NCBI GenBank assembly: GCA_030527285.1
Contig: JAUNBC010000006.1
Span: 1,259-65,258 of the forward strand
DNA from: Bacillota bacterium
GTDB lineage: Bacteria; Bacillota; Dehalobacteriia; UBA4068
Reading direction: 5' to 3'
Length of the DNA: 64,000 nucleotides
In this document: positions 1 through 64,000 of the stretch, piece by piece
How the letters are laid out: each line of letters opens with the position of its first letter
How positions within the stretch are numbered: the first letter of the stretch is position 1
Position numbers and translations under genes: made by a program
The notes under the pieces: generated by a model
Database searches by the model: none
The model's input: only the letters and a program-made list of their open reading frames with translations
Told to the model about the DNA's origin: nothing

Positions 1-1
1 C

Positions 2-41
2 ATTATACCATTATGCGAGTTACATAATCGGTTACATTTTA
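2..41 (-). promoter_or_regulatory. Promoter for a gene beyond the left edge: TAAAATGTAAC-N7-GTAACTC-N9-TATAAT
   Basis: Minus strand reads TATAAT (2-7) preceded by TGG (extended -10). GTTAC repeats at 19-23 and 31-35 on the plus strand. Same architecture as 4678-4717. Confidence 0.7.
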
Positions 42-93
42 TATTTTATTTATATATTTTTTAACTATTTTTGTTCCCTTATGCGCGCACATA

Positions 94-128
94 AAAACGC
101 GGAGCCGCAAGGCTCCGCGCTTTTCTTT
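94..128 (-). terminator. Intrinsic terminator after surface protein 1
   Basis: GCGGAGCC-gcaa-GGCTCCGC hairpin flanked by A and T runs. Confidence 0.8.
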
Positions 129-163
129 ATGCTTCAGTTATTACGGTTATTACAGTTTCAGGC

Positions 164-3100
164 TTAGGCCTTGGAGCGGCTCGCCTTGAAGCTGTATGCG
201 ATGCCCGCCATAGCGGCCAGCATCAGCAGCGCCCACAGCGTCGCCGTTCCGGCGTCGTCGGTTTGCGGCGCGTCGGCCAGCGGGATCTCCTCCTCGATGA
301 TTATCGGCTCAGCCTCAGGCACCGGCTCTTCCGGGATATAGGTCGGCGGATCCGGCGGATTCGGCGGAGGAGGAATGTTCGGGATGACGTTGCGCAGATA
401 ATTGACTACGAACGTACCGGTGGGATTCTCCTTAGTCAGCTCCACTTGCAGCTGCTCCGCGATACCAAGGTTCATGGCGGTATAGTTGTAGCTGTTGCCG
501 CCGTAGACTCTGCTCGCAGCGGGGCTGAAGCCGTAGACCTGCGCGCCGTTCATCTCGCCGTCGTACGACCCGCTTTCGCTGCCGTCTAAGGTAGGCGTAC
601 CGCCATTGATGCTGGTGTAGTAATTATAGGTGACGCCGAGGCTGTACTCGATATTGGGGAAGATGTTATAGCAGGTGATATTCAGCCTGAAGCCGGTTGC
701 GCGCAGATCATCCAGATCGATGCTGCCGCTGCAGGTAGTTGTATCGTAATGCCACGGATTGGGCGCACCCGCGATCGGGTAACCGTTTTCATCCACGCCC
801 GAAGCAGCCTTGGCCGGAACATGATAATTGGTAGTTACAGCGCCCAGGTCATCGGTCTCGATCAGCTCAAAGTTGAGGACGCCAAGCTTATCAGGTACGG
901 GCGGAAGATCTTCCTCTCTCACATTTGCCACCACCGGCACGCCGCCGGTGTTGGCATTGAACGTGTTTATCTCCTCGTTCAACACTTCAACGATTTCCTC
1001 CTGCTCTTCCAGAGCTGCCACGACGTCCCGCAGGAAGCCGAAATACTCGGTCTCGCCGTCTCTCAGCTTAAATTCATAAACGTTCTCCGCCAGCGCAGCC
1101 TCGGCATCCGCCAAAGCCTGGTACAGCGGCTTATAGCTATCAAAAGCGGCGACGCGCTCAGGGACTTCCTGCGGGCTGGAGGAGGCCCACGGAACGCCGT
1201 TCTCATCCACTCCCGAATAAGCGCAGACTGCGGCGATCCGGGCGTCGATTACTGCATTGCAAATCCCGATTGCATCCTTCAATGCGGCCAGCTCAGACCT
1301 GCGCGCAGCTTTCTTCGATTCTAAGTTCTCCAGCTTTGTAGCATAATCCGGATCATCCTCATCAAGAGCAGCAAGTTGCAAATTGAGGCCGTTAAGCACC
1401 GTATCGTCCCAGTCGTCACCGAGCAAAACTTCCCCCAGAACGTAAGCGACCTCTGCATCCGTGAAGGATGGCTCCACATCCAGCTCCTCGCGCAGCTTAT
1501 AATAGATAGCGCTCAGCACTTGCGCCGGATCGTTGATAGGAGCAACGAACAACATCGTGTCTTTCATTTTCAATGCTTCAAATTCGGCTAAAGCATCCAG
1601 ATAGGCGTCGAACAAGGCGCGGTCAGTCTCGTTGATCTTGGCGCTGATCTCAGCTTCGGCGGCCGCAATAGCCGCGCCCAATTCATCCTCGCCCTGCCAG
1701 AAGCGGATGCTGAAGGAGAAGTAGTCGTCCTCGCCCAGCGGCGCGGTCTCACCGGTAGCCAGCTTGGTAACGCTCATGCCGACCTGACCGTAATTGTTGA
1801 CGCAGACGATCTCGATATTATCCGTGATCCTGAGCTCGCTCACATAGTCAGGCTCTTGATTAGCGCCGTCGACCACGTAATAGGTACCGAAATCACTACC
1901 GGTAGTGGTCTCCGTCAGACTGATCAAGTCTCCGACTTGGACGGTGAAGCTCTTGCTTGCGCCGTCAGCCAGGGAGAACGTCTCAGCTTCGCCTTCGTTG
2001 ATGCTCAATTCGAATTCATATTCCGTACCCGCTGCCGGCAGCAGCTCGGAGTCGCCGATGACTTGCTTGGTGACCGTCAAAGTACGCTCCTCGGCTTTGT
2101 TTTGCAGCTCTGCGGGATCAGTGCTCGTAACTTCGGTTTCGTTCATATAGACCTTGCCGAAGCTCACGCTGAAGGAGGAATTAGCCATCTTGGCAAAGCC
2201 CTCGGGAACGGTGGTCTCCTCCAGCATATAAGTCTGGCCGGAGGGCAGGCCGATGATGGAGCCTTTGCCGTCCTCGCCGGTCAAGCTGGAACTCTTACTA
2301 TAAGAAACTCCGCTCGTGGCGGTAAATCCCGCGCCCGGCAACGCGGTATATACGTTCGGCGCTTCAGCGCTATTGCCCGTCTTGCTGAAATTGAAATCGG
2401 CCTGATAGCCGAACACCGTCGGCGAGGTAAAGGCCGTTTCCATCTCGTCGCTCAAGCTGATATTGCCGTCTGTGTCCACATCGCGGAACTGATATTTAAG
2501 CTCCGCGCTGCTGTTAGTGGGATATACGCCGCTTGTAGCGTCCGCTGCGGGACGCGTGCCCGCCGCATAGCCGATGAAGCCGTCAGCCAGCGTATCGAGC
2601 CTGACGCGATAGGTCAGCGAATAATGATACTCAGTCGTAGCGCCGTCCCCGGAGCCGGTGGTAGTACTATTGCGCGAGCTCTGCAGGCGCAGATCCCAGA
2701 CAAAGCTATCGTTATCCGGGTCATAGCGCAATACGCCGCGCGCATTCTCAGCCGTGGCGGCCTCGCTCTCGGTGGTCAGATCGAGCGCGCCGTTCTCCAA
2801 CAGCAGGCTTTGGAAGCCGACGAAATCGACCATAGCGCCCATGGCGTCGGTGACCATCCATACGTCCACGCCCATGGTGATGCTGCCGTTGATCGCTTCA
2901 AAGATGGGCTGTAAGCTCGTCAAGGCGTTACTGGCAGTATAAGCCGTACCGCTGCTGGTGGCTAAGCTATTGAGCAGCGCATTAGCCGTAGTGCCGGCGT
3001 CAAAGGCGATGGTATGCAGCGTAGCGCCATTGTTCTTGACCGCGTTAGCGCCGGCAATAGCGCCCGCTCTATCGGCGTTGTTCATCCGGTTTCCGCCACC

Positions 3101-4015
3101 CCGAATGCCGGTAATGGTTCCGGTTTTGGCCAGGTTAGCTGCGTTCCAATATTCTTTATAAGCGGCCTCTCCGCCATCGACCCAATTCCAGCTAATATTA
3201 CCCCTGTTGCCCATTCTCCAGTAACCGTAGTCGTTATGACCGCGGCAGCCGGTATGATCCTGGCAGCCAGAACTATTTTGAGAAAGAATGGATCTAAACT
3301 CTGTCCAGGGGTCGACCTCATCATTACCCGTGTACGTCGCGTGGAAGGTCGGTACGCCGTCGCTGAGGAATATCACGTGCTTGCTGCAGCCCTCAATGGC
3401 CGCGTCGTTCAGCAGATTGGCGGCTAATTGCAGGCCGCCCTGAGCATTGGTGCCGCCGCTGGCGCTCAGTCCGTTGACAACGCCCTTGGCGGTGGTAGCG
3501 TTTGCAGCGGTGGCAACGTCCTGCCAGCCGGAGTTAACGGTGGCGTCCGAGGCGAAGGAGACGATCGCCAGATAGCGCTTGGCGGTGCTGCCCTCGGCCA
3601 GATCGGAATAAATGTCGATGAAACCGCCTTCAGCAGTCAAGACTGTCTTTACATTCGCCAGGCGGGTGGAATTGTTATTAACCATCGAGCTGGAGGTGTC
3701 GATGACCAGCACCACGGCAGCGTCCTCGCTGACGGAGGTCCAGAGAATATCCTCGGTGGTCTTCACGTCCAGCGTGATATCAAAGACGTTCTCGTATTCG
3801 GTGCCGGCGATAGTCTTGTTGACCGTCAGGCGGCCGGCGTTATCTGTGTCTTCCGCGTGCGGGTCAACGGCGGTAGCGTCAGCGCCGCTGACTATCTGCA
3901 CCGAGCTGGCCGGAGTCGTGGTTTCCGCCAGGGCGACGCCCATCAGCAGCGGGATGACCAGCAGCACGGTCAGCAGCACCAGCAACCCTTTCCTGTTCTT
4001 GATCTTTGCCATCAT
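164..4015 (-). CDS. Sortase-anchored surface adhesin 1: signal peptide, vWA domain, pilin/SpaA-like Ig repeats, doubled-motif LPXTG-type anchor
   Basis: Signal peptide MAKIKNRKGLLVLL; MIDAS DTSSSM; FLSDG; IEEEIPLADAPQTDD then hydrophobic helix and basic tail. Start moved from 4198 to 4015 (RBS GAAAGGGG) because the longer ORF runs through the riboswitch. Confidence 0.85.
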   Translation of the reverse strand: MMAKIKNRKGLLVLLTVLLVIPLLMGVALAETTTPASSVQIVSGADATAVDPHAEDTDNAGRLTVNKTIAGTEYENVFDITLDVKTTEDILWTSVSEDAAVVLVIDTSSSMVNNNSTRLANVKTVLTAEGGFIDIYSDLAEGSTAKRYLAIVSFASDATVNSGWQDVATAANATTAKGVVNGLSASGGTNAQGGLQLAANLLNDAAIEGCSKHVIFLSDGVPTFHATYTGNDEVDPWTEFRSILSQNSSGCQDHTGCRGHNDYGYWRMGNRGNISWNWVDGGEAAYKEYWNAANLAKTGTITGIRGGGNRMNNADRAGAIAGANAVKNNGATLHTIAFDAGTTANALLNSLATSSGTAYTASNALTSLQPIFEAINGSITMGVDVWMVTDAMGAMVDFVGFQSLLLENGALDLTTESEAATAENARGVLRYDPDNDSFVWDLRLQSSRNSTTTGSGDGATTEYHYSLTYRVRLDTLADGFIGYAAGTRPAADATSGVYPTNSSAELKYQFRDVDTDGNISLSDEMETAFTSPTVFGYQADFNFSKTGNSAEAPNVYTALPGAGFTATSGVSYSKSSSLTGEDGKGSIIGLPSGQTYMLEETTVPEGFAKMANSSFSVSFGKVYMNETEVTSTDPAELQNKAEERTLTVTKQVIGDSELLPAAGTEYEFELSINEGEAETFSLADGASKSFTVQVGDLISLTETTTGSDFGTYYVVDGANQEPDYVSELRITDNIEIVCVNNYGQVGMSVTKLATGETAPLGEDDYFSFSIRFWQGEDELGAAIAAAEAEISAKINETDRALFDAYLDALAEFEALKMKDTMLFVAPINDPAQVLSAIYYKLREELDVEPSFTDAEVAYVLGEVLLGDDWDDTVLNGLNLQLAALDEDDPDYATKLENLESKKAARRSELAALKDAIGICNAVIDARIAAVCAYSGVDENGVPWASSSPQEVPERVAAFDSYKPLYQALADAEAALAENVYEFKLRDGETEYFGFLRDVVAALEEQEEIVEVLNEEINTFNANTGGVPVVANVREEDLPPVPDKLGVLNFELIETDDLGAVTTNYHVPAKAASGVDENGYPIAGAPNPWHYDTTTCSGSIDLDDLRATGFRLNITCYNIFPNIEYSLGVTYNYYTSINGGTPTLDGSESGSYDGEMNGAQVYGFSPAASRVYGGNSYNYTAMNLGIAEQLQVELTKENPTGTFVVNYLRNVIPNIPPPPNPPDPPTYIPEEPVPEAEPIIIEEEIPLADAPQTDDAGTATLWALLMLAAMAGIAYSFKASRSKA

Positions 4016-4039
4016 TTTAACTTCCCCTTTCAAAGTTAA

Positions 4040-4127
4040 ATATGGCAGCCGGCTGTCCTGCTCCCGATGCGGGAGTTTAGACCCTTGGCTTTGCGTCGCG
4101 GCGTTTCCGCCGGTTTGCCTTTTCATC
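4040..4127 (-). promoter_or_regulatory. c-di-GMP-I (GEMM-I) riboswitch aptamer
   Basis: GGCAAACCGGCG-GAAA-CGCCGCGACGCAAAGCC...GGGTCTAA...ACAGCCGGCTGCC matches the GEMM-I consensus; ends about 12 nt before the RBS. Confidence 0.9.
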
Positions 4128-4284
4128 ATTTCGCACGCCAGATAGATTTGACGCGGCTTGATAATAAAACTAACCCTGATATCTGAAATAAACTGCAACG
4201 AGCGACATAATGCTTACTGCGAATAACAAAGAGTATCATTGTAGCGCATACGGCCATACGGGGCGATCCCCCAAGTATGAAGTC

Positions 4285-4470
4285 CTATGCTGATTTTACC
4301 ACCTCCGCCATAGCTCCGTCAATAAGTTTTAACAGTTCTAATGCGGAGCGGAAGCTGACAGTCTCCCCCGTATCGCTCCACACCAGTTTCCCTTGCCATG
4401 TGGCATGTTCGCGACCCAGGATCTGAATGACGAAGGTGCTCCGCTCCCTGTCTTTCTTCACGTTGCTCAT
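4285..4470 (-). CDS. Small uncharacterised 61-aa protein (WQG...FRSALELLKLID family)
   Basis: RBS GAAGGGA; clear paralog of the C-terminal half of 9501-9950. Confidence 0.8.
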   Translation of the reverse strand: MSNVKKDRERSTFVIQILGREHATWQGKLVWSDTGETVSFRSALELLKLIDGAMAEVVKSA

Positions 4471-4677
4471 AGTATCATTCCCTTCAACATTGCAGCCGGC
4501 GATAAGACCCGCGCGGCTGCGGGCGCAACGGGCGGCGGATAAGGGACGGGCTCTTATGCGCCGCCATACGGCAAATGAGCCGTGATAGCCTTGCTCGTGC
4601 CCATTATACGGCGCGCGGGGAAATGCCCGATCCCACCCAATAAACTATGCGCCGCCCCTTATCGATATTACTCTTTT

Positions 4678-4717
4678 ATTATACGCATGATAGAGTTACG
4701 CGAATAGTTACATTTTA
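4678..4717 (-). promoter_or_regulatory. Promoter TAAAATGTAAC-N7-GTAACTC-N9-TATAAT driving the 61-aa gene and probably adhesin 1
   Basis: Plus strand ATTATA 4678-4683, GAGTTAC 4693-4699, GTTACATTTTA 4707-4717; same spacing as 2-41. Confidence 0.7.
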
Positions 4718-4982
4718 ATGAATTAAGAAGTTTGTGCTAAAAATATTTGTCACACTCTGTCGCAATTAGTCTAATTGGGAGTTATTTTCACCAATTTGCA
4801 ACGTTTCCCGTAACCATAACTGATTTGCGAACAGCGCGGTCAGCGCGGGCGGTAGTTGTTAGGAAATAGAATGAAGGCGCGCTCTTGCCCATCTACAACA
4901 GCGCGCCGTCATTTCTTCTATTATATATAGAGTATATTTAGAGTTGTGTAGAGCTTAAACGCGGAGCATGCCGCGCCGCGCT

Positions 4983-7900
4983 TTAACCGCGGCTGCGGCG
5001 GCGGCCGAACACCACCACGCCGGCCAGAGCCAGCGCTCCGAGCGCCAGCCACAGATAAAGCTGCGCGCTATCACCGGTGGGCGGTACGTCCGCCAGCGGT
5101 ACGTCCTCCTCGATAATGGTTGTAATATCCGTTGTCGGGGCCGGCTCCTCTATAATGACCGTATCAGTCTGCGGCACCACCGGATCAGGGATGCGAATCG
5201 GCTGATCGGGGCCGGGGCCGGGCGGCGGATCCTCCGGGATGATCGGCGTGCTATAGGTGTTGGTCGCCGTCATACCATTGCAAACTGTACTATAATTCGG
5301 GGATACGGTAAGTTCAACAATGCGGTAGCTGATCTCCGCACCCTGCTTGTCATATTTGGGGTAGGTGCCGATAGACTCAGTCCAGTCGCTGCCATCGGCG
5401 CTGCCGCTTATGGTGTGTACGATTTCTACGCCATCCGTGCCCAACTCGCGCACGTCGTTGATATACAGGGCGAAGTCCAGGGACTCGGGGTAGTCATAAT
5501 TCGTGGGGAAGTCGACCCATTTCTTGGTGATAGTCAGCTCAATGTCCTCGCTCAGCAGGTTGACCAGATTTAAGGGGTCGCTCGCCGGCGTGACGTTCGT
5601 GTAATTACTCGGTAAATTCAGCTCCTCCACGGTGTATACGATAGGCGTTATGCCATCCGTATTATACTTGTCAAGGCCCTTAAATACATACTGCCAGCCA
5701 TTGCCCTCATTGAGATCGACCTGAACTCCTACCGGGGCACCATTAGCCAAGAGCTGGATTGTCAGTATATCAGGACGGGTTGTGTAGGCGTTATCATTAT
5801 CCAGCCAAGTCTTAGTCACTTGCACCATATGCTTCAGCGAATTGGTGAAGGTGTAGGCGTAGGTGTTGGTGTCGGTGTTGGTGTTGGTGTTGGTGTCTGG
5901 GAGAGTAACGATGGTGGAATATAAAGGAACATCTTTCTCCACCACGCGGTAGCTGACGCCGTCAAGCTTGGGCGCGTAGAAGGTATGCATCAGCGTGCTC
6001 GTATTTACGGCGCTGCCGGAAGCAACTTCTTGCTCTTCAACGTCGCTCCATTCGATCTCTCCATTAACAACCTCGCCCTTTTGCAGAACGAAGGTGATCG
6101 TCGCCGGCCGGTCGGCGCTGGGGGCTGTTACGCCATTGGTCTCAACTCCGTCATCCCAGATCTTATATACGGGGAAGCTGAGCAGGTCGAGCGTATTGGT
6201 CAGGGTCGCGGTATAGCTGCCCGCGGTACTACCATCGGTGATCACCGCCTCCGCCGGCTTATAGCCGGGAACAACCTCCTCAATGAACACATAGTTGGCT
6301 TCAACTATATCGTTGCCGATCTTGATATATTTCGGCAGGGTGACGCTGAGCTTGTAGTTTTTGCTCGGGTCTGTATCTTTTTTCAACTCGTAGCTTCCGA
6401 GCTTCGTATCGGTAGTAATTCCATCGGTCGTACTGCGATGATAGAGATAGACCGTAACGCTATCGGGACGCAGGCCGAAGTAATCCTCGGTGCTGTCATA
6501 CGTATCATCCCATACCTTACTCAGAGTGACATTGATGGTCTTCAGCGTATTGGTGATGGTGATGATCTTGTCACCATTATCAACAGCCACCTCATCGGTA
6601 TAGCCGACCGGAACATCCTCTTTGATATAATCTCCAGTAAGATCATCATACGCGACCGGCAGGCTCACCGTGGTAGTCCAATTCCCTGCCGGGGTGTTGC
6701 TGGCGGCGAGTGACTGATTGTCAATGATTTTGGTCGGCTGCTCTTTTTCCGGGTCGTCAATGATATCGAATGTGACCGAAGCCGGACGCAGCTTGAAATA
6801 AGCATTGGTCGATGCGCCATTTTCCATAATGCCAGCAATGGTGTCGCCTTTCCATTCCTTGTTCACCGTCCATTCGGTGGCAGGGGGAGTATAGGTGTTG
6901 GTGAGGGTGATGATTTTGCCATTCGCGTCATAAGCGCCATAGGCGAATTTTGAGAAAGCATTAGAGCTACTGAAATTAAGCCCAAGCTTGCCGTCGTTTC
7001 CAACAGTAATAGTCACGCTACCCCGATTACCACTATTACCCATTGTAATTGTTGCCGAGGTGCCAGAGACAAAATCATTGACAGTAATACTACCAAGCTG
7101 GTTGGCATTAGAATGCGCTTGTTTCCAGGCGTTGAACGCCGTGACAAAGGCCGTCTTCTGCGTATCCGTCAATGTGTTCTGCGTCCAGACCTTAGTGTTA
7201 TTGCCCTTGTTCACCATGATAAAAGCAGCGGAAAGATCATTGTACGCCAATTCATTACAGGGGTTTACGACCTCAAGCGACGTGATAGACAGCGCCTTTG
7301 GTACCGGGTCGCCCACTACTGTCATAGTATAATTATCGGGTTCTGTTTCCGTGACGCTGTAATCGTCATACGGCAGGCTGTTCCAGGTATATGTCCAGTT
7401 TTTGCTCGGATCGGTATTCGCACTCAGAGTCACCGGGTCGCCATAAGGGGTTGCGGTTTGTCCGCTTCCTCTATAAAGCTGCACCACAAGCTCCGTGGGC
7501 TGATTGGCCGCCGGATTATTTCCATGATCCCAGAGCTTATTAACAGTAAAGCTGGTGACGGCGTTCACGCTCACCGGCTCGAAAGCGATGACCGTCGGCA
7601 CCTTGAAATTGATGGTTTGCTTGCCACCCTGGATAACGCCGTTGTTCAAGATGGCGTAATCGAGGACGGTGGCGTCATTGGTCGGATAGATGCCCTTGGC
7701 GATCAGCGCGGCAGCTTTCTCGTCGGCGCGGAAATCTGCAGAACGGTCGTTGTCGACGATTTCGTTATAATCATCCAGCGCGTCTCCACGATCCTTGCCG
7801 TCGGTCACGCTGGCATAATAATTGAAGTTGGTAGTTGTGTCGAGCGTGACTTGATACTTCAGCTCGTAATTGTACCAGATTTGATTATTTTTGCCTCCTC

Positions 7901-9134
7901 CCGTTGTCGTCGGGGTAGCTTTACGCAGATCCCAAATTAGCTGATCATTATTGTCGTCGGTAGGCATGGTGACGCCAGTAGCGCCCTCGGTGAGGATGCT
8001 GTCAAACTTGATGTTCGCGCCCATGGGGTCGGTGACCATCCACGCCTCAGCCCAGATGGCAATATTCTCGGAGATCGCTTTAAACTGATTTGCCAGCGTA
8101 GTTGCATTTGCGGCAGTCAGCGCGCAGCCGCTGTTAGCGATGCTGGAAAGATCAGGAGCACTGGCGGCAAAAGCGATGGTATAGATCGTAACACCACTCC
8201 GTTTGAGCGAAGTAGCCACATCCACGCCGGTATCGGTGACGTTCTCGCCCTTAATTTCGGTGAGTGAGTTTCTTTGGCTGGCGATACGCTTATTCGGCGC
8301 GCCGTCGGAGAGCAGTATCACATAGACCTCGTCGATGCCCGCGAGGTCATCCTTGAAAGTACCATCGTTCTGGCGATGGGCGTCGATATTATTCTTCGCC
8401 AGCTGCAGGCCGGCCTGAATATTGGTACCGGTATACAGCTTGTATTTCAAGCCGCTGACCACATCCTGGGCAGCTGCGATATTATCATCCAAGCCGGAAA
8501 GCTCCGTCCAATTCATTTGGCGTTTAGCGTCAGTAGCGAAATGGACGATAGAAAGCAGCCTTTTATAGCTCGCACTGGACGCGCTGGCGGCATAGTCGGC
8601 AATGAAAGCATTGGCGGCGCTGATGGCGGCGCTGATACGCTGCTCGTCCTCCGCCGCATAGACGGAGTCGCCGCTGTTATGACCGTTGGCTGGGATATGA
8701 TAATACTCATCGTCTCCATCACAAAGCGGGCAATCATCACCTTTATAATCCGTGCCTGTGCAGTAACCGCCGCCGGCGGCATCCCACTGCATGGAGACCG
8801 AGGTATCTATCACCAAAGCGACGGCGATATTCTTATCGGTGGGGATACTGGTCAGATCCTGCGTAGTGGTGACCTTGAGCGTGATATCAAAGGTATCCTC
8901 GACCCACTCGCCGCCAGTCGTCTTGACCTGCTCGATGGTCTTTTCTACCTCGACAAGATTGGCGGTTCTTTCGCCGCCCGTATACACGACCTGCGGCCCT
9001 ATTGATGATGGTTGTTGACCTGAACCCCCGCCGCTATGATGTCCATACGATAGCGCGTAGCCGAACAATACCGGCAGCACCAAGACCAGCGTTACTATTA
9101 CCGCGATCAGTTTTCCCCTTCTTTTCGCCTTCAT
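4983..9134 (-). CDS. Sortase-anchored surface adhesin 2: signal peptide, vWA domain, multiple Cna B-type repeats, doubled-motif VPPTG anchor
   Basis: MIDAS DTSVSM; LLSDG; repeats starting V(N/T/S/Y)K.W and ending (L/F/A)TN; IEEDVPLADVPPTGD then TM helix and RRRSRG. Start moved from 9311 to 9134 (RBS GAAAGGAG). Confidence 0.87.
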   Translation of the reverse strand: MKAKRRGKLIAVIVTLVLVLPVLFGYALSYGHHSGGGSGQQPSSIGPQVVYTGGERTANLVEVEKTIEQVKTTGGEWVEDTFDITLKVTTTQDLTSIPTDKNIAVALVIDTSVSMQWDAAGGGYCTGTDYKGDDCPLCDGDDEYYHIPANGHNSGDSVYAAEDEQRISAAISAANAFIADYAASASSASYKRLLSIVHFATDAKRQMNWTELSGLDDNIAAAQDVVSGLKYKLYTGTNIQAGLQLAKNNIDAHRQNDGTFKDDLAGIDEVYVILLSDGAPNKRIASQRNSLTEIKGENVTDTGVDVATSLKRSGVTIYTIAFAASAPDLSSIANSGCALTAANATTLANQFKAISENIAIWAEAWMVTDPMGANIKFDSILTEGATGVTMPTDDNNDQLIWDLRKATPTTTGGGKNNQIWYNYELKYQVTLDTTTNFNYYASVTDGKDRGDALDDYNEIVDNDRSADFRADEKAAALIAKGIYPTNDATVLDYAILNNGVIQGGKQTINFKVPTVIAFEPVSVNAVTSFTVNKLWDHGNNPAANQPTELVVQLYRGSGQTATPYGDPVTLSANTDPSKNWTYTWNSLPYDDYSVTETEPDNYTMTVVGDPVPKALSITSLEVVNPCNELAYNDLSAAFIMVNKGNNTKVWTQNTLTDTQKTAFVTAFNAWKQAHSNANQLGSITVNDFVSGTSATITMGNSGNRGSVTITVGNDGKLGLNFSSSNAFSKFAYGAYDANGKIITLTNTYTPPATEWTVNKEWKGDTIAGIMENGASTNAYFKLRPASVTFDIIDDPEKEQPTKIIDNQSLAASNTPAGNWTTTVSLPVAYDDLTGDYIKEDVPVGYTDEVAVDNGDKIITITNTLKTINVTLSKVWDDTYDSTEDYFGLRPDSVTVYLYHRSTTDGITTDTKLGSYELKKDTDPSKNYKLSVTLPKYIKIGNDIVEANYVFIEEVVPGYKPAEAVITDGSTAGSYTATLTNTLDLLSFPVYKIWDDGVETNGVTAPSADRPATITFVLQKGEVVNGEIEWSDVEEQEVASGSAVNTSTLMHTFYAPKLDGVSYRVVEKDVPLYSTIVTLPDTNTNTNTDTNTYAYTFTNSLKHMVQVTKTWLDNDNAYTTRPDILTIQLLANGAPVGVQVDLNEGNGWQYVFKGLDKYNTDGITPIVYTVEELNLPSNYTNVTPASDPLNLVNLLSEDIELTITKKWVDFPTNYDYPESLDFALYINDVRELGTDGVEIVHTISGSADGSDWTESIGTYPKYDKQGAEISYRIVELTVSPNYSTVCNGMTATNTYSTPIIPEDPPPGPGPDQPIRIPDPVVPQTDTVIIEEPAPTTDITTIIEEDVPLADVPPTGDSAQLYLWLALGALALAGVVVFGRRRSRG
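5862..5897. repeat. In-frame hexamer microsatellite GGTGT(T/C) x6 encoding DTNTNTNTDTNT
   Basis: Six direct 6-bp units read in the sequence. Confidence 0.85.
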
Positions 9135-9167
9135 TCCAACTTCTCCTTTCGCCTTGAAGCTGGAATA

Positions 9168-9252
9168 CCCGGCAACCCGGCCGGCATAGGCCCCTGCCCG
9201 TAGCCCCTGTGGCTTTGCGTCGCGGCGTTTCCGCCGTTTTGCCCTTTTCCGT
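9168..9252 (-). promoter_or_regulatory. c-di-GMP-I (GEMM-I) riboswitch aptamer
   Basis: GGGCAAAACGGCG-GAAA-CGCCGCGACGCAAAGCCACAGGGGCTA...GGCCGGGTTGCC; 27 bp (9210-9236) identical to 4086-4112. Confidence 0.88.
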
Positions 9253-9377
9253 ATTCCGCGGCGGCAGATGGGATTTGCCGCCGCCTGTATGTTATAAAAT
9301 TGCCAAAACATGAAACCGATAATTATGTTATGAAGCGCTCAAAAGCCCACGCGGAGACACGCCTCCACTTATGGAAT

Positions 9378-9406
9378 ATGATAGCAAAAAAAGCCGTCCC
9401 TTTCAA
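9378..9406 (-). promoter_or_regulatory. Sigma-A-type promoter for adhesin 2
   Basis: TTGAAA-N17-TATCAT on the minus strand. Confidence 0.6.
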
Positions 9407-9452
9407 GAGAAAAAACCGTTTTTTTCCCATATAAATAAAAAAGCCGAGCAAT

Positions 9453-9480
9453 TAAAAAAAAGAACGGCCAAAGCCGTCCT
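9453..9480 (-). terminator. Intrinsic terminator after the 149-aa gene
   Basis: GGACGGC-tttg-GCCGTTC followed by a T8 run on the minus strand. Confidence 0.7.
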
Positions 9481-9500
9481 TTTCTGAAACCGAGTATCAT

Positions 9501-9950
9501 TTATTGATTGGAAATCTGGTAAACGCAACCATCTATCAGCTTCAACAGCTCCAGCGCCGAGCGGAAATTGCGCGATACGCCCCGCTCCTGCCACAGCACC
9601 TGCCCCTGCCAGGAGACGTTCTGCCGCTGACGCAGCCGCACGATGAAGGTGGCCAGCTCGCCGCGCTGCTCGCGCACAAGCCGCGCCTCCATAAGCAGCG
9701 GCGGCAGCGGCGGCAGCGCCGGAGCCGCCTTCCGCTCGCTCCGGCCAAAGCTGCGCATCGCCTGCGTGGCCTGCGGCAAGCCCAGGCTCTCGTACAGCTC
9801 GTCCATCAGCAGCAGCGCGCGGCTGATATCGGCAAACTGCTGCGCGCCCGCGGCATAGCAATGATAAAGACGGCCGGCGACCATATGATGCTCAAAGCTA
9901 TCCACGCATAAACAGACGATATTCTCGATCTGCGGTAATATACGATTCAT
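9501..9950 (-). CDS. Uncharacterised 149-aa protein with two internal repeats of the FRSALELL-family domain
   Basis: C-half TFIVRL..WQGQVLW..FRSALELLKLIDG matches the 61-aa protein; directly downstream of the BTAD regulator. Confidence 0.8.
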   Translation of the reverse strand: MNRILPQIENIVCLCVDSFEHHMVAGRLYHCYAAGAQQFADISRALLLMDELYESLGLPQATQAMRSFGRSERKAAPALPPLPPLLMEARLVREQRGELATFIVRLRQRQNVSWQGQVLWQERGVSRNFRSALELLKLIDGCVYQISNQ

Positions 9951-9985
9951 CCTGGCACCTCATGCTGAAAATGGCGGCGGGCGGC

Positions 9986-11230
9986 TTACCAGCTCACCGT
10001 CGGCGAGAAGGAAACGCGGCCGTCGGCGATGGCGGCGGTATTGGCCGGCGTGATCTTGTATTGCAGGCGCACGCCGCGCCCGTGGTAGCGCTCCTGAAAC
10101 ACCTTGTCGATACGCTGCGAAACGATATCGCAATTCTCCTGCGAAATACCGATCAGCAGCGTCAGGAATTGCGAGGCCGAATAGCGCGTGTACAGGTCGC
10201 CGCGGCGCAGCGCCAGGCGAATGGCCTCATGCAGTCCGTCCACCACCTCCTGCATACGCGGGCCGGCCGTCAGCGCCACGCCGGCGGCGTCGGTGACGGT
10301 GACGCTCATCAGGAACACCGATTGACCGGTGCGCTCGATGATGCGCATGACGAAGCGGTAGCTGTCGATAAAGGTCAGATAATTGCAATAGAAGGCGCCG
10401 CTCTCGTCGCCGGCCTCCTGCAAGTCGCTCTTGATATCGTCAAGTATCGCCCAGGGGAACTGCGCGGCCTCGCGCATTTTCTTATACAGCGCGATCATCT
10501 TCTCGCCCGGGGATACGTTCAGCTCATTGAAGAACATCGAGGTCACCGCGTCATAGGCGGCCAGCGCCTCCTTGAAGCGCTTGAGCTCGAACAGGCAGCT
10601 GATGCGCAGCACCTGCACGTCCTCGTTATACAGGTCGATCTTGGCGGCGCGGTTGCAGATGGCGAGCAGCGTCTGATAATCCTTGCGCTCCGACAGCAGG
10701 CGGTACAGCTCATTGATCGCCTGAATGTACATCTTCTGATAGCGCACCGCTAATATCGACACCCAGCTCTCTATCGCCATACGCGGCAGGAAATCGCCCT
10801 TATACAGCTCCACGGCGCGCGTATAGCCGGCGATACGCGCATCGTCGTCGATATCGGGGCCGGAGGCCTGCTGAAAGGCCTTCTCAAACTCCTCGGTATC
10901 AATGACGGTCGGTATCTCGTTATTCCAAAAATAGACGCCGCGCCGGTAACAGATATAATCATAATCAGGCAGGCCGGCATTGGCCAGCAGCTTGCGCATA
11001 CGGTGGATGATGATCTTCAAGGCATTGCCGGGATTATCAATATCCTCCTCCTCGTACAGCAGCTCGATCAGCGAGTCGCGCGTGGCGCCCTTCTCGCGGT
11101 TGACCAGCAGGTATTGCAGCAGATACATCGCCTTGTTGTTGCGATTCTGCTCGATAGCCTGCGCGCCGTCCTCGGTGGAAATAGTGAAACCGCCAAACAT
11201 GCTGACCCTGATCGTCTCCAATAGAGCCAT
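9986..11230 (-). CDS. SARP-family regulator: winged HTH, BTAD domain and degenerate GGDEF domain
   Basis: IRVSMFGGF...LLQYLLVN...RDSLIELL...IHRMRK (AfsR/DnrI-type wHTH); ELYKGDFL and ELNVSPG (BTAD); LRRGDLYTRYSASQF aligns with RxxD-xxx-RxGGDEF. RBS GGGAGGAG. Confidence 0.88.
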   Translation of the reverse strand: MALLETIRVSMFGGFTISTEDGAQAIEQNRNNKAMYLLQYLLVNREKGATRDSLIELLYEEEDIDNPGNALKIIIHRMRKLLANAGLPDYDYICYRRGVYFWNNEIPTVIDTEEFEKAFQQASGPDIDDDARIAGYTRAVELYKGDFLPRMAIESWVSILAVRYQKMYIQAINELYRLLSERKDYQTLLAICNRAAKIDLYNEDVQVLRISCLFELKRFKEALAAYDAVTSMFFNELNVSPGEKMIALYKKMREAAQFPWAILDDIKSDLQEAGDESGAFYCNYLTFIDSYRFVMRIIERTGQSVFLMSVTVTDAAGVALTAGPRMQEVVDGLHEAIRLALRRGDLYTRYSASQFLTLLIGISQENCDIVSQRIDKVFQERYHGRGVRLQYKITPANTAAIADGRVSFSPTVSW

Positions 11231-11294
11231 AAGCACACTCCTCCCAAGCCAGACTGTTCATGAACGGAAATATAGTATATCCCTATATAAACTA

Positions 11295-11323
11295 ATTATA
11301 CGCAACAGGGTGTTATATGTCAA
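11295..11323 (-). promoter_or_regulatory. Consensus sigma-A promoter of the regulator
   Basis: TTGACA-N17-TATAAT, perfect match. Confidence 0.85.
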
Positions 11324-11359
11324 CACAAACAACAAATGCCGCGTTATCATTGCGAAACT

Positions 11360-11381
11360 ATGTAACCATATTGCGTAACTC
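11360..11381 (+). promoter_or_regulatory. Third copy of the GTAAC repeat motif, inverted, upstream of the regulator promoter
   Basis: ATGTAAC-CATATTGC-GTAACTC (8-nt spacer instead of 7). Confidence 0.5.
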
Positions 11382-11395
11382 TTTTGCGTCGGCGC

Positions 11396-11424
11396 AAAAA
11401 AAGGCGGCCGGCGGCCGCCTTTTT
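11396..11424 (-). terminator. Bidirectional terminator after the symporter
   Basis: AAAAAAGGCGGCC-ggc-GGCCGCCTTTTT. Confidence 0.75.
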
Positions 11425-11447
11425 GCCTTTTCGCAGATAAGAGCTTA

Positions 11448-12824
11448 TCAAGCGTTGCCGCGGCGTTTCAGCCTTAACATCACAAACAGCATCAGCGCCA
11501 GATAGGCCAGCGCCAGCAGCAGCGTGACGAAAGCCATAAAGGCCGAGCTGGCGGCCAGGCCGACCAGCACCAGTATCGGCGCGCCGAGCAAAATGCCGAA
11601 GCTGGTGCCGAGGATCAGATTATTCGAAGCCGGCGTGCGGTAATTGGGGTCGATCTCGCGCAGCAGCAGCACGCCGGAGCTGATAGTACCGGTGAGCATG
11701 CCGAACATCGAGACAAAGCCCTCGTGATAGTACTCGGGGTAAAGCCTTTTGCATATCCATCTGAGGTAAAGGAAGGTGCCGACGCCGCCGAGTATCGCCA
11801 TCAGCAAAAACGGCGTCCACAAGCCTTGCAGCTCCTCGATCCTGATCGAGACGATGCCGGTGATCACCATCGCGTCAAAAGCCGCTCCGGCGATGCGCGA
11901 CAGCAGGTAATTGTTCTGATACTGGCGCGTCATCACCTTATACTTGCGCAGGCCGACGAACACGGCGCGCAGACCGATGGCGATACCGGTGCCGATGATG
12001 AAGTTGAAGCCCCAGATCAGCGAGTTGAGCAGGCCGCCCACGCCGGCGGCGGTGAACAGCGTGGTCAGCACCCACGCCATCACGTAGGTCAGGCCGTACA
12101 CGACCATCACCAGCGCCATCTGCATCGAAAAACGGTCTACCGATTCAGAGATCGGTATCTCGTTATCGTTCTGGAACTCGTCCAGCGTTACCGAGCCGGA
12201 AATATCCAGCGCGTTATTGCGCTTGACCAGACCCTTTTGCTGCAAATAATTGAGATAGATAACGCCGCATACGCAGGCCACGAGGAAGCCGGCGGCCGCC
12301 AGCGACAGGCCGAAGCTCTGCCCGCCGACGAAGCCGAGATTTTCATAGGTGATGCCGATATTATTGGCCTGACCGGGGCCTTGCCCGTAGGCCATCGGCA
12401 GCAGTATGCCCGCCGCCTTGAACATACCCGGCATAAAGGTATAGGCCAGGCCCAGCGATATCACCAGGCCGATGACCGCCTGCACCAGATAGGTGGAGAC
12501 GATCAGCGCGCCCGATTTAAGGCCGATCAGCCGCCCCTTCTCATTGACCGACAACGGCTTGGGCACGCGCAGAGCCAGCGCGATAAAGCCCAGAGCTATC
12601 GCATGATAGGTGATAGTCTCCATGAAGTCGATATTGATCGGCAGCACGTTCAGATAGCGCAGAGCCAGCGCGATGAAGCCCGCCAGCACCGCCGTGGGCA
12701 TCAGGCTTTTGCGCACCACCGGCAGCTTGCGCCGCAGCACGTTGGCCAGCAGCATCAGCGCGCAGACGATAGCGATCTGCAAAATGCCGCCCCAGAGGTT
12801 AGTATTCGCAGCAGAAAAATCCAT
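11448..12824 (-). CDS. Sodium:glutamate symporter (GltS/ESS) family membrane protein
   Basis: About 12 TM helices; PTAVLAG, GQGPGQA and FGMLTGTISSG loop motifs. Confidence 0.7.
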   Translation of the reverse strand: MDFSAANTNLWGGILQIAIVCALMLLANVLRRKLPVVRKSLMPTAVLAGFIALALRYLNVLPINIDFMETITYHAIALGFIALALRVPKPLSVNEKGRLIGLKSGALIVSTYLVQAVIGLVISLGLAYTFMPGMFKAAGILLPMAYGQGPGQANNIGITYENLGFVGGQSFGLSLAAAGFLVACVCGVIYLNYLQQKGLVKRNNALDISGSVTLDEFQNDNEIPISESVDRFSMQMALVMVVYGLTYVMAWVLTTLFTAAGVGGLLNSLIWGFNFIIGTGIAIGLRAVFVGLRKYKVMTRQYQNNYLLSRIAGAAFDAMVITGIVSIRIEELQGLWTPFLLMAILGGVGTFLYLRWICKRLYPEYYHEGFVSMFGMLTGTISSGVLLLREIDPNYRTPASNNLILGTSFGILLGAPILVLVGLAASSAFMAFVTLLLALAYLALMLFVMLRLKRRGNA

Positions 12825-12869
12825 AGTAGACCTCCTTGTAGAACAAAAATACCGCCGCCAACAGGCGGA

Positions 12870-14258
12870 TCATTTGCCTTTTAACGCCTGATACAGATGC
12901 ACGTACTTGATCGCCGAGCGCGGATGATCGGAGCGCGCCTCATACTGCTCGCCGCCGGCGCTGAAGGTCAGCAGCATCTGCGATATGGCCGCCATGCCGG
13001 TGATCTCGTCGAGCGCAAAATGGAACTCCCGCGCGCCAGCCCGTCCATAAACGTCGCCATACTGCGTTGCGGCCAAAGACCCGCTGGGGATTTGCGAATT
13101 TTCATACTCCCGCGCGCCAGCCCGTCCATAAACGTCGCCATACTGCGTTGCGGCCAACGACCCGCTTCGGTCACGTACTTTATTATGTACGCTCCCTTGC
13201 AGGTCATTGTCCGCGCCTTGTCTGGCTTGTTTCTGAACGCGCTGGGGGATTAAGGCAAAATGCAGCCCCGCGCGGTCAAGGCTCATCGCGCCCACGCCCA
13301 GCGCGTCGAGCTGCGCGCCGTTGACCCGATACAGGCTCTGCCCGCGCCGCTCGCCGGCCAGCACGCCCGGCCGCCGCTCGATATAGGCGGGCAGCTGCCG
13401 CTGCTGCCAATCGAACCATTGCTGTATGGTGGCAAACGGCGGCTCGCCGCCTTCCGCGGCGGCAAAGCAGCCGTATTCGTCCAGGCGCAAACGCAGGCCG
13501 CAATCGCAAAAAAAGAGGTCGCCGCGGCTGTGCAGGCGGCCGCTCTCGCCGCAGGCCGGACACAGATACAGAGCCGTCTCCAGCGATTCGGCCATTTGCT
13601 CGCCGGGATAGGCCCTGGGCGCGCGCCGCTGGTCTTCATAGAAATCACAATGCAGGTCGCGCTCGATCAGCTCCTGCACCTGCTGATTAGTCATCGCGGC
13701 CAATTCCTCGGGCGCGTACTCATGTATCACCCGGCCGTAAAGACGGCCGCGGCGCTTCTTTTTGGACCAGCGCGGCCATACTAAATAGGCGTCGGAAAGA
13801 CGGTAGGTGATCAGCGCCACGCCGCTCATCCGCGCCAACCGTCCGGCGCTGTCGGCAATGGGCATGGTGCGTCCGCCCCAGGAGCGTTCGCCCTCGATGA
13901 ATATCGTCACCGGATAGCCGGCCTTGAGCACGCGCAGTATCTCCATCGCGCATTGCGCGTCGGTATGCCCCTTGGCGCGCCAGATCGGCCGCTGCAAAAA
14001 CGTGATCAGCCGCCCTATCCAGCCCCAATGGCTGATATGCGCGGAAGCCACGAAGTATGAATGCGCGCGCAGAGAATTGACCACTACCAGCATGTCCATA
14101 TCGGTATAATGATTGGACATCAGCAGGAAGGTCTTATGCCTGGGTATGTATTTATCGCTGCGAAAGCCGATCAGACAATGCGAGATCGCCCGCACCAAAG
14201 GCCGCGCCGCGCGATAAGCAAAGCGATGCCATCTGTTTTGTGCCGCTGTTAGCTTCAT
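12870..14258 (-). CDS. Lysophospholipid acyltransferase (PlsC-like) with a C-terminal Zn-ribbon extension, carrying an in-frame palindromic insertion
   Basis: NHYTDMD (HxxxxD), FIEGERSWGG, LYLCPACG..FFCDCG. Confidence 0.75.
   Translation of the reverse strand: MKLTAAQNRWHRFAYRAARPLVRAISHCLIGFRSDKYIPRHKTFLLMSNHYTDMDMLVVVNSLRAHSYFVASAHISHWGWIGRLITFLQRPIWRAKGHTDAQCAMEILRVLKAGYPVTIFIEGERSWGGRTMPIADSAGRLARMSGVALITYRLSDAYLVWPRWSKKKRRGRLYGRVIHEYAPEELAAMTNQQVQELIERDLHCDFYEDQRRAPRAYPGEQMAESLETALYLCPACGESGRLHSRGDLFFCDCGLRLRLDEYGCFAAAEGGEPPFATIQQWFDWQQRQLPAYIERRPGVLAGERRGQSLYRVNGAQLDALGVGAMSLDRAGLHFALIPQRVQKQARQGADNDLQGSVHNKVRDRSGSLAATQYGDVYGRAGAREYENSQIPSGSLAATQYGDVYGRAGAREFHFALDEITGMAAISQMLLTFSAGGEQYEARSDHPRSAIKYVHLYQALKGK
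13023..13254 (-). mobile_element. Palindromic repeat element inserted in frame in the acyltransferase gene, with a 61-bp 3' part duplicated at an 81-bp period
   Basis: 13205-13239 is the exact reverse complement of 18981-19015; 13025-13085 and 13106-13166 differ by 1 nt. Confidence 0.8.
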
Positions 14259-14375
14259 ATTCACCCGTATATTTCCGACTGCAATTATTTTAGCCCATAG
14301 GCGGCGAAAAAGCAAGGTTTTTGCTCAGGCGTGCTCAGGCGTATTGATTCGCGCCCAACGCGCCTGCGCGCCCAT

Positions 14376-15422
14376 TTACGGCTGCGCCGCGCGATAGCAA
14401 ATTTCGTAGCTGTATCCCGCGCCCTCGTCCAGCGCAAACCGCGCCGCCGCGCCCTCGGTGGCGGTGACGCGCCGCTGCTCGTCGATCAGCAGCAGCTCGA
14501 TATCGTCATGGGCGCGCCAATAGTCAAGCGCCGCCTCGCGCCCCATAACGAACAGCGCCGTTGACAGCGCGTCGGCCGACGCGCCGTCCGCGCATAGCAC
14601 CGTCACCGACAGCAGGCCGCTGTCGGCGGGATAGCCGTCCGCCGGGTCGAGCAGATGATGATAGCGCCGCCCCCCGGCCTCAAAATAGCGCTGATAGCCG
14701 CCGGAGGTCACCGCCGCGCCGTCGGTCAGCTCGATCACGCCCAACACCTGCTGCGGCGCCAGCGGGTCGGTGAGGCCGACGCGCCACGGGCTGCCGTCGG
14801 GACGCGCGCCCAGGGCCTGCACATTGCCGCCCAGCGAGATGATGCCGTGCTCCACGCCCAGCTCGCGCCAGGCGTCGATCACCCGCTGCGCCGCGTCGCC
14901 CTTGGCGATACCGCCGAGGTCGATGGCATAACCGGCGGGCATGGTCAGCGTATCGCCGTCCAGCCGCAGCGCCCGATAGCCGACGCTATCCAGCAGCTCG
15001 GCGATACGCTGCGGCTCGGGCAGCTGATAGTCGCCGTCGGGGAAACCCCATTCGCGCATCAGCGGATAGACGCTGATATCGAAAGCGCCGCCGGTAGCCG
15101 CCGCTATGTCCAGCGCGGCAGCGAGCAGCGCCGCGCTGTCCGCCGATAACCGCACCGGCGCGCCGTTCGCCTGATTGCAGGCGTAAACTTCGCTGCCCTC
15201 AAGCGTGGCGGATAAGCGCCGCTCCGCCTCGTTGATCATGCTCTCTCCCAGCGGCAGCGCCTGAGCGGCCAGCGGGCCGTAGGCGTTGAGCGCGATCAGC
15301 GTATCCATGGCGAACAGCTCCAGGCTGTAACCCTCGTCCGCAGCGTCCGCCGGCTGCTGCTCCGGCTCGGCGCAGGCCGCCAGGCCGAGCGTCAGTGCCA
15401 GCAGCAGCGCCAGCAGCGCCAT
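14376..15422 (-). CDS. apbE: FAD:protein FMN transferase lipoprotein
   Basis: Lipobox LAAC; FAMDT, IDLGGIAKG, VTSGGYQRY, HHLLDP, ADALST. Confidence 0.88.
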   Translation of the reverse strand: MALLALLLALTLGLAACAEPEQQPADAADEGYSLELFAMDTLIALNAYGPLAAQALPLGESMINEAERRLSATLEGSEVYACNQANGAPVRLSADSAALLAAALDIAAATGGAFDISVYPLMREWGFPDGDYQLPEPQRIAELLDSVGYRALRLDGDTLTMPAGYAIDLGGIAKGDAAQRVIDAWRELGVEHGIISLGGNVQALGARPDGSPWRVGLTDPLAPQQVLGVIELTDGAAVTSGGYQRYFEAGGRRYHHLLDPADGYPADSGLLSVTVLCADGASADALSTALFVMGREAALDYWRAHDDIELLLIDEQRRVTATEGAAARFALDEGAGYSYEICYRAAQP

Positions 15423-15489
15423 AGCGCCGCGTGAGGACGTCCGCAAACACACAGCTCCGCCTATGCGCGGCTCAATTCCGGCTAAGCGC

Positions 15490-16029
15490 CTACACATGCG
15501 CCGCACCCAGCGCGCGCCGGTACAGCTCCGTATATACCAGCCGTCCGGCCTGCCGCTCGGAGCAAAACAGCGATACGCCGCGCACCGTCTGCGTAAACGC
15601 CGGCAGCGACGCGCCGTAAGCGCGCTCGTCAAAGCCCTGCGCCGCCGCCTCGCGCAGCAGCGTCAGATGCGGGCGAAAGGGGCGCTGCTCGATGACGAAG
15701 CCCTGCGCGCGCAGGGCTTCGGCCAGCCGCTTTTGCAGCGTCAGTAAGGGCGGGCAGGGCTCTGCGCCCAGCCACAGCACGTCGCCGCCCGCGCGCTTAA
15801 ACCGCCCCAGCTTGGAGAAGCGCAGCTCAAAGGCGGGCGCGTCGAAGCCGCCGAGCAGCGTCATCAGCTCGCCCGCGCGCGTGCTCTCGCCGATAAAGGC
15901 CAGCGTCAGGTGATAGTTCTCGCGCCGCGTGCGCCGCGCGTACGGCAATTGCCGCTCGATGGCGGCGGACAATTCATCAAGGCGCGTCTTTAATTCCTCG
16001 TCCAGATCTACGGCAATAAATAAACGCAT
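15490..16029 (-). CDS. thpR: RNA 2',3'-cyclic phosphodiesterase (2H family)
   Basis: MRLFIAV start; two HxT motifs (HLTLAF, HLTLLR). Confidence 0.88.
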   Translation of the reverse strand: MRLFIAVDLDEELKTRLDELSAAIERQLPYARRTRRENYHLTLAFIGESTRAGELMTLLGGFDAPAFELRFSKLGRFKRAGGDVLWLGAEPCPPLLTLQKRLAEALRAQGFVIEQRPFRPHLTLLREAAAQGFDERAYGASLPAFTQTVRGVSLFCSERQAGRLVYTELYRRALGAAHV

Positions 16030-16098
16030 TTGCGTTATCCCTTCCAAGCTCGCGTGGTTTTATATTTATTCTTGATTCAACATATAATATCCTTTTAC

Positions 16099-16127
16099 TT
16101 GAAATTTGCCGCCGATAGGTATATACT
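16099..16127 (+). promoter_or_regulatory. Sigma-A-type promoter
   Basis: TTGAAA-N17-TATACT. Confidence 0.6.
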
Positions 16128-16219
16128 GTTTATCGTATCAGAAATTATAAAGGGAAGTTTTTTTCTTTTCCCGCTTTGAACGGCAAACAGTTTTTTCTGG
16201 AGGGATGTGCATTGATTCG

Positions 16220-17110
16220 ATGACAGAACAGCCGACAACACAACGCAAAAGGCGCTTCGGCGACCGTCCCGACGGCTGGCTGGTCCGCGACGATGACGCG
16301 CTGCACAAGATCATGCCCTATCTGCTGCGCAATCGTGCCGACGCCGAGGCCTTTGTACAGGAGAGCATAGACCTGACCCAGCTCAACGCCTATTTGGAGC
16401 AAAAGAACGCCAACCATGACGGCTACAAATACTCGATATTCCAGGTCGTGTGCGCCGCCATACTCAAGACCGTGATCCTGCGCCCCAAGCTCAACCGCTT
16501 CATTCAAGGGCGGCGCGTCTATGAGCGCAACAATCTGTCGCTGGCCTTTGTCGCCAAGAACCAATTCAGCGACGATGGCGGCGAAAGCCTGCTGATGCTG
16601 CGTTTTCAGCAGGATGACAACCTTGAGACTATCCATCAGGCCATCGACAAACACGTACATAAGGTGCGCGACGGCGACGACGATCATACCACCGATATCA
16701 TTAACGTCGTCACCAAAATGCCGCGCTGGCTGCTGCGCATCTTCATCCAGATACTGCGCTTTCTCGACTATTACGGACGAGTGCCGCAGGCTCTGGTCTA
16801 TGACGAGCCCAATTTCGCCAGCGTGTTCCTCTCCAATTTCGGCTCGATCAAGCTCAACGCCGGATATCATCATCTGAACAACTGGGGCACCAATTCGCTG
16901 TTCCTCGTGATCGGCGAGAAGCATCTCGCCCCCTATTATTCCGCCGACGGCACGGTGGAGATGCGCGATACGCTGCCCATCGGCGTAACTCTGGACGAGC
17001 GCATCGCCGACGGCTACTATTATGCCAAGAGCGTGCATTTATTTAAGTATTTAATGGAGCACCCGCAATTATTGGAAGCACCCTTTTCTCAGGAGGTAAA
17101 TTATGAATGA
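16220..17110 (+). CDS. Stand-alone 2-oxoacid dehydrogenase acyltransferase catalytic-domain-like protein
   Basis: VFLSNFGSI and TLDERIADGYY resemble the E2/CAT-fold motifs; no lipoyl domain. Confidence 0.65.
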   Translation: MTEQPTTQRKRRFGDRPDGWLVRDDDALHKIMPYLLRNRADAEAFVQESIDLTQLNAYLEQKNANHDGYKYSIFQVVCAAILKTVILRPKLNRFIQGRRVYERNNLSLAFVAKNQFSDDGGESLLMLRFQQDDNLETIHQAIDKHVHKVRDGDDDHTTDIINVVTKMPRWLLRIFIQILRFLDYYGRVPQALVYDEPNFASVFLSNFGSIKLNAGYHHLNNWGTNSLFLVIGEKHLAPYYSADGTVEMRDTLPIGVTLDERIADGYYYAKSVHLFKYLMEHPQLLEAPFSQEVNYE

Positions 17111-18890
17111 ACCGTGCAAAACTCCGTGGTTAGCCAATTACGGCGAAGTTCGTTATCATTTGGATTATCCGGATATTTCGATGTTCGACAAGGTCTGCGA
17201 GATCGCCGAGCAATACCCCGAGCATACCGCCTATGAATTCATGGGCAAAAAGACCAGCTACCGCGAGATGGTGCGGCAGATCAAGCTGACCGGCGCCGCC
17301 TTTCGCGCGCAGGGCGTCGCCCCCGGCGACAAGGTCACGCTGTGCCTGCCCAATACGCCGCAGACCGTCTGCTGCTTCTATGCCTTGAACTATATCGGCG
17401 CTATCGCCAATATGATACATCCGCTGTCCTCGGAGGGCGAGATCATCTTCTATCTGCAGGACAGCGGCAGCGTCGCCGCGGTGACGCTCGACCAGTTCTA
17501 TCCCAAATTCGCCGCCATTCAGGACGAGACGCATTTGCCCCGACTGATCATCGGCTCGATAGCGGACGCGCTGTCCCCGCTCAAGCGCGCCGGCTATAAG
17601 CTGACCGAGGGCAAAAAGATCAAGCCCATTCCCGCCGAGGACAAGACGGTGGTGACGTGGGCGGATTTCCTCGCCGCCGGCGCGGCCTATACCGGCCCGA
17701 CGGCGCATCCGGGCTACGGCAAGGACGCGGCGGTGATACTGTATTCCGGCGGCACCTCCGGCAAGACCAAGGGCATTCTGCTCTCCAATCTCAACTTCAA
17801 CGCGCTGGGCATGCAGACCATCGCCATGGACAATCATTTTGCGGTCGGCGACAAGGTGCTGTCGGTGATGCCGATGTTCCACGGCTTCGGCCTCGGCGTG
17901 TCGATACATACCTTCTTGTCCCATGGCGGCTCCTGCATCCTCGTACCGCGCTTTAACGCCGCCACCTATGCCAAGCTGCTGGCCAAAAACAAGCCCAACT
18001 ATATCGCCGGCGTGCCGACGCTGTACGAGGCGCTGCTGCGCAATCCCGATATCGACGACCTCGACCTCTCCTGTCTCAAGGGCGTTTTCTCCGGCGGCGA
18101 CAGTCTGAGCATCGAGCTGAAGAAGAAATTCGACCGCTTCCTCGCCGAGCATGGCTGTAAGGTGCAGATACGCGAGGGCTACGGCACCACCGAATGCGTC
18201 ACCGCCTCCTGCCTCACCCCTTATCATCAGTCGCGCGAAGGCTCGATCGGCCTGCCTTATCCCGATACCTATTACAAGATCTGCAAAAGCGGCGGCAACG
18301 AGGAAGTGCCCTATGGCGAAGAGGGCGAGATCTGCCTGAGCGGCCCCACGGTGATGCTCGAATACGTCAATCAGCCCGAGGAGACCGCCGACACGCTGCG
18401 CCGGCATGAGGACGGCCTGATCTGGCTGCATACCGGCGATCTCGGCGTGATGGACGAGGACGGCTTCGTCTACTTCCGCCAGCGCATCAAGCGAATGATC
18501 GTTTCCTCCGGCTATTCGATATACCCGTCGCAGCTGGAGAACATCATCGACGCGCATCCCAAGGTGCTGATGAGCTGTGTGATCGGCGTGCCGGATACGC
18601 TGAAGGTGCAGAAGGTCAAGGGCTTCGTCATGCTCCGGCCCGATTTCGAGCCCACGCAGGAGGTGCATGACGAGCTGATGGCCTATTGCCGGCGCAATAT
18701 CGCCAAATACGCCATGCCCTATGAGCTGGAATTCCGCGCCGAGCTGCCCAAAACGCTGGTCGGTAAGGTCGCATACAAGGTGCTGGAGGACGAGGAGGAA
18801 GCGCGCCGTCTGGCCGCCGTCTCCGCGCTGACCGACGCTTACGGCCCTACCGAGGGCGAAGCGGTAGCCGTGATACCCAAGAGTATTTAG
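17103..18890 (+). CDS. AMP-binding acyl-CoA ligase (long-chain fatty acid-CoA ligase family)
   Basis: YSGGTSGKTKG, EGYGTTE, HTGDLG, LPKTLVGKV. Confidence 0.9.
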   Translation: MNEPCKTPWLANYGEVRYHLDYPDISMFDKVCEIAEQYPEHTAYEFMGKKTSYREMVRQIKLTGAAFRAQGVAPGDKVTLCLPNTPQTVCCFYALNYIGAIANMIHPLSSEGEIIFYLQDSGSVAAVTLDQFYPKFAAIQDETHLPRLIIGSIADALSPLKRAGYKLTEGKKIKPIPAEDKTVVTWADFLAAGAAYTGPTAHPGYGKDAAVILYSGGTSGKTKGILLSNLNFNALGMQTIAMDNHFAVGDKVLSVMPMFHGFGLGVSIHTFLSHGGSCILVPRFNAATYAKLLAKNKPNYIAGVPTLYEALLRNPDIDDLDLSCLKGVFSGGDSLSIELKKKFDRFLAEHGCKVQIREGYGTTECVTASCLTPYHQSREGSIGLPYPDTYYKICKSGGNEEVPYGEEGEICLSGPTVMLEYVNQPEETADTLRRHEDGLIWLHTGDLGVMDEDGFVYFRQRIKRMIVSSGYSIYPSQLENIIDAHPKVLMSCVIGVPDTLKVQKVKGFVMLRPDFEPTQEVHDELMAYCRRNIAKYAMPYELEFRAELPKTLVGKVAYKVLEDEEEARRLAAVSALTDAYGPTEGEAVAVIPKSI

Positions 18891-18917
18891 CGCATATGCG
18901 CATAATTTATGGCACGC

Positions 18918-18949
18918 AAAAACAGAGAGTCATATGACTCTCTGTTTTT
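18918..18949. terminator. Bidirectional terminator
   Basis: Perfect palindrome AAAAACAGAGAGTCATATGACTCTCTGTTTTT between convergent genes. Confidence 0.85.
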
Positions 18950-18953
18950 TGCC

Positions 18954-19095
18954 GCGCGGCTTATCAATAATATACTATACCGTTCAGAAACAAGCCAGAC
19001 AAGGCGCGGACAATGTCCTGCTATGAAGCATGCTAAAAGGCACGTGACCGACGCCGGGCATTGTCCGTAACGCAGTATGGCGCGGCTTATCAATA
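18954..19095 (+). mobile_element. Second copy of the palindromic element, flanked by a 16-bp direct repeat
   Basis: 35-bp identity plus a shared AACGCAGTATGGCG with the 13123-13239 copy; GCGCGGCTTATCAATA at 18954-18969 and 19080-19095. Confidence 0.78.
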
Positions 19096-19857
19096 CTCCA
19101 GCGGGTCGAGCGCCTCTCCGTTAAGCACTAACTCAAAATGCAAATGGCTGTCCTGCTCCGCCTCGGCCAGCGGCGGCTCGCCGACGCTGCCGATAATATC
19201 GCCGGCGCGGACAACGTCGCCGACCGCCGCCTGCACCGTGATACCGCGATAGACGCTGCATAAGCCCGCGCCATGATCGAGGACGATCACCCCGCCCCAG
19301 ATCCTGTCGTCGGCAGCCTCGCTGACCACGCCGTCGGCGGCGGCATAGACTGCGGCTCCGGCAGCGGCGGCCAGATCGACGCCGCGATGATAGCGCCAAT
19401 CGCCGAAAAAGCTCTCGTAGCAGTAGCCGACTCCGCGCAGCAGCTCGCCTTGCAGCGGCAGGCTGTAATCAAGCTCCGCGGGCAGCGTCCGCGCATCCGC
19501 GCCGTCATCCCCGTCCGCGGCGGCGGTATCGGTCGCGGTGGCGGTATCGGCCGCGCCATCCTCGGGCGTAGCGCCGTCCTCGGGCGCGGCGGCAGCGCCG
19601 TCAACGGCGGCCATGGCGGCGGCCGCCTGCTGCTGGTCTAACTGCTGATCCAGCTCCGCCGCCAGACGCAGCGTTTCGGCGTCCTCGGCGGAAAGCTGCT
19701 CGGACGGCTCGCCGCGCCAGAGCTGCGGGTTGGCATAACTGACCAAGGCGATCAGCAAAACTATCACGCCGATGGTAGCGCCCCAACGCGCCGGCTCGGA
19801 GACGCGCCAGCGCAGCCAAACGCCGCTCCCTTTTTGTTTGCGATCGAATAAGACCAT
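19090..19857 (-). CDS. Membrane-anchored M23 family peptidase (SpoIIQ-like architecture)
   Basis: N-terminal TM helix, acidic linker, HRGVDL and HLHFE motifs. Confidence 0.8.
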   Translation of the reverse strand: MVLFDRKQKGSGVWLRWRVSEPARWGATIGVIVLLIALVSYANPQLWRGEPSEQLSAEDAETLRLAAELDQQLDQQQAAAAMAAVDGAAAAPEDGATPEDGAADTATATDTAAADGDDGADARTLPAELDYSLPLQGELLRGVGYCYESFFGDWRYHRGVDLAAAAGAAVYAAADGVVSEAADDRIWGGVIVLDHGAGLCSVYRGITVQAAVGDVVRAGDIIGSVGEPPLAEAEQDSHLHFELVLNGEALDPLEY

Positions 19858-19950
19858 GTTCTCACCAGCCTATGTGGTAGAATATGGTCTTATTATTGCC
19901 GCTTATGCGCTCGCATATACCTGCGCCGGAAAACTTGCAGCTCCCCGGCG

Positions 19951-20565
19951 CTAATCTATATCGTCCTTGACAGCATATACCCCGGCCAGGCTCAACAGCG
20001 ACACCGTGAATTTGATCGCGATATTGGCGGCGAACATCGAGCCCAGCACCGCCAGCGGGTATTTGCCGCCAAAGGCCAGCGCGAGGAAGATCAGCGTATC
20101 CACCGGCACCGAGACTAAATTGGACAGCAGCACGCGCAGCCATTGACGGCGCGCGCCAAAGCGCCGCCGCACCGCCGAGTAGATGCGCGTATCCAGCAGC
20201 TCGGCGGCGGTCATAGCCAGCACCGAAGCCAGCACCAGACGGACGCCCGGCGCCAATACCAGCGCGTATTCGCCCTGCGCGCCCACGGTCATATCAGCCG
20301 GCAGCACGCCGACCAGCCACACAAAGCCGAACAGCGCCAGATTTACGCCCGCCGCCAGAATAATGACAAAGCGCGTCAGCGCCGCGCCGCTCTTTTTATG
20401 CAGTATATCGCGCGCGGTGAAGGTGAAGGGATAGAGCAGCGCCCCGCCGTCGACCGACAAGCCGGCGACAGCGAGGACGCGCAGCGAGCCGAGATTGGAA
20501 AATATCACCAGCGCGATATAAATCGCCGCCATAGCGACGATGATCTTTAGTCTGCGTGCGTCCAT
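19951..20565 (-). CDS. VUT/YhhQ family (queuosine precursor) transporter
   Basis: LLYPFTFTARDILH, RLVLASVLA, SNLVSVPVDTLIF. Start set at MDARR. Confidence 0.8.
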   Translation of the reverse strand: MDARRLKIIVAMAAIYIALVIFSNLGSLRVLAVAGLSVDGGALLYPFTFTARDILHKKSGAALTRFVIILAAGVNLALFGFVWLVGVLPADMTVGAQGEYALVLAPGVRLVLASVLAMTAAELLDTRIYSAVRRRFGARRQWLRVLLSNLVSVPVDTLIFLALAFGGKYPLAVLGSMFAANIAIKFTVSLLSLAGVYAVKDDID

Positions 20566-20572
20566 AGCCAAC

Positions 20573-20601
20573 AGTATAGCATCCCCCAGCGTTTTTGACA
20601 A
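20573..20601 (-). promoter_or_regulatory. Promoter ending 7 nt before the ATG (probably leaderless)
   Basis: TTGTCA-N17-TATACT-N7-ATG; no SD sequence. Confidence 0.6.
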
Positions 20602-20746
20602 TTCCCCGCGCCTCGGCTCGAACCAATACGCCTTTTTACAGATTTTAGCGCGCATATAAAAGGAATACCCCGTCAAAACGCGAAAAGTATTTGCAGAGAC
20701 TATTTGACATAGGCGCGACTACATAGCGGGAGAGGGTCAACAGTTA

Positions 20747-22120
20747 ATGGGGTTAATGGGTGAAAAGCTGACTAAAAACGAGCTCAGCTGGTGTTTTTAT
20801 GATTGGGCGAATTCCGTTTACGCCACGATCATCATGGCGGCGATCTTTCCGATCTATTTTACCACCGCCGCCGAGGCCGCCGGAGTATCCGGCGACGTAG
20901 TTTGGGGTTACGGCACTTCCATTTCGACGGCGATCATCGCCGTCTCCGCGCCGATCTTAGGCTCGATAGCCGACTTTCGCGGCATGAAGAAGCGGCTGAT
21001 CTCGATATTCGTGATCATCGGCTGCGTGTTCACCATCAGCATGGCCTTGTTTGACAACTGGCAGATGATGCTGCTCGGCTATATCATCTCCTATGTAGGC
21101 TTTGCCGGCAGCTGCCTGTTCTATGACAGCTTCCTCACCGACGTTACCACGCCCGAGCGCATGGATATCGTCTCGGCCAAGGGTTATGCTTTCGGCTATA
21201 TCGGCGGCTCGACGATCGGCTTTTTCATCGGAGTGGCGCTGGTGATGTTCGCGCCGCAGCTGCATATCTCCAATAGCACGGCGGTGAAGATCTGCGTGAT
21301 CCTGACGGCTGTCTGGTGGGCGGTCTTTTCGATACCGCTGCTGAAAAACGTACGGCAGATCCACTATATCGAGCGGCCCGAAAGCGGCATCGCCCGCGCC
21401 GCGCTGCGTAATATCTGGCATACGGCGCAGGATATTCTTGGCAACAGGGGCTTGCTGCTATTCACCATCGCCTATTTCTTCTATATCGACGGCGTAGGCA
21501 CGGTCATCCATATGGCCACCTCCTACGGCACCTCGCTCGGCCTGGGCAGCACCGGCATGATACTGGCGCTGGCGGTAACGCAGATCGTCGCCGTACCCTG
21601 CTCGATCGCCTTTGCCCGCATCGCCAAGCGCATCGGCGCGCGCGCGATGCTGATGATCGGCATCAGCATCTACGTCGTGGTATGCGTGCTCGGCTTCTAT
21701 ATGGGCTTCTCGCTGGAGAACGCGCAGCTGGCTGCGCAGGCCGTGCTGGACGGCGGCGGCACGCAGGCCGCGTACGACGCCATCTACGAGCCGGCTCTGC
21801 ATCTGTCGCAGACGCTGTTCTGGGTATTGGCGGCGCTGGTCGGCACTTCGCAGGGCGGTATGCAGGCGTTGTCGCGCTCGCAATTCGGTAAAATGATACC
21901 TCCGGCGCGTTCCAATGAATTCTTCGGCTTCTTCGATATTTTCGGCAAATTCGCCACCATCATCGGCCCGCTGCTGTACGCCATCTGCGCCAACAGCACC
22001 GGCCGCAGCTCCATCGGCATACTCGGGCTGCTGATACTGTTCGCCATCGGTTTGATCATATTATGGCGCACGCCCAAGGAGGCTTTTACCGTCGACCGTT
22101 CGGCTGCGGATAATAATTGA
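20747..22120 (+). CDS. MFS transporter, UMF1/ATG22-like family
   Basis: WCFYDWANS, FYDSFL, QALSRSQFGKMIP, EFFGFFDIFGK. Confidence 0.85.
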   Translation: MGLMGEKLTKNELSWCFYDWANSVYATIIMAAIFPIYFTTAAEAAGVSGDVVWGYGTSISTAIIAVSAPILGSIADFRGMKKRLISIFVIIGCVFTISMALFDNWQMMLLGYIISYVGFAGSCLFYDSFLTDVTTPERMDIVSAKGYAFGYIGGSTIGFFIGVALVMFAPQLHISNSTAVKICVILTAVWWAVFSIPLLKNVRQIHYIERPESGIARAALRNIWHTAQDILGNRGLLLFTIAYFFYIDGVGTVIHMATSYGTSLGLGSTGMILALAVTQIVAVPCSIAFARIAKRIGARAMLMIGISIYVVVCVLGFYMGFSLENAQLAAQAVLDGGGTQAAYDAIYEPALHLSQTLFWVLAALVGTSQGGMQALSRSQFGKMIPPARSNEFFGFFDIFGKFATIIGPLLYAICANSTGRSSIGILGLLILFAIGLIILWRTPKEAFTVDRSAADNN

Positions 22121-22135
22121 TTAGGAGGTCATACC

Positions 22136-22345
22136 ATGCCCCTGCCCAAAGGTAATAAGAAACTGCATCGCATCGAAGGCCGGCAAATGATCAGCGGCGT
22201 TTGCGCCGGCGTGGCTGACTATTTCGATGCGCCGGTAACCGTGGTGCGCATACTGACGGTGCTGTTCGGCCTGTGCTTCGGCGTCGGCTTTCTCGTCTAT
22301 GCGGTGCTGATGACCATTCTGCCCGACGAATACGGCAGCCGCTGA
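22136..22345 (+). CDS. PspC domain protein
   Basis: KLHR..MISGVCAGVADYF..VRIL..GFLVYAVL; RBS AGGAGG. Confidence 0.85.
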   Translation: MPLPKGNKKLHRIEGRQMISGVCAGVADYFDAPVTVVRILTVLFGLCFGVGFLVYAVLMTILPDEYGSR

Positions 22346-22436
22346 CTCCGCCAAGCCCGCAAACACGATACGAAAGCCCCGCCATATATTCACGCAAATA
22401 TGTAGGGCGCGTGCAGTCGCGCCCTTTTTTGTACGC

Positions 22437-23245
22437 TTAATACGGTTCTATCGATACTATCCGCTCGTTTTCGATCACCAGGCGGTACACGCCGCGCGGC
22501 TGTTCGCGCAAATAGGAATAAAAACCGTACAGCCCGCCGGCATTATTGCCGCTTTGCCCCTGATAATCATTGAGCAGCGAATCGCTGAAGGTGCCGCTTT
22601 CATCGACCGGACTGCCATTATTGCCGTAATAGGAGCCGCTCAGGCTGCTGTCCAGCCCCTGTGCAGCGTTCCCGTCATCATATTGACGATCGTTAACTCC
22701 CGACTCCATGGACTCAAAATTGTTGTCGTAATAGCTTTCCGTACCCTGCTGGCGGTCAAAAGAGCCGGTATCGCCGTAGCCGCTCGTACCGCTCGTACCG
22801 TTCGTGCCGTAGCCGCTCGTGTTACGTTAGAGCGGTCGCGGATCGCGCTCTTGGTTCCGCTCGAGCTATTCGTGCCGTTCGTACCGTTCGTGCCGTAGCC
22901 GCTCATGCCATAATAGCTGATCTGCGCGTCGTCGGCCAAAGACAGCGTTTCCCGCTGCACCGACTGGTTGTGATAATAAGCGCCGCCGTCAAAATCGCTC
23001 TCATCCAGACCCAATTCATTGACGCGGCCTATATCTCCGGCCGACACCGGCTCTACCTCGTCAAAGGTGACGGTGCGCCCGCCGGTATCGACCTCCAGTA
23101 TATAGGCGGCGACGGTGCGGCTGCCGCCGACCATACCCTCGGCCTGTTGATCCTGCGCGTTGCCGTTGCAAGCGCCAAGCAGCAGGGTCGGCAGCGCCAG
23201 CAGCGCCGCCAACCACGCCGTTTTGAAGATAGCTCCTCTGTTCAT
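22437..23245 (-). pseudogene. Frameshifted lipoprotein with Gly/Thr/Ser/Asn repeats
   Basis: Lipobox LGAC in 22640-23245; the repeat-rich frame resumes at about 22820 and continues into 22437-22709; total span 809 nt is not a multiple of 3. Confidence 0.6.
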
Positions 23246-23303
23246 CGTTTACCTCCCGTATCCGCGCTGGGCGGACGACTTTTGCCGATAGCTTGCGCCG
23301 CAT

Positions 23304-24140
23304 TCAACGCAAATATGCGAGCGGATCGACGCATTCGCCGCCAATTCTTACCTCAAAATGCAAATGCGGGCCGGTGGCGTTGCCGGTCTCGCCGACGGCG
23401 GCGATGATCTGTCCGGCGTACACCTGCCGCCCTGCCTCGATATACAGCTCGTCGGCATGGGCGTACAGGGTCAGCATATTATTGCCGTGATCGACGATCA
23501 GCGTGTTGCCGTAAGCGTCATTCTTCCATCCGGCCTCGACGACGATGCCGGCGGCGGCGGCATAAATAGGCGCGCCGACGTCGGCGGCGATATCCAGCCC
23601 GCAATGCCAGCCGCGCGCCCGCTCGCCGTAGCGCGAGCTGATCTGGCCGATGGCCGGCTGCCGCAGCAGCGCCTCAGATGAGCGCGAGGCCAGCGCCGCC
23701 ACCGACAGGAAGCGCGGCGACTCCAGCGATTCGCCATAGCTGCTGATCTCCTCGTCCAGAGGGATCAGCAGGCTGGAGCCGGCATAGATCAGATCGGTAC
23801 GCTGTATATCATTGGCGATAGCCAGGGCCTCGACGCTGGTCTGATAGCGCGCCGCCAGCGCGGTCAGCGTATCGCCGGCGGCGATGGTCACCGCCACCGC
23901 CGGCTGCTCCGGCAAAAGTATTTTTTTGCCCAAGGGCAACGGCTCGTCGACGGCCAGGTCATTGATCGCCGCCACTAACTCGCTGTCCAAACGCCGCGCC
24001 TCGGCAATGGCGGCGATGCTGTCGTTTTCGGCGGCGAAATAATAGCTGCCGCCGGAAGCGCCGGCAGCCGGAGCAAAGCAGCACAGCGCCGCCGTTAAAC
24101 TCAAGCTAAAAAAGCACAATAACAGGTATTTTTTCATCAT
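23304..24140 (-). CDS. Secreted two-LysM plus M23 peptidase
   Basis: Signal peptide; GDTL..LA..Y..IYAGSSLLIP; HCGLDI; TLYAH; TGPHLHFE. Confidence 0.88.
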   Translation of the reverse strand: MMKKYLLLCFFSLSLTAALCCFAPAAGASGGSYYFAAENDSIAAIAEARRLDSELVAAINDLAVDEPLPLGKKILLPEQPAVAVTIAAGDTLTALAARYQTSVEALAIANDIQRTDLIYAGSSLLIPLDEEISSYGESLESPRFLSVAALASRSSEALLRQPAIGQISSRYGERARGWHCGLDIAADVGAPIYAAAAGIVVEAGWKNDAYGNTLIVDHGNNMLTLYAHADELYIEAGRQVYAGQIIAAVGETGNATGPHLHFEVRIGGECVDPLAYLR

Positions 24141-24360
24141 CAAGCCTCCCTTCGCCATTTATTATCGGCGAATTTGTTGAAAATAATACCTGTTAAATCC
24201 GCGCCGCAAATGCTATAATGGTAAATATTGATATTGACGCCGTGTTTCTCGCCGCAGAGCACGGCAAGCGAAACAGACGGCAGATCATTGATCCGGCGCG
24301 AGGCTTGCTCGTATTGCCGGGATTATTATGCTGCCGGATTAATAATCGAGAGGCGATACT

Positions 24361-25614
24361 ATGGTAGCGTTGATATTCAGCCGCCCCGACGGCCAATGGT
24401 TCGACTTTCCGCCGATGCAAATGGCCGCCGCCTCGGGCAATCATCTGACCATACCCTCCAAATCGGAGCTGATAGAGCTGCCGGAGGGCGCGACGCTGAC
24501 GATGATGCCGCTGGCCGCGCCCATCGGCATGGATCAGGAGACCGGACAGTTTTTGGCGCTGGACGAAAACCCCTACAAGAAAAGATCCGAGCCGGTATAC
24601 GCGGTAGCGGCGCTGCTGCCTCAAGGCTTCACCCGCACCTATATGCCGGCTGCCACGACGGCGGAGCAAACGCTGCCGCTGCTTGGCTATACGGCGGTGG
24701 GCTCGCATAAGGGCAAGCTGTACGTGGCGGCGGCGGCCACGGACGAGCATCAGCGCTGGGCGCCGCGTCATTATAACAGCGCCGGACTGCCGCAGCTGAT
24801 CGCCGCGCGCCGCCGCGAGTTTCCCGGCAACCGCATCATCGAGCAGCTGGCGCATTGCGCGCTCGAATACGGCTGCTTCACCGCGCAGAATATCTTCTAT
24901 CGCCGCTGGGAAGGCGGCATACCGGTATCGCCGGCCTGCAACGCCGCCTGCTTGTGCTGCATCTCCGAACAGCCCGAGGGCGGAGCCGGCAGCCCGCAGC
25001 AGCGCATCGGCTTCTGTCCCGAAGCCCAGGAGATCGCCGCCGTCGCCATCGCCCATTTGCAGCAGGCCGAGCAGCCGATCATCAGCTTTGGCCAGGGCTG
25101 CGAGGGCGAGCCGAGCCTCGCCTATACGCAGATCGCCGCCGCCATCCGCCTGATCCGCGGCGCAACGGAGCGCGGCCTGATCAATATAAACACCAATGCC
25201 GGCGCGACTGAGGCCGTCAGGGAGCTGCTGGAGGCCGGCATGGACAGCTTCCGCGTCAGCCTGTTCTCGCCTATCGCCGACGAATACATGGCCTATCATC
25301 AGCCGCGCGATTACGCCTTTGCCGACGTGCTGCGCAGCCTGCGGCTGATGCGGGAGCGCGGGCGGCAGGTATCGCTGAATCTGCTCACCTATCCCGGCTT
25401 CACCGACGACCGCCGGCGGCTGGACGCGCTATGCGGGCTGGTGCAGGAAATGGGCATACGCCAGATACAGCTGCGCAATCTCAACTGCGACCCGTCGCTG
25501 ATGCAGGACTTCTGCGCCGCCTCCGAGCCGCTGGGGATGCTGCGCTTCATCTACGAGCTGCAAAAACGCCTGCCTGAGGTGCGCCTGGGTAATTATTCGC
25601 GCGATCTGAGATAA
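24361..25614 (+). CDS. Radical SAM protein of unknown function
   Basis: CNAACLCC (CxxxCxxC), SFGQGCEGEP, ININTN. Confidence 0.85.
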   Translation: MVALIFSRPDGQWFDFPPMQMAAASGNHLTIPSKSELIELPEGATLTMMPLAAPIGMDQETGQFLALDENPYKKRSEPVYAVAALLPQGFTRTYMPAATTAEQTLPLLGYTAVGSHKGKLYVAAAATDEHQRWAPRHYNSAGLPQLIAARRREFPGNRIIEQLAHCALEYGCFTAQNIFYRRWEGGIPVSPACNAACLCCISEQPEGGAGSPQQRIGFCPEAQEIAAVAIAHLQQAEQPIISFGQGCEGEPSLAYTQIAAAIRLIRGATERGLININTNAGATEAVRELLEAGMDSFRVSLFSPIADEYMAYHQPRDYAFADVLRSLRLMRERGRQVSLNLLTYPGFTDDRRRLDALCGLVQEMGIRQIQLRNLNCDPSLMQDFCAASEPLGMLRFIYELQKRLPEVRLGNYSRDLR

Positions 25615-25621
25615 AAAAGTC

Positions 25622-25650
25622 TTTACAAAGCGGCGCGGTTATGATATTAT
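25622..25650 (+). promoter_or_regulatory. rpmE promoter
   Basis: TTTACA-N17-TATTAT with a TG extension. Confidence 0.55.
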
Positions 25651-25696
25651 ACATGAGCTGTCTGAATCCGTATATTAGCAAAAGAGGTGACAATAG

Positions 25697-25897
25697 ATGA
25701 AAAAAGGCATACATCCCGATTACAAAGAGGTAGAGGTCGTTTGCTCTTGCGGCAATCGTTTCAAGACCGGCTCCACCAAGGATAATATCAAGGTCGAGGT
25801 CTGCTCGGCCTGCCATCCTTTCTATACCGGCTCCAAGCGTCTGCTGGTCGAAGAAGGCGGCCGCGTCGACAAATTCAAAAAGAAATACAATCTGTAA
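25697..25897 (+). CDS. rpmE: 50S ribosomal protein L31 (Zn-binding type)
   Basis: [29 protein letters not shown]. Confidence 0.97.
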
Positions 25898-25909
25898 TCA
25901 GCGCAAAAC

Positions 25910-25945
25910 AAAGCGGCAACCTAATGGAATGGTTGCCGCTTTTTT
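25910..25945. terminator. Bidirectional terminator
   Basis: AAAGCGGCAACC...GGTTGCCGCTTTTTT. Confidence 0.8.
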
Positions 25946-25986
25946 GTATAGAATTATTTTTCGGGCGAGCTCTGCGTATTCGCGCT

Positions 25987-27108
25987 TTATAACGAGGCGA
26001 TGATCGTTACCGCCTCCGTGGCCAATTCCTTGACGCTCTCGATATCGGTATCGCCGAGCAGCTTGATGCTGCCGCCGGCCAGCAGCGCGCAAATATTCGC
26101 ATACTGCTCCTCGCTGAAGCCGGACAGGCGCGAGGTAGCCAGCGGCAGGCCCACGCTGTTGCTGGACACGTCCAGCAGCAGCACCTGACCGCCGGGGAAG
26201 CCGCCGCTGTAATATGCCTCCGCACATTGATAAACGCCGGAATCGGAACGCTTGACCGCCGAGGTGACGATGCGCTCGGACATCAGGCTTTGATCCTCGT
26301 CCACGCCGATGATATAAGCGTTCTCCGCCGCCTCCGCCGCCGCGATCACCGAATGCACCATCGCGCCGCCGCAGCTGAATATCACCTGCGTGCCGTTGTC
26401 ATACCAATCAGCGGCGCGCTGCTCCACCGCCGGATCGGCGACAAACACGCCGCTATAAGCGTAGCGGATGCGGACGGCGTTCACACCCAGCTCCTGCGCC
26501 GCATAGGACGCGCCCTGCACATAACCGTAGCCGAAGCGCACCACCGCCGGCACGGCGATGCCGCCGTAAAAGCCCAGGTTACGGTACCCGGAATAAACCG
26601 CCGCATAACCGGCAAGGAAGCCGGCCTGCTGCTCGGAAAAACGCAATACGCAGGTATTATCGGCGATAGCATAATCGCTGAGCTCGGCATTATGCGGGTC
26701 GCCGTCGATCATCACAAAGCTGACCTCGGGATACAGGTATTGCGCCTCGTACACCGCCACCTCCAGCGTATCCCCCGGGCAGACCACTAACTGCGCGCCG
26801 GCGTTCACCGCCTCGGCGATAGCCTCAAGATACCCCTGATCGCTGCGCTCGGCCGGTATATAATAATTGCAGCGCAAAGACTGCTCCTCGGCATAGGTGC
26901 TGAGGCCGTTCCAGGCGCTTTGATAAAAGCCGCCGTCGTCGGATACGGCGCTGCCGTCGGTGATCAGCGCCAGCGGATATGCGTCGTCCGCCTGCACGGC
27001 CGCCGCCTGCGGCTGCTGCTCGCCACCGTAATCCACGTCCAATGAACAGCCCGCCAAAACCGCTGCGCCCAGCAGCAGCATCACTATTATAAACAGCTTT
27101 ACTTTCAT
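25987..27108 (-). CDS. BMP family ABC transporter substrate-binding lipoprotein
   Basis: Lipobox LAGC; FSEQQAGFLAGYAA, IIGVDEDQ, TSAVK. Confidence 0.88.
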   Translation of the reverse strand: MKVKLFIIVMLLLGAAVLAGCSLDVDYGGEQQPQAAAVQADDAYPLALITDGSAVSDDGGFYQSAWNGLSTYAEEQSLRCNYYIPAERSDQGYLEAIAEAVNAGAQLVVCPGDTLEVAVYEAQYLYPEVSFVMIDGDPHNAELSDYAIADNTCVLRFSEQQAGFLAGYAAVYSGYRNLGFYGGIAVPAVVRFGYGYVQGASYAAQELGVNAVRIRYAYSGVFVADPAVEQRAADWYDNGTQVIFSCGGAMVHSVIAAAEAAENAYIIGVDEDQSLMSERIVTSAVKRSDSGVYQCAEAYYSGGFPGGQVLLLDVSSNSVGLPLATSRLSGFSEEQYANICALLAGGSIKLLGDTDIESVKELATEAVTIIASL

Positions 27109-27132
27109 TACATTCTCCCGCTTAGCATGACA

Positions 27133-27801
27133 TTATTTACCGGCAAATAATTCCTTATAGCGCGTGGAGGTGCCGATGCGCGCGCATCCCGCGCGTATAA
27201 ACTCCTCGATCTCCGCGGCGCTTCTGATACCGCCGGCGGCCTTGATCTTTACGCGCTCGCCGATATGCTTGCTCAGCAGCTTGACGTCGGCCAGCTGCGC
27301 GCCGCCGCTGCCAAAGCCGGTGGAGGTCTTGATATAATCGGCTTCGGCGACGGTAACGATCTCGCAAAGGCGTATCTTCTCCTGCTCGGTCAAATAGCAG
27401 GTCTCGATGATCACCTTGAGTATATTCTCGCCCACGGCCTTTTTCATCACCGCGACCTCCGTCATCACACGCAGTATATTGTCGTTCTTGACGTCGGTGA
27501 GATTGATCATCATGTCGATCTCATCGGCGCCGACCTCCAGCGCATGCTCGGCGGCGGCTACCTTGGCGCCGCAGGTGGCGTAACCGAAGGGGAAGCCGAC
27601 CACGGTGCTGATCGTCAGCCCTGGACAATGGCGGCGCACCCGCGAGATATAGCAGGGCGGTATGCACAGCGAAGCCGCGCCATAGCGCACGGCCTCATCG
27701 GCCATCAGCTCGATCTCCGCCAAAGTGGCCGTAGGCCGCAGCAGCGTATAATCGACATGGGCGAATAATTGCTCTTTATCCAGCGGTTTTTTCGTCGCCA
27801 T
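27133..27801 (-). CDS. deoC: Deoxyribose-phosphate aldolase
   Basis: DYTLL, VVGFPFG, GADEIDMMIN, KVIIET, YIKTSTG, KAAGGIR. Confidence 0.95.
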   Translation of the reverse strand: MATKKPLDKEQLFAHVDYTLLRPTATLAEIELMADEAVRYGAASLCIPPCYISRVRRHCPGLTISTVVGFPFGYATCGAKVAAAEHALEVGADEIDMMINLTDVKNDNILRVMTEVAVMKKAVGENILKVIIETCYLTEQEKIRLCEIVTVAEADYIKTSTGFGSGGAQLADVKLLSKHIGERVKIKAAGGIRSAAEIEEFIRAGCARIGTSTRYKELFAGK

Positions 27802-27883
27802 AATTTCTCCTCCATACTGCCGTCAGTTGATGCGCGGCGAGTAACAGGCTGTGCGCTAATTCTACCATTTTTGTCGCAATGCG

Positions 27884-28837
27884 TCAAACGGCGCGCCCGC
27901 TCTCTACCGCCGCTTCTGCAACCACCGCCGCCTCCGCGATCGCCGCCGCCTCCGCGGGCGCGGGAGCAGGCCGGAGCCCGTCATTGCTGTTTTGCGCCAG
28001 ATATACGCCGCAGCTGACGATGATGATACCGACGATCTCCATGAGCGTGATACGCTCGGAAAAGATCACCAAGCCCATGATCGCCGCCATGGCCGGCTGC
28101 GTCAGTGATAATACCGAGCACAGCGAGGCGCGCAGCTTGCCCAGACAGAAGCTGACCAGCCCGATACCGCCGAATTGACCGAGCGCGATGATGGCAAATA
28201 TCGGCCACAGCGCGGCGAAGGTAGAGGGGAATTGCGGCTGCTCAAAGATAAGCATGCCGGCGCAAAGCGGTATCATGCAGCCGATAGCGCCGACAAACAG
28301 CACGCAGGCGGTGGAAACGCGGTCGCGCAGCTGATAAACGCCGGTCAGATATACGCCGTACAGCAGCGCCGAGATAAAGGCCGCCGCATCGCCGATGAAA
28401 TTGCCGGCGCTGGGCTCCGCCTTGCCGCTGAGCAATATCACCGCGCCGACCAGGGTAACGACGATGCCGAGCAGAAAGACCTTACGCACCTTTTCCTTGA
28501 ACACAAAGAGGGATATCGGCACCACGGCAAAGATATGCATATTGGCGAACAGGTTGGCGTTGGCCTGCGTAGTCATGTTCAGCGACAGATTCCACAGCGC
28601 GATATTGACGCCGAGCATGACGCCGGAGATGATTATCACCAGCATATCCTTGCGCGAGATGCGCTTCAGCTCCCGCCAGACCAGCGGCAGCAAAAAGGGC
28701 AGCGAAAACAGCATGCGGTAAAAGCCGGTGGCGATCGGCCCCAGCTGCGAAAAGCGCACAAAAACGCCACCCAAAGCGAAGCAAAGGACGGCGATCAGAT
28801 ATACGAACATATATTTGAGCTCATTATTTCTTTCCAT
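27884..28837 (-). CDS. DMT/EamA family transporter
   Basis: Ten TM helices in two repeats; GPIATGFYRMLF, GDAAAFISALLYGVY. Confidence 0.85.
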   Translation of the reverse strand: MERNNELKYMFVYLIAVLCFALGGVFVRFSQLGPIATGFYRMLFSLPFLLPLVWRELKRISRKDMLVIIISGVMLGVNIALWNLSLNMTTQANANLFANMHIFAVVPISLFVFKEKVRKVFLLGIVVTLVGAVILLSGKAEPSAGNFIGDAAAFISALLYGVYLTGVYQLRDRVSTACVLFVGAIGCMIPLCAGMLIFEQPQFPSTFAALWPIFAIIALGQFGGIGLVSFCLGKLRASLCSVLSLTQPAMAAIMGLVIFSERITLMEIVGIIIVSCGVYLAQNSNDGLRPAPAPAEAAAIAEAAVVAEAAVESGRAV

Positions 28838-28843
28838 GCGCAT

Positions 28844-28872
28844 ATTATATACTCATTTTGCGCGTTTGACAA
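28844..28872 (-). promoter_or_regulatory. DMT gene promoter (probably leaderless)
   Basis: TTGTCA-N17-TATAAT-N6-ATG(28837). Confidence 0.55.
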
Positions 28873-28877
28873 TATAT

Positions 28878-28906
28878 TTGACAATCGCCTTTGCATCCGC
28901 TATAAT
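28878..28906 (+). promoter_or_regulatory. Consensus sigma-A promoter for the CNNM/CorC gene, giving a leader of about 200 nt
   Basis: TTGACA-N17-TATAAT, perfect match. Confidence 0.8.
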
Positions 28907-29110
28907 AGCCATATCATCCGGCATGAGCCGAACAATGAGAAAGGTACGACAGCAAGAGCATGGAAGACGCCGATTGTAGCGCCGACGAACCTGATTATTA
29001 TTTAATATGCTGATACGGGGGCATGGCTTGTGCGAGTTTCATACACAGGCTGTGTCTTTTTGACTTTTGCACCCTGATCATTGAGCGTTATCCAACAACC
29101 GATTAAGGAT

Positions 29111-30484
29111 GTGACATTTTTGGAAGACCCGCTGTTACGACAATTACTGCTGCTGCTGCTGCTGATCGCCGTCAACGCCTTCTTTGCTGCGGCGGAGATC
29201 GCCTTCATCTCGCTGAACGGCAATAAGCTGCGCAAAGAAGCCGAGGAAGGCGACAAGAAATCGGCGCGCGTCCTGCGTGTGGTGGAAAAGCCCGGCAGCT
29301 TTCTTTCGACGATACAAATAGGCATCACGCTGGCCGGTTTCCTCGCCTCGGCTTTCGCCGCCGATAGCTTCTCCGACCGGCTGGTGGATTGGATGATCGA
29401 GAGAGTCGGCTTTACCCTGCTTTCGCCCGCCGCGCTAGACACGCTGGCGGTGATCGTGATCACGCTGATACTCTCCTATGTGACGCTGGTATTCGGCGAG
29501 CTGGTGCCCAAGCGCATCGCCCTGCTCAAATCGGCCAGGGTCGCCGCGATGGCCGCCTCGGTGATCGGCTTTTTCGCGGTGATCTTCAAGCCGCTGGTCT
29601 GGCTGACCTCCGCCTCCACCGACGGCGTGCTCAAGCTGTTCGGCATCAATCCCGACGCCGAGAGCGAAGCCGTCACCGAGTCGGAGATACGGATGATGGT
29701 CGATATCGGCGAGGAAAAGGGCGCGATCGAACCGCAGGAAGCGGAAATGATCGAAAATATCTTTGAGTTCAACAACCAGACCGCCGGCGACGTGATGATA
29801 CATCGCAAGGATATGAAAGTGCTGTGGCTGGATGATACGCCCGAGGAGATCATCAGCCTGATCGCCGAAAGCGGCCTGTCGCGCTTCCCGGTATGCGGCG
29901 AGGATATCGACGACATAGTCGGCATTATCCGCACCAAGGAATTCCTGCTCAACGCCCATTTAGAGCAGCCCAAGCCGCTGCGCGAGCTGTTGGCGCCCGC
30001 CTATTTCGTGCCGGAGACGGTGATGGCGGATAAGCTGTTCCGCGATATGCAGCAGAAAAAGACGCATCTGGCCATCGTCGTCGACGAATACGGCGGCACC
30101 GCCGGTCTGGTGACGCTGGAGGACCTGTTAGAGGAGATAGTCGGCAATATCTACGACGAATTTGACCCCACCGATACGCTGGAGATCATCCGCCTTGAGG
30201 ACAACCTGTGGCGCGTGGCCGGCGCCGCCGAGATCGACTACGTGGCCGCGGAGCTTCAGATCGAGCTGCCCGAGGATGAGGAATTCGACACCATGAGCGG
30301 GCTGATCATCGCCGCGCTGCAAGAGATCCCCGCCGATGACAGTCATCCCGAGCTGGACGCTTTCGGCCTGCATATACGCGTTGAGCGCATATTAGACCGC
30401 CGCATCGAATGGGCGCTGGTCAGCATTCTGCCGCCCGCGGACGACACGGCGGCCGCCGATAGCACCGGGGACGAGCAGGATTGA
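29111..30484 (+). CDS. Hemolysin-family/CNNM (DUF21-CBS-CorC) transporter
   Basis: [53 protein letters not shown]. Start codon uncertain. Confidence 0.9.
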
Positions 30485-30580
30485 CCGCCCCATACGCCTG
30501 TATGTTCGCCGCCGGACAAACGCAGCAGCGGCCGGAGTATTAATCTAATAAGGCCGCCGTTTGCGCGCCATTGACACAAG

Positions 30581-30619
30581 AAAACCACCCTATTAGGCGG
30601 CGCGCCTTAGGGTGGTTTT
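30581..30619. terminator. Terminator whose loop carries the mini-repeat TTAGGCGGCGCGCCTT
   Basis: AAAACCACCCT...AGGGTGGTTTT stem; central 16-mer also at 36047 and 54884. Confidence 0.75.
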
Positions 30620-30849
30620 ATTATGTCATGCTATCGCTGCCTGATCCAATGCGCTGCACTTTCGCTCCGTGATGCCTTGTTTTCGCTGTTGCTGCGCGCT
30701 TTAGGACAATGAAGATAGAAAAGACGGCAGCTATTGCCTGACCGCGTATGTTTTTCACGGTATTGTCTTTTCGGCTTTTCAAAACGCGGCCTGGGCTGTG
30801 CGCCGGCTTTGCTCTTCGGAGCAATACAGCATGCTTAAAATAGGGATGC

Positions 30850-32547
30850 TTAGTCTTTCGGCAGCGGCGCGGGGGGATCCGTGCGGCGAAGGGTCTTAAA
30901 GCCCTCGATCGTCAGATCCAGCGCCAACACGATCAGCAGCACGATGAGCAGGATCTGAAAACCCTGGGTGCCGAAGCTGAAGCCGCCGGCGCTGATGGTC
31001 TGGATATTTTTGTGCAAGGTCAGTATTAGCGCGGAAAGGGTGGCGATCAGCATAAAGGCCATCGGAACATAGAACATCTTGTTGTTTTTACCGCTATTGC
31101 CCAGCCAGGCCGCTGCCGCCAGCAGCGCCAAAGCCGCCAACAGCTGATTGGCGGAGCCAAAGAGCGGCCAGATCCTGGCATAGCCGCCCACGGCCAGCCA
31201 GCCGCCGATGAGGACGGTGATGCCGGTGGCGAAATAAGGGTTGACGCAGAGCTTTTTGATCCCTCGCAGCTCCTCCTTCTTTTGGCCGCCGATGAGGAAA
31301 AACTCTTGGAACATATATCGTGCCAGTCGGGTGGCGGTATCCAGCGAGGTCAGGCAGAAAGCGGAGACGGAGAGGATGATCAGCGCATAAGCCACGTCGT
31401 ATGTCGCTTCGCCCGCTATACCCTGGATCATGGTGGCGATGCCGGCGGCGAAAACCTGGGTGGGGGTGCCGGCGGGCATAGCGCCATCTTGGAACAGCAC
31501 GCCCACGCAGATCAAGGCCACTACCGCCAGCGCGCACTCGATGAGCATCCCGCCGTAACCGATCACCTTGGCGTCCCGCTCATTATCCAACTGCTTGGCG
31601 GTGGTGCCGGAGCCGACCAGCGAGTGAAAGCCGGAAATAGCGCCGCAAGCCACGGTGATAAAGAGCAGGGGGAAAAGCGCATTGTCGCCGCTGAGGCCGC
31701 GAAAGCCGGTGAAAGCGGGCAGCTCCATGGCCGGATGCGTGCCGATGACGCCGGCAAAGGCGGCAAGCATCATCGCATAAAGCAAGAAGCTGCTAAGATA
31801 ATCGCGGGGCTGGAGCAATATCCACACCGGCGTTACCGAAGCGATCGCTATATATACGCAGACAATGATCAGCCAGGCAGTACTGTCCAGATAGAGGGGG
31901 AATTTCAGCCCGAGGATGATGCAGATCACGATGCCGGCAACGCCGATGACGGTGGAGAGCGCCAAAGGCGCTTTGCGGCGATATACCGCAAAGCCGAAGA
32001 TGATCGCCATCAGGATAAAGAGCAGGGAAATGGTCGCGGTGGAGCCGTTGGCCGCCACCCGGGAGCCGTCGTCGGCGACGCCGTCAAAGGTGCCCACCAC
32101 GATGCTGGCAAAGGCCGCCACCACCAGGATCAGGGTCAAATAGGCAAAGCAGAGGAACAGCCTTTTGGCCTTAAGGCCAATGTTTTTCTCAATGATCACG
32201 CCAACGGAGCGGCCCTTGTGACGGATGGAAGCAAGCAGAGAGGAAAAATCCTGCACCGCGCCAAAGAAAATACCGCCGATCAGTATCCAGAGCAATACCG
32301 GTACCCAGCCGAATACCGCCGCCTGAATGGGGCCGTTGATCGGGCCTGCCCCGGCGATCGAGGCAAAATGATGCCCCAGCAAAACCGAAGCCTTAGCCGG
32401 CATATAGTCCATCCCGTCGCTTTGGGTATGGGCGGGAGTGACGCGGCGGGCGTCCACGCCCCATTGTTTGGCCAGCCAGCTGCCGTAGACGACGTAACCG
32501 ATTATCAACACGCCGATGCTGATAAGCAAAATAAGCAATGAGTTCAT
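30850..32547 (-). CDS. cstA: Carbon starvation protein A family transporter
   Basis: TPAH..DGMDY.P, GHHFASIAGAGPINGP, LQPRDYL, ACGAISGFHSL, TSLDTATRL. Confidence 0.93.
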   Translation of the reverse strand: MNSLLILLISIGVLIIGYVVYGSWLAKQWGVDARRVTPAHTQSDGMDYMPAKASVLLGHHFASIAGAGPINGPIQAAVFGWVPVLLWILIGGIFFGAVQDFSSLLASIRHKGRSVGVIIEKNIGLKAKRLFLCFAYLTLILVVAAFASIVVGTFDGVADDGSRVAANGSTATISLLFILMAIIFGFAVYRRKAPLALSTVIGVAGIVICIILGLKFPLYLDSTAWLIIVCVYIAIASVTPVWILLQPRDYLSSFLLYAMMLAAFAGVIGTHPAMELPAFTGFRGLSGDNALFPLLFITVACGAISGFHSLVGSGTTAKQLDNERDAKVIGYGGMLIECALAVVALICVGVLFQDGAMPAGTPTQVFAAGIATMIQGIAGEATYDVAYALIILSVSAFCLTSLDTATRLARYMFQEFFLIGGQKKEELRGIKKLCVNPYFATGITVLIGGWLAVGGYARIWPLFGSANQLLAALALLAAAAWLGNSGKNNKMFYVPMAFMLIATLSALILTLHKNIQTISAGGFSFGTQGFQILLIVLLIVLALDLTIEGFKTLRRTDPPAPLPKD

Positions 32548-32650
32548 AGCCCGTCCTCCTGGAGATAATAGCGGTCGCTAAAATATTAAGAAAAATAGCT
32601 GACTTGAGCGCCGCACATAACAGGGCGCAACGGCGGCAGCCAAACCGCGG

Positions 32651-33196
32651 TCAGCTTTGGCGGCTATCCCTTTGGCCGGACGCGGGTCGCCGGGCGAGCA
32701 GCTTTTCGAGCCCCGCCGCGACCTCTCTCCCCGCCCGGTTGGCATAGGTTCTATTCGCGCTGAGCTCCGCCGCCGCTACCCGAAATTCGCTCCAGCCATA
32801 AAAAGAGAATTTGAAGCTTTTATGATAGCGGATCGTGCGAAGCGCCTTTTTTACCTCGTCGTCAATAGTATCGGCTAATATCACCAATGAAATATAGGAG
32901 CACATATGCTCCGGATGGGGTTTGATGCGCCGCCGTCCCTCATGGAGCGCGGCGTCCGCATATTGCTGCCAGGCCGCCATATCCAGGTGCGTGAATAGAG
33001 CGAAAAAGGTGTATTCATGGTTTTCTGCCGCCCACAGCCGAGCCGATTTAGTGAGCACGTATTTTTCGGCGCGGGAATGGAATTCCGCCGCCGCCGCAAA
33101 AGGCAGCCCTTCGATAAAAAGGGTGCGTTCGATATCAAAATTGGCGGCATAGCTGGCCAAAAGCTGCTCCAGCAGCACGTTCGGGTTTTGTTCCAT
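32651..33196 (-). CDS. Conserved hypothetical protein
   Basis: 181-aa globular ORF with host codon usage; no recognisable motif. Confidence 0.65.
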   Translation of the reverse strand: MEQNPNVLLEQLLASYAANFDIERTLFIEGLPFAAAAEFHSRAEKYVLTKSARLWAAENHEYTFFALFTHLDMAAWQQYADAALHEGRRRIKPHPEHMCSYISLVILADTIDDEVKKALRTIRYHKSFKFSFYGWSEFRVAAAELSANRTYANRAGREVAAGLEKLLARRPASGQRDSRQS

Positions 33197-33272
33197 GGCG
33201 GCAGCCCTTATTCACGGGTCATCATCTGTATGCATGATACCACAGACAAGGGTATTTGAACAAGATGAAACT

Positions 33273-34568
33273 TTAGCATTCCGCCGCCTTGACTAAACTG
33301 TTTCCGGCCAAACCGCGCAAGGTATCCGCGCCCTGCCCTTCGGGCATTCCGATGCGCTGTACTCGCGCGGGAGTGGCAGAATTTTCAGTTTGTCCACTAT
33401 TGACAGATGGGGCGGTTTGTGATAAGGTAGGGTCAAGAAAAGTCTTGCCACTGTTCGTCTCGGGCGTGATAATCGGGGAACTTTCGTTATCCGAAACAGT
33501 GCGCGGACTTTTTTTGTGCGTTATATACAATGTTTGGCCATCGAGTGTATGATGCTTGTCGGAAACATATTGGGTATATACATATTTGTCTCCTACCATT
33601 TTCTCAAAAATAATTACCGGCTTGCCGTCTTGCGTGGTCTTATTCGACAAATAAATATTGTCAGGAGCGTCCGCAACTTTTAATAGCAATAAAATATCTT
33701 CTTCTGTTACCGCTCGTTGCCCTCGCGGCATTTCGGCAGAAGCTTTCCCGTGCGAGTTTCTAATAATTTTTTGTATTTCATGATTGGAAATAGACAAATT
33801 ATAGTTGCGGACATCAACGCCAGTTGACGAGTGGATTTGCGCTGCGAGATCGTTAGATATTTTACCGAGAAACAGCTTTGTTTTATCCGTGTGCCCAATA
33901 GAAGATAGCGCCTCTTGAATAAATATCTTAAAGTCCGAAATTGAGCGCATTATTTTAATTTTGTTGCTGGCTATCTTTGCAGCTTCTTTTGGTGTATATG
34001 GGATTATGTTCTTCGGGTTGGTTTCCCTTCCCGCCTCATTTTCGGCGGTTAAACCGGCTGTTTTTGCGGCTGGCGGGGTGTTTTGCGGCTCGTTCAAGCT
34101 GCCGCCCAGCCGCTTGATAGCCTTTGCCGCCGCTTCCTCGCTTTGCTGCATGCCGACGGGATTATAGATCGCGCTGCCGCCCAAAACATCAATACTGGCG
34201 ATCTCGTCCGCTATCGTGCCAATGTCCGCCGCCTTGACTAAGCTGTTTCCGGCCAAACCGCGCAAGGTATCCGCGCCCTGCCCTTCGGGAACAGGCATAG
34301 AGGAATTGGTTTGCGTCTTTGTCGGCTTATAGGTTTGTCCGCTGATAGGCGAAGGAGCGGATGAAGTTGCTTTCGGCGGCAAGCCGTAATGCGCGCGGAG
34401 AATAGCCTCGATCTGAGCGAGGTCGTCGGTGGGGAGAGAAAAGCGAATATCCTGCTGCTCGGGGTTGAACCGCTGGGATAAGGGGATGATATTGCCGTTG
34501 TCGTCGTAGGTGATAGGGTCGTCAAAATTTTCCTTGCTTTTTTCAGCAGAATAGTCTATAATGGGCAT
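33273..34568 (-). CDS. Fragment of a phage/MGE large polyvalent protein with a PBECR3-like (RelE-fold) nuclease domain
   Basis: DPITYDDNGNIIPLSQRFN..DIRFS linker; HGK..E.PRGQRAVTEEDI..PD.I..FEK..YV; AT-richer than host; no RBS. Confidence 0.6.
   Translation of the reverse strand: MPIIDYSAEKSKENFDDPITYDDNGNIIPLSQRFNPEQQDIRFSLPTDDLAQIEAILRAHYGLPPKATSSAPSPISGQTYKPTKTQTNSSMPVPEGQGADTLRGLAGNSLVKAADIGTIADEIASIDVLGGSAIYNPVGMQQSEEAAAKAIKRLGGSLNEPQNTPPAAKTAGLTAENEAGRETNPKNIIPYTPKEAAKIASNKIKIMRSISDFKIFIQEALSSIGHTDKTKLFLGKISNDLAAQIHSSTGVDVRNYNLSISNHEIQKIIRNSHGKASAEMPRGQRAVTEEDILLLLKVADAPDNIYLSNKTTQDGKPVIIFEKMVGDKYVYTQYVSDKHHTLDGQTLYITHKKSPRTVSDNESSPIITPETNSGKTFLDPTLSQTAPSVNSGQTENSATPARVQRIGMPEGQGADTLRGLAGNSLVKAAEC
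33280..33344. repeat. 65-bp direct repeat, copy 1
   Basis: One mismatch to 34225-34289; 945 bp apart; both encode PEGQGADTLRGLAGNSLVKAA. Confidence 0.9.
34225..34289. repeat. 65-bp direct repeat, copy 2
   Basis: One mismatch to 33280-33344. Confidence 0.9.
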
Positions 34569-34738
34569 AGAAACGTTGCTAAGGAATTTAACCTGCGGAT
34601 TTCTTCCGTATGAGTTAATGATGTCCTTAGTAACGTTGCTCTAACCGGCTGAGTTTACGCCGATATTATAAAAAAGTGTGTACTTTTATGTGTACTCGAT
34701 AGAAAAACCCCGCACATTTTTTGGCGGGGATTTTTCTT

Positions 34739-34923
34739 TTGGTGGAGATGAGGGGTAGCAGGCTTGGGACAAGTTTTGTCCTCGGGTATTACCGCTTATG
34801 TAAGATATACGCTGCTCAGCGCGTGGTTCGCGCAAACATGCCACCGGCATGTTTACGCTCCCATTCGAATCCCCTTCCATAAATCTTACCAATAAAAAAA
34901 CCGCCCAACGGCGGTCTTTTTAT
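34739..34923 (-). mobile_element. 184-bp palindromic mini-element ending in a duplicate of the tRNA-Ala 3' end (att-like)
   Basis: TTGGTGGAGATGAGGGG at 34739-34755 and 34923-34939; internal hairpin GCGTAAACATGCC-ggt-GGCATGTTTGCGC. Confidence 0.65.
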
Positions 34924-34999
34924 TGGTGGAGATGAGGGGATTCGAACCCCTGACCTCCGCGATGCGAACGCGGCGCTCTCCCAACTGAGCCACACCCCC
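34924..34999 (-). tRNA. tRNA-Ala(CGC)
   Basis: 76 nt; acceptor GGGGGTG/CATCTCC with G3:U70; anticodon arm CCGCG-TTCGCAT-CGCGG; TTCGAAT T-loop; encoded CCA. Confidence 0.96.
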
Positions 35000-35119
35000 A
35001 TATTTCCTGAAGCCGAGGTTTATTTTATAATAAGCTTTGGCGTTTGTCAATGCTTTTCCGGCGATCGGCGTTTATTATCGCATATGGCGCGAGTGCGGCG
35101 TTTATGGTAGAATGACAGT

Positions 35120-36028
35120 ATGGCGAGAATCATCCGCAAACGCTATAAACGCCGCCGCCGTTACGGCGCGCGCGCATTATTGCTGCTGATAGCGGCGTTG
35201 CTGTTATGTCTGATATTGCCCTCGACCGGTACGGAGCGCGACGGGCAGCCGTCGCCCGAGCTGGCCGCCGAGCAGACGTTGCAGGTGCATTTCATCGACG
35301 TCGGGCAGGGCGACGCGCAGCTGCTGATCTGCGAGGGGCAGACGCTGCTGCTGGATGGCGGCACGCCCGAAAATGCCGACGGCCTGTCCGCCTACCTGCG
35401 CGAACACGGCGTGCGGCGGCTCGATTATATCGCGGCCAGCCATGCGCATAGCGACCATGTCGGCGGACTGAGCGGGCCGATCGCCGATCTGGAGATCGCG
35501 CAGGCGTTGGCGACGCTCGATCAGCCGGTCAACCCGTCGTTCGAGATTTTCCTCGAGGAATTGCAGCAGCGGCGGATACCCTTGACCGTGATCGGCAGCG
35601 GCGACAGCCTGACGCTGGGCGGAGCCGAGATCAGCGTGCTTGCGCCGGCGGAGGGCGGCGACGGCGGCAACGACTATTCGCTGGTGCTGCGCGTGGTCTA
35701 CGGACAGACGGTGTTCCTGTTCACCGGCGATTGCGAATATCAGGCCGAGCAATGGCTGCTCGACAGCGGCGCGCCCTTATCCGCCGACGTGCTCAAGGTC
35801 GGGCATCATGGCAGCTCCGACGCGAGCGGTTATCGCTTCCTGCGCGAGGTGGCGCCGGAATTTGCGGTGATCAGCTGCGGCAGCGGCAATGACTACGGTC
35901 ATCCGCATGAGCAGCTGCTCAGCCGCCTGCGCGACGCGGAGGTATGCCTGTACCGCACCGATATACATGGGCATATCGTGTTTGTCAGCGACGGCGAGCA
36001 GATCAGCGTCAGCTGCCAATATGATTAG
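35120..36028 (+). CDS. ComEC/Rec2-type MBL-fold metallo-hydrolase
   Basis: VHFIDVGQGDA, SHAHSDHVGG, NDYSLV, LFTGD, LKVGHHGS, YGHPH. Confidence 0.88.
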   Translation: MARIIRKRYKRRRRYGARALLLLIAALLLCLILPSTGTERDGQPSPELAAEQTLQVHFIDVGQGDAQLLICEGQTLLLDGGTPENADGLSAYLREHGVRRLDYIAASHAHSDHVGGLSGPIADLEIAQALATLDQPVNPSFEIFLEELQQRRIPLTVIGSGDSLTLGGAEISVLAPAEGGDGGNDYSLVLRVVYGQTVFLFTGDCEYQAEQWLLDSGAPLSADVLKVGHHGSSDASGYRFLREVAPEFAVISCGSGNDYGHPHEQLLSRLRDAEVCLYRTDIHGHIVFVSDGEQISVSCQYD

Positions 36029-36046
36029 AAAAAAGCCCGCCCTCCC

Positions 36047-36065
36047 TTAGGCGGCGCGCCTTAGG
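36047..36065. repeat. Mini-repeat TTAGGCGGCGCGCCTTAGG between convergent genes
   Basis: 19-bp identity to 30593-30611. Confidence 0.75.
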
Positions 36066-36247
36066 CGGCGCTTGCACGGCTGATAGAAGCGGCGCTTGCG
36101 CGCCATGCTCAGGGCGGCCGGGCGGTCTTATGCTTTAACGCCTATATTAAGGCACAGGGTCAATACAGAAGCAGAGCACACACAACACAGACAAGGCGGC
36201 CAAGCCCTGATATGCTTGACCGCCCTTTGATGATTATGAGAAATGCG

Positions 36248-38308
36248 TCAACGCTCCATAAATCTGTGCAGCATAGCCGCAAGCTCGGCGCGGCTGGCCT
36301 CGCCCTGCGGGTCGAGCGTTCCATCGTCCCTGCCCTGTATGATCCCGTGCATAGTCATCCAGCACATCGCCTCATAGGACCAGTCGGAAACCGCGTCCGC
36401 GTCGGGGTGATCCAGCGGGAACATCCACGCGCCCGCAAAGCCCTCGCCCTTAGACTTGGCGTAGCGGTATAAGAACGCCGCCAGCTGCTCGCGGGTCACG
36501 GGATCGTCCGATCCGAATACGTCGTTGCCGTAGCCCTCGGCAATGCCGGTTTGCGAAGCCCAGTTGACCGCGTCGAAATACCAGCTCTGCGTCAGATCCG
36601 TAAAGCCGCTGTCATAATCGGCTAAAATCGGGCTGCCCTCCATGCGCCACAGCACGGTGACCAGCATAGCGCGGGTGGTCGTGCCATGGGGCGTAAAGCT
36701 GTTGGCCGAAACGCCGGTGAACAGCTCGTTCATGTAGGCGTAAGCCACGTCCGCATAATACCATGCGCTTTCCGCCACATCCACGAAGGGGAAGCTGACC
36801 ACAGCATACCGCGAGAGATGGTCGGTGAAGAATTCCACACAGCCGGTGCTGCTGTTATACACGCCCTGCATGGGCTGGATGGAGCCGTCGTCTGCTAAGA
36901 ACCATACCGTCAGGCTGGCGGCAGTTTCGTTGTCTTTCAGCGTATAGGGGATGGAGAACTTGATCTGGCCGCCGTTGAAGCTGCTGATCTTTTCGCCGTC
37001 CACGTAGATGTTGGCGTCCACGACCAGTACAGAGCTGGCCTGCGTGCCCAGCACGTTCCGCTGTTCGTCGCTCAGGGAGATGCTCTTGATCTCCGCTATT
37101 TCCACTCGCAGCTCTCCGTCCTGCCGGCTCACGGCGTTGACCGCAGTATCGTCCAGAGTTACCGTGCCGCTGGGCAGTATCACAGCCAAGCCGCCGCCGA
37201 AAGCCTCAGCGATCGCCGCGACCAGGCTCTGCGGGATCACCGCCTCGCTCACGTCCAGCTGTGACAAGTCCAGACTGACCGTGCCGGTATTCGCCTGGCC
37301 GGAGATGATCTCCGCCAGTTGATCATCGGTAACTTCTATCGTCGCCGTATCGCCGGAGACTCTGGCCGTCGTCTGGACGCTGCCCTCGTTGTTGCTCAGC
37401 TTCACAGTCACAGCAGTGGCAGTAGAGCCGCCACCCCCGCCGCCGGCGGGCGTCCAATTCGCGCTAACGGTTACATCGTTATCCGGCATGGTAAAGGTGG
37501 TGGTCGTGCTGCGTGCGTTAGCAAGGGTAACGCCGTCGCTGTTTACCGTCCACCCGGTAAAGGTATAATTGCTGCGCGTCCCGGCGGCTATCGTTACATC
37601 AGCGCCCTCTGCGTAGCGCCCCGCGCCGCTTGTTGCGGCATAACTGCCGTTGACGGTTACGGCGTAGGAGATGGGCGCGGGCGGCGTTCCCGTGCAGTTG
37701 ACTGATCCCGCCCCGGCCGAAGCGCTGCAAACCACACAGTCTGCGTTCAGGTTGCCTGTGGTGCAAAGGGTGGTGCAGGTGCAATCGGCTGCGCTGGGCG
37801 TTCCCTGGCAGTTGTTCCACCCATTCATGACGCAAAATTGGCAGGTCGGGTTCTGGGTCTCGGGCTCCGAGCCGCAACGAGTGGTGCAGGTGCAATTGGC
37901 AGCGCTGAGCTCTCCCGTGCAGGCGTCAGCATTTGTCAGGCAATACAGGCAGTCCGTGTTCACGTTCTCCGGGCTGCACCGGGTGGTGCAGGTGCAATCG
38001 GCTGCGCTAAGCGTTCCCCGGCAATCGCCTCCCCCCCCCATATGGTTGCAATACGGGCAGTCCGTGTTCGCGTTCCCCGGGCTGCACCGGGTGGTGCAGG
38101 TGCAATCGGCTGCGCTGGGCGTTCCCACGCAGGCAGAAATCCCACTCGTACCTCCATCGCGGCAAACCGGGCATTCTTGGTTTACTGAAGAGGTGGTACA
38201 CAGGGTGGTGCAGCTGCAATCATCCAAGGCAAAGGCTGCGCCGGGCATAAGCCCCAGCAAAAGGCAGACTGCCAGCAAAAGAAACGATCCATTTTTTCTC
38301 ATGTTCAT
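36248..38308 (-). CDS. S-layer homology (SLH) surface protein with five N-terminal six-cysteine repeats
   Basis: Signal peptide; (D/N)C(T/S)CTT.C..C..C..C x5; FVDV..WY, TTRAMLVTVLWR, VTREQLAAFLYR, ASRAELA. Confidence 0.9.
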   Translation of the reverse strand: MNMRKNGSFLLLAVCLLLGLMPGAAFALDDCSCTTLCTTSSVNQECPVCRDGGTSGISACVGTPSAADCTCTTRCSPGNANTDCPYCNHMGGGGDCRGTLSAADCTCTTRCSPENVNTDCLYCLTNADACTGELSAANCTCTTRCGSEPETQNPTCQFCVMNGWNNCQGTPSAADCTCTTLCTTGNLNADCVVCSASAGAGSVNCTGTPPAPISYAVTVNGSYAATSGAGRYAEGADVTIAAGTRSNYTFTGWTVNSDGVTLANARSTTTTFTMPDNDVTVSANWTPAGGGGGGSTATAVTVKLSNNEGSVQTTARVSGDTATIEVTDDQLAEIISGQANTGTVSLDLSQLDVSEAVIPQSLVAAIAEAFGGGLAVILPSGTVTLDDTAVNAVSRQDGELRVEIAEIKSISLSDEQRNVLGTQASSVLVVDANIYVDGEKISSFNGGQIKFSIPYTLKDNETAASLTVWFLADDGSIQPMQGVYNSSTGCVEFFTDHLSRYAVVSFPFVDVAESAWYYADVAYAYMNELFTGVSANSFTPHGTTTRAMLVTVLWRMEGSPILADYDSGFTDLTQSWYFDAVNWASQTGIAEGYGNDVFGSDDPVTREQLAAFLYRYAKSKGEGFAGAWMFPLDHPDADAVSDWSYEAMCWMTMHGIIQGRDDGTLDPQGEASRAELAAMLHRFMER

Positions 38309-38491
38309 ATGTTTACTCCCCCTCTTCGGCAAGGACTCCCACAATTTCATCTATACACTATATATCATAGGGTATTATGGTGATTTGTCAATGGATTGTA
38401 CGGATTTAGCTTGTAATAATGGCAAAATAACTTGTTTTTTGGCCTGTTTTACGCTATGCTGTCCTTATATATCAGAAACGGGGGCTGCGCC

Positions 38492-39301
38492 GTGGACAAA
38501 AAGCTGATGATGGACAGATCCATCCACATCATTACCGAATACTACAAAAACAATCTGGGGCCTTTCTTTGACGGCATGGACGAGGACGTGCTGTGGATAG
38601 GCCCGGTCATGGGTCAATGGCTGCGGGGCAAGGAGGCCATGCTCAAGGCGTGGGAGGCGGAAAAGCACGACCTCACCTTCAGTATGCGGAATATTTCCGC
38701 CACCCATATCCCCCTCGGCTCCGCCGCCTGCGCGGTGGTGCTGCGGTACGAGGTCTACACCCACTACCCCAGCGGCGTTACCCATCTGCACAACCAGCGG
38801 CTGCACTACACGTGGCGGGAAAAGCGGGAGGGCGGCGGGGAGAAGCGGCAGCTCATTTCCGTGATGCACATATCCAACGCCGAGCAGATGGACGAAAGGG
38901 ACGCCATCTACCCGGTACATTATGAAAACGTGGCAGCCCACAAGTACGCGGAATACAGCTCCGGCAAGCTGGCGCGAATGCGGGTACAGGCGACGGACGG
39001 CTCGCTGCACATTCTGCTCTCCACCTCCATTTTGTATATAGAAAGCAGCAGCGCGCGCCAATGCAAGGTACATACGAGGGACGGCGAGGTTTTGACGACG
39101 GCCACGCTGTCAGACTTTGAGGCGGCCTATGCGGAGAGCTTTATACGGGCGCACAGCGGCTATCTGGTAAACCCGATGTACGTGCGCGAGGTGAGGCGGT
39201 TTCAATGCCTGATGGAAGGCGGCGCGGTCATTCCCATACCTGAAAAGAAATATACCAGGTTCAAAAAAGCGCTGTCCGCTTGGGCGGATAAATGGAATTG
39301 A
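38492..39301 (+). CDS. LytTR-family regulator with an N-terminal NTF2/SnoaL-like domain
   Basis: ILYIES, FIRAHSGYLVNPMYV, IPIPEKKY; GTG start after GGGGG. Confidence 0.82.
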   Translation: MDKKLMMDRSIHIITEYYKNNLGPFFDGMDEDVLWIGPVMGQWLRGKEAMLKAWEAEKHDLTFSMRNISATHIPLGSAACAVVLRYEVYTHYPSGVTHLHNQRLHYTWREKREGGGEKRQLISVMHISNAEQMDERDAIYPVHYENVAAHKYAEYSSGKLARMRVQATDGSLHILLSTSILYIESSSARQCKVHTRDGEVLTTATLSDFEAAYAESFIRAHSGYLVNPMYVREVRRFQCLMEGGAVIPIPEKKYTRFKKALSAWADKWN

Positions 39302-39490
39302 GCGGCTGACAGAAGCGGCGGCGGAGCGCCGGTAACAGCGATGAAATAATGATTAATATTATAGTTAGCTGATCAGCCCGAATACGCAATACTCATGGTT
39401 CAGGAAAACTGCAAAGTATGCCGTAGCGGGAGCGCGGGCGCAAAAAAACGCCGCCGGACGGTATCCGTCCAACGGCGCATGAGCCGCTGC

Positions 39491-39730
39491 TTAGCCGCGC
39501 AGCTGTATTGCCAGCTCTTGCAGGTAGTGGCGCACCTCGTCCAAGCTCTCGATGACGAGCTCCTTGCCGGTGATATAAGTCAGCGTATTTTGCCATTCCG
39601 GCAGGGAGTAGTCTTCGGGGGTAAGGGCGCAAAGCACTCTGTTGACCGCCGGCCGGTTTTCATCCAAATGCAGATCGGACAAGAACGGCACGCCGGCGCG
39701 GTCTTTGATGGTGAACAGCAGTAATTCCAT
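39491..39730 (-). CDS. Small conserved hypothetical protein
   Basis: 79 aa; FLSDLH..YSLPEW..YITG pattern. Confidence 0.6.
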   Translation of the reverse strand: MELLLFTIKDRAGVPFLSDLHLDENRPAVNRVLCALTPEDYSLPEWQNTLTYITGKELVIESLDEVRHYLQELAIQLRG

Positions 39731-39951
39731 AGTTTAGCACATCCTAACTATCATATACTTACTTGACGGCAATAATATAAGAGATAAGCTCCTTGACGTT
39801 CATTGTCAAGGCGACAACGATAGCGGATACTAATATGAAACTATTAATATTTTATGCCTAAAAAATCGTTTTGTCCAGTAATCAGGTCAAAAAAACAAGG
39901 GAAAAATGTGAAATTTCCTGATATAATTTCCAAATATCGCGGATTTGACAT

Positions 39952-39985
39952 AAAAACAGAGCCGTCTTAAGACGGCTCTGTTTTT
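39952..39985. terminator. Terminator of the GntR-ABC operon
   Basis: Perfect palindrome AAAAACAGAGCCGTCTTAAGACGGCTCTGTTTTT. Confidence 0.85.
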
Positions 39986-40012
39986 ATCTCATGGATATGC
40001 AGCGCTGTTTCG

Positions 40013-40756
40013 CTATTTGAGCGGCGCGTGGCGCAGCAGCAATCTTGCGGCCGCGCCGGCGATCAGCGCCGCCGCCGCATAGCCGAGCAGCAGCGCCAGC
40101 GGGCTGCCGAGCAGCAGCGCCGCCAGACGGGTCATGCCCTGACCCAATATCATGCCGAAGCCGGTATTGCCGATGGTCAGCGGCAGGCCGATGAACAGCA
40201 TGACCGGTACCGCTACGGCTACGACGATGCTCCAGAAGCGCGGCAGGCGGTAGAAGATCAGCGAGATCATCATGCCCCCCAGCGCCGACGCCATATAACC
40301 GCCGAAGCTGACCAGCATATTGCCCGCCGCCGACAATTCTCCGGGCGGGTTCATTTCAAACAGCATATAGTAGAAGCCGTTGATATAGCCGGGGGCGGCG
40401 GCGTTTACGGCATGCGCCAGCGTCAGCAGCAGCTGCCCGCTCGCGGCCAGCAGCAGCGAGCCGGCGGCGCATACGGCCAGCAGCGCGGCAAAGGCGGTGC
40501 GGCGACCCACGCCGTTTTGCAGCAGCATCCGCGTATCCTCGCGCACCGAGACGATGCCGATCACCAGCATCATCACCATCGCGGAGAATTCAAACACGCC
40601 CCAGACGCCGACCTCGGAGTCCAGCTCCGCCAAATTGGAATGGGCGGCGAGCGCGGCGCAAAACAGCAGCGCCACCACCAGACAGAGTACGCCGACGCTG
40701 GACAGCATATCCTTGAACATATAGCGGAAAGCCGCGATAAAGCTATTCTTAGTCAT
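40013..40756 (-). CDS. ABC-2 type permease
   Basis: Six TM helices; LLQNGVGRR; RBS AAGGAGG. Confidence 0.75.
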   Translation of the reverse strand: MTKNSFIAAFRYMFKDMLSSVGVLCLVVALLFCAALAAHSNLAELDSEVGVWGVFEFSAMVMMLVIGIVSVREDTRMLLQNGVGRRTAFAALLAVCAAGSLLLAASGQLLLTLAHAVNAAAPGYINGFYYMLFEMNPPGELSAAGNMLVSFGGYMASALGGMMISLIFYRLPRFWSIVVAVAVPVMLFIGLPLTIGNTGFGMILGQGMTRLAALLLGSPLALLLGYAAAALIAGAAARLLLRHAPLK

Positions 40757-41615
40757 TGTGTGCATCCTCCTTGTTCATCAGCTCGATGAAATAATTTTGC
40801 AGGTCGATGGCGGTAAATTCCAGACCCTGCGGCGCGTCGCCGTTCGGCCTCTCGCCGCTCACGCATACCGTCTTCAAGCCGCCCAGACTGTTGGCCGAAA
40901 GCAGCTGCTTATCCGCGCAGAAGGCGTCCACCGCCGCCGCCGGCCCCGAGACGCAATAGCCGTCATGCAGCAGCAGCTCTACCGGCTCGTTCTTGATCAG
41001 GCGGCCGTTGCGGATGATCACCGCCTGCTCGATGATATTTGCCGCCTCGGCGATCAGATGCGTGGAGATGATGACGGTGCAGGGGCGCTCGGCGTATTTC
41101 TCGATCAGCAGCTTGTAGAACATATCGCGATGCTGCGCGTCCAAGCCCAATACCGGCTCATCCAGCAGCAGATACGGCGTGTTTACCGCCAGCGCCAGCA
41201 CCAGCTTGAATATCGAGGCATAGCCGGTTGACAGCGCGGTGATCTTCTTTTTCAGCGGCAGCTCAAATTTGGCCGCCAGCTCCAGCGCGTATTGATAGTC
41301 GTAGCCGGGATAGAACAGCGCGGTCATTTTCAGCGCCTTGCCGACGCGCATATCGTCGGGATAGAGATTTTTCTCGCTGACCATGAACAGCCGTCCCAGC
41401 ACGCGGTCGTTGTCGGCTACCGGCTCGCCGTCGATGGCGACGCTGCCGCTATCGGCGTAGAGGCGGTTGGCGATCAGATTGAGCATCGTCGTTTTGCCCG
41501 CGCCGTTATTGCCCAGCAGCCCGTAGATCTTGTTTTCTTCAAAGGTGATATTGATATCATCCAGGGCCAGCGTATGGCCAAAGCTCTTGCTCACCTGTTT
41601 AAGCTCGATCGTCAT
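40749..41615 (-). CDS. ABC transporter ATP-binding protein (YtrB-like)
   Basis: GNNGAGKTT, LSTG, LLLDEP, IISTH. Confidence 0.92.
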   Translation of the reverse strand: MTIELKQVSKSFGHTLALDDINITFEENKIYGLLGNNGAGKTTMLNLIANRLYADSGSVAIDGEPVADNDRVLGRLFMVSEKNLYPDDMRVGKALKMTALFYPGYDYQYALELAAKFELPLKKKITALSTGYASIFKLVLALAVNTPYLLLDEPVLGLDAQHRDMFYKLLIEKYAERPCTVIISTHLIAEAANIIEQAVIIRNGRLIKNEPVELLLHDGYCVSGPAAAVDAFCADKQLLSANSLGGLKTVCVSGERPNGDAPQGLEFTAIDLQNYFIELMNKEDAHND

Positions 41616-41979
41616 CCAAATACCCTCTTTCTATTAATTTGCTCAATTCCTCTTGATCGACGGCCAATTTTTTGGCCTCGGCCAGCAGCGGCCGCACATA
41701 GTCCTGATAGAAGCTTTCCTTGCGTCTTTGGGCGATGCGCCCGCGCGCTCCCTCGCTGACGAACATCCCCAGGCCGCGCTTCTTATACAGCAGCCCGCTG
41801 TCAACGAGGATATTCACGCCCTTGAGCGCGGTAGCCGGATTGATGCGATAGTTGACCGAGATCTCGGTGATCGACGGTATGCGCTGTTCTTCCGCGTAAG
41901 CGCCGCTGAGGATCGCGTTCTCCAGCATTTCGGCGATCTGCAAGAAGATCGACCTTTGCTCATCCAGATTTGTTTGCAT
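41599..41979 (-). CDS. GntR family regulator, YtrA subfamily
   Basis: IFLQIA, IPSITE..YRINPAT, KKRGLGMFV. Confidence 0.92.
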   Translation of the reverse strand: MQTNLDEQRSIFLQIAEMLENAILSGAYAEEQRIPSITEISVNYRINPATALKGVNILVDSGLLYKKRGLGMFVSEGARGRIAQRRKESFYQDYVRPLLAEAKKLAVDQEELSKLIERGYLDDDRA

Positions 41980-42022
41980 TGACTCACTTCCTTTTGCCTT
42001 AATACTACTTTATTACTCAGCC

Positions 42023-42083
42023 GGTTAATTAGTTGAGTAACTAACCACAAGACCATGATAGACCTATGGCGGCGTTTTGTCAA
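42023..42083 (-). promoter_or_regulatory. Promoter and palindromic operator of the YtrA-type operon
   Basis: TTGACA(42078-83)-N17-TATCAT(42055-60); GGTTAATTA-N6-TAACTAACC at 42023-42046. Confidence 0.7.
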
Positions 42084-42184
42084 GTCTTTTTTGCAAAAAA
42101 ATATTTATATTTACGAAAGACCAGCGTAATAATAGTATTATCATTGACGCGCCGGACGCCGGCTCGCGCCTGCCGGCGCGGCGC

Positions 42185-42213
42185 TTGCATATCCTTTTGT
42201 ATAAATGTATAAT
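42185..42213 (+). promoter_or_regulatory. arcA promoter
   Basis: TTGCAT-N17-TATAAT with a TG extension. Confidence 0.6.
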
Positions 42214-42277
42214 AGCTATGGTGCAAGCGCGTAATGACGGCTGCAACGAAACGGTACGGCTAAAAAAGGAGAACCAT

Positions 42278-43498
42278 ATGAGCGAGGGCTTTCTGCACGT
42301 TACCAGCGAGACCGGCGTTTTAAAGCGGGTGATGCTGCATCGTCCGGGCGCGGAGATGGAGTATCTGATGCCGCGTCAGCTGGGCGATATGCTGTTCGAG
42401 GATATACCGTGGGTAGCGCGGATGCGCGTCGAGCATGACGACTTCGCGGCGGCGCTGCGCAAAAGCGGCGCGGAGGTCGTATATATCGAGGACTATATCC
42501 GCTGCATACTGGCCGAGCGCGAGATCGCCGAGCAGTTCATCGACGAGGCCTTTGCCGAGGAATTGGGCGGCGAGCGCGCCGAAATGCGCCGCATCAAGGA
42601 GATATTCCTCTCCTCCGACGCGGCGGAGCGCACCGCCTTTGCCATCGCCGGCATCAGCCCGCGCGATATCAACGCTCTGCCCGAGAGCCTGGCCGATTTT
42701 TTCCCGCAGGAGACTGATTATTGGCTCAAGCCGCTGCCCAATATGTATTTTACCCGCGACCCGGGCGCGGTGATCGGCGGCGGCATAGTGCTGTGCTCGA
42801 TGAATACGCCGGCGCGCCGCCGCGAGGCGCAGCTGCTGCGGCTGGTGGCGCTTCATCATCCCGATTTCGCCGGTACGCCGGTCATCTTTAATAATGCTGA
42901 ATATCGTATGCCGATCGAAGGCGGCGATATATTGGTGCTGTCCGAGCGCGCGGTAGCTATCGGCTGCTCGCAGCGCACCGGCCTGCACGCTATCGACTAC
43001 GTCGCATCCAAGCTGCTCGGCGAGCGCAGCGCCGTGCAAAGCGTGCTGGCGGTGCAAATACCGCCGGAGCGCGCCTTTATGCACCTGGACACGGTAATGA
43101 CCATGGTCGATCCGGCCAGCTTTATCGTTTACCCGCGTATCCTTGACGAAGTCAGCGTGGTCGAGATCAGCCGCGGCCGCGAGGGACGGCTGCAATACCG
43201 CTGCCATGACGAGCTGCGCGGCGCTCTGGCGTCGGCTCTGGGGCTGGACGAGGTGCGCATCCTGCTGTCCGGCGGCGGCGACCGGCTGATCGCCGCGCGC
43301 GAGCAATGGAACGACGCCGCCAATACGCTGGCGGTCGCGCCGGGGCGGGTGCTGGTGTATAACCGCAATTCCGTGTCCAATCAGGGGCTGCGCGAGCATG
43401 GTATCGAGACGATCGAGATCGAGGGCAGCGAGCTGGTACGCGGACGCGGCGGCCCGCGCTGCATGAGCATGCCGCTGTACCGCGAGGATATACGCTGA
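42278..43498 (+). CDS. arcA: Arginine deiminase
   Basis: SETGVLKRVMLHRPG, NMYFTRD, IEGGD, FMHLDTV, EQWND, RGRGGPRCMSMP. Confidence 0.95.
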   Translation: MSEGFLHVTSETGVLKRVMLHRPGAEMEYLMPRQLGDMLFEDIPWVARMRVEHDDFAAALRKSGAEVVYIEDYIRCILAEREIAEQFIDEAFAEELGGERAEMRRIKEIFLSSDAAERTAFAIAGISPRDINALPESLADFFPQETDYWLKPLPNMYFTRDPGAVIGGGIVLCSMNTPARRREAQLLRLVALHHPDFAGTPVIFNNAEYRMPIEGGDILVLSERAVAIGCSQRTGLHAIDYVASKLLGERSAVQSVLAVQIPPERAFMHLDTVMTMVDPASFIVYPRILDEVSVVEISRGREGRLQYRCHDELRGALASALGLDEVRILLSGGGDRLIAAREQWNDAANTLAVAPGRVLVYNRNSVSNQGLREHGIETIEIEGSELVRGRGGPRCMSMPLYREDIR

Positions 43499-44058
43499 TG
43501 AGCGGCCGTATCGAAGCCGCCAAGGCCGAGTGCCGCGAGCAGGCGCGGCGGCGTTTGGCGGCGATCGACAGCGCGCGCCTGCAGGCTGAGGACGCGGATA
43601 TCACCGCGCAGGTGCTGGCGCTGCCGCAATACGCGGCGGCGCGCAGCGTCTTTTGCTATGTGGCGGCGGGGCGCGAGCCGGCGACAGCGGCCATTATCGG
43701 GCAGGCGCTGGCGGCGGGCAAGCGGGTGGCCGTACCGCGTATCGAGGCGGCGGGAGCGATGTCGGCGCGGCTGATCGGCGGCCTGGATGAGCTGCACGAC
43801 GGCGCGTACGGCATAGCTGCGCCCTCCGCCGCTGCGCCGGTAATGGCGGCGCAGGAGCTGGAGCTGGCGATCATCCCCTGCGCGGCCTGTGACCGTGACG
43901 GGCGGCGCCTGGGCAAGGGCGGCGGTTATTATGACCGCTATCTGGCCGCAAGCCGCGCCTATCGCGTGGCTCTGTGCCGCAGCGAGTGCCTGTTCGAGCG
44001 GCTGCCCGTTGCCGGACATGATATACTGATGCATTTAGTAGTGGCTGACCGCTTGTAG
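43498..44058 (+). CDS. 5-formyltetrahydrofolate cyclo-ligase
   Basis: VAVPRI, IIPCAACD..RLGKGGGYYDRYL. Confidence 0.9.
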   Translation: MSGRIEAAKAECREQARRRLAAIDSARLQAEDADITAQVLALPQYAAARSVFCYVAAGREPATAAIIGQALAAGKRVAVPRIEAAGAMSARLIGGLDELHDGAYGIAAPSAAAPVMAAQELELAIIPCAACDRDGRRLGKGGGYYDRYLAASRAYRVALCRSECLFERLPVAGHDILMHLVVADRL

Positions 44059-44167
44059 CTTCTTAAACAAAAACTCACAAATAATTCAGCGATTGTTCAT
44101 TTGCTATGGCGGCATATCTGCGCTATACTATAATCGTTGGCAAGACAATGGGATCAGGAGGTGCGAT

Positions 44168-44692
44168 ATGGCGGATATATTTGAAAAGATCAGTCAGGCG
44201 ACCAAGAACGTGGCCGAGAACGTCGGCAAAGCGTCGAAAAACGCCGCCGAGGCTGCCGGCAACAAAATAGAAGAGGTGCGGCTCAACGGCCGTATCAATG
44301 ATGAGAAGAAGCGCATCGAGCTGTATAAGGCGCAGATCGGCGAAAGCGTGTGGCAGGAGCATCAGCAGGGCAAGGTCTATGACGGCGAGGTCGGCGAGCT
44401 GGTAGCGCAGATCGTCTCCGCTTACAGCAATATCCGCTCGATCGAGGATGAGCTGGAGGCGCTCAAGCAAAGCGCCGCGCCCGCCGCGCCCGCCGCCGCC
44501 AATGCGCAGAGCTGTCCGGCCTGCGGCGTGGCCGTGGGCGACGGGATCAAGTTCTGCCCCAACTGCGGCCGCCCGCTCAGCGAGCCGGAGCCTGCTCCTG
44601 CGGCGCAGCCCGCCGCCGCCGTATGCCCTGTCTGCGGCGTCGAGGTCAGCGGGGAGTACAGGTTCTGCCCGGCATGCGGAGCGCCCATGTAG
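44168..44692 (+). CDS. Coiled-coil plus double zinc-ribbon protein
   Basis: CPACG..FCPNCG and CPVCG..FCPACG. Confidence 0.85.
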   Translation: MADIFEKISQATKNVAENVGKASKNAAEAAGNKIEEVRLNGRINDEKKRIELYKAQIGESVWQEHQQGKVYDGEVGELVAQIVSAYSNIRSIEDELEALKQSAAPAAPAAANAQSCPACGVAVGDGIKFCPNCGRPLSEPEPAPAAQPAAAVCPVCGVEVSGEYRFCPACGAPM

Positions 44693-44726
44693 CCCAGCCC
44701 GACAGATCAGCGGTTTCGCGGAGAAC

Positions 44727-44762
44727 AAAACCCCGCCATGCTAAAGCACGGCGGGGTTTTTT
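44727..44762. terminator. Bidirectional terminator
   Basis: AAAACCCCGCC...GGCGGGGTTTTTT. Confidence 0.8.
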
Positions 44763-44788
44763 GCTTTGACCCGTCAACAGGCACGCGA

Positions 44789-46069
44789 TCAGCGGCGGAT
44801 GACGTGCTCGCGGCGCGGGCCGTTGCCGATGCTGGAGAAGGGTACACCGATAAAGCGCTCGGCAAACTCGATGTACTCGCGCGCCGCTTGCGGCAATTTA
44901 TGATAATCGCTGACGCCGCGAATATCGCAATTCCAGCCCTCCAGCACCTTGAGCACCGGCCTGGCCTTTTTCAGCCGCGGCGTGGCGGGAAAATCCGTCG
45001 TCTGCTCGCCGTCGATCTCATAGGCGACGCATACCGGTATCTGCGGCAGATAGGAAAGCGCGTCCAGGACGGTGAAGGCGACCTCGGTGGCCGACTGCAC
45101 GCGCACGCCATAGCGCGAGGCTACCAGATCCAGCCAGCCCATGCGCCGCGGGCGGCCTGTCGTCGCGCCGTATTCGCCGCCGTCGCCGCCGCGTTTGCGC
45201 AGCTCGTCGGCCTGCTCACCGAAGATCTCGCTGACGAATTCGCCGCCGCCCACCGCCGAGGAATAGGCCTTGACCACGGCGATGATACGCCCGATATGCC
45301 CGGGCGGCAGACCCGCGCCCACCGCGCCGTAGGCGGCGATGGTATTGGACGAGGTGACCATCGGATAGATGCCGAAATCAACGTCCTTGAGCGCGCCCAG
45401 CTGCCCTTCGAGCAGTATTCTCTTGCCCTCGCGCACCGCCTGATGCAAATAGGCAAAGCTATCGCCGATATACGGCTTGAGCAGCTCGCGGTATTCCCGA
45501 AGCGTGGCGGCGACGGCGGCGGGGTCGAGCAGCGGCTGATGATAGAGATGCTCGAGCAGCGTATTCTTGACCGCGCACACGGCGGCCGCCTTATCGGCCA
45601 AATAGCTGTCCGCCTCTAACAGCTCGCAGAGCTGGAAGCCGGTCTTGGCAAATTTATCGGCGTACGCGGGCGCAATGCCGGAGCGCGTGGAGCCAAAGCT
45701 GCGTCCGGCCAGCCGCTGCTCCTCGTAAGCGTCGAACAGCTTATGATACGGCATCACTAACTGCGCGCGCTCGGAGAGCAGCAACCGCGGGCGCGGCACG
45801 GCAGCCTGCTCCAAGGCGGCCAGCTCGTCGCGAAAATTCTCCGGCGAGAAGACCGCGCCGTTGCCGATGACGTTGACCACATGGCTGTGGAATACGCCGG
45901 ACGGTAGCTGATGCAGCGCGAATTTGCCGTATTGATTGACGATGGTATGACCGGCGTTAGCCCCGCCCTGAAAGCGGATAACGATATCCGCGGCGGCGGC
46001 CAGCGCGTCGGTCAGCTTGCCCTTGCCCTCGTCGCCCCAGTTAGCGCCAACGATCGCCGTGATGCTCAT
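44789..46069 (-). CDS. purA: Adenylosuccinate synthetase
   Basis: GANWGDEGKGK, GGANAGHT, EYGATTGRPRR. Confidence 0.97.
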   Translation of the reverse strand: MSITAIVGANWGDEGKGKLTDALAAAADIVIRFQGGANAGHTIVNQYGKFALHQLPSGVFHSHVVNVIGNGAVFSPENFRDELAALEQAAVPRPRLLLSERAQLVMPYHKLFDAYEEQRLAGRSFGSTRSGIAPAYADKFAKTGFQLCELLEADSYLADKAAAVCAVKNTLLEHLYHQPLLDPAAVAATLREYRELLKPYIGDSFAYLHQAVREGKRILLEGQLGALKDVDFGIYPMVTSSNTIAAYGAVGAGLPPGHIGRIIAVVKAYSSAVGGGEFVSEIFGEQADELRKRGGDGGEYGATTGRPRRMGWLDLVASRYGVRVQSATEVAFTVLDALSYLPQIPVCVAYEIDGEQTTDFPATPRLKKARPVLKVLEGWNCDIRGVSDYHKLPQAAREYIEFAERFIGVPFSSIGNGPRREHVIRR

Positions 46070-47475
46070 ACTTCCACCTTCGTTTCGATAGTTTGTCCCT
46101 GATAGGAGGCCAACAGCGGCTCGATGCGCCGCGTCAGCAGCCGCTGCACCTGCCGCGCCGCCACGCCGGTATAAGCGGCGGGGTCGAGCAGCTGCGCCAG
46201 CTCCTGCTCGTCAAGGCCAAAGTCCGCGTCGGCGGCGATCAGCCGCAGTAATTCGGCGGCGCCGTTTTGCGCATAGCGGCGGATCTTTTCATGCAGCTCC
46301 TGCCGGTCGCCGCCGGCCTTCACCGCGCGCATCATCAGATTTTCGGTTGCCATGAACGGCAGCTCGGCGGCTAAATTCTCCAGCGCCTTATCGCAATGCG
46401 CCTCCAAACCGCCGCTGATATCCGCGACCAGGTTCAGCACCGCGTCGCAGGCGAGAAAGCCCTCGGCCATAGCGATGCGGCGATTGGCGGAATCGTCAAG
46501 GCTGCGCTCCAGCCATTGGCTGGCGGCGGTCAGCGCCGGATTGAGCGCGTCGGTAATGATATAGCGCGCCAGCGCGCAAATGCGCTCCGCGCGCATCGGG
46601 TTGCGCTTATAGGGCATGGCCGAGCTGCCGACCTGCGCCGCCTGACGCGGCTCGGACAACTCGCCCTCATGCTGCAGCAGCCGTATATCGGTGGCGAATT
46701 TGGAGGCCGACTGGGCGACGCCCGACAGCAGGCCGAGCAGCCGCGCATCGGTCTTGCGCGAATAGGTCTGGCCGGATACGTCCACCGGCTCGCTAAAGCC
46801 CATCTTCTCGGCGATCAGCTGATCGAGCTGCTGCACCCGCGCCGCGTCGCCGTCGAACAACGCCAAAAACGACGCGCCGCTGCCGGTAGTGCCCTTGCAG
46901 CCCAGCGGACGCAGGCTGCCGCGCAGATAGCGCAGGTCGTCGATATCGTCGGCAAAATCCTGCAGCCACAGCGCGGCGCGTTTGCCGATAGTCACCGGCT
47001 GCGCCGGCTGAAAATGCGTATAGCCAAGACAGGGCGCATCCTTGTAGCGGTCGGCAAAAGCGGCCAGCGCGCGCACCACCGCGAACAGCCGCGCCTCGAT
47101 GATATCCAGCGCGGCGGTAAATATCAGTATATCGGCGTTATCGTCCACATAAGCGGAGGTCGCGCCCAGATGGATGATCGGCCGCGCCGTCGGGCAGACC
47201 AGCCCGTAGGCATATACGTGCGCCATCACGTCATGGCGTATCTGCTTCTCCTTGGCCTCGGCGGCGGCAAAGTCGATATCGTCAAGATGCGCGCGCAATT
47301 CCGCTAACTGCTCATCGCTGATCGGCAGCCCCAACTGCTGCTCGGCCTCGGCCAGCATCAGCCATAGACGGCGAAAGGTGCGGAATTTGTATTGATCGGA
47401 GAACAGATAGCGCATCTGGGCTCCGGCATAGCGCCCGGCAAGCGGGGAAATGTAATTATCGCGGCTCTCGGTCAT
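46066..47475 (-). CDS. purB: Adenylosuccinate lyase
   Basis: RHDVMAH, IHLGATS, THFQPAQ, GSSAMPYKRNPM. Confidence 0.96.
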   Translation of the reverse strand: MTESRDNYISPLAGRYAGAQMRYLFSDQYKFRTFRRLWLMLAEAEQQLGLPISDEQLAELRAHLDDIDFAAAEAKEKQIRHDVMAHVYAYGLVCPTARPIIHLGATSAYVDDNADILIFTAALDIIEARLFAVVRALAAFADRYKDAPCLGYTHFQPAQPVTIGKRAALWLQDFADDIDDLRYLRGSLRPLGCKGTTGSGASFLALFDGDAARVQQLDQLIAEKMGFSEPVDVSGQTYSRKTDARLLGLLSGVAQSASKFATDIRLLQHEGELSEPRQAAQVGSSAMPYKRNPMRAERICALARYIITDALNPALTAASQWLERSLDDSANRRIAMAEGFLACDAVLNLVADISGGLEAHCDKALENLAAELPFMATENLMMRAVKAGGDRQELHEKIRRYAQNGAAELLRLIAADADFGLDEQELAQLLDPAAYTGVAARQVQRLLTRRIEPLLASYQGQTIETKVEV

Positions 47476-47530
47476 AGCGTCACCCCCGAAAAAATTATCT
47501 CTGATCATATCATACCCGCCGCTATCAGCA

Positions 47531-48184
47531 TCAGTCGATGCGGGCGGCGAAATCGAGCAGTATCTGCCGCAGCTCGGCCACGCTGTCGGCCACCAGCTCC
47601 GCGCCGGCGGCGGCCAGCGCCTCGCCGCTGCAAGCGCCATAGCTGACGGCGCAGCAGGCGATACCGGCGGCGCGCGCGCAATAGAAGTCGTAGAGGCTGT
47701 CGCCGACGAATATCGACCGCTCGGGCGCGGAGCGGGACAGCTCCATCGCTTTCAGCGCCGGCCCGGGGCCGGGCTTGTGGTCGGGGCAATTCTCGCAGGT
47801 GACGATCACCGAAAAATAGTCATAGACGCCGATATCATGCAGCGTGCTGAAGGCGGCGCGGTCGCGCTTGGAGGTGGCGATGCACAGCGTATGCCCGTCG
47901 TCACGCAGCCGCTGCAACAGCTCGGGTATGCCGTCGAAGGCGCGCGGACGGAGCGGACAGCGGTCAAAATACTCCATGTATTTATCGGCGTACTCGCGCC
48001 CGCGCCCCGCGCCGAGAAACAGCTCGCCGGTATCGGTGAGCGGCATGCCGATGCAGGAGATGATCTGCTCATCGCTGACGCCGCTGATACCCAGCTCGGC
48101 CATCGCGCCGCGCGTGGACATAACGATGATCGGTATAGTATCGGACAGCGTGCCGTCCAGGTCAAAGATAAAAGTACCCGTCAT
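47531..48184 (-). CDS. HAD-family hydrolase
   Basis: FDLDGTL, ATSK, KPGP, VGDSLYD. Confidence 0.9.
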   Translation of the reverse strand: MTGTFIFDLDGTLSDTIPIIVMSTRGAMAELGISGVSDEQIISCIGMPLTDTGELFLGAGRGREYADKYMEYFDRCPLRPRAFDGIPELLQRLRDDGHTLCIATSKRDRAAFSTLHDIGVYDYFSVIVTCENCPDHKPGPGPALKAMELSRSAPERSIFVGDSLYDFYCARAAGIACCAVSYGACSGEALAAAGAELVADSVAELRQILLDFAARID

Positions 48185-49350
48185 TGCTCCTCCCCAACCG
48201 CCGCCAAGCCGGCGCAGGCGGCCTGATATACCTGCTTGACGCTGACCCCGTGCCGCGCGGCAGCCGCCGCGCAATCGTCATATTCGGGGGCGATATTATT
48301 ACCGGACAGCTTGACGCGGATCTCGCCATAAGCGGTAGCGACGGCGACGCTGCGCCGCGGCTGCACGATACGCCGTTCGCGCCTGATGCGCAGGCCGATG
48401 GCCGTAGTCTCGGCAAAGATAGCCGCGATCACCGCCTCGGTGCAGCAGGGCGGCGCAAGCACGCACAGCGCGTAAGCGGGACGCTGCTTTTTCATCATAC
48501 ACGGCGTGTAGCTGATATCCAACGCTCCGGCGGCAAAAGCCCTGTCCCACAGCGCGGCCAGCAATTCGCCGCCGCAATCGTCGATATTGGTCTCCAGCAC
48601 GTCCACCTCGTCGGCGCTATACCCGGCGCTGCCGCCGACCTCGCCCAGCACCGCGCGCAGGATGTTCGGCTGCGGCAGCTGCTTATGCCCCGCGCCGCGC
48701 CCCAGGGCCAGCTGCACGAACGGCGGCGGCGGCTCCTGCCGCGCCCCCAGCGCCTTGAGCAGCGCCGCGCCGGTGGGGGTGATCTGCTCGCCCTCCACGC
48801 CGTTATCACGCAGGCGATAGCCGTCAAGCAGCCGCGCCGTCGCCGGAGCGGGCAGCGGCAGACGGCCATGCGCGCAATCGACGTAGCCGCGCTGCAGCGG
48901 CAGGTCGCCGATATATACCGCGTCGATCGCCAACTGCTCCACCGCCAGCGCCACGCCGCAAATGTCGAGCAGCGAATCGGCCGCGCCCACCTCGTGAAAA
49001 TGCACTTCTTCCATCGTGCAGCCGTGAGCGGCCGCCTCCGCGCGCGCCAGCTGCTCGAAGGCCGCCAACGCCAGCTCGCGGGCGCGCACGCCAAAGCCCG
49101 CTCCCGCTATCATCGCCACGATCTGCGGCCAATGCCGGTGCTGCCGCTCCTCGCTGTACTCGATATCCAGTAATTGCGCCGCCAGCCCGCCGCGCTGCAC
49201 CATCGACAGGCTGATGCGCCACGGCGGCAAGCCCAGGCCGCGCAGGCTGCGGCTGATGCTCTCGATATTCGCGCCCGCCTCGACCAGCGCGGAAAACAGC
49301 ATATCACCGGCCAGGCCGGTCGGCGCGTCCAGATACAAAATTCTACTCAT
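48181..49350 (-). CDS. larC: Nickel pincer cofactor Ni-insertion protein
   Basis: GLAGDM, VHFHEVGAADS, TPTGAA, LETNIDD, MKKQRP, PEYDD. Confidence 0.92.
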   Translation of the reverse strand: MSRILYLDAPTGLAGDMLFSALVEAGANIESISRSLRGLGLPPWRISLSMVQRGGLAAQLLDIEYSEERQHRHWPQIVAMIAGAGFGVRARELALAAFEQLARAEAAAHGCTMEEVHFHEVGAADSLLDICGVALAVEQLAIDAVYIGDLPLQRGYVDCAHGRLPLPAPATARLLDGYRLRDNGVEGEQITPTGAALLKALGARQEPPPPFVQLALGRGAGHKQLPQPNILRAVLGEVGGSAGYSADEVDVLETNIDDCGGELLAALWDRAFAAGALDISYTPCMMKKQRPAYALCVLAPPCCTEAVIAAIFAETTAIGLRIRRERRIVQPRRSVAVATAYGEIRVKLSGNNIAPEYDDCAAAAARHGVSVKQVYQAACAGLAAVGEEQ

Positions 49351-49375
49351 AGCGCTCTCGCTTTCTCCGATCTAT

Positions 49376-50191
49376 TCAGCGGTCCATACTGCCGCTGTAA
49401 AAACCCTGTAAATCAAGGGTCGCGTACTTATAACCCAATTCGCGCAAACAGGCGCTCAATTCCTCGGCGCGCGCCGCCGCCTGCGCTATATACTGCGGCT
49501 GCAGCTCCAGCCGGCACAGCTCGCCATGCGCGCGCAGACGAAATTCCTCGCCCAGCCCGAGCGTGGCAATATACTCCTCCGCCTCCTCGACGCGGCGCAG
49601 CTGCTCTTCGTCCAGCGGCGTATCATAGGGGAAGCGGCTGGCCAAACAGGGGTGCGCCGGCGTTTGCCAGTTGCTCAGGCCCGCCCGCCGCGCCAGATAG
49701 CGCACTTCCTCCTTATTCAAGCCGGCCTCGGCCAAGGGCCGCCATACGCCCAGCTCCTGAGCGGCGCGATTGCCCGGCCGCGGGGATAGCGCGTCGTCGG
49801 CGTTACTGCCGTCGGCGATGCTGGCGACGCTCAGGCTGTCGGCCACGCTGCGCAGCCGCCCCAACAGCAGCCGCTTGCAATAATAGCAGCGCGCGCGCTG
49901 ATTTGCCGCGACCGGCGCCAAAGCCAAGGGCTGCTCGCGAACGACCATCAGCCGGCAGCCGATCTCGGCGGCCATGCTCTCGGCCTGACGGTGATCGGCG
50001 GCGCTTTGCAGCGGCGTGCGGAAATAGACGGCGGTCACACGCCCGTCCAGGCTCCGCCGCGCGGCATAGGCGAGCAAGCTGCTGTCCACGCCGCCGGAGA
50101 AAGCCAGCGCCAAACCCTGTCCGGCGCGCTGGGTCAGCAGCCGCAGCAGCGTTTGCCATTTCTCATCGACTTCCAGCGGATTGATCGACAT
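49376..50191 (-). CDS. larE: ATP-dependent sacrificial sulfur transferase
   Basis: AFSGGVDSS, RCYYCK, DGSNADD..RPG, CLASRFPY. Confidence 0.92.
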   Translation of the reverse strand: MSINPLEVDEKWQTLLRLLTQRAGQGLALAFSGGVDSSLLAYAARRSLDGRVTAVYFRTPLQSAADHRQAESMAAEIGCRLMVVREQPLALAPVAANQRARCYYCKRLLLGRLRSVADSLSVASIADGSNADDALSPRPGNRAAQELGVWRPLAEAGLNKEEVRYLARRAGLSNWQTPAHPCLASRFPYDTPLDEEQLRRVEEAEEYIATLGLGEEFRLRAHGELCRLELQPQYIAQAAARAEELSACLRELGYKYATLDLQGFYSGSMDR

Positions 50192-50210
50192 AGCTACCTC
50201 GCTCCAGGCG

Positions 50211-51194
50211 CTAATACAGCATATTCAGCGGCGCGCTGATCGTAAGCGGCCTGCTGATATCGCTGCCCTCCGGTAAATACTCCCGCTGCTCGCCCTCGAT
50301 CAGTATTTGCACGCTGTCGATACCCTCCACGCCGCACAGCGAATAGACCAGCGCATTGACGAGCATAAACTCAAAGGCCGTACCGCCGCCATAAGCGGTC
50401 AGCTGCTCCGAGAAATCGCAGACGGCGACGCCCTCTTGCAGCTCCAGCCCCAGCAGCTCGGTGCCCGGCCACAATACTCCGGCCAAGCCCTCCGCGCCGC
50501 TTTGATTGAGCAGCGCCGACAGTATCAGCCGCGCCTGCTCCTCGGCTGAAAGCGTATCCGGCACGGCGATGGTGCGCGGCACCAGATACATCGCCTGCCC
50601 GTCGCCAAGATAATAGGTCAGCGGCCGGCTATCCTCCGCCGCCTCCGCCTCGGCCACGGGATTGAGCAGCGGCTCGGACAGCGGCTGCGTGGTGTCGCGC
50701 GCGTCGATAGCGGCGTCAAACAGCTGCAAGCCCTGGCCGTCGATCAATATTTGCAGCTTATAGCCGTCGGTCAGCGGCAGCAGCGTCAGCAGCAGCGCGT
50801 CAACGGCCAGCGGCATCTGCTCGGGCGCGATATCGGCAAAAGAAGCGGTGAAATTGGCGTAGACGGTATCATGAATGGTATAGAGGTCGAGCAGCTTGGT
50901 CTCTACCGTAATCGGGTCAGCGACAAAATCATTGGGCGCACCGGCCAGCAGCAGCTCTACGGCCACCTTGGCCACCTCGGTGGTAGAATTGATGTTGATA
51001 TTCAGCGGCACTAAATATCTGCCATCAAGGGTGGCGTAATAGACGGTGGCCACGGTCTTTTCCTGCGCGGAGACCAGCGGCTGACGCTCCGGCTGCGGCG
51101 CGTCCTCCGGCTCGGCGGCGTCCTTGGGCGCAAGCAGCATATAAGCCAATGCGATGACGGCGACGACTATCGCCACATATACCCAACGTTTCAT
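50211..51194 (-). CDS. GerMN domain protein with two domains
   Basis: N-terminal anchor; YLVP..LLAG; DFSEQL..GG..VYSL..VQILIEG. Confidence 0.8.
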   Translation of the reverse strand: MKRWVYVAIVVAVIALAYMLLAPKDAAEPEDAPQPERQPLVSAQEKTVATVYYATLDGRYLVPLNININSTTEVAKVAVELLLAGAPNDFVADPITVETKLLDLYTIHDTVYANFTASFADIAPEQMPLAVDALLLTLLPLTDGYKLQILIDGQGLQLFDAAIDARDTTQPLSEPLLNPVAEAEAAEDSRPLTYYLGDGQAMYLVPRTIAVPDTLSAEEQARLILSALLNQSGAEGLAGVLWPGTELLGLELQEGVAVCDFSEQLTAYGGGTAFEFMLVNALVYSLCGVEGIDSVQILIEGEQREYLPEGSDISRPLTISAPLNMLY

Positions 51195-51339
51195 TGCGCT
51201 ACCTCCGTAGTTGACTGTGGATTATACTGTATTCTACCATATTTTGCGCGGGAATGGAAATAAGCATGACGCTGCGCCAACAGAAAATCGCCTGTTGAGA
51301 ACGGGATCTGTTCTCCGGCAGGCGATATTCGTAAAACCG

Positions 51340-51777
51340 TTAGCCTAATTGTTCGGGGCCGAACTTATGCGGCAGCAACTCCGCCAGCGTAAACTCGCCG
51401 CTACCCGCGCCGCCGACCAGGATGACGAAATCATCCGCGCAAAACTCGGCCATCATCTGCCGGCATACGCCGCAGGGCGCAAATTCCGCTGCGCCGCCGG
51501 ACGGCTGTCCCGCCGGCCCGCCGCTCACGGCGATGGCTCTGAACTCACGGCAGCCGGCGGCGATAGCCTGCGCAAAGGCCACGCGCTCGGCGCATAAGGA
51601 CGGCGCAAAGGCGGCGTTTTCGATATTGCAGCCGCAAAATATACGCCCGTCGCCGCATAGCAGCGCCGCGCCCACCGTCATCCGCGAATACGGCGCATAG
51701 GCGCGCTGCCGCGCCGCCGCCGCCTGCTCGATCAGCGCCTGACGGTCGATAGCGCCGATAGCGCCGGCCGCCGTCAT
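51340..51777 (-). CDS. cdd: Cytidine deaminase
   Basis: AYAPYS, NIENA, CAERVA, PCGVCRQ. Confidence 0.93.
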   Translation of the reverse strand: MTAAGAIGAIDRQALIEQAAAARQRAYAPYSRMTVGAALLCGDGRIFCGCNIENAAFAPSLCAERVAFAQAIAAGCREFRAIAVSGGPAGQPSGGAAEFAPCGVCRQMMAEFCADDFVILVGGAGSGEFTLAELLPHKFGPEQLG

Positions 51778-52151
51778 TCGACGACAGCGACGGCTTCGAT
51801 CTCCAGTCCCACGTCCTTGGGCAGACGCGCCACCTGCACGCAAGAGCGCGCCGGATAAGGCTGCTGGAAATATTCGCCGTAAACGCCGTTGATCACGGCA
51901 AAATCCGCCATATCGCGGATGAATACCGTCACCTTGACCACGTCGGCAAAAGACGCTCCGCCGGCGGCCAGCACCGCGCCGAGGTTGCTCAGCGCCAAAT
52001 GCGCCTGCTCGCCGATATCCTCGGGTATCGCGCCATCCGTGGTCAGCGGTATCGCGCCGGAGGTGAACAGCAGCCGTCCTTCTTTGATCGCCTGCGAATA
52101 CGGCCCGATCGCCGCCGGAGCCTTGTCCGAATGCACTGATTGTTTGCTCAT
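51774..52151 (-). CDS. RidA/YjgF family enamine deaminase
   Basis: APAAIGPYSQA, PARSCV, EIEAVA. Confidence 0.93.
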   Translation of the reverse strand: MSKQSVHSDKAPAAIGPYSQAIKEGRLLFTSGAIPLTTDGAIPEDIGEQAHLALSNLGAVLAAGGASFADVVKVTVFIRDMADFAVINGVYGEYFQQPYPARSCVQVARLPKDVGLEIEAVAVVE

Positions 52152-52166
52152 ATCTGCCTCCTGTTT

Positions 52167-52829
52167 TTATCTGCCCCGGCGTCTTAAAGCCAGCGGCTTA
52201 TCCAGTATTTCCGCCATCACTATGCTCTGCGCCAGCGACGCGCGGTCAAAGCCCGCCCTGCGCCGCGGCCGCTCCGCGACGGCTGCGCTATGCGCCGCCG
52301 TTTGCAGCGGCGGCGCGATAGCCGCCTGCTGCTGCTGCGGCGGCAGGCCCTGATAGACCAAAGGCGGCGGCGCGGCCAGCGAGCCGTCGCCGACATACGC
52401 CGCAGCCGCGGCCTCGGGCTGCGGGTCAGGCGTATGCGCATGGCGCGGCTGTTTATACAGCGGGTCGCGCTGACGCGGCTCCCTGTATCCCGGGTCGCGC
52501 TGACGCGGCTGTTTATACAACGGCTCGCGCGGCTGCGCTTGCTCAGACGGCGGTTCTTGCAGCCGCGACTGCTCAGACGGCGGTTCTTGCGGCCGCCGCT
52601 CGCTATACGGATGTTCGCTCTCCGGCGAGCCGTCCGTATGCCGCGCATACGGAGGCCGATATTGCCCGGCTTGCTGTCCCTGCTGCGCCAGCCAAGCCGC
52701 CCTGCGCCGCCGTTGCTCCTCCACAGCCTCGCTGTGTCTGGAGCCGCCGCCGCGCCGTCTGGCCGCGCCCCTGCCCGCCGCCGCCGCAAGCACCACGATA
52801 AGCACTACCAGCGACATTAAGCTTTCCAT
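52167..52829 (-). CDS. Membrane-anchored hypothetical protein with decapeptide repeats, downstream of floA
   Basis: N-terminal TM helix; 30-bp tandem units at 52441-52590; C-terminal IVMAEILDKP. Confidence 0.7.
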   Translation of the reverse strand: MESLMSLVVLIVVLAAAAGRGAARRRGGGSRHSEAVEEQRRRRAAWLAQQGQQAGQYRPPYARHTDGSPESEHPYSERRPQEPPSEQSRLQEPPSEQAQPREPLYKQPRQRDPGYREPRQRDPLYKQPRHAHTPDPQPEAAAAAYVGDGSLAAPPPLVYQGLPPQQQQAAIAPPLQTAAHSAAVAERPRRRAGFDRASLAQSIVMAEILDKPLALRRRGR

Positions 52830-52866
52830 GATACATCACCTACTCTTTTCCCGTATCGGGTCGCTG

Positions 52867-53853
52867 TTATTTGCCATCCGTCTTGGGCGTGCCGCTATCG
52901 GCGATGCTCTCTCTCATCTTGGTATCGGAGACGACGTTCATCATATTGTAGTAATCCATCACGCCCAGCTTGCCGCTGCGGAAAGCCTCGGCCATCGCCC
53001 GCGGTACCTCGGCCTCGGCCTCGACCACCTTGGCGCGCATCTCCTGCACGGCGGCGATCATTTCCTGCTCGCGCGCCACGGCCATCGCGCGGCGCTCCTC
53101 GGCCTTGGCCTGCGCGATACGCTTATCCGCCTCGGCCTGGTCGGTCTGCAGCTGCGCGCCGATATTGCGGCCAACGTCCACGTCGGCGATATCAATGGAC
53201 AGTATCTCAAAAGCCGTGCCCGCGTCCAGTCCCTTGCCCAGCACCGTCTTACTGATACGGTCGGGGTTCTCCAGCACGTCCTTATGCGTCTGCGAGGAGC
53301 CGACGGTGGTAACGATACCCTCGCCGACGCGGGCGATGATCGTTTCCTCGCCGGCGCCGCCCACCAGGCGGTCGATATTGGCGCGCACCGTGACCTTGGC
53401 CTTGGCGCGCAGCTCGATGCCATTGATCGCCATAGCCGCGATCACCGGCGTTTCGATGACCTTCGGATTGACCGACATCTGCACCGCCTCCAGCACGTTG
53501 CGTCCGGCCAGGTCGATGGCGGCGGCGCGCTCAAAGGACAGCGGGATATTGGCGCGCTCGGCGGCGATCAGCGCGTTGACCACGCGATCGACGTTGCCGC
53601 CGGCCAGATAATGCGCTTCCAGCTTGGACACCGGCACCGCCAGACCGGCTTTTTCGGCCTTGATCAGCGGATTGACGATCTTGGACGGTATGACGCGGCG
53701 CAGGCGCATACCGATCAGGTCGAACAGCGATACGCGCGCGCCGGCGGCCAGCGCCGAGATCCACAGCCCTACCGGAATGAAACGCAGGACTATCAGCAAC
53801 AGGACGACGATAAGCACTATCAGCCCTATGCCGGACAATGATACAAAGTTCAT
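52867..53853 (-). CDS. floA: Flotillin-like protein
   Basis: [48 protein letters not shown]. Confidence 0.95.
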
Positions 53854-53920
53854 GATTACTCCTCCTTAGTCAATACGATTATCATACAGTTCATTCTGCT
53901 CTTGCCTTGGGCGTCGGGGC

Positions 53921-54700
53921 TTAAATCTCGCGCACTACCACGCGCGTACCCTCGATCAGCGTCACCTCGACCGCCGCCTGCGCCTCGATGAATTCGCCGG
54001 AGCTGACCACGTCGACCTTGCGGCCGTCGATCATCGCCATGCCCGCCGGACGCAGCGTGGTCAAGGCTACGCCGCGCTGCCCCTGTAATTGCGCCAGCGA
54101 GCTGTCGTTGCTGACAAAGCCGTCCTGGTTCCGCTGTTTGTCGAACAGCACTAATTTGCCCCAAACATTGCGCGTTTTGCGATTTTTGAGCGTGAACGCG
54201 ATCACCGCCACCGACACCGCTATCGCCACCAGCATCGACCAAATGGCGGAGCTGGGCTCGGGCGCGGCAAGTATCAGCGCCGACAGCAGCGCGATGATGC
54301 CCAGCCCGCCGGTCAGGCCGAAGCCGGGCACGACGAATATTTCCGCCGCCAGCAGGATAAAGCCGGCGATGAACAGCATCACCTCGACGCCGGTGATATT
54401 ACCGGCCATAGCCGCGCCGGCGAAATAAAGCAAAAAGCTGACCACGCCGACGATACCGAACGCGCCAAAGCTGCCGACGGTGACGACCTCGATGACGATA
54501 CCGGAAACGCCTAATATCAACAGCAGCGTGGCGACGACGTTATTGGTCAGTATCTCCGCCACGCGCGGCATCACCCCCGGCTCGACCACGGTCACGCCGA
54601 CCTCGGCGGCGGCGGCGATATCCGGCAGCAGCAGCGTAAACGCCAATAGCAGCGACGCCGCGGCCAGCGGCGGACGCGCGCCGGATCTTTTGTAGCTCAT
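53921..54700 (-). CDS. NfeD family membrane protein
   Basis: EIFVVPGFG; G.ALTTLRPAG..VDVVSSGEFI. Confidence 0.88.
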   Translation of the reverse strand: MSYKRSGARPPLAAASLLLAFTLLLPDIAAAAEVGVTVVEPGVMPRVAEILTNNVVATLLLILGVSGIVIEVVTVGSFGAFGIVGVVSFLLYFAGAAMAGNITGVEVMLFIAGFILLAAEIFVVPGFGLTGGLGIIALLSALILAAPEPSSAIWSMLVAIAVSVAVIAFTLKNRKTRNVWGKLVLFDKQRNQDGFVSNDSSLAQLQGQRGVALTTLRPAGMAMIDGRKVDVVSSGEFIEAQAAVEVTLIEGTRVVVREI

Positions 54701-54870
54701 AGTATCCCTCCCAGTTCGCCGCAAAATTATTGGCGAACGCTTATTTTCGATCCGCGTACTGTTTAATTATATCATTTATAGCATAGCAAAGAAACCCTTC
54801 ACCTAAATTTCAGCGTATAAACCGCCGCACGCTTCAGCGGGCGGCGCGCCCCTGCCGTTTGCCGAAGCAA

Positions 54871-54909
54871 AAAAAAGCCGCCATTAGGCGGCGCGCCTTG
54901 GCGGCTTTT
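54871..54909 (-). terminator. rpsU terminator with the mini-repeat in its loop
   Basis: AAAAAGCCGCCA-TTAGGCGGCGCGCCT-TGGCGGCTTTT. Confidence 0.75.
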
Positions 54910-54919
54910 AAGTATCAAG

Positions 54920-55096
54920 TTAATTCCATTTGCGCTTTCTTGCGGCTTCGGCTTTTTTCTTTCTTTTAACGCTGGGCTTTTCATAATGCTCATGCTTGCG
55001 GATCTCCGCCATCACGCCCGATTTCTGGCAGGTACGCTTAAAGCGGCGCAGCGCGCTGTCCAAAGACTCGTTTTTACCGACATGAACCTCACTCAT
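54920..55096 (-). CDS. rpsU: 30S ribosomal protein S21 (58 aa, below the ORF-track cutoff)
   Basis: Hand translation [58 protein letters not shown]; RBS GGAGGG. Confidence 0.97.
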
Positions 55097-55200
55097 TGAT
55101 CTATTTCCCTCCCCTCATGGAGACAACTCTTTTTGCTAAATACCCATGCATTATACCTTATGTTGCGCCCCAAGTCAACTAAATATTCTGCATCAGGCGG

Positions 55201-55557
55201 CTATTGTTGCGTAAACGCGCCCAAATAGCGGCCGCCCAGCAGATGATAATGCAGATGCGGCACTTCCTGACCGCTGTCGGCGCGGCAATTGCTGATCAGC
55301 CGGTAGCCGCTTTTGCCGATGCCCACGGCCTCGGCCAGCTGCGCCGCTACCAGATTGATGCGTCCCACCAGAGCGATATCCTCCTCGCTCATTTCCGCCA
55401 GCGACGGTATATGCTTTTTGGGGATTATCAGTATATGCACCGGCGCTTGCGGATGCATATCGTTGAAAGCGACGATCTGCTCGTCGGCATAGAGAAAATC
55501 GCAGGGGATCTCCCCGCCGGCGATGCGGCAAAAAATACAATCGCTATGCTCCGTCAC
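55201..55557 (-). CDS. Histidine triad nucleotide-binding protein
   Basis: CIFCRI, PQAPVHILIIPK, HLHYH. Confidence 0.93.
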   Translation of the reverse strand: MTEHSDCIFCRIAGGEIPCDFLYADEQIVAFNDMHPQAPVHILIIPKKHIPSLAEMSEEDIALVGRINLVAAQLAEAVGIGKSGYRLISNCRADSGQEVPHLHYHLLGGRYLGAFTQQ

Positions 55558-55616
55558 GATCTCACCCCCTTTATCGTCGATACGCTATTATTCACTAAAA
55601 GCAAGCGCTTTTCCTG

Positions 55617-56282
55617 CTATGCCGGATAATATATCCCCGCCGGCGCTTCAAAAGCCACCGCGCGCAGCGGCGAGCCGTCGGCGTCGATATATTTGAGCGG
55701 CAGCAGCGACAGCAGGAAGCGGTCGCCGGCGATATCGTCCAGGCAGCAGAGGTTCTCGGCGACGATCATCCCCGCGCCGAGCAGGATATTGTGTATCGGA
55801 TAGCTATCGGCCTCACGCTCGTCGTCAATTGAGATAGCGTCGACAGCCACGCCCTGCAAGCCCAGCGAGGCTAAATACTCCGCCGCCTCCACCGACAGCA
55901 CCGGGTAGCCGTCAAAATAAGCAGCGCTACCCCAGAGCTTGTCATAGCCGGTTTTCAGCACCGCGAATTGCGCGTATTTGAGCTTGTCCTCCGCCGCCTT
56001 GAACAGCTCCGCCTCGATGCGCCGCCCGCGATAGCCGCTGACGTCGAACAACATCGCCAGGCCGAAAAACTGCTGCAACGGCAGCTGATCCAAGGTAGCG
56101 CCGTCGGCGAGCATATGCGCCGGCGCATCGCAATGAGTGCCGGTATGGCTCATCAGCAGCAGCGTTTTCTCGCGGCAGGGGTAGCCGCCGCCCAACGGCT
56201 GCGGCTTCAGCTGCGGCGCGAGCATACCCGGATATAGAGGCATATCCTCGGTTATCATATGCGTCAGGTCGATCATTTTCAT
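55617..56282 (-). CDS. Cyclase family (kynurenine formamidase-like) protein
   Basis: HTGTHCDAP, AVDAISID, DGSPLRAVA. Confidence 0.88.
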   Translation of the reverse strand: MKMIDLTHMITEDMPLYPGMLAPQLKPQPLGGGYPCREKTLLLMSHTGTHCDAPAHMLADGATLDQLPLQQFFGLAMLFDVSGYRGRRIEAELFKAAEDKLKYAQFAVLKTGYDKLWGSAAYFDGYPVLSVEAAEYLASLGLQGVAVDAISIDDEREADSYPIHNILLGAGMIVAENLCCLDDIAGDRFLLSLLPLKYIDADGSPLRAVAFEAPAGIYYPA

Positions 56283-56348
56283 CGTCTCGTCCTCCTTAAA
56301 ACGGCGGCTCCGCCGCCCTCATTGCATTGTACCACAACAGTACGAGCA

Positions 56349-56377
56349 TTGGCAAAAGAATTTATATATGCTATAAT
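56349..56377 (+). promoter_or_regulatory. ssnA operon promoter
   Basis: TTGGCA-N17-TATAAT. Confidence 0.55.
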
Positions 56378-56411
56378 TTAAGGTACGAATAAACAGATCG
56401 GAGGTTTGACC

Positions 56412-57743
56412 ATGCTCTTGATCGAAAACGCCCGCCTGCTCACCCGCGACCCCGCCCGCCCCTATATCGAGCACGGCGCGCTGCTGATCGACGGCAAGCT
56501 GATCGCCGCCGTCGGCGATAAGGCCGAGCTTGCGACCGCGCCGCCGTCCGCCGAGCGCATCGACGCGCGCGGGCGGCTGGTGATGCCGGGGCTGATCAAC
56601 GCCCATCATCATATCTACTCGGCGCTGGCGCGCGGCATGGCGATCGACGGCTATGCGCCGCGCGGCTTCCTCGACATACTGTCCGGGCTGTGGTGGCGGC
56701 TCGACCGCGCGCTCGGGCTTGACGACGTACGTATCTCCGCCCGGCTCAACGCCATCGACTGCATCAAATGCGGCGTGACCACGATCTTTGACCATCATGC
56801 CAGCTATGGCGCGGTGGAGGGCAGTTTATTCGTCATTGCCGAGGAATTGCAGGCCGCCGGTCTGCGCTCGGCGCTGTGCTATGAATTATCCGACCGCGAC
56901 GGCGCAGGCAAGGCGCAGGCCGCCTTTGCCGAGAACCTCGACTTCATCCGCCACGCCGCCGCCGATGACAGCGATACGCTGTACGCGCTGTTCGGCCTGC
57001 ACGCCTCCTTCACCCTCTCCGACGGCAGCATCAGCCGCGCGGTGCAGGATATACCCGCCGGCGTAGGCTTCCATATCCACGTCGCCGAGGGGGCGGACGA
57101 TCTGCTGCACGCGCAGCGCTTCCATGACTGCCGCGTGGTCGAGCGCCTGCATAGATCAGGCGTGCTCGGCCCCAAGACCATCGCCGCCCATTGCATACAC
57201 GTCGACGAGCATGAGTTAGAGCTGCTCAAGGACAGCGATACGATGATCGTGCATAATCCGCAAAGCAATATGGGCAACGCCGTGGGCTGCCCGCCGCTGC
57301 CGCAAATGCTCAAAAGCGGCCTGCTGGCAGGGCTGGGCACCGACGGCTACACCGCCGATATGCTGGAGAGCATGAAGGCCGTACCGCTGCTGCATAAGCA
57401 TGACAGCGGCGATTGCGCCGCCGCCAATGACGCGGCAGAGCTGCTGCTGTTCGCCAACAATCCGCGCATCGCCGCCCGCTATTTCCGCACCCCGCTCGGC
57501 GTGTTGCAGGCGGGCGCGGCGGCTGACGTGATCATCTGCGATTATGACCCGCCCACGCCGATGAGCGCCGCCAATGCCGGCGGACATCTGCAATTCGGCG
57601 TGGGCGGGCGCGACGTGTCCACCACCATTTGCGGCGGCCGCGTGCTGATGCGCGAGCGCCGGCTGACCGGCCTCGACGAGCAGGAAACCTGCGCAAAAGG
57701 CCGCGAGCAGGCGGCGGCCTTATGGCGGCGCGTCAACGCATAA
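56412..57743 (+). CDS. ssnA: Putative aminohydrolase SsnA
   Basis: PGLINAHHHIYSALARG, FGLHASFTLSD, HNPQSNMGN, LGTDG. Confidence 0.92.
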   Translation: MLLIENARLLTRDPARPYIEHGALLIDGKLIAAVGDKAELATAPPSAERIDARGRLVMPGLINAHHHIYSALARGMAIDGYAPRGFLDILSGLWWRLDRALGLDDVRISARLNAIDCIKCGVTTIFDHHASYGAVEGSLFVIAEELQAAGLRSALCYELSDRDGAGKAQAAFAENLDFIRHAAADDSDTLYALFGLHASFTLSDGSISRAVQDIPAGVGFHIHVAEGADDLLHAQRFHDCRVVERLHRSGVLGPKTIAAHCIHVDEHELELLKDSDTMIVHNPQSNMGNAVGCPPLPQMLKSGLLAGLGTDGYTADMLESMKAVPLLHKHDSGDCAAANDAAELLLFANNPRIAARYFRTPLGVLQAGAAADVIICDYDPPTPMSAANAGGHLQFGVGGRDVSTTICGGRVLMRERRLTGLDEQETCAKGREQAAALWRRVNA

Positions 57744-57793
57744 CCGGCTCCGCTGCTCACTCCGACGCAAACGCTTTTGAAGGAGGACACTCG

Positions 57794-60700
57794 ATGACAA
57801 ATAGAACCGATCTCATGCAGCCGCCGTCGTTCGCGGAACTGCTGCGCTGGCTGCGCGGCGAGTATCAGCGCCGGGGCACGGTATTCGGCGTTAAGCCCGT
57901 ACCCCAGTCCGCGCGCCATATCAGGCTGTACGATACGCCGGGACAGGGGTCCCCGCACGGCACAAAGCGCAGCGACTGCCGGGTGGGGTTTGGCCATGAC
58001 GCCGTTTATGGACAGTCTCTCGTCCAGTTAGACAACGTAATAGGCCCCGCCGCCGGCCCCCACAGCCAGTTAGCCCCCAACATCATCGCCGCCTATGCCG
58101 CCGGCGCGCGCTTCTTTGAGCTGAAAACCGTACAGGTGCTCGACGGCGAGGACTTGCCGGTGGCCAAGCCCTGCATCAGCGCCGCCGACGAGGGCTATAA
58201 TGTCGAGTGGTCGACTGAATTGACCGTAGAGCAGGCGCTGGAGGAATATATCAAGGCGTGGTTCGCGCTGAAGCTGATCAGCCGTGAATGGCAGCTCGGC
58301 GATACGGACGGCTTCGCCTTCAATATCAGCGTCGGCTATGACTTGGACGGCATCCGTTCGCCCAAGGTGGACGGCTTCATCGAGGCGATGAAAAACGCCG
58401 CCGCTACGCCGGTCTGGCAGGAATGCCGCGCACAGGCGCTGGCTCTGAGCTGGCGGCGGCTTGACGCGGACTATATCGAGGCCGTCAGCCCGCGCGTCTG
58501 CTCGTCGGTGACGCTGTCAACGCTGCATGGCTGCCCGCCGGAGGAGATCGAGCGCATCGCCGCCTATCTGCTTGGCGAAAAGGGGCTTAACACCTATATC
58601 AAATGCAATCCGACGCTGCTCGGCTATGATTTCGTGCGCCGGCGCTGCGCCGAGCTCGGCTACGGCTATCTGCGCTTCGACGATCATCATTTCCGCGAGG
58701 ATCTGCAATTTGCCGACGCGCTGGCGCTGATCGCCCGCCTGCGCGCGCTGGCGGCGGAGTTGGGTCGGCAATTCGGGCTCAAGCTCTCGAATACGCTGCC
58801 GGTACAAAACGACGGCCGGACGCTATCCGGCGATGAAATGTATATGTCGGGGCGGGCGCTGTTCCCGCTGACCGTGGAGCTGGCGGCGCGCCTGCATCAT
58901 GCCACCGCCGGCGGCGCGCTGCCCGAGCTGCCGATCTCCTTCTGCGGCGGGGCGGACGCGCATAATATCGCCGCTCTTGCCGCCTGCGGCGTCAAGCCGG
59001 TCACCGTCGCCACCACGCTGCTCAAGCCGGGCGGCTATCAGCGGCTCAGCCAGCTGGCGGAGCTGCTGGACGGCGTCAGCCTGCCGTCCGCCATCGACGG
59101 CGCGGCGCTGTCCGCGCTGGCCGCCGCCGACGACGGTTATTACCGTCAGCCGCCGCGCCGTGAGCCTGCCGCCGCGCTGCCCGGCGCGCCGCCGCTGCTC
59201 GATTGCTTTGCCGCGCCCTGCGTGCAGGGCTGCCCGATACGGCAGCAGATACCCGCCTATCTGCGCGCGCTGGCAGCCGGCGATACGCCCGCCGCGCTGC
59301 GCATCATCAGCGAGCGCGACCCGCTGCCGCATCTGACCGCCGCGCTGTGCCCGCATCGCTGCACCCTCTCCTGCAATCGCCGCTTTTATGAGCGGGCCGT
59401 AGACATTCGCGGCTGCAAGCTGGCCGCCACGGCTGCGGCGGCCGCCATACTGCCCGAGCTGAGCTCGCCCGCGTACAATGGCCGCAAAGCTGCGGTGATC
59501 GGCGGCGGCCCCGCCGGTATGGCGGCGGCGATACTGCTGGCGCGAGAGGGATGGCAGGTGACGCTGTTCGAGCAAAGCGGCAGCCTGGGCGGCTTGGTGC
59601 GTCATACCATACCCGATTTCCGCATCAGCGGCGCGGCCATCGACGCGGACGCGGCGCAATTAACGGCGCTCGGCGTGGAGCTGCGCCTGCATACGCGCAT
59701 CGACGACCTGCAACAGCTTGCCGGCGGCGGCTATCAGCTGCTGATACTGGCCGTGGGCGCGGCCAAGCACGGCCAGCTGCGCCTCGCCGGAGGGCCAGCG
59801 CTCAACGCCGTCGATTTCCTGACGCGGCTGAAGAGCGGCGAGACGATGCGCTTAGGCAAGCATGTCGCGGTGATCGGCGGCGGCAATTCGGCCTTTGACG
59901 CGGCGCGCGCCGCCCGCCGTCTGCCCGGCGTGGACAGCGTCACCGTCGTCTACCGGCGCGACGTGGAGCAAATGCCGGCGGCGCTGGAGGAATTGCGGCA
60001 GGCTCTGGACGAGGGCGTGCGCTTCCTGCCGCTATGCTCGCCGTCCGCGCTCGCGGACGGGCTGCTGCATTGCGAGAAGACGCGGCTCGGCGCGGCGGAC
60101 GCTTCCGGACGCGCCGCCTTTTCCGCCAGCGGCGAGACGCTGGCTCTGCCCTGCGACAGCGTGATCGCCGCCGTGGGCGAGCAGATCGACGGCGAAGCAT
60201 ACCGCCGTCTCGGCATCGTTTGCGATGAGCGCGGCTATCCGCTGCTCGACGGCGATAACCGCGCCGTCTGGGACGCGGCGCATCAACAACTGCCGCCGCT
60301 GTACGTCATCGGCGACGGCGCGCGGGGTCCGGCGACTATTGTCGAGGCCATCGCCGACGCGCATCGGGCGCTGGGACATGACTTGAGCGCGCGCGGCAGC
60401 AACGCCGCTCATACCGGGCAAGCGCCGCGCGGCTACCTTGCGCCGCCCCTGCCGCAGGACGAGGCGCGCTGCCTCGACTGCGATACGCTATGCGCGCAAT
60501 GCGTGGAAAGCTGCCCCAATCGCGCCAATCTGCTGATCGAGGGCGCGGGCGGGCGGCAGATCCTGCATTTGGACGCGCTGTGCAATGAATGCGGCAACTG
60601 CGCCGCCTTTTGCCCCTATGAGGGCGCGCCGTACCGCGATAAGCTGACGCTATTCGCCGACCGCGCCGCTTTTAACGCCTCGGAGAATTACGGCTTCCTG

Positions 60701-60805
60701 CCGCTGGGCGGCGGCGAATACCTGCGCCGTCTGCCGGAGCATACCGATATTCAGGCATTACTGCATGACATAGAGCAGTTCTATCCCTATATCCTGCCGG
60801 AATAA
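57794..60805 (+). CDS. ygfK: Putative selenate reductase subunit YgfK-like Fe-S/flavin oxidoreductase
   Basis: GPAAGPHSQLA, ELKTVQ, KCNPTLLG, LKLSNT, YMSGRAL, GGGPAG, CAQCVESCPNRAN; RBS AGGAGG. Confidence 0.9.
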   Translation: MTNRTDLMQPPSFAELLRWLRGEYQRRGTVFGVKPVPQSARHIRLYDTPGQGSPHGTKRSDCRVGFGHDAVYGQSLVQLDNVIGPAAGPHSQLAPNIIAAYAAGARFFELKTVQVLDGEDLPVAKPCISAADEGYNVEWSTELTVEQALEEYIKAWFALKLISREWQLGDTDGFAFNISVGYDLDGIRSPKVDGFIEAMKNAAATPVWQECRAQALALSWRRLDADYIEAVSPRVCSSVTLSTLHGCPPEEIERIAAYLLGEKGLNTYIKCNPTLLGYDFVRRRCAELGYGYLRFDDHHFREDLQFADALALIARLRALAAELGRQFGLKLSNTLPVQNDGRTLSGDEMYMSGRALFPLTVELAARLHHATAGGALPELPISFCGGADAHNIAALAACGVKPVTVATTLLKPGGYQRLSQLAELLDGVSLPSAIDGAALSALAAADDGYYRQPPRREPAAALPGAPPLLDCFAAPCVQGCPIRQQIPAYLRALAAGDTPAALRIISERDPLPHLTAALCPHRCTLSCNRRFYERAVDIRGCKLAATAAAAAILPELSSPAYNGRKAAVIGGGPAGMAAAILLAREGWQVTLFEQSGSLGGLVRHTIPDFRISGAAIDADAAQLTALGVELRLHTRIDDLQQLAGGGYQLLILAVGAAKHGQLRLAGGPALNAVDFLTRLKSGETMRLGKHVAVIGGGNSAFDAARAARRLPGVDSVTVVYRRDVEQMPAALEELRQALDEGVRFLPLCSPSALADGLLHCEKTRLGAADASGRAAFSASGETLALPCDSVIAAVGEQIDGEAYRRLGIVCDERGYPLLDGDNRAVWDAAHQQLPPLYVIGDGARGPATIVEAIADAHRALGHDLSARGSNAAHTGQAPRGYLAPPLPQDEARCLDCDTLCAQCVESCPNRANLLIEGAGGRQILHLDALCNECGNCAAFCPYEGAPYRDKLTLFADRAAFNASENYGFLPLGGGEYLRRLPEHTDIQALLHDIEQFYPYILPE

Positions 60806-60822
60806 CCGAAAAAGGAGCTTCT

Positions 60823-63393
60823 ATGGTAGCATTCTCTCTCAACGGCCAGCCCGTCGCCACCACGCAGCAAGGCGACCTGCTGCATTTTCTCCGCGACGGC
60901 CTGCATTTGACCGCCGTTAAAGACGGCTGCTCCGAGGGCGCTTGCGGTGCTTGCACGGTACTGGTGGACGGGCGGGCGCGTCAGGCCTGCGCGCTGCCGC
61001 TGTCCGCCTTGGACGGCTGCACGGTGCTCACGCCCGAGGGTCTGACTGACGACGAACGCGAGCTGTACGCCGCCGCCTTTGCCGCCTGCGGCGCGGTGCA
61101 ATGCGGATTTTGCATACCGGGGATGATCATGTCGGCCAAGGCGCTGCTTGACCGCAACGCCTCGCCCACGCGCGCCGAGGTGCGGACGGCGATACGCCGC
61201 AATATCTGCCGCTGCACCGGCTATCAGAAGATCATCAAGGCGATACTGCTGGCGGCGGCGGTACGCCGCGGCGAGGCGGAGCTGCCGGACGTTCCCGCGG
61301 TGAGCGGCGTGGGAGCCGCCGTCCCCCGCCCCACGGCTAAAGACAAAGCGCGCGGAAACAGCCTGTTCGTCGATGATATGTACGCGGAGGGTATGCTCTA
61401 CGGCAGCGCCCTGCGCAGCGCCTATCCCCGCGCCATCGTGCTGTCCGTCGATGCGGAAGCGGCGCGCGCCCTGCCCGGCGTGGCCTGCGTATTGACCGCC
61501 GCCGACGTGCCGGGCGCAAATATCATCGGCCATCTGAAGAAGGATTATCCGGTGCTGATAGCCGCCGGCGAGCAGACGCATTTCCTCGGCGACGCCATCG
61601 CGCTGATCGCCGCCGATTCGCCGGAGGCTGTCGAGCAAGCCAAGCTGCTGATCAAGGTCGAGTACGAGCCGCTGCCGCCGCTGTTTTCCGCCGAGCAGGC
61701 CATGCTGAACAACGACGTTTTGCTCCATGACGACGGCAATCTGCTCACCCATCAGCGTTTGCGTCACGGCCAGCCGCAGGAGCAGTTAGCGCGCGCCGCC
61801 TATCGCGTCAGCAATATCTACCATCTGCCGCCTACCGAGCATGGCTTCCTCGAGACGGAGGCGGCGCTGGCTCTGCCGGCCGGCGGCGGCTTCGCCGTCA
61901 CCGTTTACAGCGGCGATCAGGGCGTGTACCAGACACGGCGCGAGCTGGCGGAAATGCTCGGCCTGCCCGAAGAGCAGGTGCGCGTGATCGCGGCGGCGGT
62001 GGGCGGCGGCTTCGGCGGCAAGGAGGACATGAGCGTACAGCATCACGCGGCGCTGCTGGCATATCATACGCGGCGGCCGGTCAAGGTCAGGCTGAGCCGC
62101 GACGAAAGCATGCTGATACACCCCAAGCGCCACGCCATGACCATCGAGATGACCAGCGGCTGCGACGAAAACGGCATCTTACTCGCGACCACGGCGCGGC
62201 TGATCTCCGATACCGGCGCTTATGCCTCGCTCGGTACGCCGGTATTGCAGCGCGCCTGCACGCATGCCGCCGGCCCGTACAATTACCAGCACAGCGAGAT
62301 CGAGGGCTTCGCCTACTATACGAACAATCCGCCGGCCGGCGCTTTTCGCGGCTTTGGCGTGACGCAGAGCTGCTTTGCCATGGAGTGTAATCTCAATCAG
62401 CTGGCGGAGCTGGCCGGTATTTCCGGCTGGGAGATACGCTGGCGCAATGCCGTGGCCGCCGGCGATATGCTGCCGAACGGCCAGCTGGCCGCCGCCAACA
62501 CCGCGCTCAAACAGACGCTGCTCGCCGTCAAGCCCTTCTATGACGCGCATCCCGGCGCGGGTATCGCCTGCGCCTTCAAAAACAGCGGCCTCGGCGTGGG
62601 CGTGCCGGATACGGGGCGCGCGCTGATCCGCGTCGAAGACGGCCAGGCGGTGATCTATTGCTCCGCCGCCGGCATCGGGCAGGGCTTGGACGCGGCGCTG
62701 ACGCAGATCGCAGTCAGCGCCTGCGGCCTGCCGCAGACGCTGCTGCGCCGCGCCGCTCCCGATACGGCGCTGGCTCCCGACAGCGGCAATACCACCGCCT
62801 CAAGGCAGACGGTGTTCAGCGGCGAGGCCGTGCGCCGTGCCGCCGCCGCTTTAGGCGCGGCGCTGCAACAGGCGGGCGGGCGGCTGACGGCGCTGGAAGG
62901 GCGCGAGTTCTACGGCGAATTCACCGCCGTCACCGACCCCATCGACTGCGACAAGGACGAACCCCAATACCATATCGCCTATTCCTATGCCACCCATGTG
63001 ACGGCGCTGGACGAGCAGGGACGGGTGACGGAGATCGTGGCTGCGCATGACGTGGGTACGGCGATCAACCCGCAGGCCGTGGAGGGGCAGATCGAAGGCG
63101 GCGTGCTGATGGGCATGGGCTATGCGCTGACCGAGGATATGGCCTTGGAGCAGGGAAAACCGAGCGTGAACTATGGGCGGCTGGGTCTGCTGCGCGCCGA
63201 GCAAGCGCCGCTGATCACCGCGCTGATCGTCGATAATCCCGACATCGACCCCGCCGAGCCGGCCTACGGAGCCAAGGGCGTGGGCGAGATCTCCGCCATA
63301 CCCACCGCCGCCGCGCTGCAAAACGCCTACTATAAGCGCGACGGCCTGTTCCGCACCTCGCTGCCGCTGACCGGCACCGCGTATAAAAAATAA
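60823..63393 (+). CDS. xdh: Selenium-dependent xanthine dehydrogenase (2Fe-2S plus molybdopterin domains)
   Basis: GCSEGACGAC, QCGFCIPG, CRCTGY, GGGFGGKED, AFRGFG, KGVGE; context ssnA-ygfK. Confidence 0.88.
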   Translation: MVAFSLNGQPVATTQQGDLLHFLRDGLHLTAVKDGCSEGACGACTVLVDGRARQACALPLSALDGCTVLTPEGLTDDERELYAAAFAACGAVQCGFCIPGMIMSAKALLDRNASPTRAEVRTAIRRNICRCTGYQKIIKAILLAAAVRRGEAELPDVPAVSGVGAAVPRPTAKDKARGNSLFVDDMYAEGMLYGSALRSAYPRAIVLSVDAEAARALPGVACVLTAADVPGANIIGHLKKDYPVLIAAGEQTHFLGDAIALIAADSPEAVEQAKLLIKVEYEPLPPLFSAEQAMLNNDVLLHDDGNLLTHQRLRHGQPQEQLARAAYRVSNIYHLPPTEHGFLETEAALALPAGGGFAVTVYSGDQGVYQTRRELAEMLGLPEEQVRVIAAAVGGGFGGKEDMSVQHHAALLAYHTRRPVKVRLSRDESMLIHPKRHAMTIEMTSGCDENGILLATTARLISDTGAYASLGTPVLQRACTHAAGPYNYQHSEIEGFAYYTNNPPAGAFRGFGVTQSCFAMECNLNQLAELAGISGWEIRWRNAVAAGDMLPNGQLAAANTALKQTLLAVKPFYDAHPGAGIACAFKNSGLGVGVPDTGRALIRVEDGQAVIYCSAAGIGQGLDAALTQIAVSACGLPQTLLRRAAPDTALAPDSGNTTASRQTVFSGEAVRRAAAALGAALQQAGGRLTALEGREFYGEFTAVTDPIDCDKDEPQYHIAYSYATHVTALDEQGRVTEIVAAHDVGTAINPQAVEGQIEGGVLMGMGYALTEDMALEQGKPSVNYGRLGLLRAEQAPLITALIVDNPDIDPAEPAYGAKGVGEISAIPTAAALQNAYYKRDGLFRTSLPLTGTAYKK

Positions 63394-63425
63394 ACCGCCG
63401 TCGCGCCTATAAACTACTGTTTACC

Positions 63426-63454
63426 TTGACATTTACCAAAAATTGCTTTATAGT
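63426..63454 (+). promoter_or_regulatory. Promoter of the DUF997-panF operon
   Basis: TTGACA-N17-TATAGT. Confidence 0.7.
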
Positions 63455-63490
63455 TGTTTTTATATTTTACAGCGGGTAAACGGAGGCATT

Positions 63491-63787
63491 ATGGAAAATA
63501 AACCGTCAAAACCGGATATCAAGGAGCTCAACCGCCAGCTGAATAAAGAAGCGCTGCTGACCCTCGGCCTGTATGCGCTGTTCTTTCTCTGGTGGTTCGG
63601 CATGGCCTACGGGCTGGCCGACTCACCGGCGCGCATCCTCGGGCTGCCGGCCTGGTTCTTTATGAGCTGCATCGTCGGCTGGCTGCTATGCTGCGCCGGA
63701 GTGACGGTGCTGGTCAAGAAATTCTTCCGTCCGCTCGATCTGACGCAATTCGAGCAGCCGGACGAGCGGGAGGACGGCGATGAATAA
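63491..63787 (+). CDS. YhdT/DUF997 family membrane protein
   Basis: Two TM helices; KEALLTL, GLPAWFFMSC; upstream of panF; RBS GGAGG. Confidence 0.85.
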   Translation: MENKPSKPDIKELNRQLNKEALLTLGLYALFFLWWFGMAYGLADSPARILGLPAWFFMSCIVGWLLCCAGVTVLVKKFFRPLDLTQFEQPDEREDGDE

Positions 63788-64000
63788 TCTGGCCTTGCTT
63801 CTGCCGCTGGCCGCCTACCTGGCGCTGATGCTGCTGATCGCCGCCCTGGTGACGCGCAAAAAGCATGCCGGCGGCTTCGTCGAGGAATACTTCATCGGCG
63901 GGCGCTCGCTGGGCGGCTTCGTGCTGGCGATGACGCTGATCGCCACCTTTGTCAGCGCGTCCAGCTTTATCGGCGGCCCGGGCGTCGCCTATTCCACCGG
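63780..64000 (+). CDS. panF: Sodium/pantothenate symporter, 5' part (runs off the window)
   Basis: Hand translation MNNLALLLPLAAYL...EEYFIGGRSLGGFVLAMTLIATFVSASSFIGGPGVAY. Confidence 0.88.
   Translation, partial: MNNLALLLPLAAYLALMLLIAALVTRKKHAGGFVEEYFIGGRSLGGFVLAMTLIATFVSASSFIGGPGVAYST

Follow-up and report, generated by a model that had tools for sequence, protein, structure and literature searches.

A candidate surface-attachment regulon in a gut-type Clostridia genome that may read c-di-GMP at both transcription and translation

Here we propose that the window, the 64,000-nucleotide stretch of DNA analysed, which comes from a gut-type Clostridia genome of 1.63 Mb, holds part of a surface-attachment regulon that reads c-di-GMP at two levels, transcription and translation, and we give this reading a probability of roughly 0.6. 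In the first layer of the model, a regulator with a catalytically dead GGDEF domain and a retained allosteric I-site would, when bound to c-di-GMP, occupy direct GTAAC repeats that stand with a 12-bp period in place of a -35 element, and from this box would recruit RNA polymerase at five promoters. In the second layer, a sequestor hairpin using the 3' UGCC of a c-di-GMP-I (GEMM-I) aptamer would mask the start codon, and c-di-GMP binding would retain the UGCC in the aptamer and leave the AUG exposed. Genes having both the box and the riboswitch would need c-di-GMP twice, as in a coherent AND gate.

All the elements described in a sequence-only reading of this DNA were recovered at the positions of Table 1. 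The two GEMM-I riboswitches that it had named are full-length RF01051 matches in cmscan, both vWA adhesins have a VWA domain together with sorting signals, the regulator joins wHTH and BTAD to an apparently dead GGDEF domain, a call that holds across its family, and the 61-aa protein, which had been called a paralogue of the 149-aa one, matches the latter in its C-terminal part (tblastn, 8.8e-12). The two GTAAC boxes, the consensus promoter of the regulator and the terminators 3' of the 149-aa gene and of adhesin 1, each a hairpin followed by a T-run, were likewise as described. Inspection of the DNA left of the window showed, immediately beyond its edge, a third GEMM-I riboswitch and the secreted protein gated by it, both of which the box promoter at the edge would drive. 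Three further points were added: ATG 11230 is the probable start of the regulator, the adhesins have a variant sorting motif and not the canonical one, and a promoter-like site lies at 4322-4293 within the 61-aa gene.

Table 1. Positions of the features discussed, numbered from the first letter of the window unless a contig is given
Feature	Position	Strand	Basis or remarks
GTAAC-box promoter 1	2..35	-	GTAAC at 31-35 and 19-23 (box 19-35), -10 TATAAT at 2-7, no -35
Intrinsic terminator 3' of adhesin 1	92..119	-	GC hairpin then T-run; palindrome also listed on +
Adhesin 1, 1283 aa	164..4015	-	signal peptide, VWA, GBS104-like Ig and SpaA domains
Predicted sequestor hairpin, riboswitch 1	4007..4047	-	-14.4 kcal/mol, z = -3.96
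c-di-GMP-I (GEMM-I) aptamer 1	4041..4129	-	RF01051, 73.9 bits, E = 1.3e-12, full model
61-aa single-domain small-family gene	4285..4470	-	motifs WQG and FRSALELLKLID
GTAAC-box promoter 2	4678..4711	-	box 4695-4711, -10 TATAAT at 4678-4683, no -35
Adhesin 2, ~1383 aa	4983..9134	-	signal peptide, VWA, four Cna_B domains, VPLADVPPTGD sorting signal
Predicted sequestor hairpin, riboswitch 2	9125..9175	-	masking AUG 9134-9132; -21.6 kcal/mol, z = -4.55
c-di-GMP-I (GEMM-I) aptamer 2	9168..9253	-	RF01051, 67.2 bits, E = 5.5e-11
Sigma-70-type promoter, riboswitch 2 and adhesin 2	9378..9406	-	TTGAAA-17-TATCAT, upstream TG, no GTAAC box
Intrinsic terminator 3' of 149-aa gene	9452..9479	-	sequence reading
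149-aa two-domain small-family gene	9501..9950	-	operon with regulator
Regulator	9986..11230	-	wHTH (Trans_reg_C), BTAD, degenerate GGDEF
Regulator promoter	11295..11323	-	consensus TTGACA-17-TATAAT; sequence reading and promoter scoring
Inverted GTAAC box, N8 spacer	11360..11381	+	~36 bp upstream of regulator's -35; no -10 after it
Third GEMM-I	G000:C31:1122-1214		left of window; 77.2 bits

The regulator has the order by which SARPs are recognised, an OmpR-type wHTH followed by BTAD (Pfam Trans_reg_C, 26.5 bits; BTAD, 52.1 bits), and a profile of its family, built from 34 homologues, matched AfsR (~1e-16), EmbR (6e-11) and GGDEF cyclases (8e-8). The AF2 model matched the EmbR, AfsR and GGDEF folds, giving a Foldseek value of 2.5e-11 against EmbR, TM scores of 0.64-0.68 on AfsR and a fold TM of 0.6-0.69 against GGDEF domains, the Pfam model of the last being matched by 22 of the 34 family members. 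An active diguanylate cyclase (PF00990) was ruled out, as the GGDEF active site is now SASQF (SxSQ[FY] across the family) and the DxD position reads T/S. The I-site is retained as RRGD at 342-345; R342 and D345 of this RxxD motif and R373, the +28 Arg, are invariant in the 34 sequences (25-51% identity) and correspond in an alignment to RRSD and LLERI of 4urg, a genuine cyclase. The domain shows the features of degenerate-GGDEF I-site receptors: the fold, a secondary Arg and an RxxD placed five residues ahead of the lost GGDEF. We infer that this protein, the sole BTAD gene product in a genome with five GGDEF genes, is a SARP-type activator, for which both c-di-GMP binding and DNA binding are predicted from the sequence. 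The architecture did not come up in literature searches for SARP, BTAD or Trans_reg_C combined with GGDEF.

Putative operators for such an activator exist, with direct repeats in the -35 position, and are enriched. GTAAC-N7-GTAAC occurs five times in the 1.63 Mb and is followed in all five cases by TANNNT 9-13 nt downstream, whereas the reversed control pattern, also present five times, is followed by it in none. The box fronts three riboswitch-gated surface proteins, the third small paralogue of the genome and a sortase/transglutaminase/PilT-filament operon. The five promoters at which the regulator would act are accordingly those of the 61-aa gene with riboswitch 1 and adhesin 1, of riboswitch 3 with its secreted protein, of a riboswitch-gated Cna_B protein on contig C27, of an operon on contig C17 encoding a transglutaminase-like lipoprotein, a sortase and a PilC/pseudopilin/PilT filament, and of the small paralogue on contig C5. 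A cluster of the C17 type adjoins the regulator gene in three related loci (L026, L056 and L086), and in a fourth (L063) only its PilT and pilin-like genes are present. Among small-family genes with their own promoter, a 5-mer direct repeat with an 11-13-bp period stands 9-13 nt before the -10 in 20 of 39 cases, against 25 of 803 in the control (p = 1e-17). The repeat sequence differs by lineage (GTAAC, GTAGC, GCGAAA, TTGCGTG, TTAAC, TAAGG), and the recognition helix of the wHTH varies together with it, a covariation confounded by phylogeny. Counting against full integration, adhesin 2 has an ordinary sigma-70 promoter and no box; the promoter-like site in the 61-aa gene may in addition drive riboswitch 1, which could make adhesin 1 independent of the box. 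The inverted N8 copy upstream of the regulator, the only one with this spacing in the genome, may be an autoregulatory site or the remnant of a divergent arrangement. We also observed GGTAAC-N6-GGTAAC repeats between lipoprotein genes ~8 kb from the regulator in four loci (L069, L072, L075 and L077).

The sequence-only reading had expected the components to co-occur in other genomes, and this held tightly for the regulator and the small family, while for GEMM-I and the regulator the association was weak and clade-specific. In 80 related regulator loci, found from a 9-sequence alignment, the small-protein gene adjoins the regulator in 35 and lies within the locus in 42, the spacing between the two genes often being 4 nt or an overlap. 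Across 74 Clostridia genomes the small family is present in 16, the regulator in 21 and both in 15 (Fisher p = 4e-10), so that the small family is almost never found without the regulator. The small partner is not obligatory, because no small-family gene accompanies the closest homologues of the regulator (L013, L014 and L079) or the regulator in six of the sampled genomes. GEMM-I lies within ~10 kb of the regulator in four of the 21 loci scanned with Rfam and in four of all 80 by a cruder scan of sequence only (nhmmer and regular expressions), and the 21 loci contain no c-di-GMP-II riboswitch. At genome level GEMM-I is found in 32 of the 74 genomes, with or without the regulator (13/21 with it against 19/53 without; p = 0.07, weak). 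With regulator, small family and box tightly linked and GEMM-I sparse, the conserved core is therefore regulator, small protein and box, and the riboswitch layer is, judged from these genome comparisons, a lineage-specific addition.

This distribution bears on whether the regulator senses c-di-GMP. The protein could be a SARP activator at these promoters whose GGDEF-like domain serves only dimerisation or docking of the small partner, c-di-GMP then acting solely through the riboswitches. The domain is indeed shortened and gives only E = 0.003 against Pfam GGDEF on its own, the regulator-partner pair stands in many Lachnospiraceae loci that have no c-di-GMP riboswitch close by, and the genome-level association just given is weak. 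An RxxD and a +28 Arg invariant in 34 homologues whose catalytic residues have drifted are, on the other hand, the pattern expected under selection on the I-site alone, and we regard a non-sensing domain as unlikely, though it deserves to be taken seriously.

In the case of the small family, the ~150-aa protein is built of two beta-beta-beta-alpha repeats, and nothing in Pfam, NCBIfam or PDB matches it; its fold, as modelled, has no solved relative. The family comprises more than 2,400 clusters at 50% identity, its members are soluble and free of hydrophobic segments, Pfam finds no additional domains in the longer ones, and in the source records they are annotated only as "hypothetical protein". 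A PilZ domain, prompted by the N-x-S-W-Q-G motif and recognised by RxxxR and [DN]xSxxG in a six-stranded beta-barrel with a Pfam PilZ match, was rejected: Pfam gave no such match even at E up to 10, and no PilZ structure is among the best 50 of 304 Foldseek matches. A Pur-alpha/Whirly-like fold, at rank 27 with E = 2.0, is given no support by the scores either. In the third and weakest layer of the model, the ~150-aa protein, co-translated with the regulator, would bind it as a co-activator or anti-activator, and the single-repeat paralogues, induced through the box, would feed back on the regulator-partner complex.

A different division of labour would have the boxes read by the two-repeat protein or by another factor, the small family being an autoregulating DNA-binding protein and the SARP controlling something else. 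Boxes do stand mostly before small-family genes, a protein made of two tandem repeats could in principle recognise a repeated DNA site, and there is no known fold by which DNA reading could be ruled out. Nevertheless, repeats standing in for the -35 with a constant spacing to the -10 are the class II arrangement of wHTH activators of the OmpR/SARP type; the WQG/FRS motifs of the small protein are invariant across lineages as the box changes, and it is the wHTH recognition helix that varies; the box also precedes operons with no small gene at all (C27, C17 and the window edge); and the small family almost never occurs apart from the regulator. We consider this assignment of the boxes improbable and keep the regulator as their predicted reader.

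Analysis of the riboswitches points to the second layer of control. Both window aptamers exceed the RF01051 gathering score of 35 and span the entire model (positions 1-87), and the genome has seven GEMM-I copies. Both read ...AAAAGGCAAA, with a G just 5' of GCAAA, the position that we take to mark c-di-GMP over cGAMP binding. In riboswitch 1 the UGCCAU at the 3' end of the aptamer pairs with AUGGCA, the second AUG and the next codon, leaving the Shine-Dalgarno sequence in the loop of a hairpin whose inner stem stops one base short of the start codon. Each GEMM-I aptamer stops a few bases short of such a hairpin. A hairpin masking the AUG is common to eight platforms from this genome and its relatives (z from -2.9 to -6.6), and the window riboswitches have no terminator. 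These expression platforms are probably translational ON switches, a direction taken from thermodynamic folding only, because the ligand is proposed to keep the UGCC in the aptamer and the AUG free.

The gated products have the features of sortase-anchored surface proteins: a signal peptide, a sorting motif, a hydrophobic segment and a basic tail, in a genome with two sortases. The motif is the variant [IV]PLAD[AV]P[QP]TGD, which in adhesin 1 ends as APQTDD (IPLADAPQTDD, then a TM segment and the basic tail), and the NCBIfam LPXTG_double model scores 31.2, under its cut-off of 48. That these are ordinary riboswitch-controlled adhesins merely next to an unrelated regulator operon would fit the riboswitch being near the regulator in one clade only, and the terminator and separate promoter that set adhesin 2 apart, but it is very improbable given one 17-bp box common to loci on four contigs, all with surface-structure genes, and an order of small gene, GEMM-I and secreted protein that recurs in six loci or genomes (L015, L016, L026, L086, G036 and G057).

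The adhesin riboswitches of Clostridioides difficile are of class II and act on transcription, unlike those described here, class I switches that lack a terminator and have a translational sequestor. In that organism sortase-anchored adhesins and pili (CD2831, CD3246 and pilA1) are under c-di-GMP riboswitch control and high c-di-GMP favours attachment (PMC6200980, PMC6447587, PMC6366702). The two systems are alike in having c-di-GMP riboswitches in the leaders of cell-wall-anchored adhesin genes of Clostridia; for the C. difficile adhesins, neither a transcription factor that senses c-di-GMP nor a family of small partners nor a common promoter box has been described. With the SARPs AfsR and EmbR (PDB 8hvr, 8k60, 2fez) the regulator shares wHTH and BTAD, by profile and fold, and with SARP targets the predicted operators share direct repeats in place of the -35. 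The C-terminus is a degenerate GGDEF and not NB-ARC/TPR or FHA, and, in contrast to the SARPs of actinomycetes, the regulator belongs to a Clostridia member and would act on surface structures in place of antibiotic clusters. In classical SARP sites the repeats recur every 11 bp, one base pair less than in the present box, and the best-known target of AfsR, afsS, is likewise a small-protein gene. As in PelD and PopA, a catalytically dead GGDEF fold keeps the RxxD, and c-di-GMP at the I-site is predicted to control the output. YdaK and PssE are further degenerate-GGDEF I-site receptors; none of these four is a transcription factor, and the output here would be a fused DNA-binding activator. The CD1980.2 family of C. 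difficile, 58-aa membrane-associated proteins encoded downstream of OFF (termination) class I riboswitches, has no homologues outside that species (PMC13724677). It resembles the present family in comprising small multicopy proteins linked to c-di-GMP-I riboswitches in Clostridia, but membership was rejected, as the proteins described here lack a hydrophobic segment, form thousands of clusters of soluble beta-beta-beta-alpha repeats and have their genes next to the regulator or ahead of the riboswitch.

Attachment in Clostridia is governed by c-di-GMP, and we know of no characterised transcription factor in this group that senses the molecule directly. If our reading is true, the regulator family would fill this gap, the SARP DNA-binding module would be a new output for the I-site receptor principle, and one messenger acting on transcription and translation would provide a clear instance, in nature, of a coherent AND gate. 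A broader proposal, which we advance tentatively and would not favour at present, is that the SARP with its degenerate GGDEF and two-repeat partner forms a new c-di-GMP transcription switch with a partner subunit or antagonist, paralogue feedback and a two-key AND gate stacked with riboswitches; the gate would there cover adhesins, sortase and the PilT-only filament. The family, which is common across Clostridia, offers predicted operators in the form of lineage-varying repeat boxes, a conserved partner with a putatively novel fold and, in a genome of small size, a defined regulon. The hypothesis is directly testable because cultured carriers of the regulator exist, namely Diplocloster species, Blautia celeris NSJ-34, Anaerofustis stercorihominis DSM 28733 and Clostridium sp. 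MCC353 and chh4-2.

The elements that the sequence-only reading had described, all on the minus strand of the adhesin and regulator locus, were recovered by cmscan, open frames and Pfam (the riboswitches, the vWA adhesins, the regulator and the 61-aa paralogue), and the promoters and terminators lay where they had been placed. To these we add a third riboswitch, a promoter box followed through the genome and a survey of the families involved. Sequence comparison supports a conserved core formed by the regulator, its small partner and a repeat box, with riboswitch gating as a probable clade-specific second layer. The main lines of the earlier interpretation are supported.

Features of the locus, hairpins 5' of aptamers and GTAAC-box promoters in the source genome (window positions unless a contig is named)
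Feature	Position	Strand	Evidence or genes served
c-di-GMP-I aptamer 1	4041-4129	-	cmscan 73.9 bits, complete
c-di-GMP-I aptamer 2	9168-9253	-	cmscan 67.2 bits, complete
Adhesin 1	164-4015	-	Pfam: VWA, GBS104-like Ig domain, SpaA
61-aa gene	4285-4470	-	open frame
Adhesin 2	4983-9134	-	Pfam: VWA, four Cna_B
149-aa gene	9501-9950	-	open frame
Regulator	9986-11230	-	Pfam: Trans_reg_C, BTAD
AAAUC(N2)AUC-loop hairpin	4134-4160
AAAUC(N2)AUC-loop hairpin	9258-9284
AAAUC(N2)AUC-loop hairpin	G000:C27 ~75930-75958
Box promoter			61-aa gene, riboswitch 1, adhesin 1
Box promoter			riboswitch 3 and its secreted protein
Box promoter	C27		GEMM-I, sorted protein with five Cna_B
Box promoter	C5		third small-family gene
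Box promoter	C17		operon: acidic membrane protein, transglutaminase-like lipoprotein, sortase, T2SSF platform protein, four pilin-like proteins, PilT-type ATPase

The regulator architecture, of about 400 amino acids, is common to 73 protein clusters and is carried by at least 140 GTDB species genomes, including Lachnospiraceae, Oscillospiraceae, Peptococcaceae, Diplocloster, Blautia celeris, Anaerofustis and Lacrimispora. Searched against the PDB, a 34-member profile matched AfsR (~1e-16), EmbR (6e-11) and GGDEF cyclases (8e-8), the AF2 model (pLDDT 87) gave matches to EmbR, AfsR and GGDEF domains, and 22 of the 34 members matched Pfam GGDEF. In the profile alignment with the Thermotoga cyclase 4urg, RYSASQ[FY] of the regulator sits opposite RYGGDEF, and the invariant residues R342 and D345 fall on RRSD and R373, 28 residues past the Asp, on the Arg of LLERI. 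Replacement of GGDEF while RxxD and R373 remain invariant indicates that catalysis has been lost and that an allosteric c-di-GMP site is under selection. By analogy with known I-site receptors, the regulator would bind c-di-GMP.

The small family was matched by no Pfam or NCBIfam model, and full-text literature searches returned no description of it or of a SARP-GGDEF protein; it is unrelated to the small-protein family recently reported from C. difficile. Its profile retrieved 3,279 clusters among 1.84 billion representatives (2,406 at E <= 1e-10), mostly of about 150 or 290 amino acids, with W114-Q115-G116, F129, S131 and E134 invariant; the 61-aa protein is paralogous to the 149-aa protein and corresponds to its C-terminal half. 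Co-occurrence with the regulator, for which a survey had been proposed, is tight: of 80 loci, 35 have a small-family gene, mostly of about 150 amino acids, no more than ~550 bp from the regulator, and 42 have one anywhere in the locus. Most often it is downstream, separated by 0-300 nt, and in some loci it is divergent. Sixteen of the 74 sampled Clostridia genomes hold the family and 15 of these also hold the regulator, one as fragments only (Fisher p = 4e-10), whereas six have the regulator without the family, which indicates a one-way dependence, of the small protein on the regulator. The 5' leader of the 61-aa gene, counted from its box promoter (window 4471-4677), is unusually long (~200 nt) and GC-rich, and no Rfam family matched it at the gathering score.

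In the source assembly (1.63 Mb, 40 contigs, 81.5% complete), of which the window is C31:1259-65258, GTAAC-N7-GTAAC occurs exactly five times, each copy being flanked by AAAA[TA], with TANNNT 9-13 nt downstream and no -35 element; the reversed control pattern also has five copies, none with a -10 behind it. A sixth copy is inverted, has N8 as its spacer and is found 36 bp upstream of the -35 that serves the regulator gene. Across lineages we surveyed only the 39 small-family genes without translational coupling to the regulator, for an exact 5-mer direct repeat of 11-13-bp period located 9-13 nt before TANNNT, and found it at 20 of them against 25 of 803 control genes (p = 1e-17). Different lineages have different repeats (GTAAC, GTAGC, GCGAAA, TTGCGTG, TTAAC, TAAGG) and the wHTH recognition helix varies in step with them (NP.N.LK...HR.R against NG.SSLNNTIFRLR and others), while the conserved motifs of the small protein stay constant. 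The transglutaminase/PilC/pilin/PilT cluster that bears a box here adjoins the regulator in three related loci (L026, L056 and L086); L063 has just the PilT and pilin-like genes in common with it. Repeat geometry, helix covariation, constancy of the small protein and the shared PilT cluster together point to the SARP regulator as the factor most likely to read the box, in a correlation that is confounded by phylogeny. The C17 box operon (G000:C17:1310-8799) couples a sortase to a PilT filament system, and the visible part of that contig contains no PilB-like ATPase beside the filament genes.

Only 4 of 21 related loci scanned with Rfam have a GEMM-I within ~10 kb of the regulator (L015, L016, L026, L086), none of the 21 has a class II riboswitch, and the same four emerged when all 80 loci were scanned more crudely with nhmmer and a regex; genome-wide, the association is weak (13/21 genomes with the regulator against 19/53 without, p = 0.07). 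The order small gene, GEMM-I, secreted protein nevertheless recurs within one clade, in these four loci and in two further Clostridia genomes, G036 and G057. Left of the window, where inspection had been advised, the edge GTAAC-box promoter leads into the third GEMM-I (77.2 bits; gathering score in cmscan, 35) and a secreted protein that runs past the contig end. In all eight platforms examined, a hairpin pairs the aptamer 3' UGCC[A/G] with the start-codon region (-14 to -22 kcal/mol, z-scores -2.9 to -6.6), the stem sequences varying between copies while the pairing scheme, judged by eye, is kept; no terminator lies behind any of the eight. Because the part of the aptamer that the ligand stabilises includes these 3' bases, binding would free the start codon, and the riboswitches are predicted to be translational ON switches.

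Directly 5' of three aptamers lies a GC-rich hairpin with the conserved loop AAAUC(N2)AUC, which is missing at the third C31 riboswitch. A promoter-like TTGACG-18-TAAAAT with an upstream TG (window 4293-4322), within the 3' end of the 61-aa gene, could provide a box-independent start for riboswitch 1 and adhesin 1. Each adhesin has a signal peptide and, at its C-terminus, [IV]PLAD[AV]P[QP]T[GD]D ahead of a hydrophobic stretch and a basic tail; two sortase genes are present in the genome. In adhesin 1 (window 164-200) the sorting motif is APQTDD, against APQTGD in its paralogues (C17 contig end, C27); the Gly after the sortase-cleaved Thr is thus replaced and anchoring may be altered. Elsewhere in the window, an acyltransferase ORF (12870-14315) has an internal repeat at 13015-13262 in which SGSLAATQYGDVYGRAGARE is present twice.

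The source genome totals seven GEMM-I aptamers, five GGDEF genes and one BTAD gene. Beyond the right end of the window (G000:C31:74246-76867), an 873-aa membrane sensor whose GGDEF domain is intact (RIGGDEF) is preceded by a weaker GEMM-I (43.7 bits, C31:76746-76827), an arrangement that could form a c-di-GMP feedback loop on the cyclase. Two near-identical copies (83-84 bits) point apart at G000:C1:11656-12088, one toward a prepilin-peptidase/TadE/TadG/CpaB-like (Tad/Flp pilus) operon and the other toward a gene for a small secreted protein, beyond which an HD-domain, HD-GYP-like protein is encoded. In two related genomes, the strand opposite the regulator gene carries three GEMM-I aptamers in tandem at a distance of ~1 kb (G038:C3:81869-82246 and G039:C7:45832-46219).

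What the first reader, a model, noticed from the sequence alone, without database searches (positions are those of the whole stretch)
2..41. Conserved promoter box TAAAATGTAAC-N7-GTAACTC placed exactly 9 nt upstream of TATAAT
Positions 17-41 (GAGTTAC ATAATCG GTTACATTTTA) and 4693-4717 (GAGTTAC GCGAATA GTTACATTTTA) share 18 of 18 flanking bases with a free 7-nt spacer. Both lie 9 nt from a perfect -10 box and have no consensus -35; the -35 position falls in the spacer. This resembles SARP-dependent promoters, where a direct repeat sits just upstream of the -10, although the 12-bp period is longer than the usual 11. Inference: this is the binding site of the adjacent regulator, and the regulon continues beyond the left edge.
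Basis: partly seen in the sequence, partly recalled or inferred. Interest (0 to 1): 0.75.

Follow-up and report, generated by a model that had tools for sequence, protein, structure and literature searches.

The report
Operator box of a SARP-like activator
Two copies of a short direct-repeat DNA box that takes the place of the usual -35 promoter element are real. They belong to a small regulon of surface-adhesion genes and are most likely the docking site of the neighbouring SARP-type activator, which carries a probable c-di-GMP-sensing domain.

Summary
GAGTTAC-N7-GTTACATTTTA stands at 17-41 and 4693-4717. On the minus strand each copy lies 9 nt upstream of TATAAT and has no usable -35.

The genome holds five such promoters (GTAAC-N7-GTAAC, then 10-11 nt, then a -10). 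Only 0.2 GTAAC pairs are expected at any one spacing. A sixth, inverted N8 copy lies upstream of the regulator gene.

The promoters drive two small paralogous proteins, two adhesin-type genes behind c-di-GMP-I riboswitches, and a sortase/type IV pilus cluster. A third riboswitch-gated adhesin lies downstream of one small gene.

The only BTAD protein in the genome (9986-11236, minus strand) matches AfsR/EmbR in sequence and in predicted fold. It ends in a degenerate GGDEF domain with an invariant RxxD.

In 40 related genomes an 11-bp-period version (GTAACCGAAAT twice, then TGnTATAAT) occurs 26 times in nine of the 13 genomes that encode the regulator. It occurs three times, in coding-like sequence, in the 27 that lack it. 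One copy usually sits beside the regulator gene, upstream of the conserved small-protein gene.

The repeat words co-vary with the regulator clade. All regulators at least 41% identical to this one that have a box use a 12-bp period; the more distant ones use the canonical SARP 11 bp.

Binding, activation, start sites and c-di-GMP sensing are all untested.

The parts
17..41 (-). Box 1: TAAAATGTAAC-CGATTAT-GTAACTC, two direct repeats (aTGTAACy) at a 12-bp period
   Evidence: PWM 42.6 bits
2..7 (-). -10 hexamer TATAAT of the box-1 promoter, preceded by TGG (extended -10). It fires leftwards off the window into a c-di-GMP-I aptamer (C31:1122-1214) and a secreted-protein gene (C31:1-1092).
4693..4717 (-). 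Box 2: TAAAATGTAAC-TATTCGC-GTAACTC
   Evidence: PWM 38.2 bits
4678..4683 (-). -10 hexamer TATAAT of the box-2 promoter; predicted start site near 4671
   Evidence: the start site is inferred
4471..4671 (-). 200-nt G+C-rich leader between the box-2 promoter and the small gene. It folds as a long imperfect hairpin and has no Rfam match.
   Evidence: (z -1.85)
4285..4470 (-). 61-aa small protein P0001 (...TWQG...FRSALELLKLID domain): the first gene downstream of box 2 and the conserved prime target of the box in relatives
4041..4129 (-). c-di-GMP-I riboswitch aptamer in the leader of adhesin 1
   Evidence: 73.9 bits; gathering score 35
164..4015 (-). Adhesin 1: VWA + GBS104-like Ig + SpaA tip-pilin-like surface protein. 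The real start is the ATG at 4015; the TTG at 4198 from the ORF list lies upstream of the aptamer.
9986..11236 (-). Regulator P0003: OmpR-type winged helix + BTAD (together the SARP domain) + degenerate GGDEF (RRGD-LYTRY-SASQF). It is the only BTAD protein in the genome.
9501..9950 (-). 149-aa long form of the small-protein family (P0002), 35 nt downstream of the regulator gene and probably co-transcribed with it
11360..11381 (+). Inverted box-like site ATGTAAC-N8-GTAACTC, 36 nt upstream of the regulator's own -35. No -10 follows it. It is either an autoregulatory site or the relic of a divergent small-gene promoter.
   Evidence: the only N8 pair in the genome
11295..11323 (-). The regulator's own promoter, a perfect TTGACA-17-TATAAT. 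It serves as an internal contrast to the -35-less box promoters.
9168..9253 (-). Second c-di-GMP-I aptamer, leader of adhesin 2 (CDS 4983-9134, VWA + Cna_B). It is driven by an ordinary promoter, TTGAAA-17-TGnTATCAT (9378-9406), not by a box.

Best explanation
The box is the operator of the SARP-like regulator encoded at 9986-11236.

Two protomers bind side by side through their OmpR-type winged helices. One sits on each aTGTAACy repeat, at about -41 to -34 and -29 to -22. They cover the place where a -35 element would be and recruit or adapt the housekeeping sigma-RNA polymerase to a good -10, which is often TG-extended. AfsR does the same at the afs box.

The regulon in this genome has five promoters:
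- two small paralogous proteins (P0001 and P0004);
- two adhesin-type genes gated further by c-di-GMP-I riboswitches;
- a surface-assembly cluster (secreted protein, transglutaminase lipoprotein, sortase, type IV pilus genes).
A third riboswitch-gated adhesin lies downstream of P0001.

The regulator's C-terminal degenerate GGDEF domain, with its invariant RxxD, probably makes its activity depend on c-di-GMP. Transcription initiation and the riboswitch would then read the same signal.

What is shown here: the motif, its statistics, its geometry, its targets, the regulator's domains and fold, and its co-occurrence, synteny and co-variation with the box across genomes.

What is inferred: binding, activation rather than repression, the start sites and c-di-GMP sensing.
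For: Motif statistics.

No -35 at the box promoters, whereas the regulator's own promoter and that of adhesin 2 have 6/6 and 5/6 -35 hexamers.

The regulator is a SARP domain plus a GGDEF-like domain:
- Pfam Trans_reg_C and BTAD.
- Profile against the PDB: AfsR E 6e-18, EmbR 4e-12, diguanylate cyclases 1e-7.
- Model pLDDT 88.5; Foldseek hits to EmbR, to AfsR in the transcription initiation complex, and to GGDEF domains.
- It is the only BTAD protein in the genome.

Published SARP rule: direct repeats 11 or 22 bp apart, the 3' repeat 8 bp from the -10, and the afs box at -40 to -19 overlapping the -35 (PMC10936776).

Same geometry next to regulator homologues: L042, L044, L110, L113 (12-bp period) and L006, L007, L010, L011, L012, L015 (11-bp period).

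Distribution across genomes:
- 26 hits of the 11-bp-period pattern fall in 9 of 13 regulator-positive relatives.
- 3 coding-like hits fall in 27 regulator-negative relatives.
- The reversed control gives 5 hits in 41 genomes.
- Two further regulator-positive genomes carry a GTAGM variant.
- Fisher p = 3.9e-4, or 1e-5 with the variant included.

Positions that the search pattern did not specify are conserved: C6 in 25 of 26, T11 in 24 of 26, and TG before the -10 in about 20 of 26.

Targets are consistent across genera: small-protein genes and signal-peptide proteins.

Repeat words track the recognition-helix variants of the regulators.
Against: - No experimental datum exists: no start site, no binding, no expression.
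- The period here is 12 bp and the distance to the -10 is 9 bp, not the canonical 11 and 8.
- Three of the five promoters have a TG-extended -10. Such promoters can work without a -35, so an activator is not strictly required.
- Three ordinary OmpR-type response regulators exist in the genome.
- Two regulator-positive relatives (G017, G024) gave no box with the patterns tried.
- Three metagenomic homologues (L045, L111, L112) have no box within the fetched locus.
- The helix/word co-variation is confounded by phylogeny.
Confidence: 0.7

Rival explanations
1. The same protein binds the same site but acts as a repressor. The promoters are self-sufficient TG-extended -10 promoters, and the bound dimer at -41 to -22 blocks RNA polymerase until a signal such as c-di-GMP releases it.
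For: TGn precedes the -10 in 3 of 5 own sites and in about 20 of 26 sites in relatives. The -10 hexamers are at or near consensus. The box overlaps the polymerase footprint.
Against: The N-terminal half matches the SARP activator module in sequence and fold, including the BTAD that contacts polymerase in AfsR. The position of the downstream repeat (-29 to -22) equals that of the AfsR downstream repeat in an activation complex. I know of no SARP that acts as a repressor; that last point rests on my own knowledge.
Confidence: 0.12
2. A different factor reads the box. It could be one of the three classical OmpR-family response regulators, or the small TWQG/FRSALELLKLID protein (or its long form P0002) that always travels with the regulator.
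For: Three further Trans_reg_C proteins are in the genome. The small-protein gene is as tightly linked to the box as the regulator gene is. Its function and fold are unknown.
Against: Direct repeats at a period of about one helical turn that replace the -35 are the known mode of OmpR/PhoB/SARP winged helices. The small domain (three strands and a helix) matches no DNA-binding fold. Box presence follows the presence of the SARP-like gene across 40 genomes. Response regulators of this type are expected in most Clostridia genomes whether or not they carry the box (my expectation; not counted here).
Confidence: 0.1
3. The box is the -35 region of an alternative (ECF-type) sigma promoter, since TGTAAC and TGAAAC resemble ECF -35 words. 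Alternatively it is a chance or duplication relic without function.
For: GTAAC and GAAAC resemble ECF -35 cores (my own knowledge). The C5 copy lies next to an ECF-sigma-like gene.
Against: - The word occurs twice, at a fixed period.
- Either copy is 11 or 23 nt from the -10, not 16-17 nt.
- The downstream element is a housekeeping-type TGnTATAAT, not a CGT-type ECF -10.
- The C5 box points away from the sigma gene.
- Chance is excluded.
- Simple duplication is excluded by the unrelated flanks and the free spacer and by conservation across genera.
Confidence: 0.04

Closest known systems
SARP-dependent promoters of Streptomyces (afs box of afsS with AfsR; ActII-ORF4 and DnrI targets)
   Same: Tandem direct repeats on one strand overlap a poor or absent -35. 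The downstream repeat sits at about -29 to -22. The cognate regulator has an OmpR-type winged helix plus BTAD and is expected to bind as a side-by-side dimer. Distant relatives obey the exact rule (11-bp period, heptamer 8 bp from the -10).
   Different: Here the period is 12 bp and the distance 9 bp. The -10 is at or near consensus (TATAAT in three of five) and is TG-extended in three of five. The host is an uncultured Clostridia bacterium (Oscillospiraceae-like by best hits), not an actinomycete. The targets are adhesins, pilus genes and a small protein, not antibiotic clusters. The regulator carries a degenerate GGDEF domain instead of NOD/TPR or nothing.
PhoB/OmpR-type pho boxes
   Same: Two direct repeats at about one helical turn replace the -35 about 10 bp upstream of the -10. 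A winged-helix dimer binds head to tail and contacts sigma region 4.
   Different: The regulator has no receiver domain and no partner kinase. BTAD and a GGDEF-like domain stand in their place.
Degenerate-GGDEF I-site c-di-GMP receptors (PelD, PopA and the like)
   Same: The C-terminal domain has a GGDEF fold. Its catalytic motif is lost (SASQF), and an invariant RxxD lies five residues upstream.
   Different: None of those is fused to a SARP DNA-binding module. c-di-GMP binding is untested here.
c-di-GMP-I riboswitch-controlled adhesin and pilin genes of Clostridioides difficile (CD2831, CD3246, pilA1)
   Same: Sortase-type and pilus surface proteins lie behind c-di-GMP riboswitches (PMC6200980, PMC6447587 listed).
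   Different: Here an additional dedicated promoter box and a c-di-GMP-sensor-like activator sit upstream of the riboswitch.

Membership tests
SARP-dependent promoter | Two or more direct repeats on one strand | tested here: met
   aTGTAACy occurs twice at all five own sites
SARP-dependent promoter | Repeats 11 or 22 bp apart (PMC10936776) | tested here: not met
   The period is 12 bp in this genome and in L042, L044, L110 and L113. It is 11 bp in the more distant relatives.
SARP-dependent promoter | 3' repeat 8 bp from the -10 element | tested here: inconclusive
   Heptamer GTAACTC to the -10: 9 bp at four own sites and 8 bp at C27. It is 8 bp in the 11-bp-period relatives.
SARP-dependent promoter | Box overlaps a weak or absent -35 | tested here: met
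   The hexamers at the -35 position match TTGACA at 0-2 of 6 positions (read). The scan reports no promoter that uses these -10 hexamers.
SARP-dependent promoter | Activation by the cognate SARP | not testable with these tools
   Needs EMSA, a reporter or in vitro transcription
SARP family regulator | N-terminal OmpR-type winged helix followed by BTAD | tested here: met
   Pfam PF00486 (26.5 bits) and PF03704 (52.1 bits). Profile against AfsR and EmbR. Foldseek to 2fez, 8k60 and 8hvr.
SARP family regulator | Actinomycete origin, pathway-specific control of secondary metabolism | tested here: not met
   Neighbouring genomes are Oscillospiraceae/Bacillota MAGs. The targets are adhesin, pilus and small-protein genes.
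I-site c-di-GMP receptor with degenerate GGDEF | GGDEF fold, catalytic motif lost, RxxD five residues upstream | tested here: met
   RRGD-LYTRY-SASQF. R344 and D347 are invariant in 41 homologues. Profile and fold matches to diguanylate cyclases.
I-site c-di-GMP receptor with degenerate GGDEF | Binds c-di-GMP | not testable with these tools
   Needs ITC, DRaCALA or a co-crystal
ECF sigma promoter | Single -35 (G)AAC word 16-17 nt upstream of a CGT-type -10 | tested here: not met
   The word is doubled, lies 11 or 23 nt from the -10, and the -10 is TATAAT-type
PhoB/OmpR response-regulator box | The regulator has a phospho-receiver domain | tested here: not met
   No REC domain in Pfam or in the model

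The most novel reading that the evidence does not exclude
A previously undescribed class of c-di-GMP-responsive transcription activator: a SARP DNA-binding/activation module fused to a dead GGDEF I-site sensor.

It would work through direct-repeat boxes that replace the -35. In this clade the repeat period has shifted from 11 to 12 bp.

Together with c-di-GMP-I riboswitches in the same transcripts it would form a two-checkpoint (coherent feed-forward) control of adhesin and pilus genes.

Its universally conserved first target would be a very widespread, uncharacterised small protein (more than 2,400 sequence clusters, no Pfam family) that acts as its partner or feedback element.
Probability: 0.4. 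Interest if true: 0.8.

Novelty: new variant of a known kind. Interest (0 to 1): 0.68.

Why it matters
SARPs are known almost only as antibiotic-pathway activators of actinomycetes, and their operators follow a strict 11-bp rule.

This report gives a sequence-defined operator, a regulon and a phylogenetic distribution for a SARP-like family in uncultured gut and rumen Clostridia. That family controls surface adhesion.

It also offers a natural experiment: clades with 11-bp and 12-bp periods bear on how the side-by-side dimer tolerates spacing.

If the GGDEF-like domain senses c-di-GMP, this would be a new type of c-di-GMP transcription factor. The same signal would then be read twice on one transcript, once at the promoter and once at the riboswitch.

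The box also gives a handle on the function of a large family of small proteins that has no annotation.

Tried and rejected
- Exact own-type box (AAWGTAAC-N7-GTAAC) in 40 relatives: the hits outside this genome showed no -10 at the box distance, and all but one (L034) lay in coding-like sequence. The relatives use an 11-bp period instead.
- The search for related loci with the regulator: nothing from the profile or the single protein.
- Fold and family of the small protein: the model is confident (pLDDT 79). There is no PDB fold match (best E 0.76) and no Pfam or NCBIfam family.
- c-di-GMP aptamers downstream of boxes in G004, G021 and G007: none. One box precedes an FMN riboswitch instead. 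The box-plus-riboswitch pairing is therefore not general.
- A repeated AATGATACT word near the small genes: 15 copies genome-wide, so not pursued.
- The 200-nt leader of P0001: no Rfam hit, a marginal fold z-score, and unique in the genome.
- Literature: no paper combines BTAD/SARP with GGDEF as a regulator, or SARP with Clostridia and c-di-GMP.
- The small riboswitch-linked proteins of C. difficile (PMC13724677) are described as membrane-associated and encoded downstream of the riboswitches. By description they are a different family; I did not compare sequences.
- ECF-sigma and repeat-element readings: rejected on geometry and on the unrelated flanks.

Full report
**1. Observation**

The two sites are exactly as described. 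GAGTTAC-N7-GTTACATTTTA stands at 17-41 and 4693-4717 and nowhere else in the window, even with three mismatches allowed. Shuffles expect 0.02 matches.

Read on the minus strand, both are TAAAATGTAAC-N7-GTAACTC-N9-TATAAT, with -10 hexamers at 2-7 and 4678-4683. The hexamer 17 nt upstream of each -10 lies in the variable spacer and matches TTGACA at only 1-2 of 6 positions.

The window is C31:1259-65258 of a 1.63-Mb, 40-contig assembly. A housekeeping-size window protein finds its best relatives in Oscillospiraceae and other Bacillota MAGs from rumen and gut.

**2. Genome-wide picture**

A scan of the whole assembly finds the following:
- a third exact 18/18 copy at C27:75804-75828, with 8 nt and then TATAAT;
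- two copies with the GTAAC-N7-GTAAC core and a -10 at the same distance, at C17:8856 (TAATAT) and C5:57396 (TATTAT).

GTAAC is a rare word: 850 copies in 3.27 million positions, so about 0.22 pairs are expected at any one spacing. The counts are 5 at N7, 1 at N8, and 0-1 at every other spacing from 0 to 20.

The single N8 pair is ATGTAAC-N8-GTAACTC at window 11360-11381. It is inverted and lies 36 nt upstream of the regulator's own promoter, which is a perfect TTGACA-17-TATAAT.

A weight matrix built from the five sites scores them 35-43 bits and the next best site 15.6 bits. This test is circular for the five sites, but it shows there are no intermediate sites.

An alignment of the sites shows invariance only at G-AAC...G-AAC...TA...T. 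The flanks are unrelated, so this is not a copied element.

**3. What the promoters drive**

| Promoter | What lies downstream |
|---|---|
| Box 1 | A c-di-GMP-I aptamer (77 bits) and a signal-peptide protein on the 1258 bases left of the window |
| C27 box | A c-di-GMP-I aptamer (73 bits) and a surface protein with five Cna_B domains |
| Box 2 | A 200-nt G+C-rich leader, then the 61-aa gene P0001, then a c-di-GMP-I aptamer (4041-4129, 74 bits), then adhesin 1, a VWA/SpaA tip-pilin-like protein |
| C5 box | P0004, a 62-aa paralogue of P0001 |
| C17 box | A 146-aa secreted protein, a transglutaminase lipoprotein, a sortase, and type IV pilus genes (T2SSF, DUF4860, T2SSE) |

The TTG start at 4198 in the ORF list for adhesin 1 is an artefact. 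The real ATG is at 4015.

Adhesin 2 (4983-9134) also has an aptamer (9168-9253). It is driven by an ordinary TTGAAA-17-TGnTATCAT promoter, not by a box.

**4. The regulator**

The gene at 9986-11236 (minus strand) has Pfam Trans_reg_C and BTAD domains. It is the only BTAD protein in the assembly. Three ordinary OmpR-type regulators lie elsewhere.

Evidence for its architecture:
- A profile of 41 homologues matches AfsR (E 6e-18) and EmbR (4e-12) over positions 7-256. It matches diguanylate cyclase GGDEF domains (1e-7 to 2e-6) over positions 288-393.
- The AlphaFold model (pLDDT 88.5) finds EmbR, AfsR in its transcription initiation complex (TM 0.64-0.67 relative to the target), and GGDEF domains (TM about 0.6).
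- The catalytic GG(D/E)EF is SASQF. An RRGD lies five residues before it, and R344 and D347 are invariant in the family.

This is the layout of I-site c-di-GMP receptors. Binding is not shown.

A 149-aa gene (P0002) follows 35 nt downstream. Its C-terminal half is the same domain as P0001 and P0004.

**5. Comparative evidence linking box and regulator**

*(a) Metagenomic homologues.* Four of the seven metagenomic homologues fetched, at 52, 47, 46 and 41% identity, have a box of the same architecture directly upstream of the small-protein gene that follows the regulator:

| Locus | Box |
|---|---|
| L042 | AAAATGAAAC-N7-GAAACCC-N9-TATTCT |
| L044 | GAAAC-N7-GTAACTG-N9-TATCGT |
| L110 | GTAAC-N7-GTAAT-N11-TATACT |
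| L113 | GAAAC-N7-GAAAC-N10-TATGAT |

A loose pattern found no other hit in about 290 kb of fetched loci.

*(b) Species representatives of the same family.* Here the regulators are 29-37% identical. The small-protein gene again sits beside the regulator and is preceded by direct repeats at an 11-bp period with 10 nt to the -10:

| Genome(s) | Box |
|---|---|
| G007 | GCAAC-N6-GTAAC |
| G038 | ATAAC-N6-GTAAC |
| G003, G020 | ATGAC-N6-GTGAC |
| G010, G023 | GTAGC-N6-GTAGA |

*(c) One pattern across 40 relatives.* RYRAC-N6-GTRAC-N10-YATNAT gives 26 hits in nine genomes, all of them regulator-positive; these are nine of the 13 regulator-positive relatives. G004 has 7 hits, G021 has 6 and G007 has 5.

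It gives three hits, all in G+C-rich coding-like sequence, in the 27 regulator-negative genomes. The reversed control gives 5 hits in 41 genomes.

Fisher's test gives p = 3.9e-4. It gives 1e-5 if the GTAGM variant of G010 and G023 is counted.

Positions left free in the pattern are conserved: C6 in 25 of 26, T11 in 24 of 26, and TG before the -10 in about 20 of 26. The consensus is GTAACCGAAAT GTAACCAAAAT ATGT TATAAT.

*(d) Targets in those genomes.* They are again the small protein and several signal-peptide proteins.

*(e) Recognition helix.* It differs between the word groups: NALKIIIH, KALQVLVT, NALKNLVY and NALKTLLY. This is suggestive only, because the groups are also clades.

**6. Geometry compared with SARPs**

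The published rule says the repeats are 11 or 22 bp apart and the 3' repeat is 8 bp from the -10. The afs box spans -40 to -19, with the first 8 bp of each 11-bp repeat contacted by a side-by-side dimer that also touches sigma region 4 (PMC10936776).

The 11-bp-period relatives fit this exactly: heptamer GTAACCA, then 8 bp, then TATAAT.

In this genome I assume a start site 7 nt after the -10. The downstream repeat TGTAACTC then occupies about -29 to -22, the same as in AfsR. The upstream repeat occupies -41 to -34, one base further out.

Every box-bearing regulator at least 41% identical to this one uses the 12-bp period. Every one at or below 37% uses 11 bp. The extra base is therefore a clade trait, not an error.

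**7. Mechanism proposed**

A regulator dimer binds the two repeats, substitutes for the missing -35 and activates the housekeeping holoenzyme. The degenerate GGDEF/RxxD domain would tie this to c-di-GMP.

At two of the five promoters, and possibly at box 2 by read-through past P0001, the transcript then passes a c-di-GMP-I riboswitch. The same signal would thus be checked twice.

Association of the regulator with c-di-GMP-I aptamers recurs in G010 (three tandem aptamers) and G023. It does not recur at the box promoters of G004, G021 or G007.

The conserved first target is a soluble domain of about 50 aa with three strands and a helix (pLDDT 79). It has no Pfam family and no structural neighbour, yet 2,438 sequence clusters carry it. 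I take it to be a partner or feedback element of the regulator. This is a guess.

**8. Rivals**

- *Repression of self-sufficient TG-extended -10 promoters by the same protein.* Sequence alone cannot exclude this.
- *Binding by another OmpR-type regulator or by the small protein.* The phyletic pattern and known binding modes make this less likely.
- *An ECF-sigma promoter, chance or a duplication relic.* These are excluded by the geometry, the statistics and conservation across genera.

**9. Limits**

Nothing here is experimental. The assembly is 82% complete, so more boxes may exist.

The literature searches found no description of a SARP-GGDEF regulator or of this box.

Earlier notes from this scan describe the same module. 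I had reached each point independently, except the reading of the regulator's own consensus promoter, which I then confirmed.

**10. Verdict**

The box is a new variant of the SARP/PhoB type of direct-repeat activator site. It belongs to an undescribed SARP-GGDEF regulator family of gut and rumen Clostridia.

Noticed in passing
window 4285-4470 (-), 9501-9950 (-); C5:57498-57686 (+): A small-protein domain (...TWQG...W...FRSALELLKLID; three strands and a helix). It has no Pfam or NCBIfam family and no PDB fold match, yet 2,438 clusters at 50% identity carry it. It occurs as forms of about 60, 150 and 290 aa, almost always next to the SARP-GGDEF regulator in the loci examined.
   Followed up: partly
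L007 3758-4135 (G010:C3, next to the regulator homologue); L006 1-230 (G023): Three c-di-GMP-I aptamers in tandem (78-84 bits each), divergent from the regulator gene in G010. Two are present in G023.
   Followed up: no
window 4471-4671 (-): The leader between the box-2 promoter and P0001 is 200 nt long, against 30-65 nt in the paralogue and in relatives. It is G+C-rich and folds as one long imperfect hairpin (z -1.85). It has no Rfam hit and is unique in the genome.
   Followed up: partly
window 11360-11381 (+): An inverted N8 copy of the box upstream of the regulator's perfect-consensus promoter. In G007 and G038 the small-protein gene is divergent from the regulator with the box between them. 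This copy may therefore be a relic of such a promoter, or an autoregulatory site.
   Followed up: partly
L075 (G004:C38), box at 1501-1532 (-), FMN aptamer at 1138-1268 (-): One perfect box (GTAACCGTTTT twice) in G004 precedes an FMN riboswitch and a probable riboflavin-transporter gene (my reading of the sequence; no family search was run), an unexpected regulon member.
   Followed up: no
L110 5296-6000 and 7686-8131: Six copies of the palindrome ATATTTCGAAAT(AT) lie in the intergenic regions around the regulator homologue and the type IV pilus cluster. They are probably the operator of another factor.
   Followed up: no
window 164-4198 (-) and 4983-9311 (-): The longest ORFs of both adhesins run upstream through their riboswitch aptamers. 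The real starts are at 4015 and 9134, so automatic gene calls here would be about 60 codons too long.
   Followed up: yes
window 4293-4322 (-): A promoter-like TTGACG-18-TGnTAAAAT lies inside the 3' end of P0001. It could give adhesin 1 a box-independent transcript that starts about 157 nt before its aptamer.
   Followed up: no

Follow-up and report, generated by a model that had tools for sequence, protein, structure and literature searches.

A SARP regulator ending in a shortened, catalytically dead GGDEF domain: a strong candidate for a c-di-GMP-sensing transcription factor

The window, the whole stretch of 64,000 nucleotides that was analysed, carries a regulator gene, a small partner gene at its 3' end and, close downstream, two c-di-GMP-I riboswitches, each ahead of a giant VWA/Cna_B adhesin gene. 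From high to low coordinates, the features of the locus are as follows.

11361..11380, plus strand: TGTAAC-N8-GTAACT, the TGTAAC box in inverted orientation, ahead of the promoter of the regulator
11295..11323, minus strand: consensus sigma-70 promoter of the regulator gene, TTGACA-N17-TATAAT
9986..11236, minus strand: SARP-dGGDEF regulator gene, an open reading frame of 416 aa from GTG
9501..9950, minus strand: conserved partner gene of 149 aa with two beta-beta-beta-alpha repeats, starting 35 nt past the end of the regulator gene
9453..9477, minus strand: terminator-like hairpin with T-run after the 149-aa gene
9378..9406, minus strand: sigma-70-like promoter ahead of riboswitch 1, TTGAAA-N17-TG-TATCAT
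9168..9253, minus strand: riboswitch 1, c-di-GMP-I, in the leader of adhesin 1 (67.2 bits)
4983..9134, minus strand: adhesin 1, with VWA and Cna_B repeats and a C-terminal cell-wall-anchor-like tail
4678..4712, minus strand: box promoter TGTAAC-N7-GTAAC-N11-TATAAT, without a -35 element
4285..4470, minus strand: 61-aa single-repeat paralog of the 149-aa protein, between this box promoter and riboswitch 2
4041..4129, minus strand: riboswitch 2, c-di-GMP-I, in the leader of adhesin 2 (73.9 bits)
164..4015, minus strand: adhesin 2, with VWA, GBS104-like tip-pilin Ig and SpaA domains
2..36, minus strand: box promoter TGTAAC-N6-TGTAAC-N11-TATAAT, without a -35 element, leading to a third riboswitch and a secreted-protein gene

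The regulator, the only SARP-dGGDEF copy in the genome, has three parts: winged helix, BTAD domain and, at the C-terminus, a domain of about 120 aa. Residues are numbered throughout on the 416-aa open reading frame; the real start is likely the ATG at 11230, behind GGGAGGAG, which would give a protein of 414 aa, as long as database entry P0002. Within the gene, all on the minus strand, lie the following parts.

10901..11236, minus strand: OmpR/PhoB-type winged-helix DNA-binding domain, residues 1-112
10475..10900, minus strand: helical BTAD (bacterial transcriptional activator) domain, residues 113-254, adjoining the winged helix
10037..10399, minus strand: shortened degenerate GGDEF palm domain, residues ~280-400, alpha1-beta1-alpha2-beta2-beta3-alpha3-beta4
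10331..10345, minus strand: R298 and R302 in helix alpha1, candidate secondary I-site arginines (PleD R313, WspR R198)
10196..10207, minus strand: RRGD, the RxxD of the I-site, residues 344-347 (R344, D347)
10166..10180, minus strand: SASQF in place of GG(D/E)EF, residues 353-357
10112..10114, minus strand: R375, the invariant third primary I-site residue, 18 residues past the F of the motif

The two N-terminal domains form a SARP module. Specifically, the winged helix just passes the Pfam Trans_reg_C cut-off (26.5 bits, cut-off 26.2) and matches the PhoB-family regulator 5dcm in sequence, and the BTAD domain matches PF03704 over residues 113-254 with an E value of 1.2e-13 (52.1 bits, cut-off 22.1). 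An AlphaFold (AF2) model of the regulator, with a pLDDT of 90.7 and a pTM of 0.79, agrees with this assignment in Foldseek searches, in which its N-terminus matches EmbR and AfsR at E values of 1e-10 to 7e-8 and its BTAD domain matches 2fez, 8k60 and 8hvr.

The C-terminal domain is harder to recognize, as the Pfam GGDEF model (PF00990) reaches it only below threshold, with 15.8 bits against a gathering threshold of 23.8 (E 0.012) and residues 331-382 aligned to profile positions 58-109. Taken individually, 37 of 43 family members match PF00990 at E <= 0.1, and a profile of the C-terminal domain built from these 43 homologs matches solved GGDEF domains at an E value of 7e-10. In the resulting alignment, LRrgDvytrySasqf lies on vRRsDvvaRYGGDEF of 4urg, so that RRGD falls on RxxD and SASQF on GGDEF; the regulator's own segment here is LRRGDLYTRYSASQFLTLL, encoded at 10210..10154 on the minus strand. 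The sequence-only reading had claimed a gap-free fit to the cyclase signature, which both this profile alignment and hhalign comparison with the genome's own GGDEF domains reproduce in one identical register. It had also proposed modelling the domain as a check on the fold: in the AF2 model the C-terminus adopts a palm fold, matching GGDEF structures in Foldseek at target TM scores of 0.5-0.73 (0.58-0.73 for 6khu, 4urg, 4urs and 3ign). A degenerate GGDEF domain at the C-terminus thus stands, while a complete one does not, since the palm fold is present as a core only, ending after beta4 with its last third missing.

The domain is catalytically dead, as the same reading had called it. SASQF has replaced the signature, GG[DE]EF occurs in none of 147 members, and this site reads S-x-[SNT]-Q-[FY] in the family consensus. 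Also replaced are the residues that bind metal and base (DxD in beta1, N and D in alpha2), leaving the active site without its substrate and metal residues. Residual cyclase activity was considered and rejected because every catalytic residue has been lost. The C-terminal 120 aa thus form a GGDEF palm domain that no longer has the residues for catalysis or for binding metal and substrate, nor the last third of the fold. In place of the old signature, the former active-site hairpin has a conserved motif of its own, R-Y-S-x-S-Q-F/Y, with Q356 present in 146 of 147 members, which hints that the hairpin may have taken on another function, such as contact with a partner or a different ligand.

Against this background of loss, the three predicted primary inhibitory-site residues are kept without exception in the family. 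As had been noted from the sequence, RRGD stands intact five residues ahead of SASQF, and R344 and D347, together with R375 and R302, are found in each of 147 homologs (R298 in 146 of 147), in a family whose mean column identity is only 39%. In a second set of representatives less than 50% identical to each other, R344, D347 and R375 again occur in 148 of 148, which bears out the expectation that the RxxD would be conserved; across about 290 diverse homologs these three are unchanged, and R298 and R302 differ in at most one or two. R375 aligns with an arginine of 4urg and corresponds in position to PleD R390, a placement that takes residues 368-372 as the GGEEF of PleD. R298 and R302 lie 46 and 42 residues ahead of R344, roughly the spacing of the secondary arginines, to which they are likened on spacing alone; an intervening indel blocks exact assignment. 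The I-site of PleD comprises R359, D362 and R390 together with R313 of the neighbouring domain (PMC7288161), and the spacings in the regulator match those of the three primary residues and approximately that of R313.

The regulator thus resembles the active cyclases PleD and WspR in primary inhibition-site residues and their spacing, with R298 and R302 as candidates for the secondary arginine, but where their I-site turns off catalysis, the regulator has nothing left to inhibit, so that its site would serve instead to take in a signal. It also resembles PelD of P. aeruginosa and PopA of Caulobacter, in which a dead cyclase motif is accompanied by an RxxD kept five residues upstream as ligand site; SgmT, YdaK and PssE are further degenerate-GGDEF I-site receptors of c-di-GMP, and the third I-site arginine is another trait that the regulator shares with such receptors. 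PelD/PopA-type receptors differ in having a full-length GGDEF fold, coupled to membrane, GAF, receiver or kinase modules, whereas the regulator's domain stops after beta4 and is joined to a SARP DNA-binding module.

The genomic surroundings are in keeping with this ligand. The genome encodes two intact GGDEF cyclases, two EAL proteins and one HD-GYP protein and, by this inventory, both makes and degrades c-di-GMP; a search for a PilZ receptor in it gave no match. Seven c-di-GMP-I riboswitches were found in the genome, two of them in the window and a third just beyond it (C31:1122-1214), ahead of the secreted-protein gene. With every residue of the predicted c-di-GMP pocket kept, this position amid adhesin genes with c-di-GMP riboswitches makes the regulator a strong candidate for a c-di-GMP-sensing transcription factor.

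Several alternatives have to be weighed against this assignment. One is that the kept pocket is specific for some other nucleotide (GTP, pGpG, 3'3'-cGAMP, c-di-AMP or (p)ppGpp) and that the regulator reports that signal. Degenerate GGDEF domains with other nucleotide-related roles are known, in GTP sensing by CC3396 and in the ATPase activity of YybT (PMC7288161), and the shortened fold with its new hairpin motif could reshape specificity. These precedents, however, work through the active site, and the regulator has lost the residues that bind base, phosphate and metal there, while the residues that are kept are those of the c-di-GMP I-site and the neighbouring riboswitches score as c-di-GMP-I. 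This reading is unlikely, the least probable of the three alternatives discussed here.

Related loci were collected with a 14-sequence alignment, and 80 foreign loci were compared. Adhesin or pilin genes adjoin the regulator in this genome and in its closest relatives, L008, L009 and L076. Adhesins as a family-wide neighbour were ruled out: the first co-directional downstream gene is heterogeneous across 65 loci (DNA polymerase III delta' in 12, a transglutaminase-like gene in 5), and the largest downstream-gene family accounts for at most 12 of the 65, which confines the adhesin link to the genome and these relatives. Close to the gene, riboswitches were found in just 6 of the 80 foreign loci, a count obtained with a search model of limited sensitivity because it was built from one genome.

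A further link between the regulator and its surroundings is a repeated promoter element, TGTAAC-N5/6-TGTAAC, which lies 10-11 nt ahead of a -10 box and lacks a -35 element. Six GTAAC-N6-8-GTAAC boxes with common flanks occur in the genome, five of them followed at a fixed distance by a -10 hexamer and three by one of its seven riboswitches. Adhesin 1 lacks a TGTAAC box and is instead preceded by an ordinary sigma-70-like promoter and its riboswitch. In 11 of the foreign loci, drawn from 80 other genomes, the same box stands immediately ahead of the small partner gene. The published rule for SARP promoters calls for direct repeats spaced 11 or 22 bp, with 8 bp between the 3' repeat and the -10 element (PMC10936776); the TGTAAC direct repeats stand 11-12 bp apart and 10-11 nt from TATAAT. 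In this candidate operator, as in known SARP targets, direct repeats one helical turn apart abut the -10 element and replace the -35 element. Judged by its sequence, the box would be a SARP-type promoter, tied to the regulator only through position and promoter architecture.

Alternatively, the box might be bound by another factor, for instance the small beta-beta-beta-alpha-repeat protein, with the SARP acting on other promoters, and it is indeed to the small-protein genes that the box is most tightly linked. That possibility is unlikely, the second of the three in probability. The geometry of the box is the SARP promoter signature, in divergent gene pairs the box lies within the intergenic spacer shared with the SARP gene, and an inverted copy stands upstream of the regulator's own promoter.

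The small protein itself is a conserved companion, its gene adjoining the regulator in at least 36 of the 80 loci. Searches with the 149-aa protein returned no Pfam or NCBIfam family, no PDB sequence match and no significant Foldseek match (best E 0.23; Pur-alpha only at a probability of 0.04). Our impression, and no more than that, is of a resemblance to DNA-binding domains made of a three-stranded sheet plus a helix, such as AP2 and the N-terminus of Tn916 integrase.

Such a companion lends some credit to the view that the dead GGDEF domain needs no ligand and serves in dimerisation or in binding a partner such as the small protein, in which case the invariant arginines and aspartate would make up an interface between proteins or between domains instead of a pocket for a nucleotide. 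Apart from the frequent adjacency of the two genes, this view can draw on the new RYSxSQ[FY] motif of the hairpin, on the pTM of the model, which may indicate fixed packing of the domain against BTAD, and on the precedent of 'large' SARPs, which are modulated through their C-terminal domains (PMC10936776). Against it, the invariant residues are exactly those of the I-site that contact c-di-GMP, at canonical spacing, and the genomic context is specific for c-di-GMP. Moreover, RxxD is generally not required for the GGDEF fold. On balance, a purely structural or partner-binding role is improbable, if the most credible of the three alternatives.

The preferred reading, to which we assign a probability of about 60%, is that the regulator is a one-component c-di-GMP-responsive transcription activator of the SARP type. 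This is a well-supported hypothesis rather than a demonstrated function. An intercalated c-di-GMP dimer would bind the I-site and cross-link two protomers, as c-di-GMP cross-links GGDEF domains in PleD and WspR, and the cross-linking would set the two winged helices on both TGTAAC direct repeats. The BTAD domains could then recruit RNA polymerase at the box promoter, an activity shown for AfsR. Targets would include the genes of small beta-beta-beta-alpha-repeat proteins and operons for secreted and surface proteins, three of which also have a c-di-GMP-I riboswitch in the leader. In these operons c-di-GMP would act twice, at initiation via the SARP and after initiation via the riboswitch. Against the reading, the riboswitches already supply a c-di-GMP input, so that the SARP could integrate another signal.

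If true, the reading would add a new type of input to the SARP family, so far known from antibiotic regulation in actinomycetes, and would mean that the product-inhibition site of a cyclase has been reused as a stand-alone signal input. The control of surface structures by c-di-GMP in Clostridia is known mainly via riboswitches, and the search of this genome gave no PilZ receptor, a gap that a direct protein sensor doubling as the transcription activator would fill. Given its place beside adhesin or pilin genes here and in the closest relatives, the regulator may allow commensals to link c-di-GMP to attachment.

The regulator shares its winged helix and BTAD domain with the SARPs AfsR, ActII-ORF4 and DnrI of Streptomyces and EmbR of M. 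tuberculosis. These differ in their sensor domains: AfsR has a NOD/TPR ATPase, EmbR an FHA domain and small SARPs none, in contrast to the dead GGDEF of the regulator. Known SARPs, moreover, belong to Actinomycetes and antibiotic clusters, whereas the regulator is clostridial with candidate surface-protein targets. The proposed direct action of c-di-GMP on a DNA-binding regulator has parallels in FleQ, VpsT, VpsR, BldD, Clp, MrkH and LtmA, none of which is known to sense through a GGDEF I-site or to be a SARP. Ligand-mediated dimerisation of the kind proposed here has precedents in BldD and VpsT (PMC4151990, PMC3359988). PucR/CdaR-type regulators (GGDEF_2, PF17853) are likewise transcription factors with a diverged GGDEF-like domain, but their DNA-binding domain and architecture are different, and PF17853 matches only 1 of the 43 family members, weakly (E 0.016). 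No I-site is known in their GGDEF_2 domains. No published description of a SARP-GGDEF fusion was found, and from its sequence the regulator is a strong candidate for a kind of c-di-GMP-sensing transcription factor so far undescribed.

Extended to the family, the tentative picture, which falls short of even odds, is of a large, unrecognised class of c-di-GMP-responsive activators in Clostridia. In these, sensing would fall to a GGDEF domain of which little but the inhibitory site is left, with two protomers bridged by a c-di-GMP dimer on TGTAAC repeats; adhesins would be under two-step control with riboswitches, and the system would depend on a third, obligatory component, the beta-beta-beta-alpha-repeat protein whose gene lies just ahead of the riboswitches. 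Within the order, a strong GGDEF match is present in 15 of 16 SARP-positive genomes, as against 24 of 36 SARP-negative ones, an association that is weak (Fisher p 0.035, without phylogeny correction); in one SARP-positive genome, 65% complete, no GGDEF was seen. Where completeness reaches 90% or more, SARP-positive genomes have a median of 8 GGDEF matches and SARP-negative ones a median of 1. Members of the SARP-dGGDEF family are numerous among Clostridia of the gut and rumen, and the domain profile recovers, in clusters of 50% identity, 262 at E <= 1e-30 and about 2,350 when the limit is relaxed to E <= 1e-10.

The regulator encoded in the window, SARP-dGGDEF, is best read as a candidate c-di-GMP-responsive SARP activator. 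It joins a winged helix and a BTAD domain to a truncated, dead GGDEF domain, and its surroundings include the following features (residues are numbered throughout on the 416-aa ORF; C31 is the window's own contig and C5 is contig 5 of the same genome).

9986..11236, minus strand: SARP-dGGDEF ORF, 416 aa counted from GTG, degenerate GGDEF region in the 3' third
10210..10154, minus strand: LRRGDLYTRYSASQFLTLL, the stretch with RxxD and the motif
9501..9950, minus strand: 149-aa small partner
9168..9253, minus strand: c-di-GMP-I riboswitch 1
4285..4470, minus strand: 61-aa single-repeat paralog of the small partner
4041..4129, minus strand: c-di-GMP-I riboswitch 2
C31:1122-1214, minus strand: c-di-GMP-I riboswitch 3, just before the window start
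C5:57465-57683, plus strand: contig-5 single-repeat paralog

The true start of the regulator probably lies two residues downstream, because an ATG at 11230 is preceded by GGGAGGAG and the database copy has 414 aa. Pfam places Trans_reg_C (residues 34-90) and BTAD (residues 113-254) above threshold and GGDEF below it (E 0.012); in this last match residues 331-382 align to profile positions 58-109, a segment that includes both RxxD and GGDEF. Searching with a word index gave 67 full-length homologs at 25-52% identity, and a profile of the family's C-terminal domains (43 sequences) matches solved diguanylate cyclases, led by 4urg and 4urs (E 7e-10) and followed by SadC, DosC, WspR and DgcR. Specifically, LRrgDvytrySasqf aligns on vRRsDvvaRYGGDEF with zero gaps between RxxD and the motif, and hhalign against the GGDEF domains of the host genome gives an identical register, bearing out the gap-free alignment to the cyclase signature proposed in the sequence-only reading. 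Individually, 37 of the 43 domains match PF00990 at E <= 0.1. AlphaFold2, run with the family alignment, gave a confident model (pLDDT 90.7, pTM 0.79); in Foldseek the model's N-terminal two-thirds find EmbR and AfsR, while its C-terminus finds many GGDEF structures (target TM 0.5-0.73, rmsd 2.3-4.5 Å over ~120 residues), as expected of the GGDEF-like domain first proposed. The secondary structure runs alpha1-beta1-alpha2-beta2-beta3-alpha3-beta4 to the protein end; because the regulator stops after beta4, the domain lacks the final third that a normal GGDEF domain has. The initial description of a degenerate GGDEF domain thus holds for its identity and dead motif, but not for a complete domain. 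Cyclase activity is ruled out, since the beta1 DxD, the alpha2 base-binding N and D and GG(D/E)EF are each substituted.

The domain retains the residues of the c-di-GMP inhibitory site (I-site). In PleD, R359 and D362 (RxxD) and R390 from one domain form this site together with R313 from the neighbouring domain (PMC7288161). Conservation was counted over 147 distinct family members (67 homologs and 80 genomic loci) and again over 148 further representatives that are pairwise <50% identical, given below in that order.

R344 and D347, PleD R359 and D362: five residues ahead of the motif; 147/147 and 148/148
R375, PleD R390: 18 residues past the motif's F; 147/147 and 148/148
R302, PleD R313 region: 42 residues before R344; 147/147 and 147/148
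R298, PleD R313 region: 46 residues before R344; 146/147 and 147/148

The spacing of R375 and R390 is counted from the motif's F, which is F372 in PleD. The RxxD described as intact at its five-residue distance is also conserved in homologs, a check that the sequence-only reading named. Mean column identity across the family is just 39%, and against it the invariance of the I-site indicates strong selection on exactly the c-di-GMP-contacting residues. The same residues count against two rival readings, in which the dead GGDEF is a ligand-free interaction domain or the retained pocket takes a different nucleotide ligand. One caveat is that the former active-site hairpin carries a separate conserved motif, R-Y-S-x-[SNT]-Q-[FY] (Q356 in 146/147 members), for which the I-site does not account.

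On the preferred reading of a c-di-GMP-responsive activator, the I-site would bind c-di-GMP, probably as an intercalated dimer that bridges two protomers, and the ligand would control occupancy of the TGTAAC repeat by SARP-dGGDEF. Receptors that use the I-site of a dead GGDEF and transcription factors that bind c-di-GMP are each already known as a class; what is not known is the two joined in one SARP with a truncated domain. Full-text literature searches turned up neither a described SARP-GGDEF fusion nor a BTAD protein tied to c-di-GMP.

The candidate operator, a TGTAAC direct repeat (box), recurs in the minus-strand order of the cluster:

1, inverted box
2, consensus promoter TTGACA-N17-TATAAT
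3, regulator gene
4, 149-aa gene, 35 nt after the regulator gene
5, terminator-like hairpin
6, sigma-70-like promoter
7, riboswitch 1 and adhesin 1 (VWA + Cna_B)
8, box promoter
9, 61-aa gene
10, riboswitch 2 and adhesin 2 (VWA, tip-pilin Ig, SpaA)
11, box promoter
12, riboswitch 3 and secreted-protein gene

The genome has four copies of the strict pattern TGTAACN{6,9}GTAACT versus zero for the reversed control. Three copies lie inside the cluster; the fourth, on contig 27, is 130 nt upstream of a further riboswitch that precedes a Cna_B-type surface protein. Looser GTAAC-N6-8-GTAAC sites are not enriched (six versus 8 in the reversed control); all six share flanks, five start AAAATGTAAC or AAAAAGTAAC, and at 5/6 a -10 hexamer comes 10-11 nt later, without a -35. 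The two extra looser sites precede the third small-protein paralog (contig 5) and a secreted acidic protein with a lipoprotein (contig 17). In other genomes (1.2 Mb of loci), 11 of 19 pattern matches lie directly upstream of a small-gene homolog beside the SARP gene, in the form TGTAAC-N5-TGTAAC-N10-TATAAT; the estimated chance expectation for such placements is ~0.01. This layout resembles the published SARP promoter geometry, in which direct repeats are 11 or 22 bp apart and 8 bp separate the 3' repeat from the -10 (PMC10936776). We infer that SARP-dGGDEF binds the box, the alternative being its occupancy by another factor. Separately, Lacrimispora/Hungatella-like genomes share a conserved GGTAAC-N6-GGTAAC repeat (L058:19597, L064:19002, L067:19059, L068:19039, plus strand), ~9 kb downstream of their SARP-dGGDEF gene, which may be a further operator.

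The small partner belongs to a fold-orphan family whose genes neighbour the SARP gene in many Clostridia: of 80 loci, at least 36 have a homolog of the 149-aa ORF next to the regulator gene, and 25 of these have it immediately downstream on the same strand. The protein has no relative in Pfam, NCBIfam or PDB, and its model (pLDDT 87.6), two beta-beta-beta-alpha repeats, gave nothing significant in Foldseek. Family members have one or two such repeats and an invariant RQ-x3-WQG-x3-W motif. Loci with a c-di-GMP-I riboswitch often have such a gene directly upstream of it: at 8/13 riboswitch matches in the window and foreign loci, a small or mini gene lies within ~250 nt upstream on the same strand.

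The regulator family itself is large: with clustering at 50% identity, the domain profile matches 262 clusters at E <= 1e-30, rising to 2,350 at E <= 1e-10. Most of the best matches have ~400 aa and carry the domain at residues ~268-400, and this uniformity indicates a fixed architecture. The genomic loci belong to Lachnospiraceae, Oscillospiraceae, Peptococcaceae, Diplocloster, Blautia, Lacrimispora, Anaerofustis and others. Within the same order, the regulator occurs in 16 of 52 genomes once a match that is a true cyclase has been dropped; a strong GGDEF match occurs in 15/16 of these versus 24/36 without it (Fisher one-sided p 0.035, which ignores phylogeny). In genomes >=90% complete, the figures are 10/10 versus 15/23, with a median GGDEF count of 8 versus 1. 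This co-occurrence agrees weakly with the c-di-GMP hypothesis.

The host assembly (1.63 Mb, 82% complete) holds a single SARP-dGGDEF gene, two proteins whose GGDEF motif is intact (one with its own RxxD), two GGDEF-EAL proteins, one HD-GYP protein and seven c-di-GMP-I riboswitches; no PilZ domain was found in it, nor any class II c-di-GMP riboswitch. A c-di-GMP-I riboswitch occupies the leader of each of three successive genes for surface or secreted proteins, and the aptamers end only ~15-20 nt ahead of the ribosome-binding site, which suggests translational control. On the preferred reading, c-di-GMP would act twice on three operons, through the SARP and the riboswitch. Such combined riboswitch and transcription-factor control has precedent in Vibrio.

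Further riboswitches and domains were observed elsewhere. The weakest c-di-GMP-I match (43.7 bits; C31:76746-76827, minus strand), ~11.5 kb past the window end, sits at the 5' end of the reading frame for an intact GGDEF cyclase with its own RxxD (C31:74405-74863) and could let c-di-GMP feed back on its synthesis. The genome's two top-scoring copies, C1:11656-11740 (minus) and C1:12004-12088 (plus), are near-identical and lie back to back, 264 nt apart. In a Bacillota MAG, three tandem matches fall within 500 nt (L016:16755-17261, plus strand), ~5.6 kb downstream of the SARP-dGGDEF gene. At locus L005 (C23:22728-23150, plus strand), a degenerate GGDEF-like N-terminal domain with RWNNATFALLL at the motif position is fused to an HD-GYP phosphodiesterase domain (HHEALDGSGYPRGL).

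Follow-up and report, generated by a model that had tools for sequence, protein, structure and literature searches.

A hairpin repeat family and its probable in-frame capture, as a tandem pair, by an acyltransferase gene of uncultured gut Clostridia

A gene for a PlsC-type (lysophospholipid) acyltransferase, found on the minus strand of the window (the whole 64,000-nt stretch of DNA analyzed here), contains a palindromic sequence. That the reading frame passes through the palindrome, as claimed in the earlier note, is plain from the open reading frame at 12870..14315 (minus strand), which is stop-free through the insert region. The source-annotated form (12870..14258, minus strand) starts at an ATG at 14258 and specifies 462 amino acids, with neither frameshift nor stop in its 462 codons; an alternative TTG start lies upstream, at 14315. 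The product belongs to PF01553 (Pfam, E 4.8e-13). In the alignment with its homologues, the HX4D columns N49-H50...D55 are invariant, a CPAC...CDCG zinc ribbon is present, and the C-terminal motif columns are conserved. The N-terminal part of the structural model has a PlsC-like fold (Foldseek match to PlsC 5KYM, E 1.3e-7), and the C-terminal part, taken here as a PH-like domain, yields weak matches to PH-like folds.

The insert spans 232 nt (window positions 13023-13254, minus strand) in frame in this gene. Together with an 8-nt duplication, the added DNA amounts to 240 nt, which is divisible by three, and no stop codon interrupts the sense frame that is read, so the acyltransferase still reads to its conserved C-terminus. 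All 12 aligned homologues, i.e., nine database proteins (38-45% identity) and three orthologues from the same taxonomic family, lack the insert, the alignment gap of 70-75 columns falling exactly at the junction of GLHFAL and FHFALDEI; this alignment bears out the earlier proposal of an in-frame palindromic insertion that adds some 75-80 residues. The open frames of the same-family orthologues measure 289-428 amino acids versus 484 for the insert-bearing frame. Codon usage on either side of the insert is as in other genes of this genome (0.26 and 0.54 per codon, GC3 0.76-0.78; genome mean 0.33 +/- 0.08). The low codon score (0.03 per codon) and GC3 (0.59) of the insert mark it as noncoding sequence read in frame. 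The added residues are hydrophilic and rich in Gly, Ala, Gln, and Arg; QGADNDLQGSVHNK and SGSLAATQYGDVYGR are among the peptides encoded by the insert.

Taken as a whole, these features are very probably explained by a mobile hairpin repeat that sits in frame, as a tandem pair, in the acyltransferase gene and is read through. A nonautonomous mobile DNA repeat of ~140-150 nt, consisting of one long imperfect hairpin, would have entered the gene in sense orientation and probably duplicated 8 nt of its target, CATTTTGC. The duplicated target would then supply one HFAL strand on each side of the resulting loop.

Judging from its sequence, the insert is better read as a head-to-tail pair, namely, a near-full-length copy followed by an internally deleted copy that has its own leader. 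The putative copy 1 (13107..13254, minus strand) is a long form supported by a covariance-model match, nhmmer, and its fold, with the complete long hairpin behind a shortened 5' leader, CTTAATCCCC; its sense strand runs from window position 13254 to 13107 as CTTAATCCCC-CAGCGCG...GGGCTGGCGCGCGGGAG. It matches the covariance model with 126.8 bits (C31:14365-14507) and is recovered by nhmmer with an E value of 3.7e-36; the nearest other copy, at C21:41336-41467, is 92% identical (blastn). The putative copy 2 (13023..13106, minus strand) is a short form, recognized from a 61-nt repeat and from the likeness of its leader, which comprises the full leader TATGAAAATTCGCAAATCCCC (13086-13106), a 5' stub AGCG, and the 3' 57 nt ending in GGGAGTTC. 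Its sense strand, from 13106 to 13023, reads TATGAAAATTCGCAAATCCCC-AGCG/GGTCTTTGGCC...GGGCTGGCGCGCGGGAGTTC, and its interior is deleted between two AGCG motifs, i.e., an AGCG microhomology join. The earlier note saw here a partial 81-bp duplication. The underlying 61-nt direct repeat stands (13025-13085 and 13106-13166, 98% identity with one base different, period 81 nt), whereas its reading as a duplication has to give way to that of two elements in tandem. The spacer of 20 nt that separates the repeats occurs once in the insert, with no second copy on either side, and matches the 5' leader in front of other members of the family (e.g., TCCGAAAACTCGCACATC, GTCCGAAAACTAACTAATCCCCC, and GTCGAAAAGCACGCAACTCCCCC), including those of copies C5a, C36, C4b, C4a, and C6b; a plain 81-bp tandem duplication is thereby ruled out. 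Since the unique spacer is the family leader, copy 2 would be a second element with a lost interior. Similar short forms made of a leader and a 3' end occur at C4:41221, C27:40572, and C21:1042, and head-to-tail pairs or arrays are frequent in the family (C17, C27, L021, L060, and G046). We infer that the pair arose by tandem or concatemeric insertion and not by later slippage.

The pair is flanked by two copies of CATTTTGC on the minus strand, one upstream in gene direction (13255..13262), which codes for H-F-A of the first HFAL, and one downstream (13015..13022), which codes for H-F-A of the second. A repeat search agrees with the earlier observation that the 8-mer GCAAAATG is found twice, at 13015 and 13255, a distance of 240 nt. 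Its interpretation as a target duplication, already ventured in that note, is plausible, as copies in a related genome are flanked by duplications right after their 3' end, and we regard this putative target-site duplication as fairly probable. Eight nucleotides lie at the short end of the range of duplication lengths in the family, and element boundaries are fuzzy in the source genome. The repeat also sits inside a small palindrome, GCATTTTGC, and an alternative protein alignment that dispenses with the target duplication, DRAGLHFAL plus FHFALDEI, fits the loop length of one homologue.

The source genome is a short-read metagenome-assembled genome (MAG) of 1.63 Mb in 40 contigs (81.6% complete), the repeat family is multicopy in it, and the acyltransferase protein is known from a single assembly, its 90% protein cluster having one member on one contig. 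All this would suit an assembly artifact, in which the 81-nt partial duplication or even the whole insert results from misjoined reads of other family copies. Such an origin is very unlikely. The insert is internal to a contig of 91 kb, unique gene sequence borders it at either end, and the gene runs on in frame to the conserved C-terminus; the 61-nt repeats differ by one base and enclose a unique 20-nt leader; and a chimera with another locus would not yield the insert sequence, given that its best match among the other copies reaches just 92% identity. Moreover, the lengths of copy 1 plus duplication (159 nt) and of copy 2 (81 nt) are both multiples of three. The population frequency of the insertion and its exact 81-nt structure nevertheless rest on one MAG assembly of 81.6% completeness, and two metagenome scans with the empty site GGGCTGCATTTTGCGCTCGAC and the gene flank returned 0 matches.

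The AlphaFold model of the acyltransferase, built on the homologue alignment, has a mean pLDDT of 80.8, with values below 50 for residues 352-407 and high confidence for the remainder. In this model, the insert is bordered by strands 331-337 (GLHFALI) and 410-415 (REFHFA) of a C-terminal beta sandwich plus helix, and it is predicted to form a disordered surface loop between two beta strands of the noncatalytic PH-like domain. The insert-bearing acyltransferase is presumably made and still functional. Alternatively, the insertion may be real but have inactivated the gene, leaving a young pseudogene whose open frame is a recent accident. A canonical PlsC paralogue of 231 amino acids is encoded elsewhere in the genome (C25:6681-7136), and the insert-bearing gene may therefore be dispensable and the insertion merely tolerated. 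The insertion also looks young, its two copies being 98% identical; an open frame is not improbable, because the insert lacks stops in two of its three sense frames; and the modeled structure suggests that a beta hairpin of the C-terminal domain is split. An inactivated gene is nonetheless an unlikely outcome given the 462 intact codons, the conservation of catalytic and C-terminal motif columns, and the high confidence with which the protein is modeled outside the insert. Furthermore, both intragenic insertions of the source genome are in frame and stop-free, as purifying selection would leave them. Within the mRNA, a hairpin near -100 kcal/mol could reduce expression or become a target of RNase III.

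The second of these intragenic insertions, supported by blastn, the open reading frame, and homologues, adds 87 nt (29 residues, PGQGSPHGTKRSDCRVGFGHDAVYGQSLV) at 57938..58024 (plus strand) to a ygfK-like gene (57794..60805). In this insertion, a nested hairpin element of ~50 nt (57944-57993) precedes the 3' terminus of the large element (GACGCCGTTTATGGACAGTCT), and the 29 residues are absent in 12 of 12 YgfK homologues. The 3' end of the large element is translated in the same reading frame in both inserts (DAVYGQS versus DVYGRAG). In G010, a UBA4068 genome of 98% completeness, a further copy lies in frame between the HGD-D dehydratase and BcrAD_BadFG ATPase domains and is flanked by a 12-nt duplication. 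Elsewhere, copies C21:41332 and C4:12006 are spanned by long open frames that may merely be antisense translations, and the open frame that spans copy L026 has no Pfam match.

Outside genes, the earlier note had pointed to an intergenic sibling near 18981, which blastn recovers with 83% identity over 112 nt. This copy (18955..19111, plus strand; model match 18971-19111) is flanked by a 16-nt direct repeat, GCGCGGCTTATCAATA, at 18955-18970 and 19081-19096, the right one of which holds the stop codon of a convergent gene (19090..19857, minus strand). A family search with blastn, nhmmer, and a covariance model derived from 11 copies charted 26 model matches in the source genome, which substantiates a multicopy family. 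Crude gene calls place just one of the 26, the acyltransferase copy, wholly inside a gene, copies being normally intergenic; when short fragments are included, internal inserts are confined to the acyltransferase and ygfK-like genes. The family is patchy in related bacteria. Within the same taxonomic family, 12 of the 32 genomes and 8 of the 18 genera contain it, with 0-26 matches per genome, and copy numbers diverge even within a genus (25 versus 1 in one, 20 versus 0 in another). When 185,579 species genomes were scanned for a pattern, 44 loci were retrieved, all from MAGs of uncultured Clostridia in gut-type samples, labeled as Peptococcaceae UBA4068/UBA5757, Christensenellaceae, Clostridia, and similar.

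Family members share a long imperfect hairpin, in which 92.5% of cells are paired and 20 of 34 pairs have changed on both sides, values reached by none of 500 shuffles; slid controls of the test gave 20-44% paired. The outer stem, CCAGCGCGTTCAGAAAC / GTTTATGGACGGGCTGG, and the CAG...CTG termini provide terminal inverted repeats. There is no consistent open reading frame: the frame used in the acyltransferase is open in 9 of 24 copies, and most frames of most copies contain stops. The hairpin of the insert that the earlier note described also holds: for segment 13015-13262, the folding energy is -104.4 kcal/mol (z = -3.9) on the sense (minus) strand, which none of 200 shuffles matched, and -81.4 kcal/mol (z = -0.66) on the plus strand. 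Strong stem covariation and a somewhat more stable fold of the sense than of the antisense strand (14 of 18 copies in the source genome and 5 of 5 in a relative, mean difference ~5 kcal/mol) are what a structured RNA gene or a cis-regulatory RNA acting at the RNA level would display. The fold asymmetry was set aside as strong evidence for an RNA stage, being large for the acyltransferase copy and only ~5 kcal/mol as a family mean. The candidate named in the earlier note, the Clostridiales-1 RNA motif, finds no backing: cmscan of the whole window against Rfam at the gathering threshold reported only two c-di-GMP-I riboswitches and a tRNA, none on the element, and even at E <= 10 no Rfam family overlapped either element copy in 12900-13400 and 18900-19150. 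RNA function instead of mobile DNA is scarcely credible on further grounds, namely, the duplicated target sequence that flanks copies, the uneven copy numbers of sister species, the existence of truncated and nested copies, and the orientation of intergenic copies, which are more often antisense than sense to neighboring genes and which track the replication strand as set out below.

Flanking repeats of at least 10 nt accompany 19% of 72 copies versus 0.6% in a mismatched-pair control. On one 567-kb contig of G010, duplications of 9-29 nt accompany 15 of the 19 copies (recorded lengths 9, 9, 10, 11, 11, 12, 13, 13, 14, 22, 23, 24, 25, and 29 nt), and the duplicated sequences in this genome are mostly whole or partial terminator hairpins. 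G010 copies have sharp ends, starting near CAGACTGTCAAAAAAGTG and finishing with ...GTTTATCGACACGCTG, and the duplicated target follows directly after the 3' end. Across the family, 3' ends are precise and 5' ends are ragged by a few bases or truncated; nested small hairpin elements account for the extra length of some copies. In G010, five copies are 5'-truncated and none is 3'-truncated (33 3' ends versus 28 5' ends). At the junction of one truncated copy there is a 5-nt microhomology (CTGTC); another (C14:207257) has lost its entire 5' half, and a duplicated hairpin of 20 nt nevertheless flanks it. Every 5' end in this genome (28 of 28) is paired with a 3' end within ~0.1-0.42 kb, which argues that G010 has no autonomous version of the element and that truncation is one-sided.

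Copies are also oriented. Along the entire G010 contig, GC skew on the plus strand is negative; 80% of the genes lie on the minus strand, and the copies are 18 plus and 3 minus. Ten of these 21 copies occupy convergent gaps, where transcription is symmetrical, and 9 of the 10 are plus; therefore, the bias follows replication. In the source genome, the sense strand of the element coincides with the locally C-rich strand in 19 of 24 copies. The acyltransferase copy and the G010 in-frame copy depart from this pattern, each being co-oriented with its host gene, as one would expect if insertions within genes persist only when they are in sense orientation and free of stops. The strand bias could reflect the insertion mechanism itself or, alternatively, selection against exposure of the better-folding strand on the lagging-strand template.

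Among known repeats, the Rickettsia palindromic elements (RPEs) offer a close parallel to the insertion, one that the earlier note had drawn and that holds as an analogy. RPE-1 to RPE-10 are hairpin repeats of ~100-150 nt found in frame in unrelated enzyme genes (Ogata et al. 2000, reviewed in PMC10969869 and PMC3184786), have no transposase of their own, and add peptides thought to be placed where the fold tolerates them (PMC10969869, PMC3184786). They are reported to reside inside open reading frames at unusually high frequency and to conserve an open reading frame and peptide across members (reviewed in PMC10969869 and PMC3184786). The Clostridia element is likewise a palindromic repeat of ~100-150 nt in frame in protein genes that lacks its own transposase. 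Unlike RPEs, it is hosted by Clostridia and not Rickettsia, it is intragenic in 1 of 26 model matches and in two events overall, it has no conserved coding frame, and it generates long target duplications of variable length. With all its matches in Clostridia MAGs, it is an analogue and not a member.

A second set of relatives by analogy comprises Correia/NEMIS, ERIC, RUP, bcr1, and the Coxiella QMITE1/2 elements, nonautonomous repeats of <200 nt with imperfect terminal inverted repeats and a stem-loop, mostly intergenic (PMC3184786, PMC5896051). QMITE2 and BOX have occasionally given rise to in-frame gene fusions, and miniature elements of this kind (MITEs) show nested insertions and insertion hot spots (PMC3184786, PMC5896051). 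In classical MITEs, the target duplication is short and of a fixed length set by the transposase, and many share their ends with an identifiable insertion sequence (IS) (PMC3184786, PMC5896051). A nonautonomous character, a size below 200 nt, terminal inverted repeats, absence of coding capacity, a long stem-loop, a mostly intergenic location, nested insertions, and occasional in-frame fusions are shared by the Clostridia element. In contrast, its duplications vary from 8 to 29 nt and often encompass a whole terminator hairpin, its 3' end is precise and its 5' end ragged or truncated, it shows a replication-strand bias, and no longer element with the same ends exists in the 98%-complete G010.

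The duplicated terminators recall another class of mobile DNA. Rho-independent terminator hairpins are the insertion sites of group IIC introns, which enter them in a manner linked to replication; group II introns are not known to leave a target duplication. The Clostridia element differs from them in its size of ~140 nt, in having no Rfam match (group II intron models included), in duplicating its target, and in that the most element-rich complete genome has no reverse transcriptase (RT) gene. Long variable direct repeats are also produced by IS1634/IS1549-type insertion sequences, which are autonomous DDE elements and are not known to leave 5'-truncated copies flanked by duplications. The duplications of the Clostridia element are unusually long and variable too, but the corresponding transposase domain, PF01609, is absent from element-bearing genomes. 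REP/REPIN sequences mobilized by RAYT are palindromes of 20-40 nt with a GTAG/CGTC tag and a Y1 transposase; the Clostridia element measures ~140 nt, and PF01797 has no match in the four genomes G000, G010, G046, and G014. Variable duplications, a precise 3' junction, and 5' truncation are hallmarks that it shares with SINE-like retroposons, which insert by target-primed reverse transcription, whereas the reverse transcriptase domain PF00078 is absent from G010, G046, and G014.

Co-occurrence of enzyme families with the element was assessed across 32 genomes. RT (PF00078), with no match in G010, G046, and G014, has an occurrence that does not track the element among the 32; DDE_Tnp_1 (PF01609) is absent from every element-bearing genome in the same co-occurrence test; Y1_Tnp (PF01797) has no match in G000, G010, G046, and G014; and both rve (PF00665) and IS110 (PF01548) are absent from G010, none of the last three co-occurring with the element across the 32 genomes. 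MAGs can lose multicopy insertion sequences, and these absences, like that of a partner element, are only suggestive. No autonomous partner with shared ends turned up in G010, as each 5' end there has a 3' end within ~0.42 kb, and the genes located between clustered copies (argG, argF, groES, and pilus genes) are housekeeping functions with no transposases.

The insertion signature fits a two-ended cut-and-paste transposase poorly and resembles a 3'-primed copy-in reaction. Tentatively, and as a conjecture that we ourselves hold doubtful, the family may move by a mechanism undescribed for bacterial mobile DNA, in which 3'-end-primed insertion is coupled to replication. A nascent strand would stall at an extruded terminator or other palindrome and switch to a free single-stranded copy of the element, either RNA or DNA, at its exact 3' end. 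Copying would proceed toward the 5' end of the element, sometimes ending early or jumping to a second copy, before the strand returns upstream of the palindrome and copies it again. Such a scheme would account for duplications that are variable and hairpin-sized, precise 3' and ragged 5' junctions, head-to-tail pairs including the one in the acyltransferase gene, the replication-strand bias, and the lack of a linked transposase. If no RT is involved, copy-in would require either a template of single-stranded DNA or an enzyme encoded by unbinned sequence.

In-frame capture of palindromic repeats is already known from RPEs, BOX, ERIC, and QMITE, and the acyltransferase insertion is a new instance in a new clade. 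Capture of a mobile repeat in frame is one route to new protein loops, and clear cases outside Rickettsia are now provided by two genes in the window, and probably by a third in a relative, in abundant uncultured gut Clostridia. In annotation, proteins with such inserts come out too long, and the inserts may pass for lineage-specific domains. The repeat family is of greater interest than the insertion itself, because it duplicates terminator hairpins and is polar and replication-oriented with no recognizable transposase. If its mechanism proved to be new, it would represent a route for structure-guided DNA insertion.

The repeat system of the large element, a mobile hairpin repeat of about 140 to 150 nt, accounts for a second in-frame insertion in the window, at 57938-58024 (+), within the ygfK-like oxidoreductase gene at 57794..60805. 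The 29 extra residues encoded here are absent from 12 homologues. The insert is composed of a nested hairpin of about 50 nt together with the large element's 3' end. This hairpin, CCCCAGGGGTCCCCGCACGGCACAAAGCGCAGCGACTGCCGGGTGGGGTTTGGG, is a distinct element with eight copies in the genome under study (C31:59202, C4:53085, C4:42007, C29:61696, C36:15538, C28:7509, C5:49462, and C30:15718, as contig:position). Seven of them sit at differing positions within the large element, either in complete copies or in fragments of it; therefore, the small hairpin seems to home to the large element. The remaining copy is that of the ygfK insert, where the small hairpin lies immediately upstream of a large-element 3' end.

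Elements are also nested within elements in a related UBA4068 genome (G010), many of whose large-element copies (loci L067-L076; contigs C1, C9, C12, and C14) carry one or two other small hairpin elements each. One such element, of about 70 nt (GACCTAGCTGGCTTTTACCTTGCGGTAAAACC...), sits at recurrent sites, and another measures about 85 nt (both in L067-L076).

An Rfam scan of the whole window also returned two c-di-GMP-I riboswitch matches on the minus strand, at 4041-4129 (73.9 bits) and 9168-9253 (67.2 bits). The sole reverse-transcriptase-like match in the genome under study (PF00078, E 1.5e-9), at C29:1765-2232 (-), falls in a 658-aa open frame, near an rve integrase match at C29:231-566. 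Across 32 genomes of the same family, the occurrence of PF00078 matches did not track with that of the large element.

A direct repeat of 16 nt, with units at 18955-18970 and 19081-19096, brackets the intergenic copy of the large element in the window. Within the right unit lies the stop codon of 19090..19857, a convergent gene. This unit occupies the place of the element's usual 3' end and is like it at 12 of 16 positions, which may mean that the copy inserted at a site homologous to the element end. Four further copies in the genome under study are clustered within 4 kb of the 9.3-kb contig C17 (at 1024, 1181, 2498, and 4480), with groES on one side and type IV pilus-type genes on the other, all four antisense relative to the genes.

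At L061:2084-3901 (C14 about 506865, minus strand), a G010 copy sits in frame inside a 605-aa open frame, with an HGD-D dehydratase domain to one side and a BcrAD_BadFG activase domain to the other, and is flanked by a 12-nt duplication, GCTATGTTGCCG. Its insertion may have joined two neighboring genes into one. On the same contig, about half of the 21 large-element copies occupy convergent intergenic gaps, despite plus-strand genes making up only about a fifth of the genes, a distribution consistent with the large element targeting terminators.
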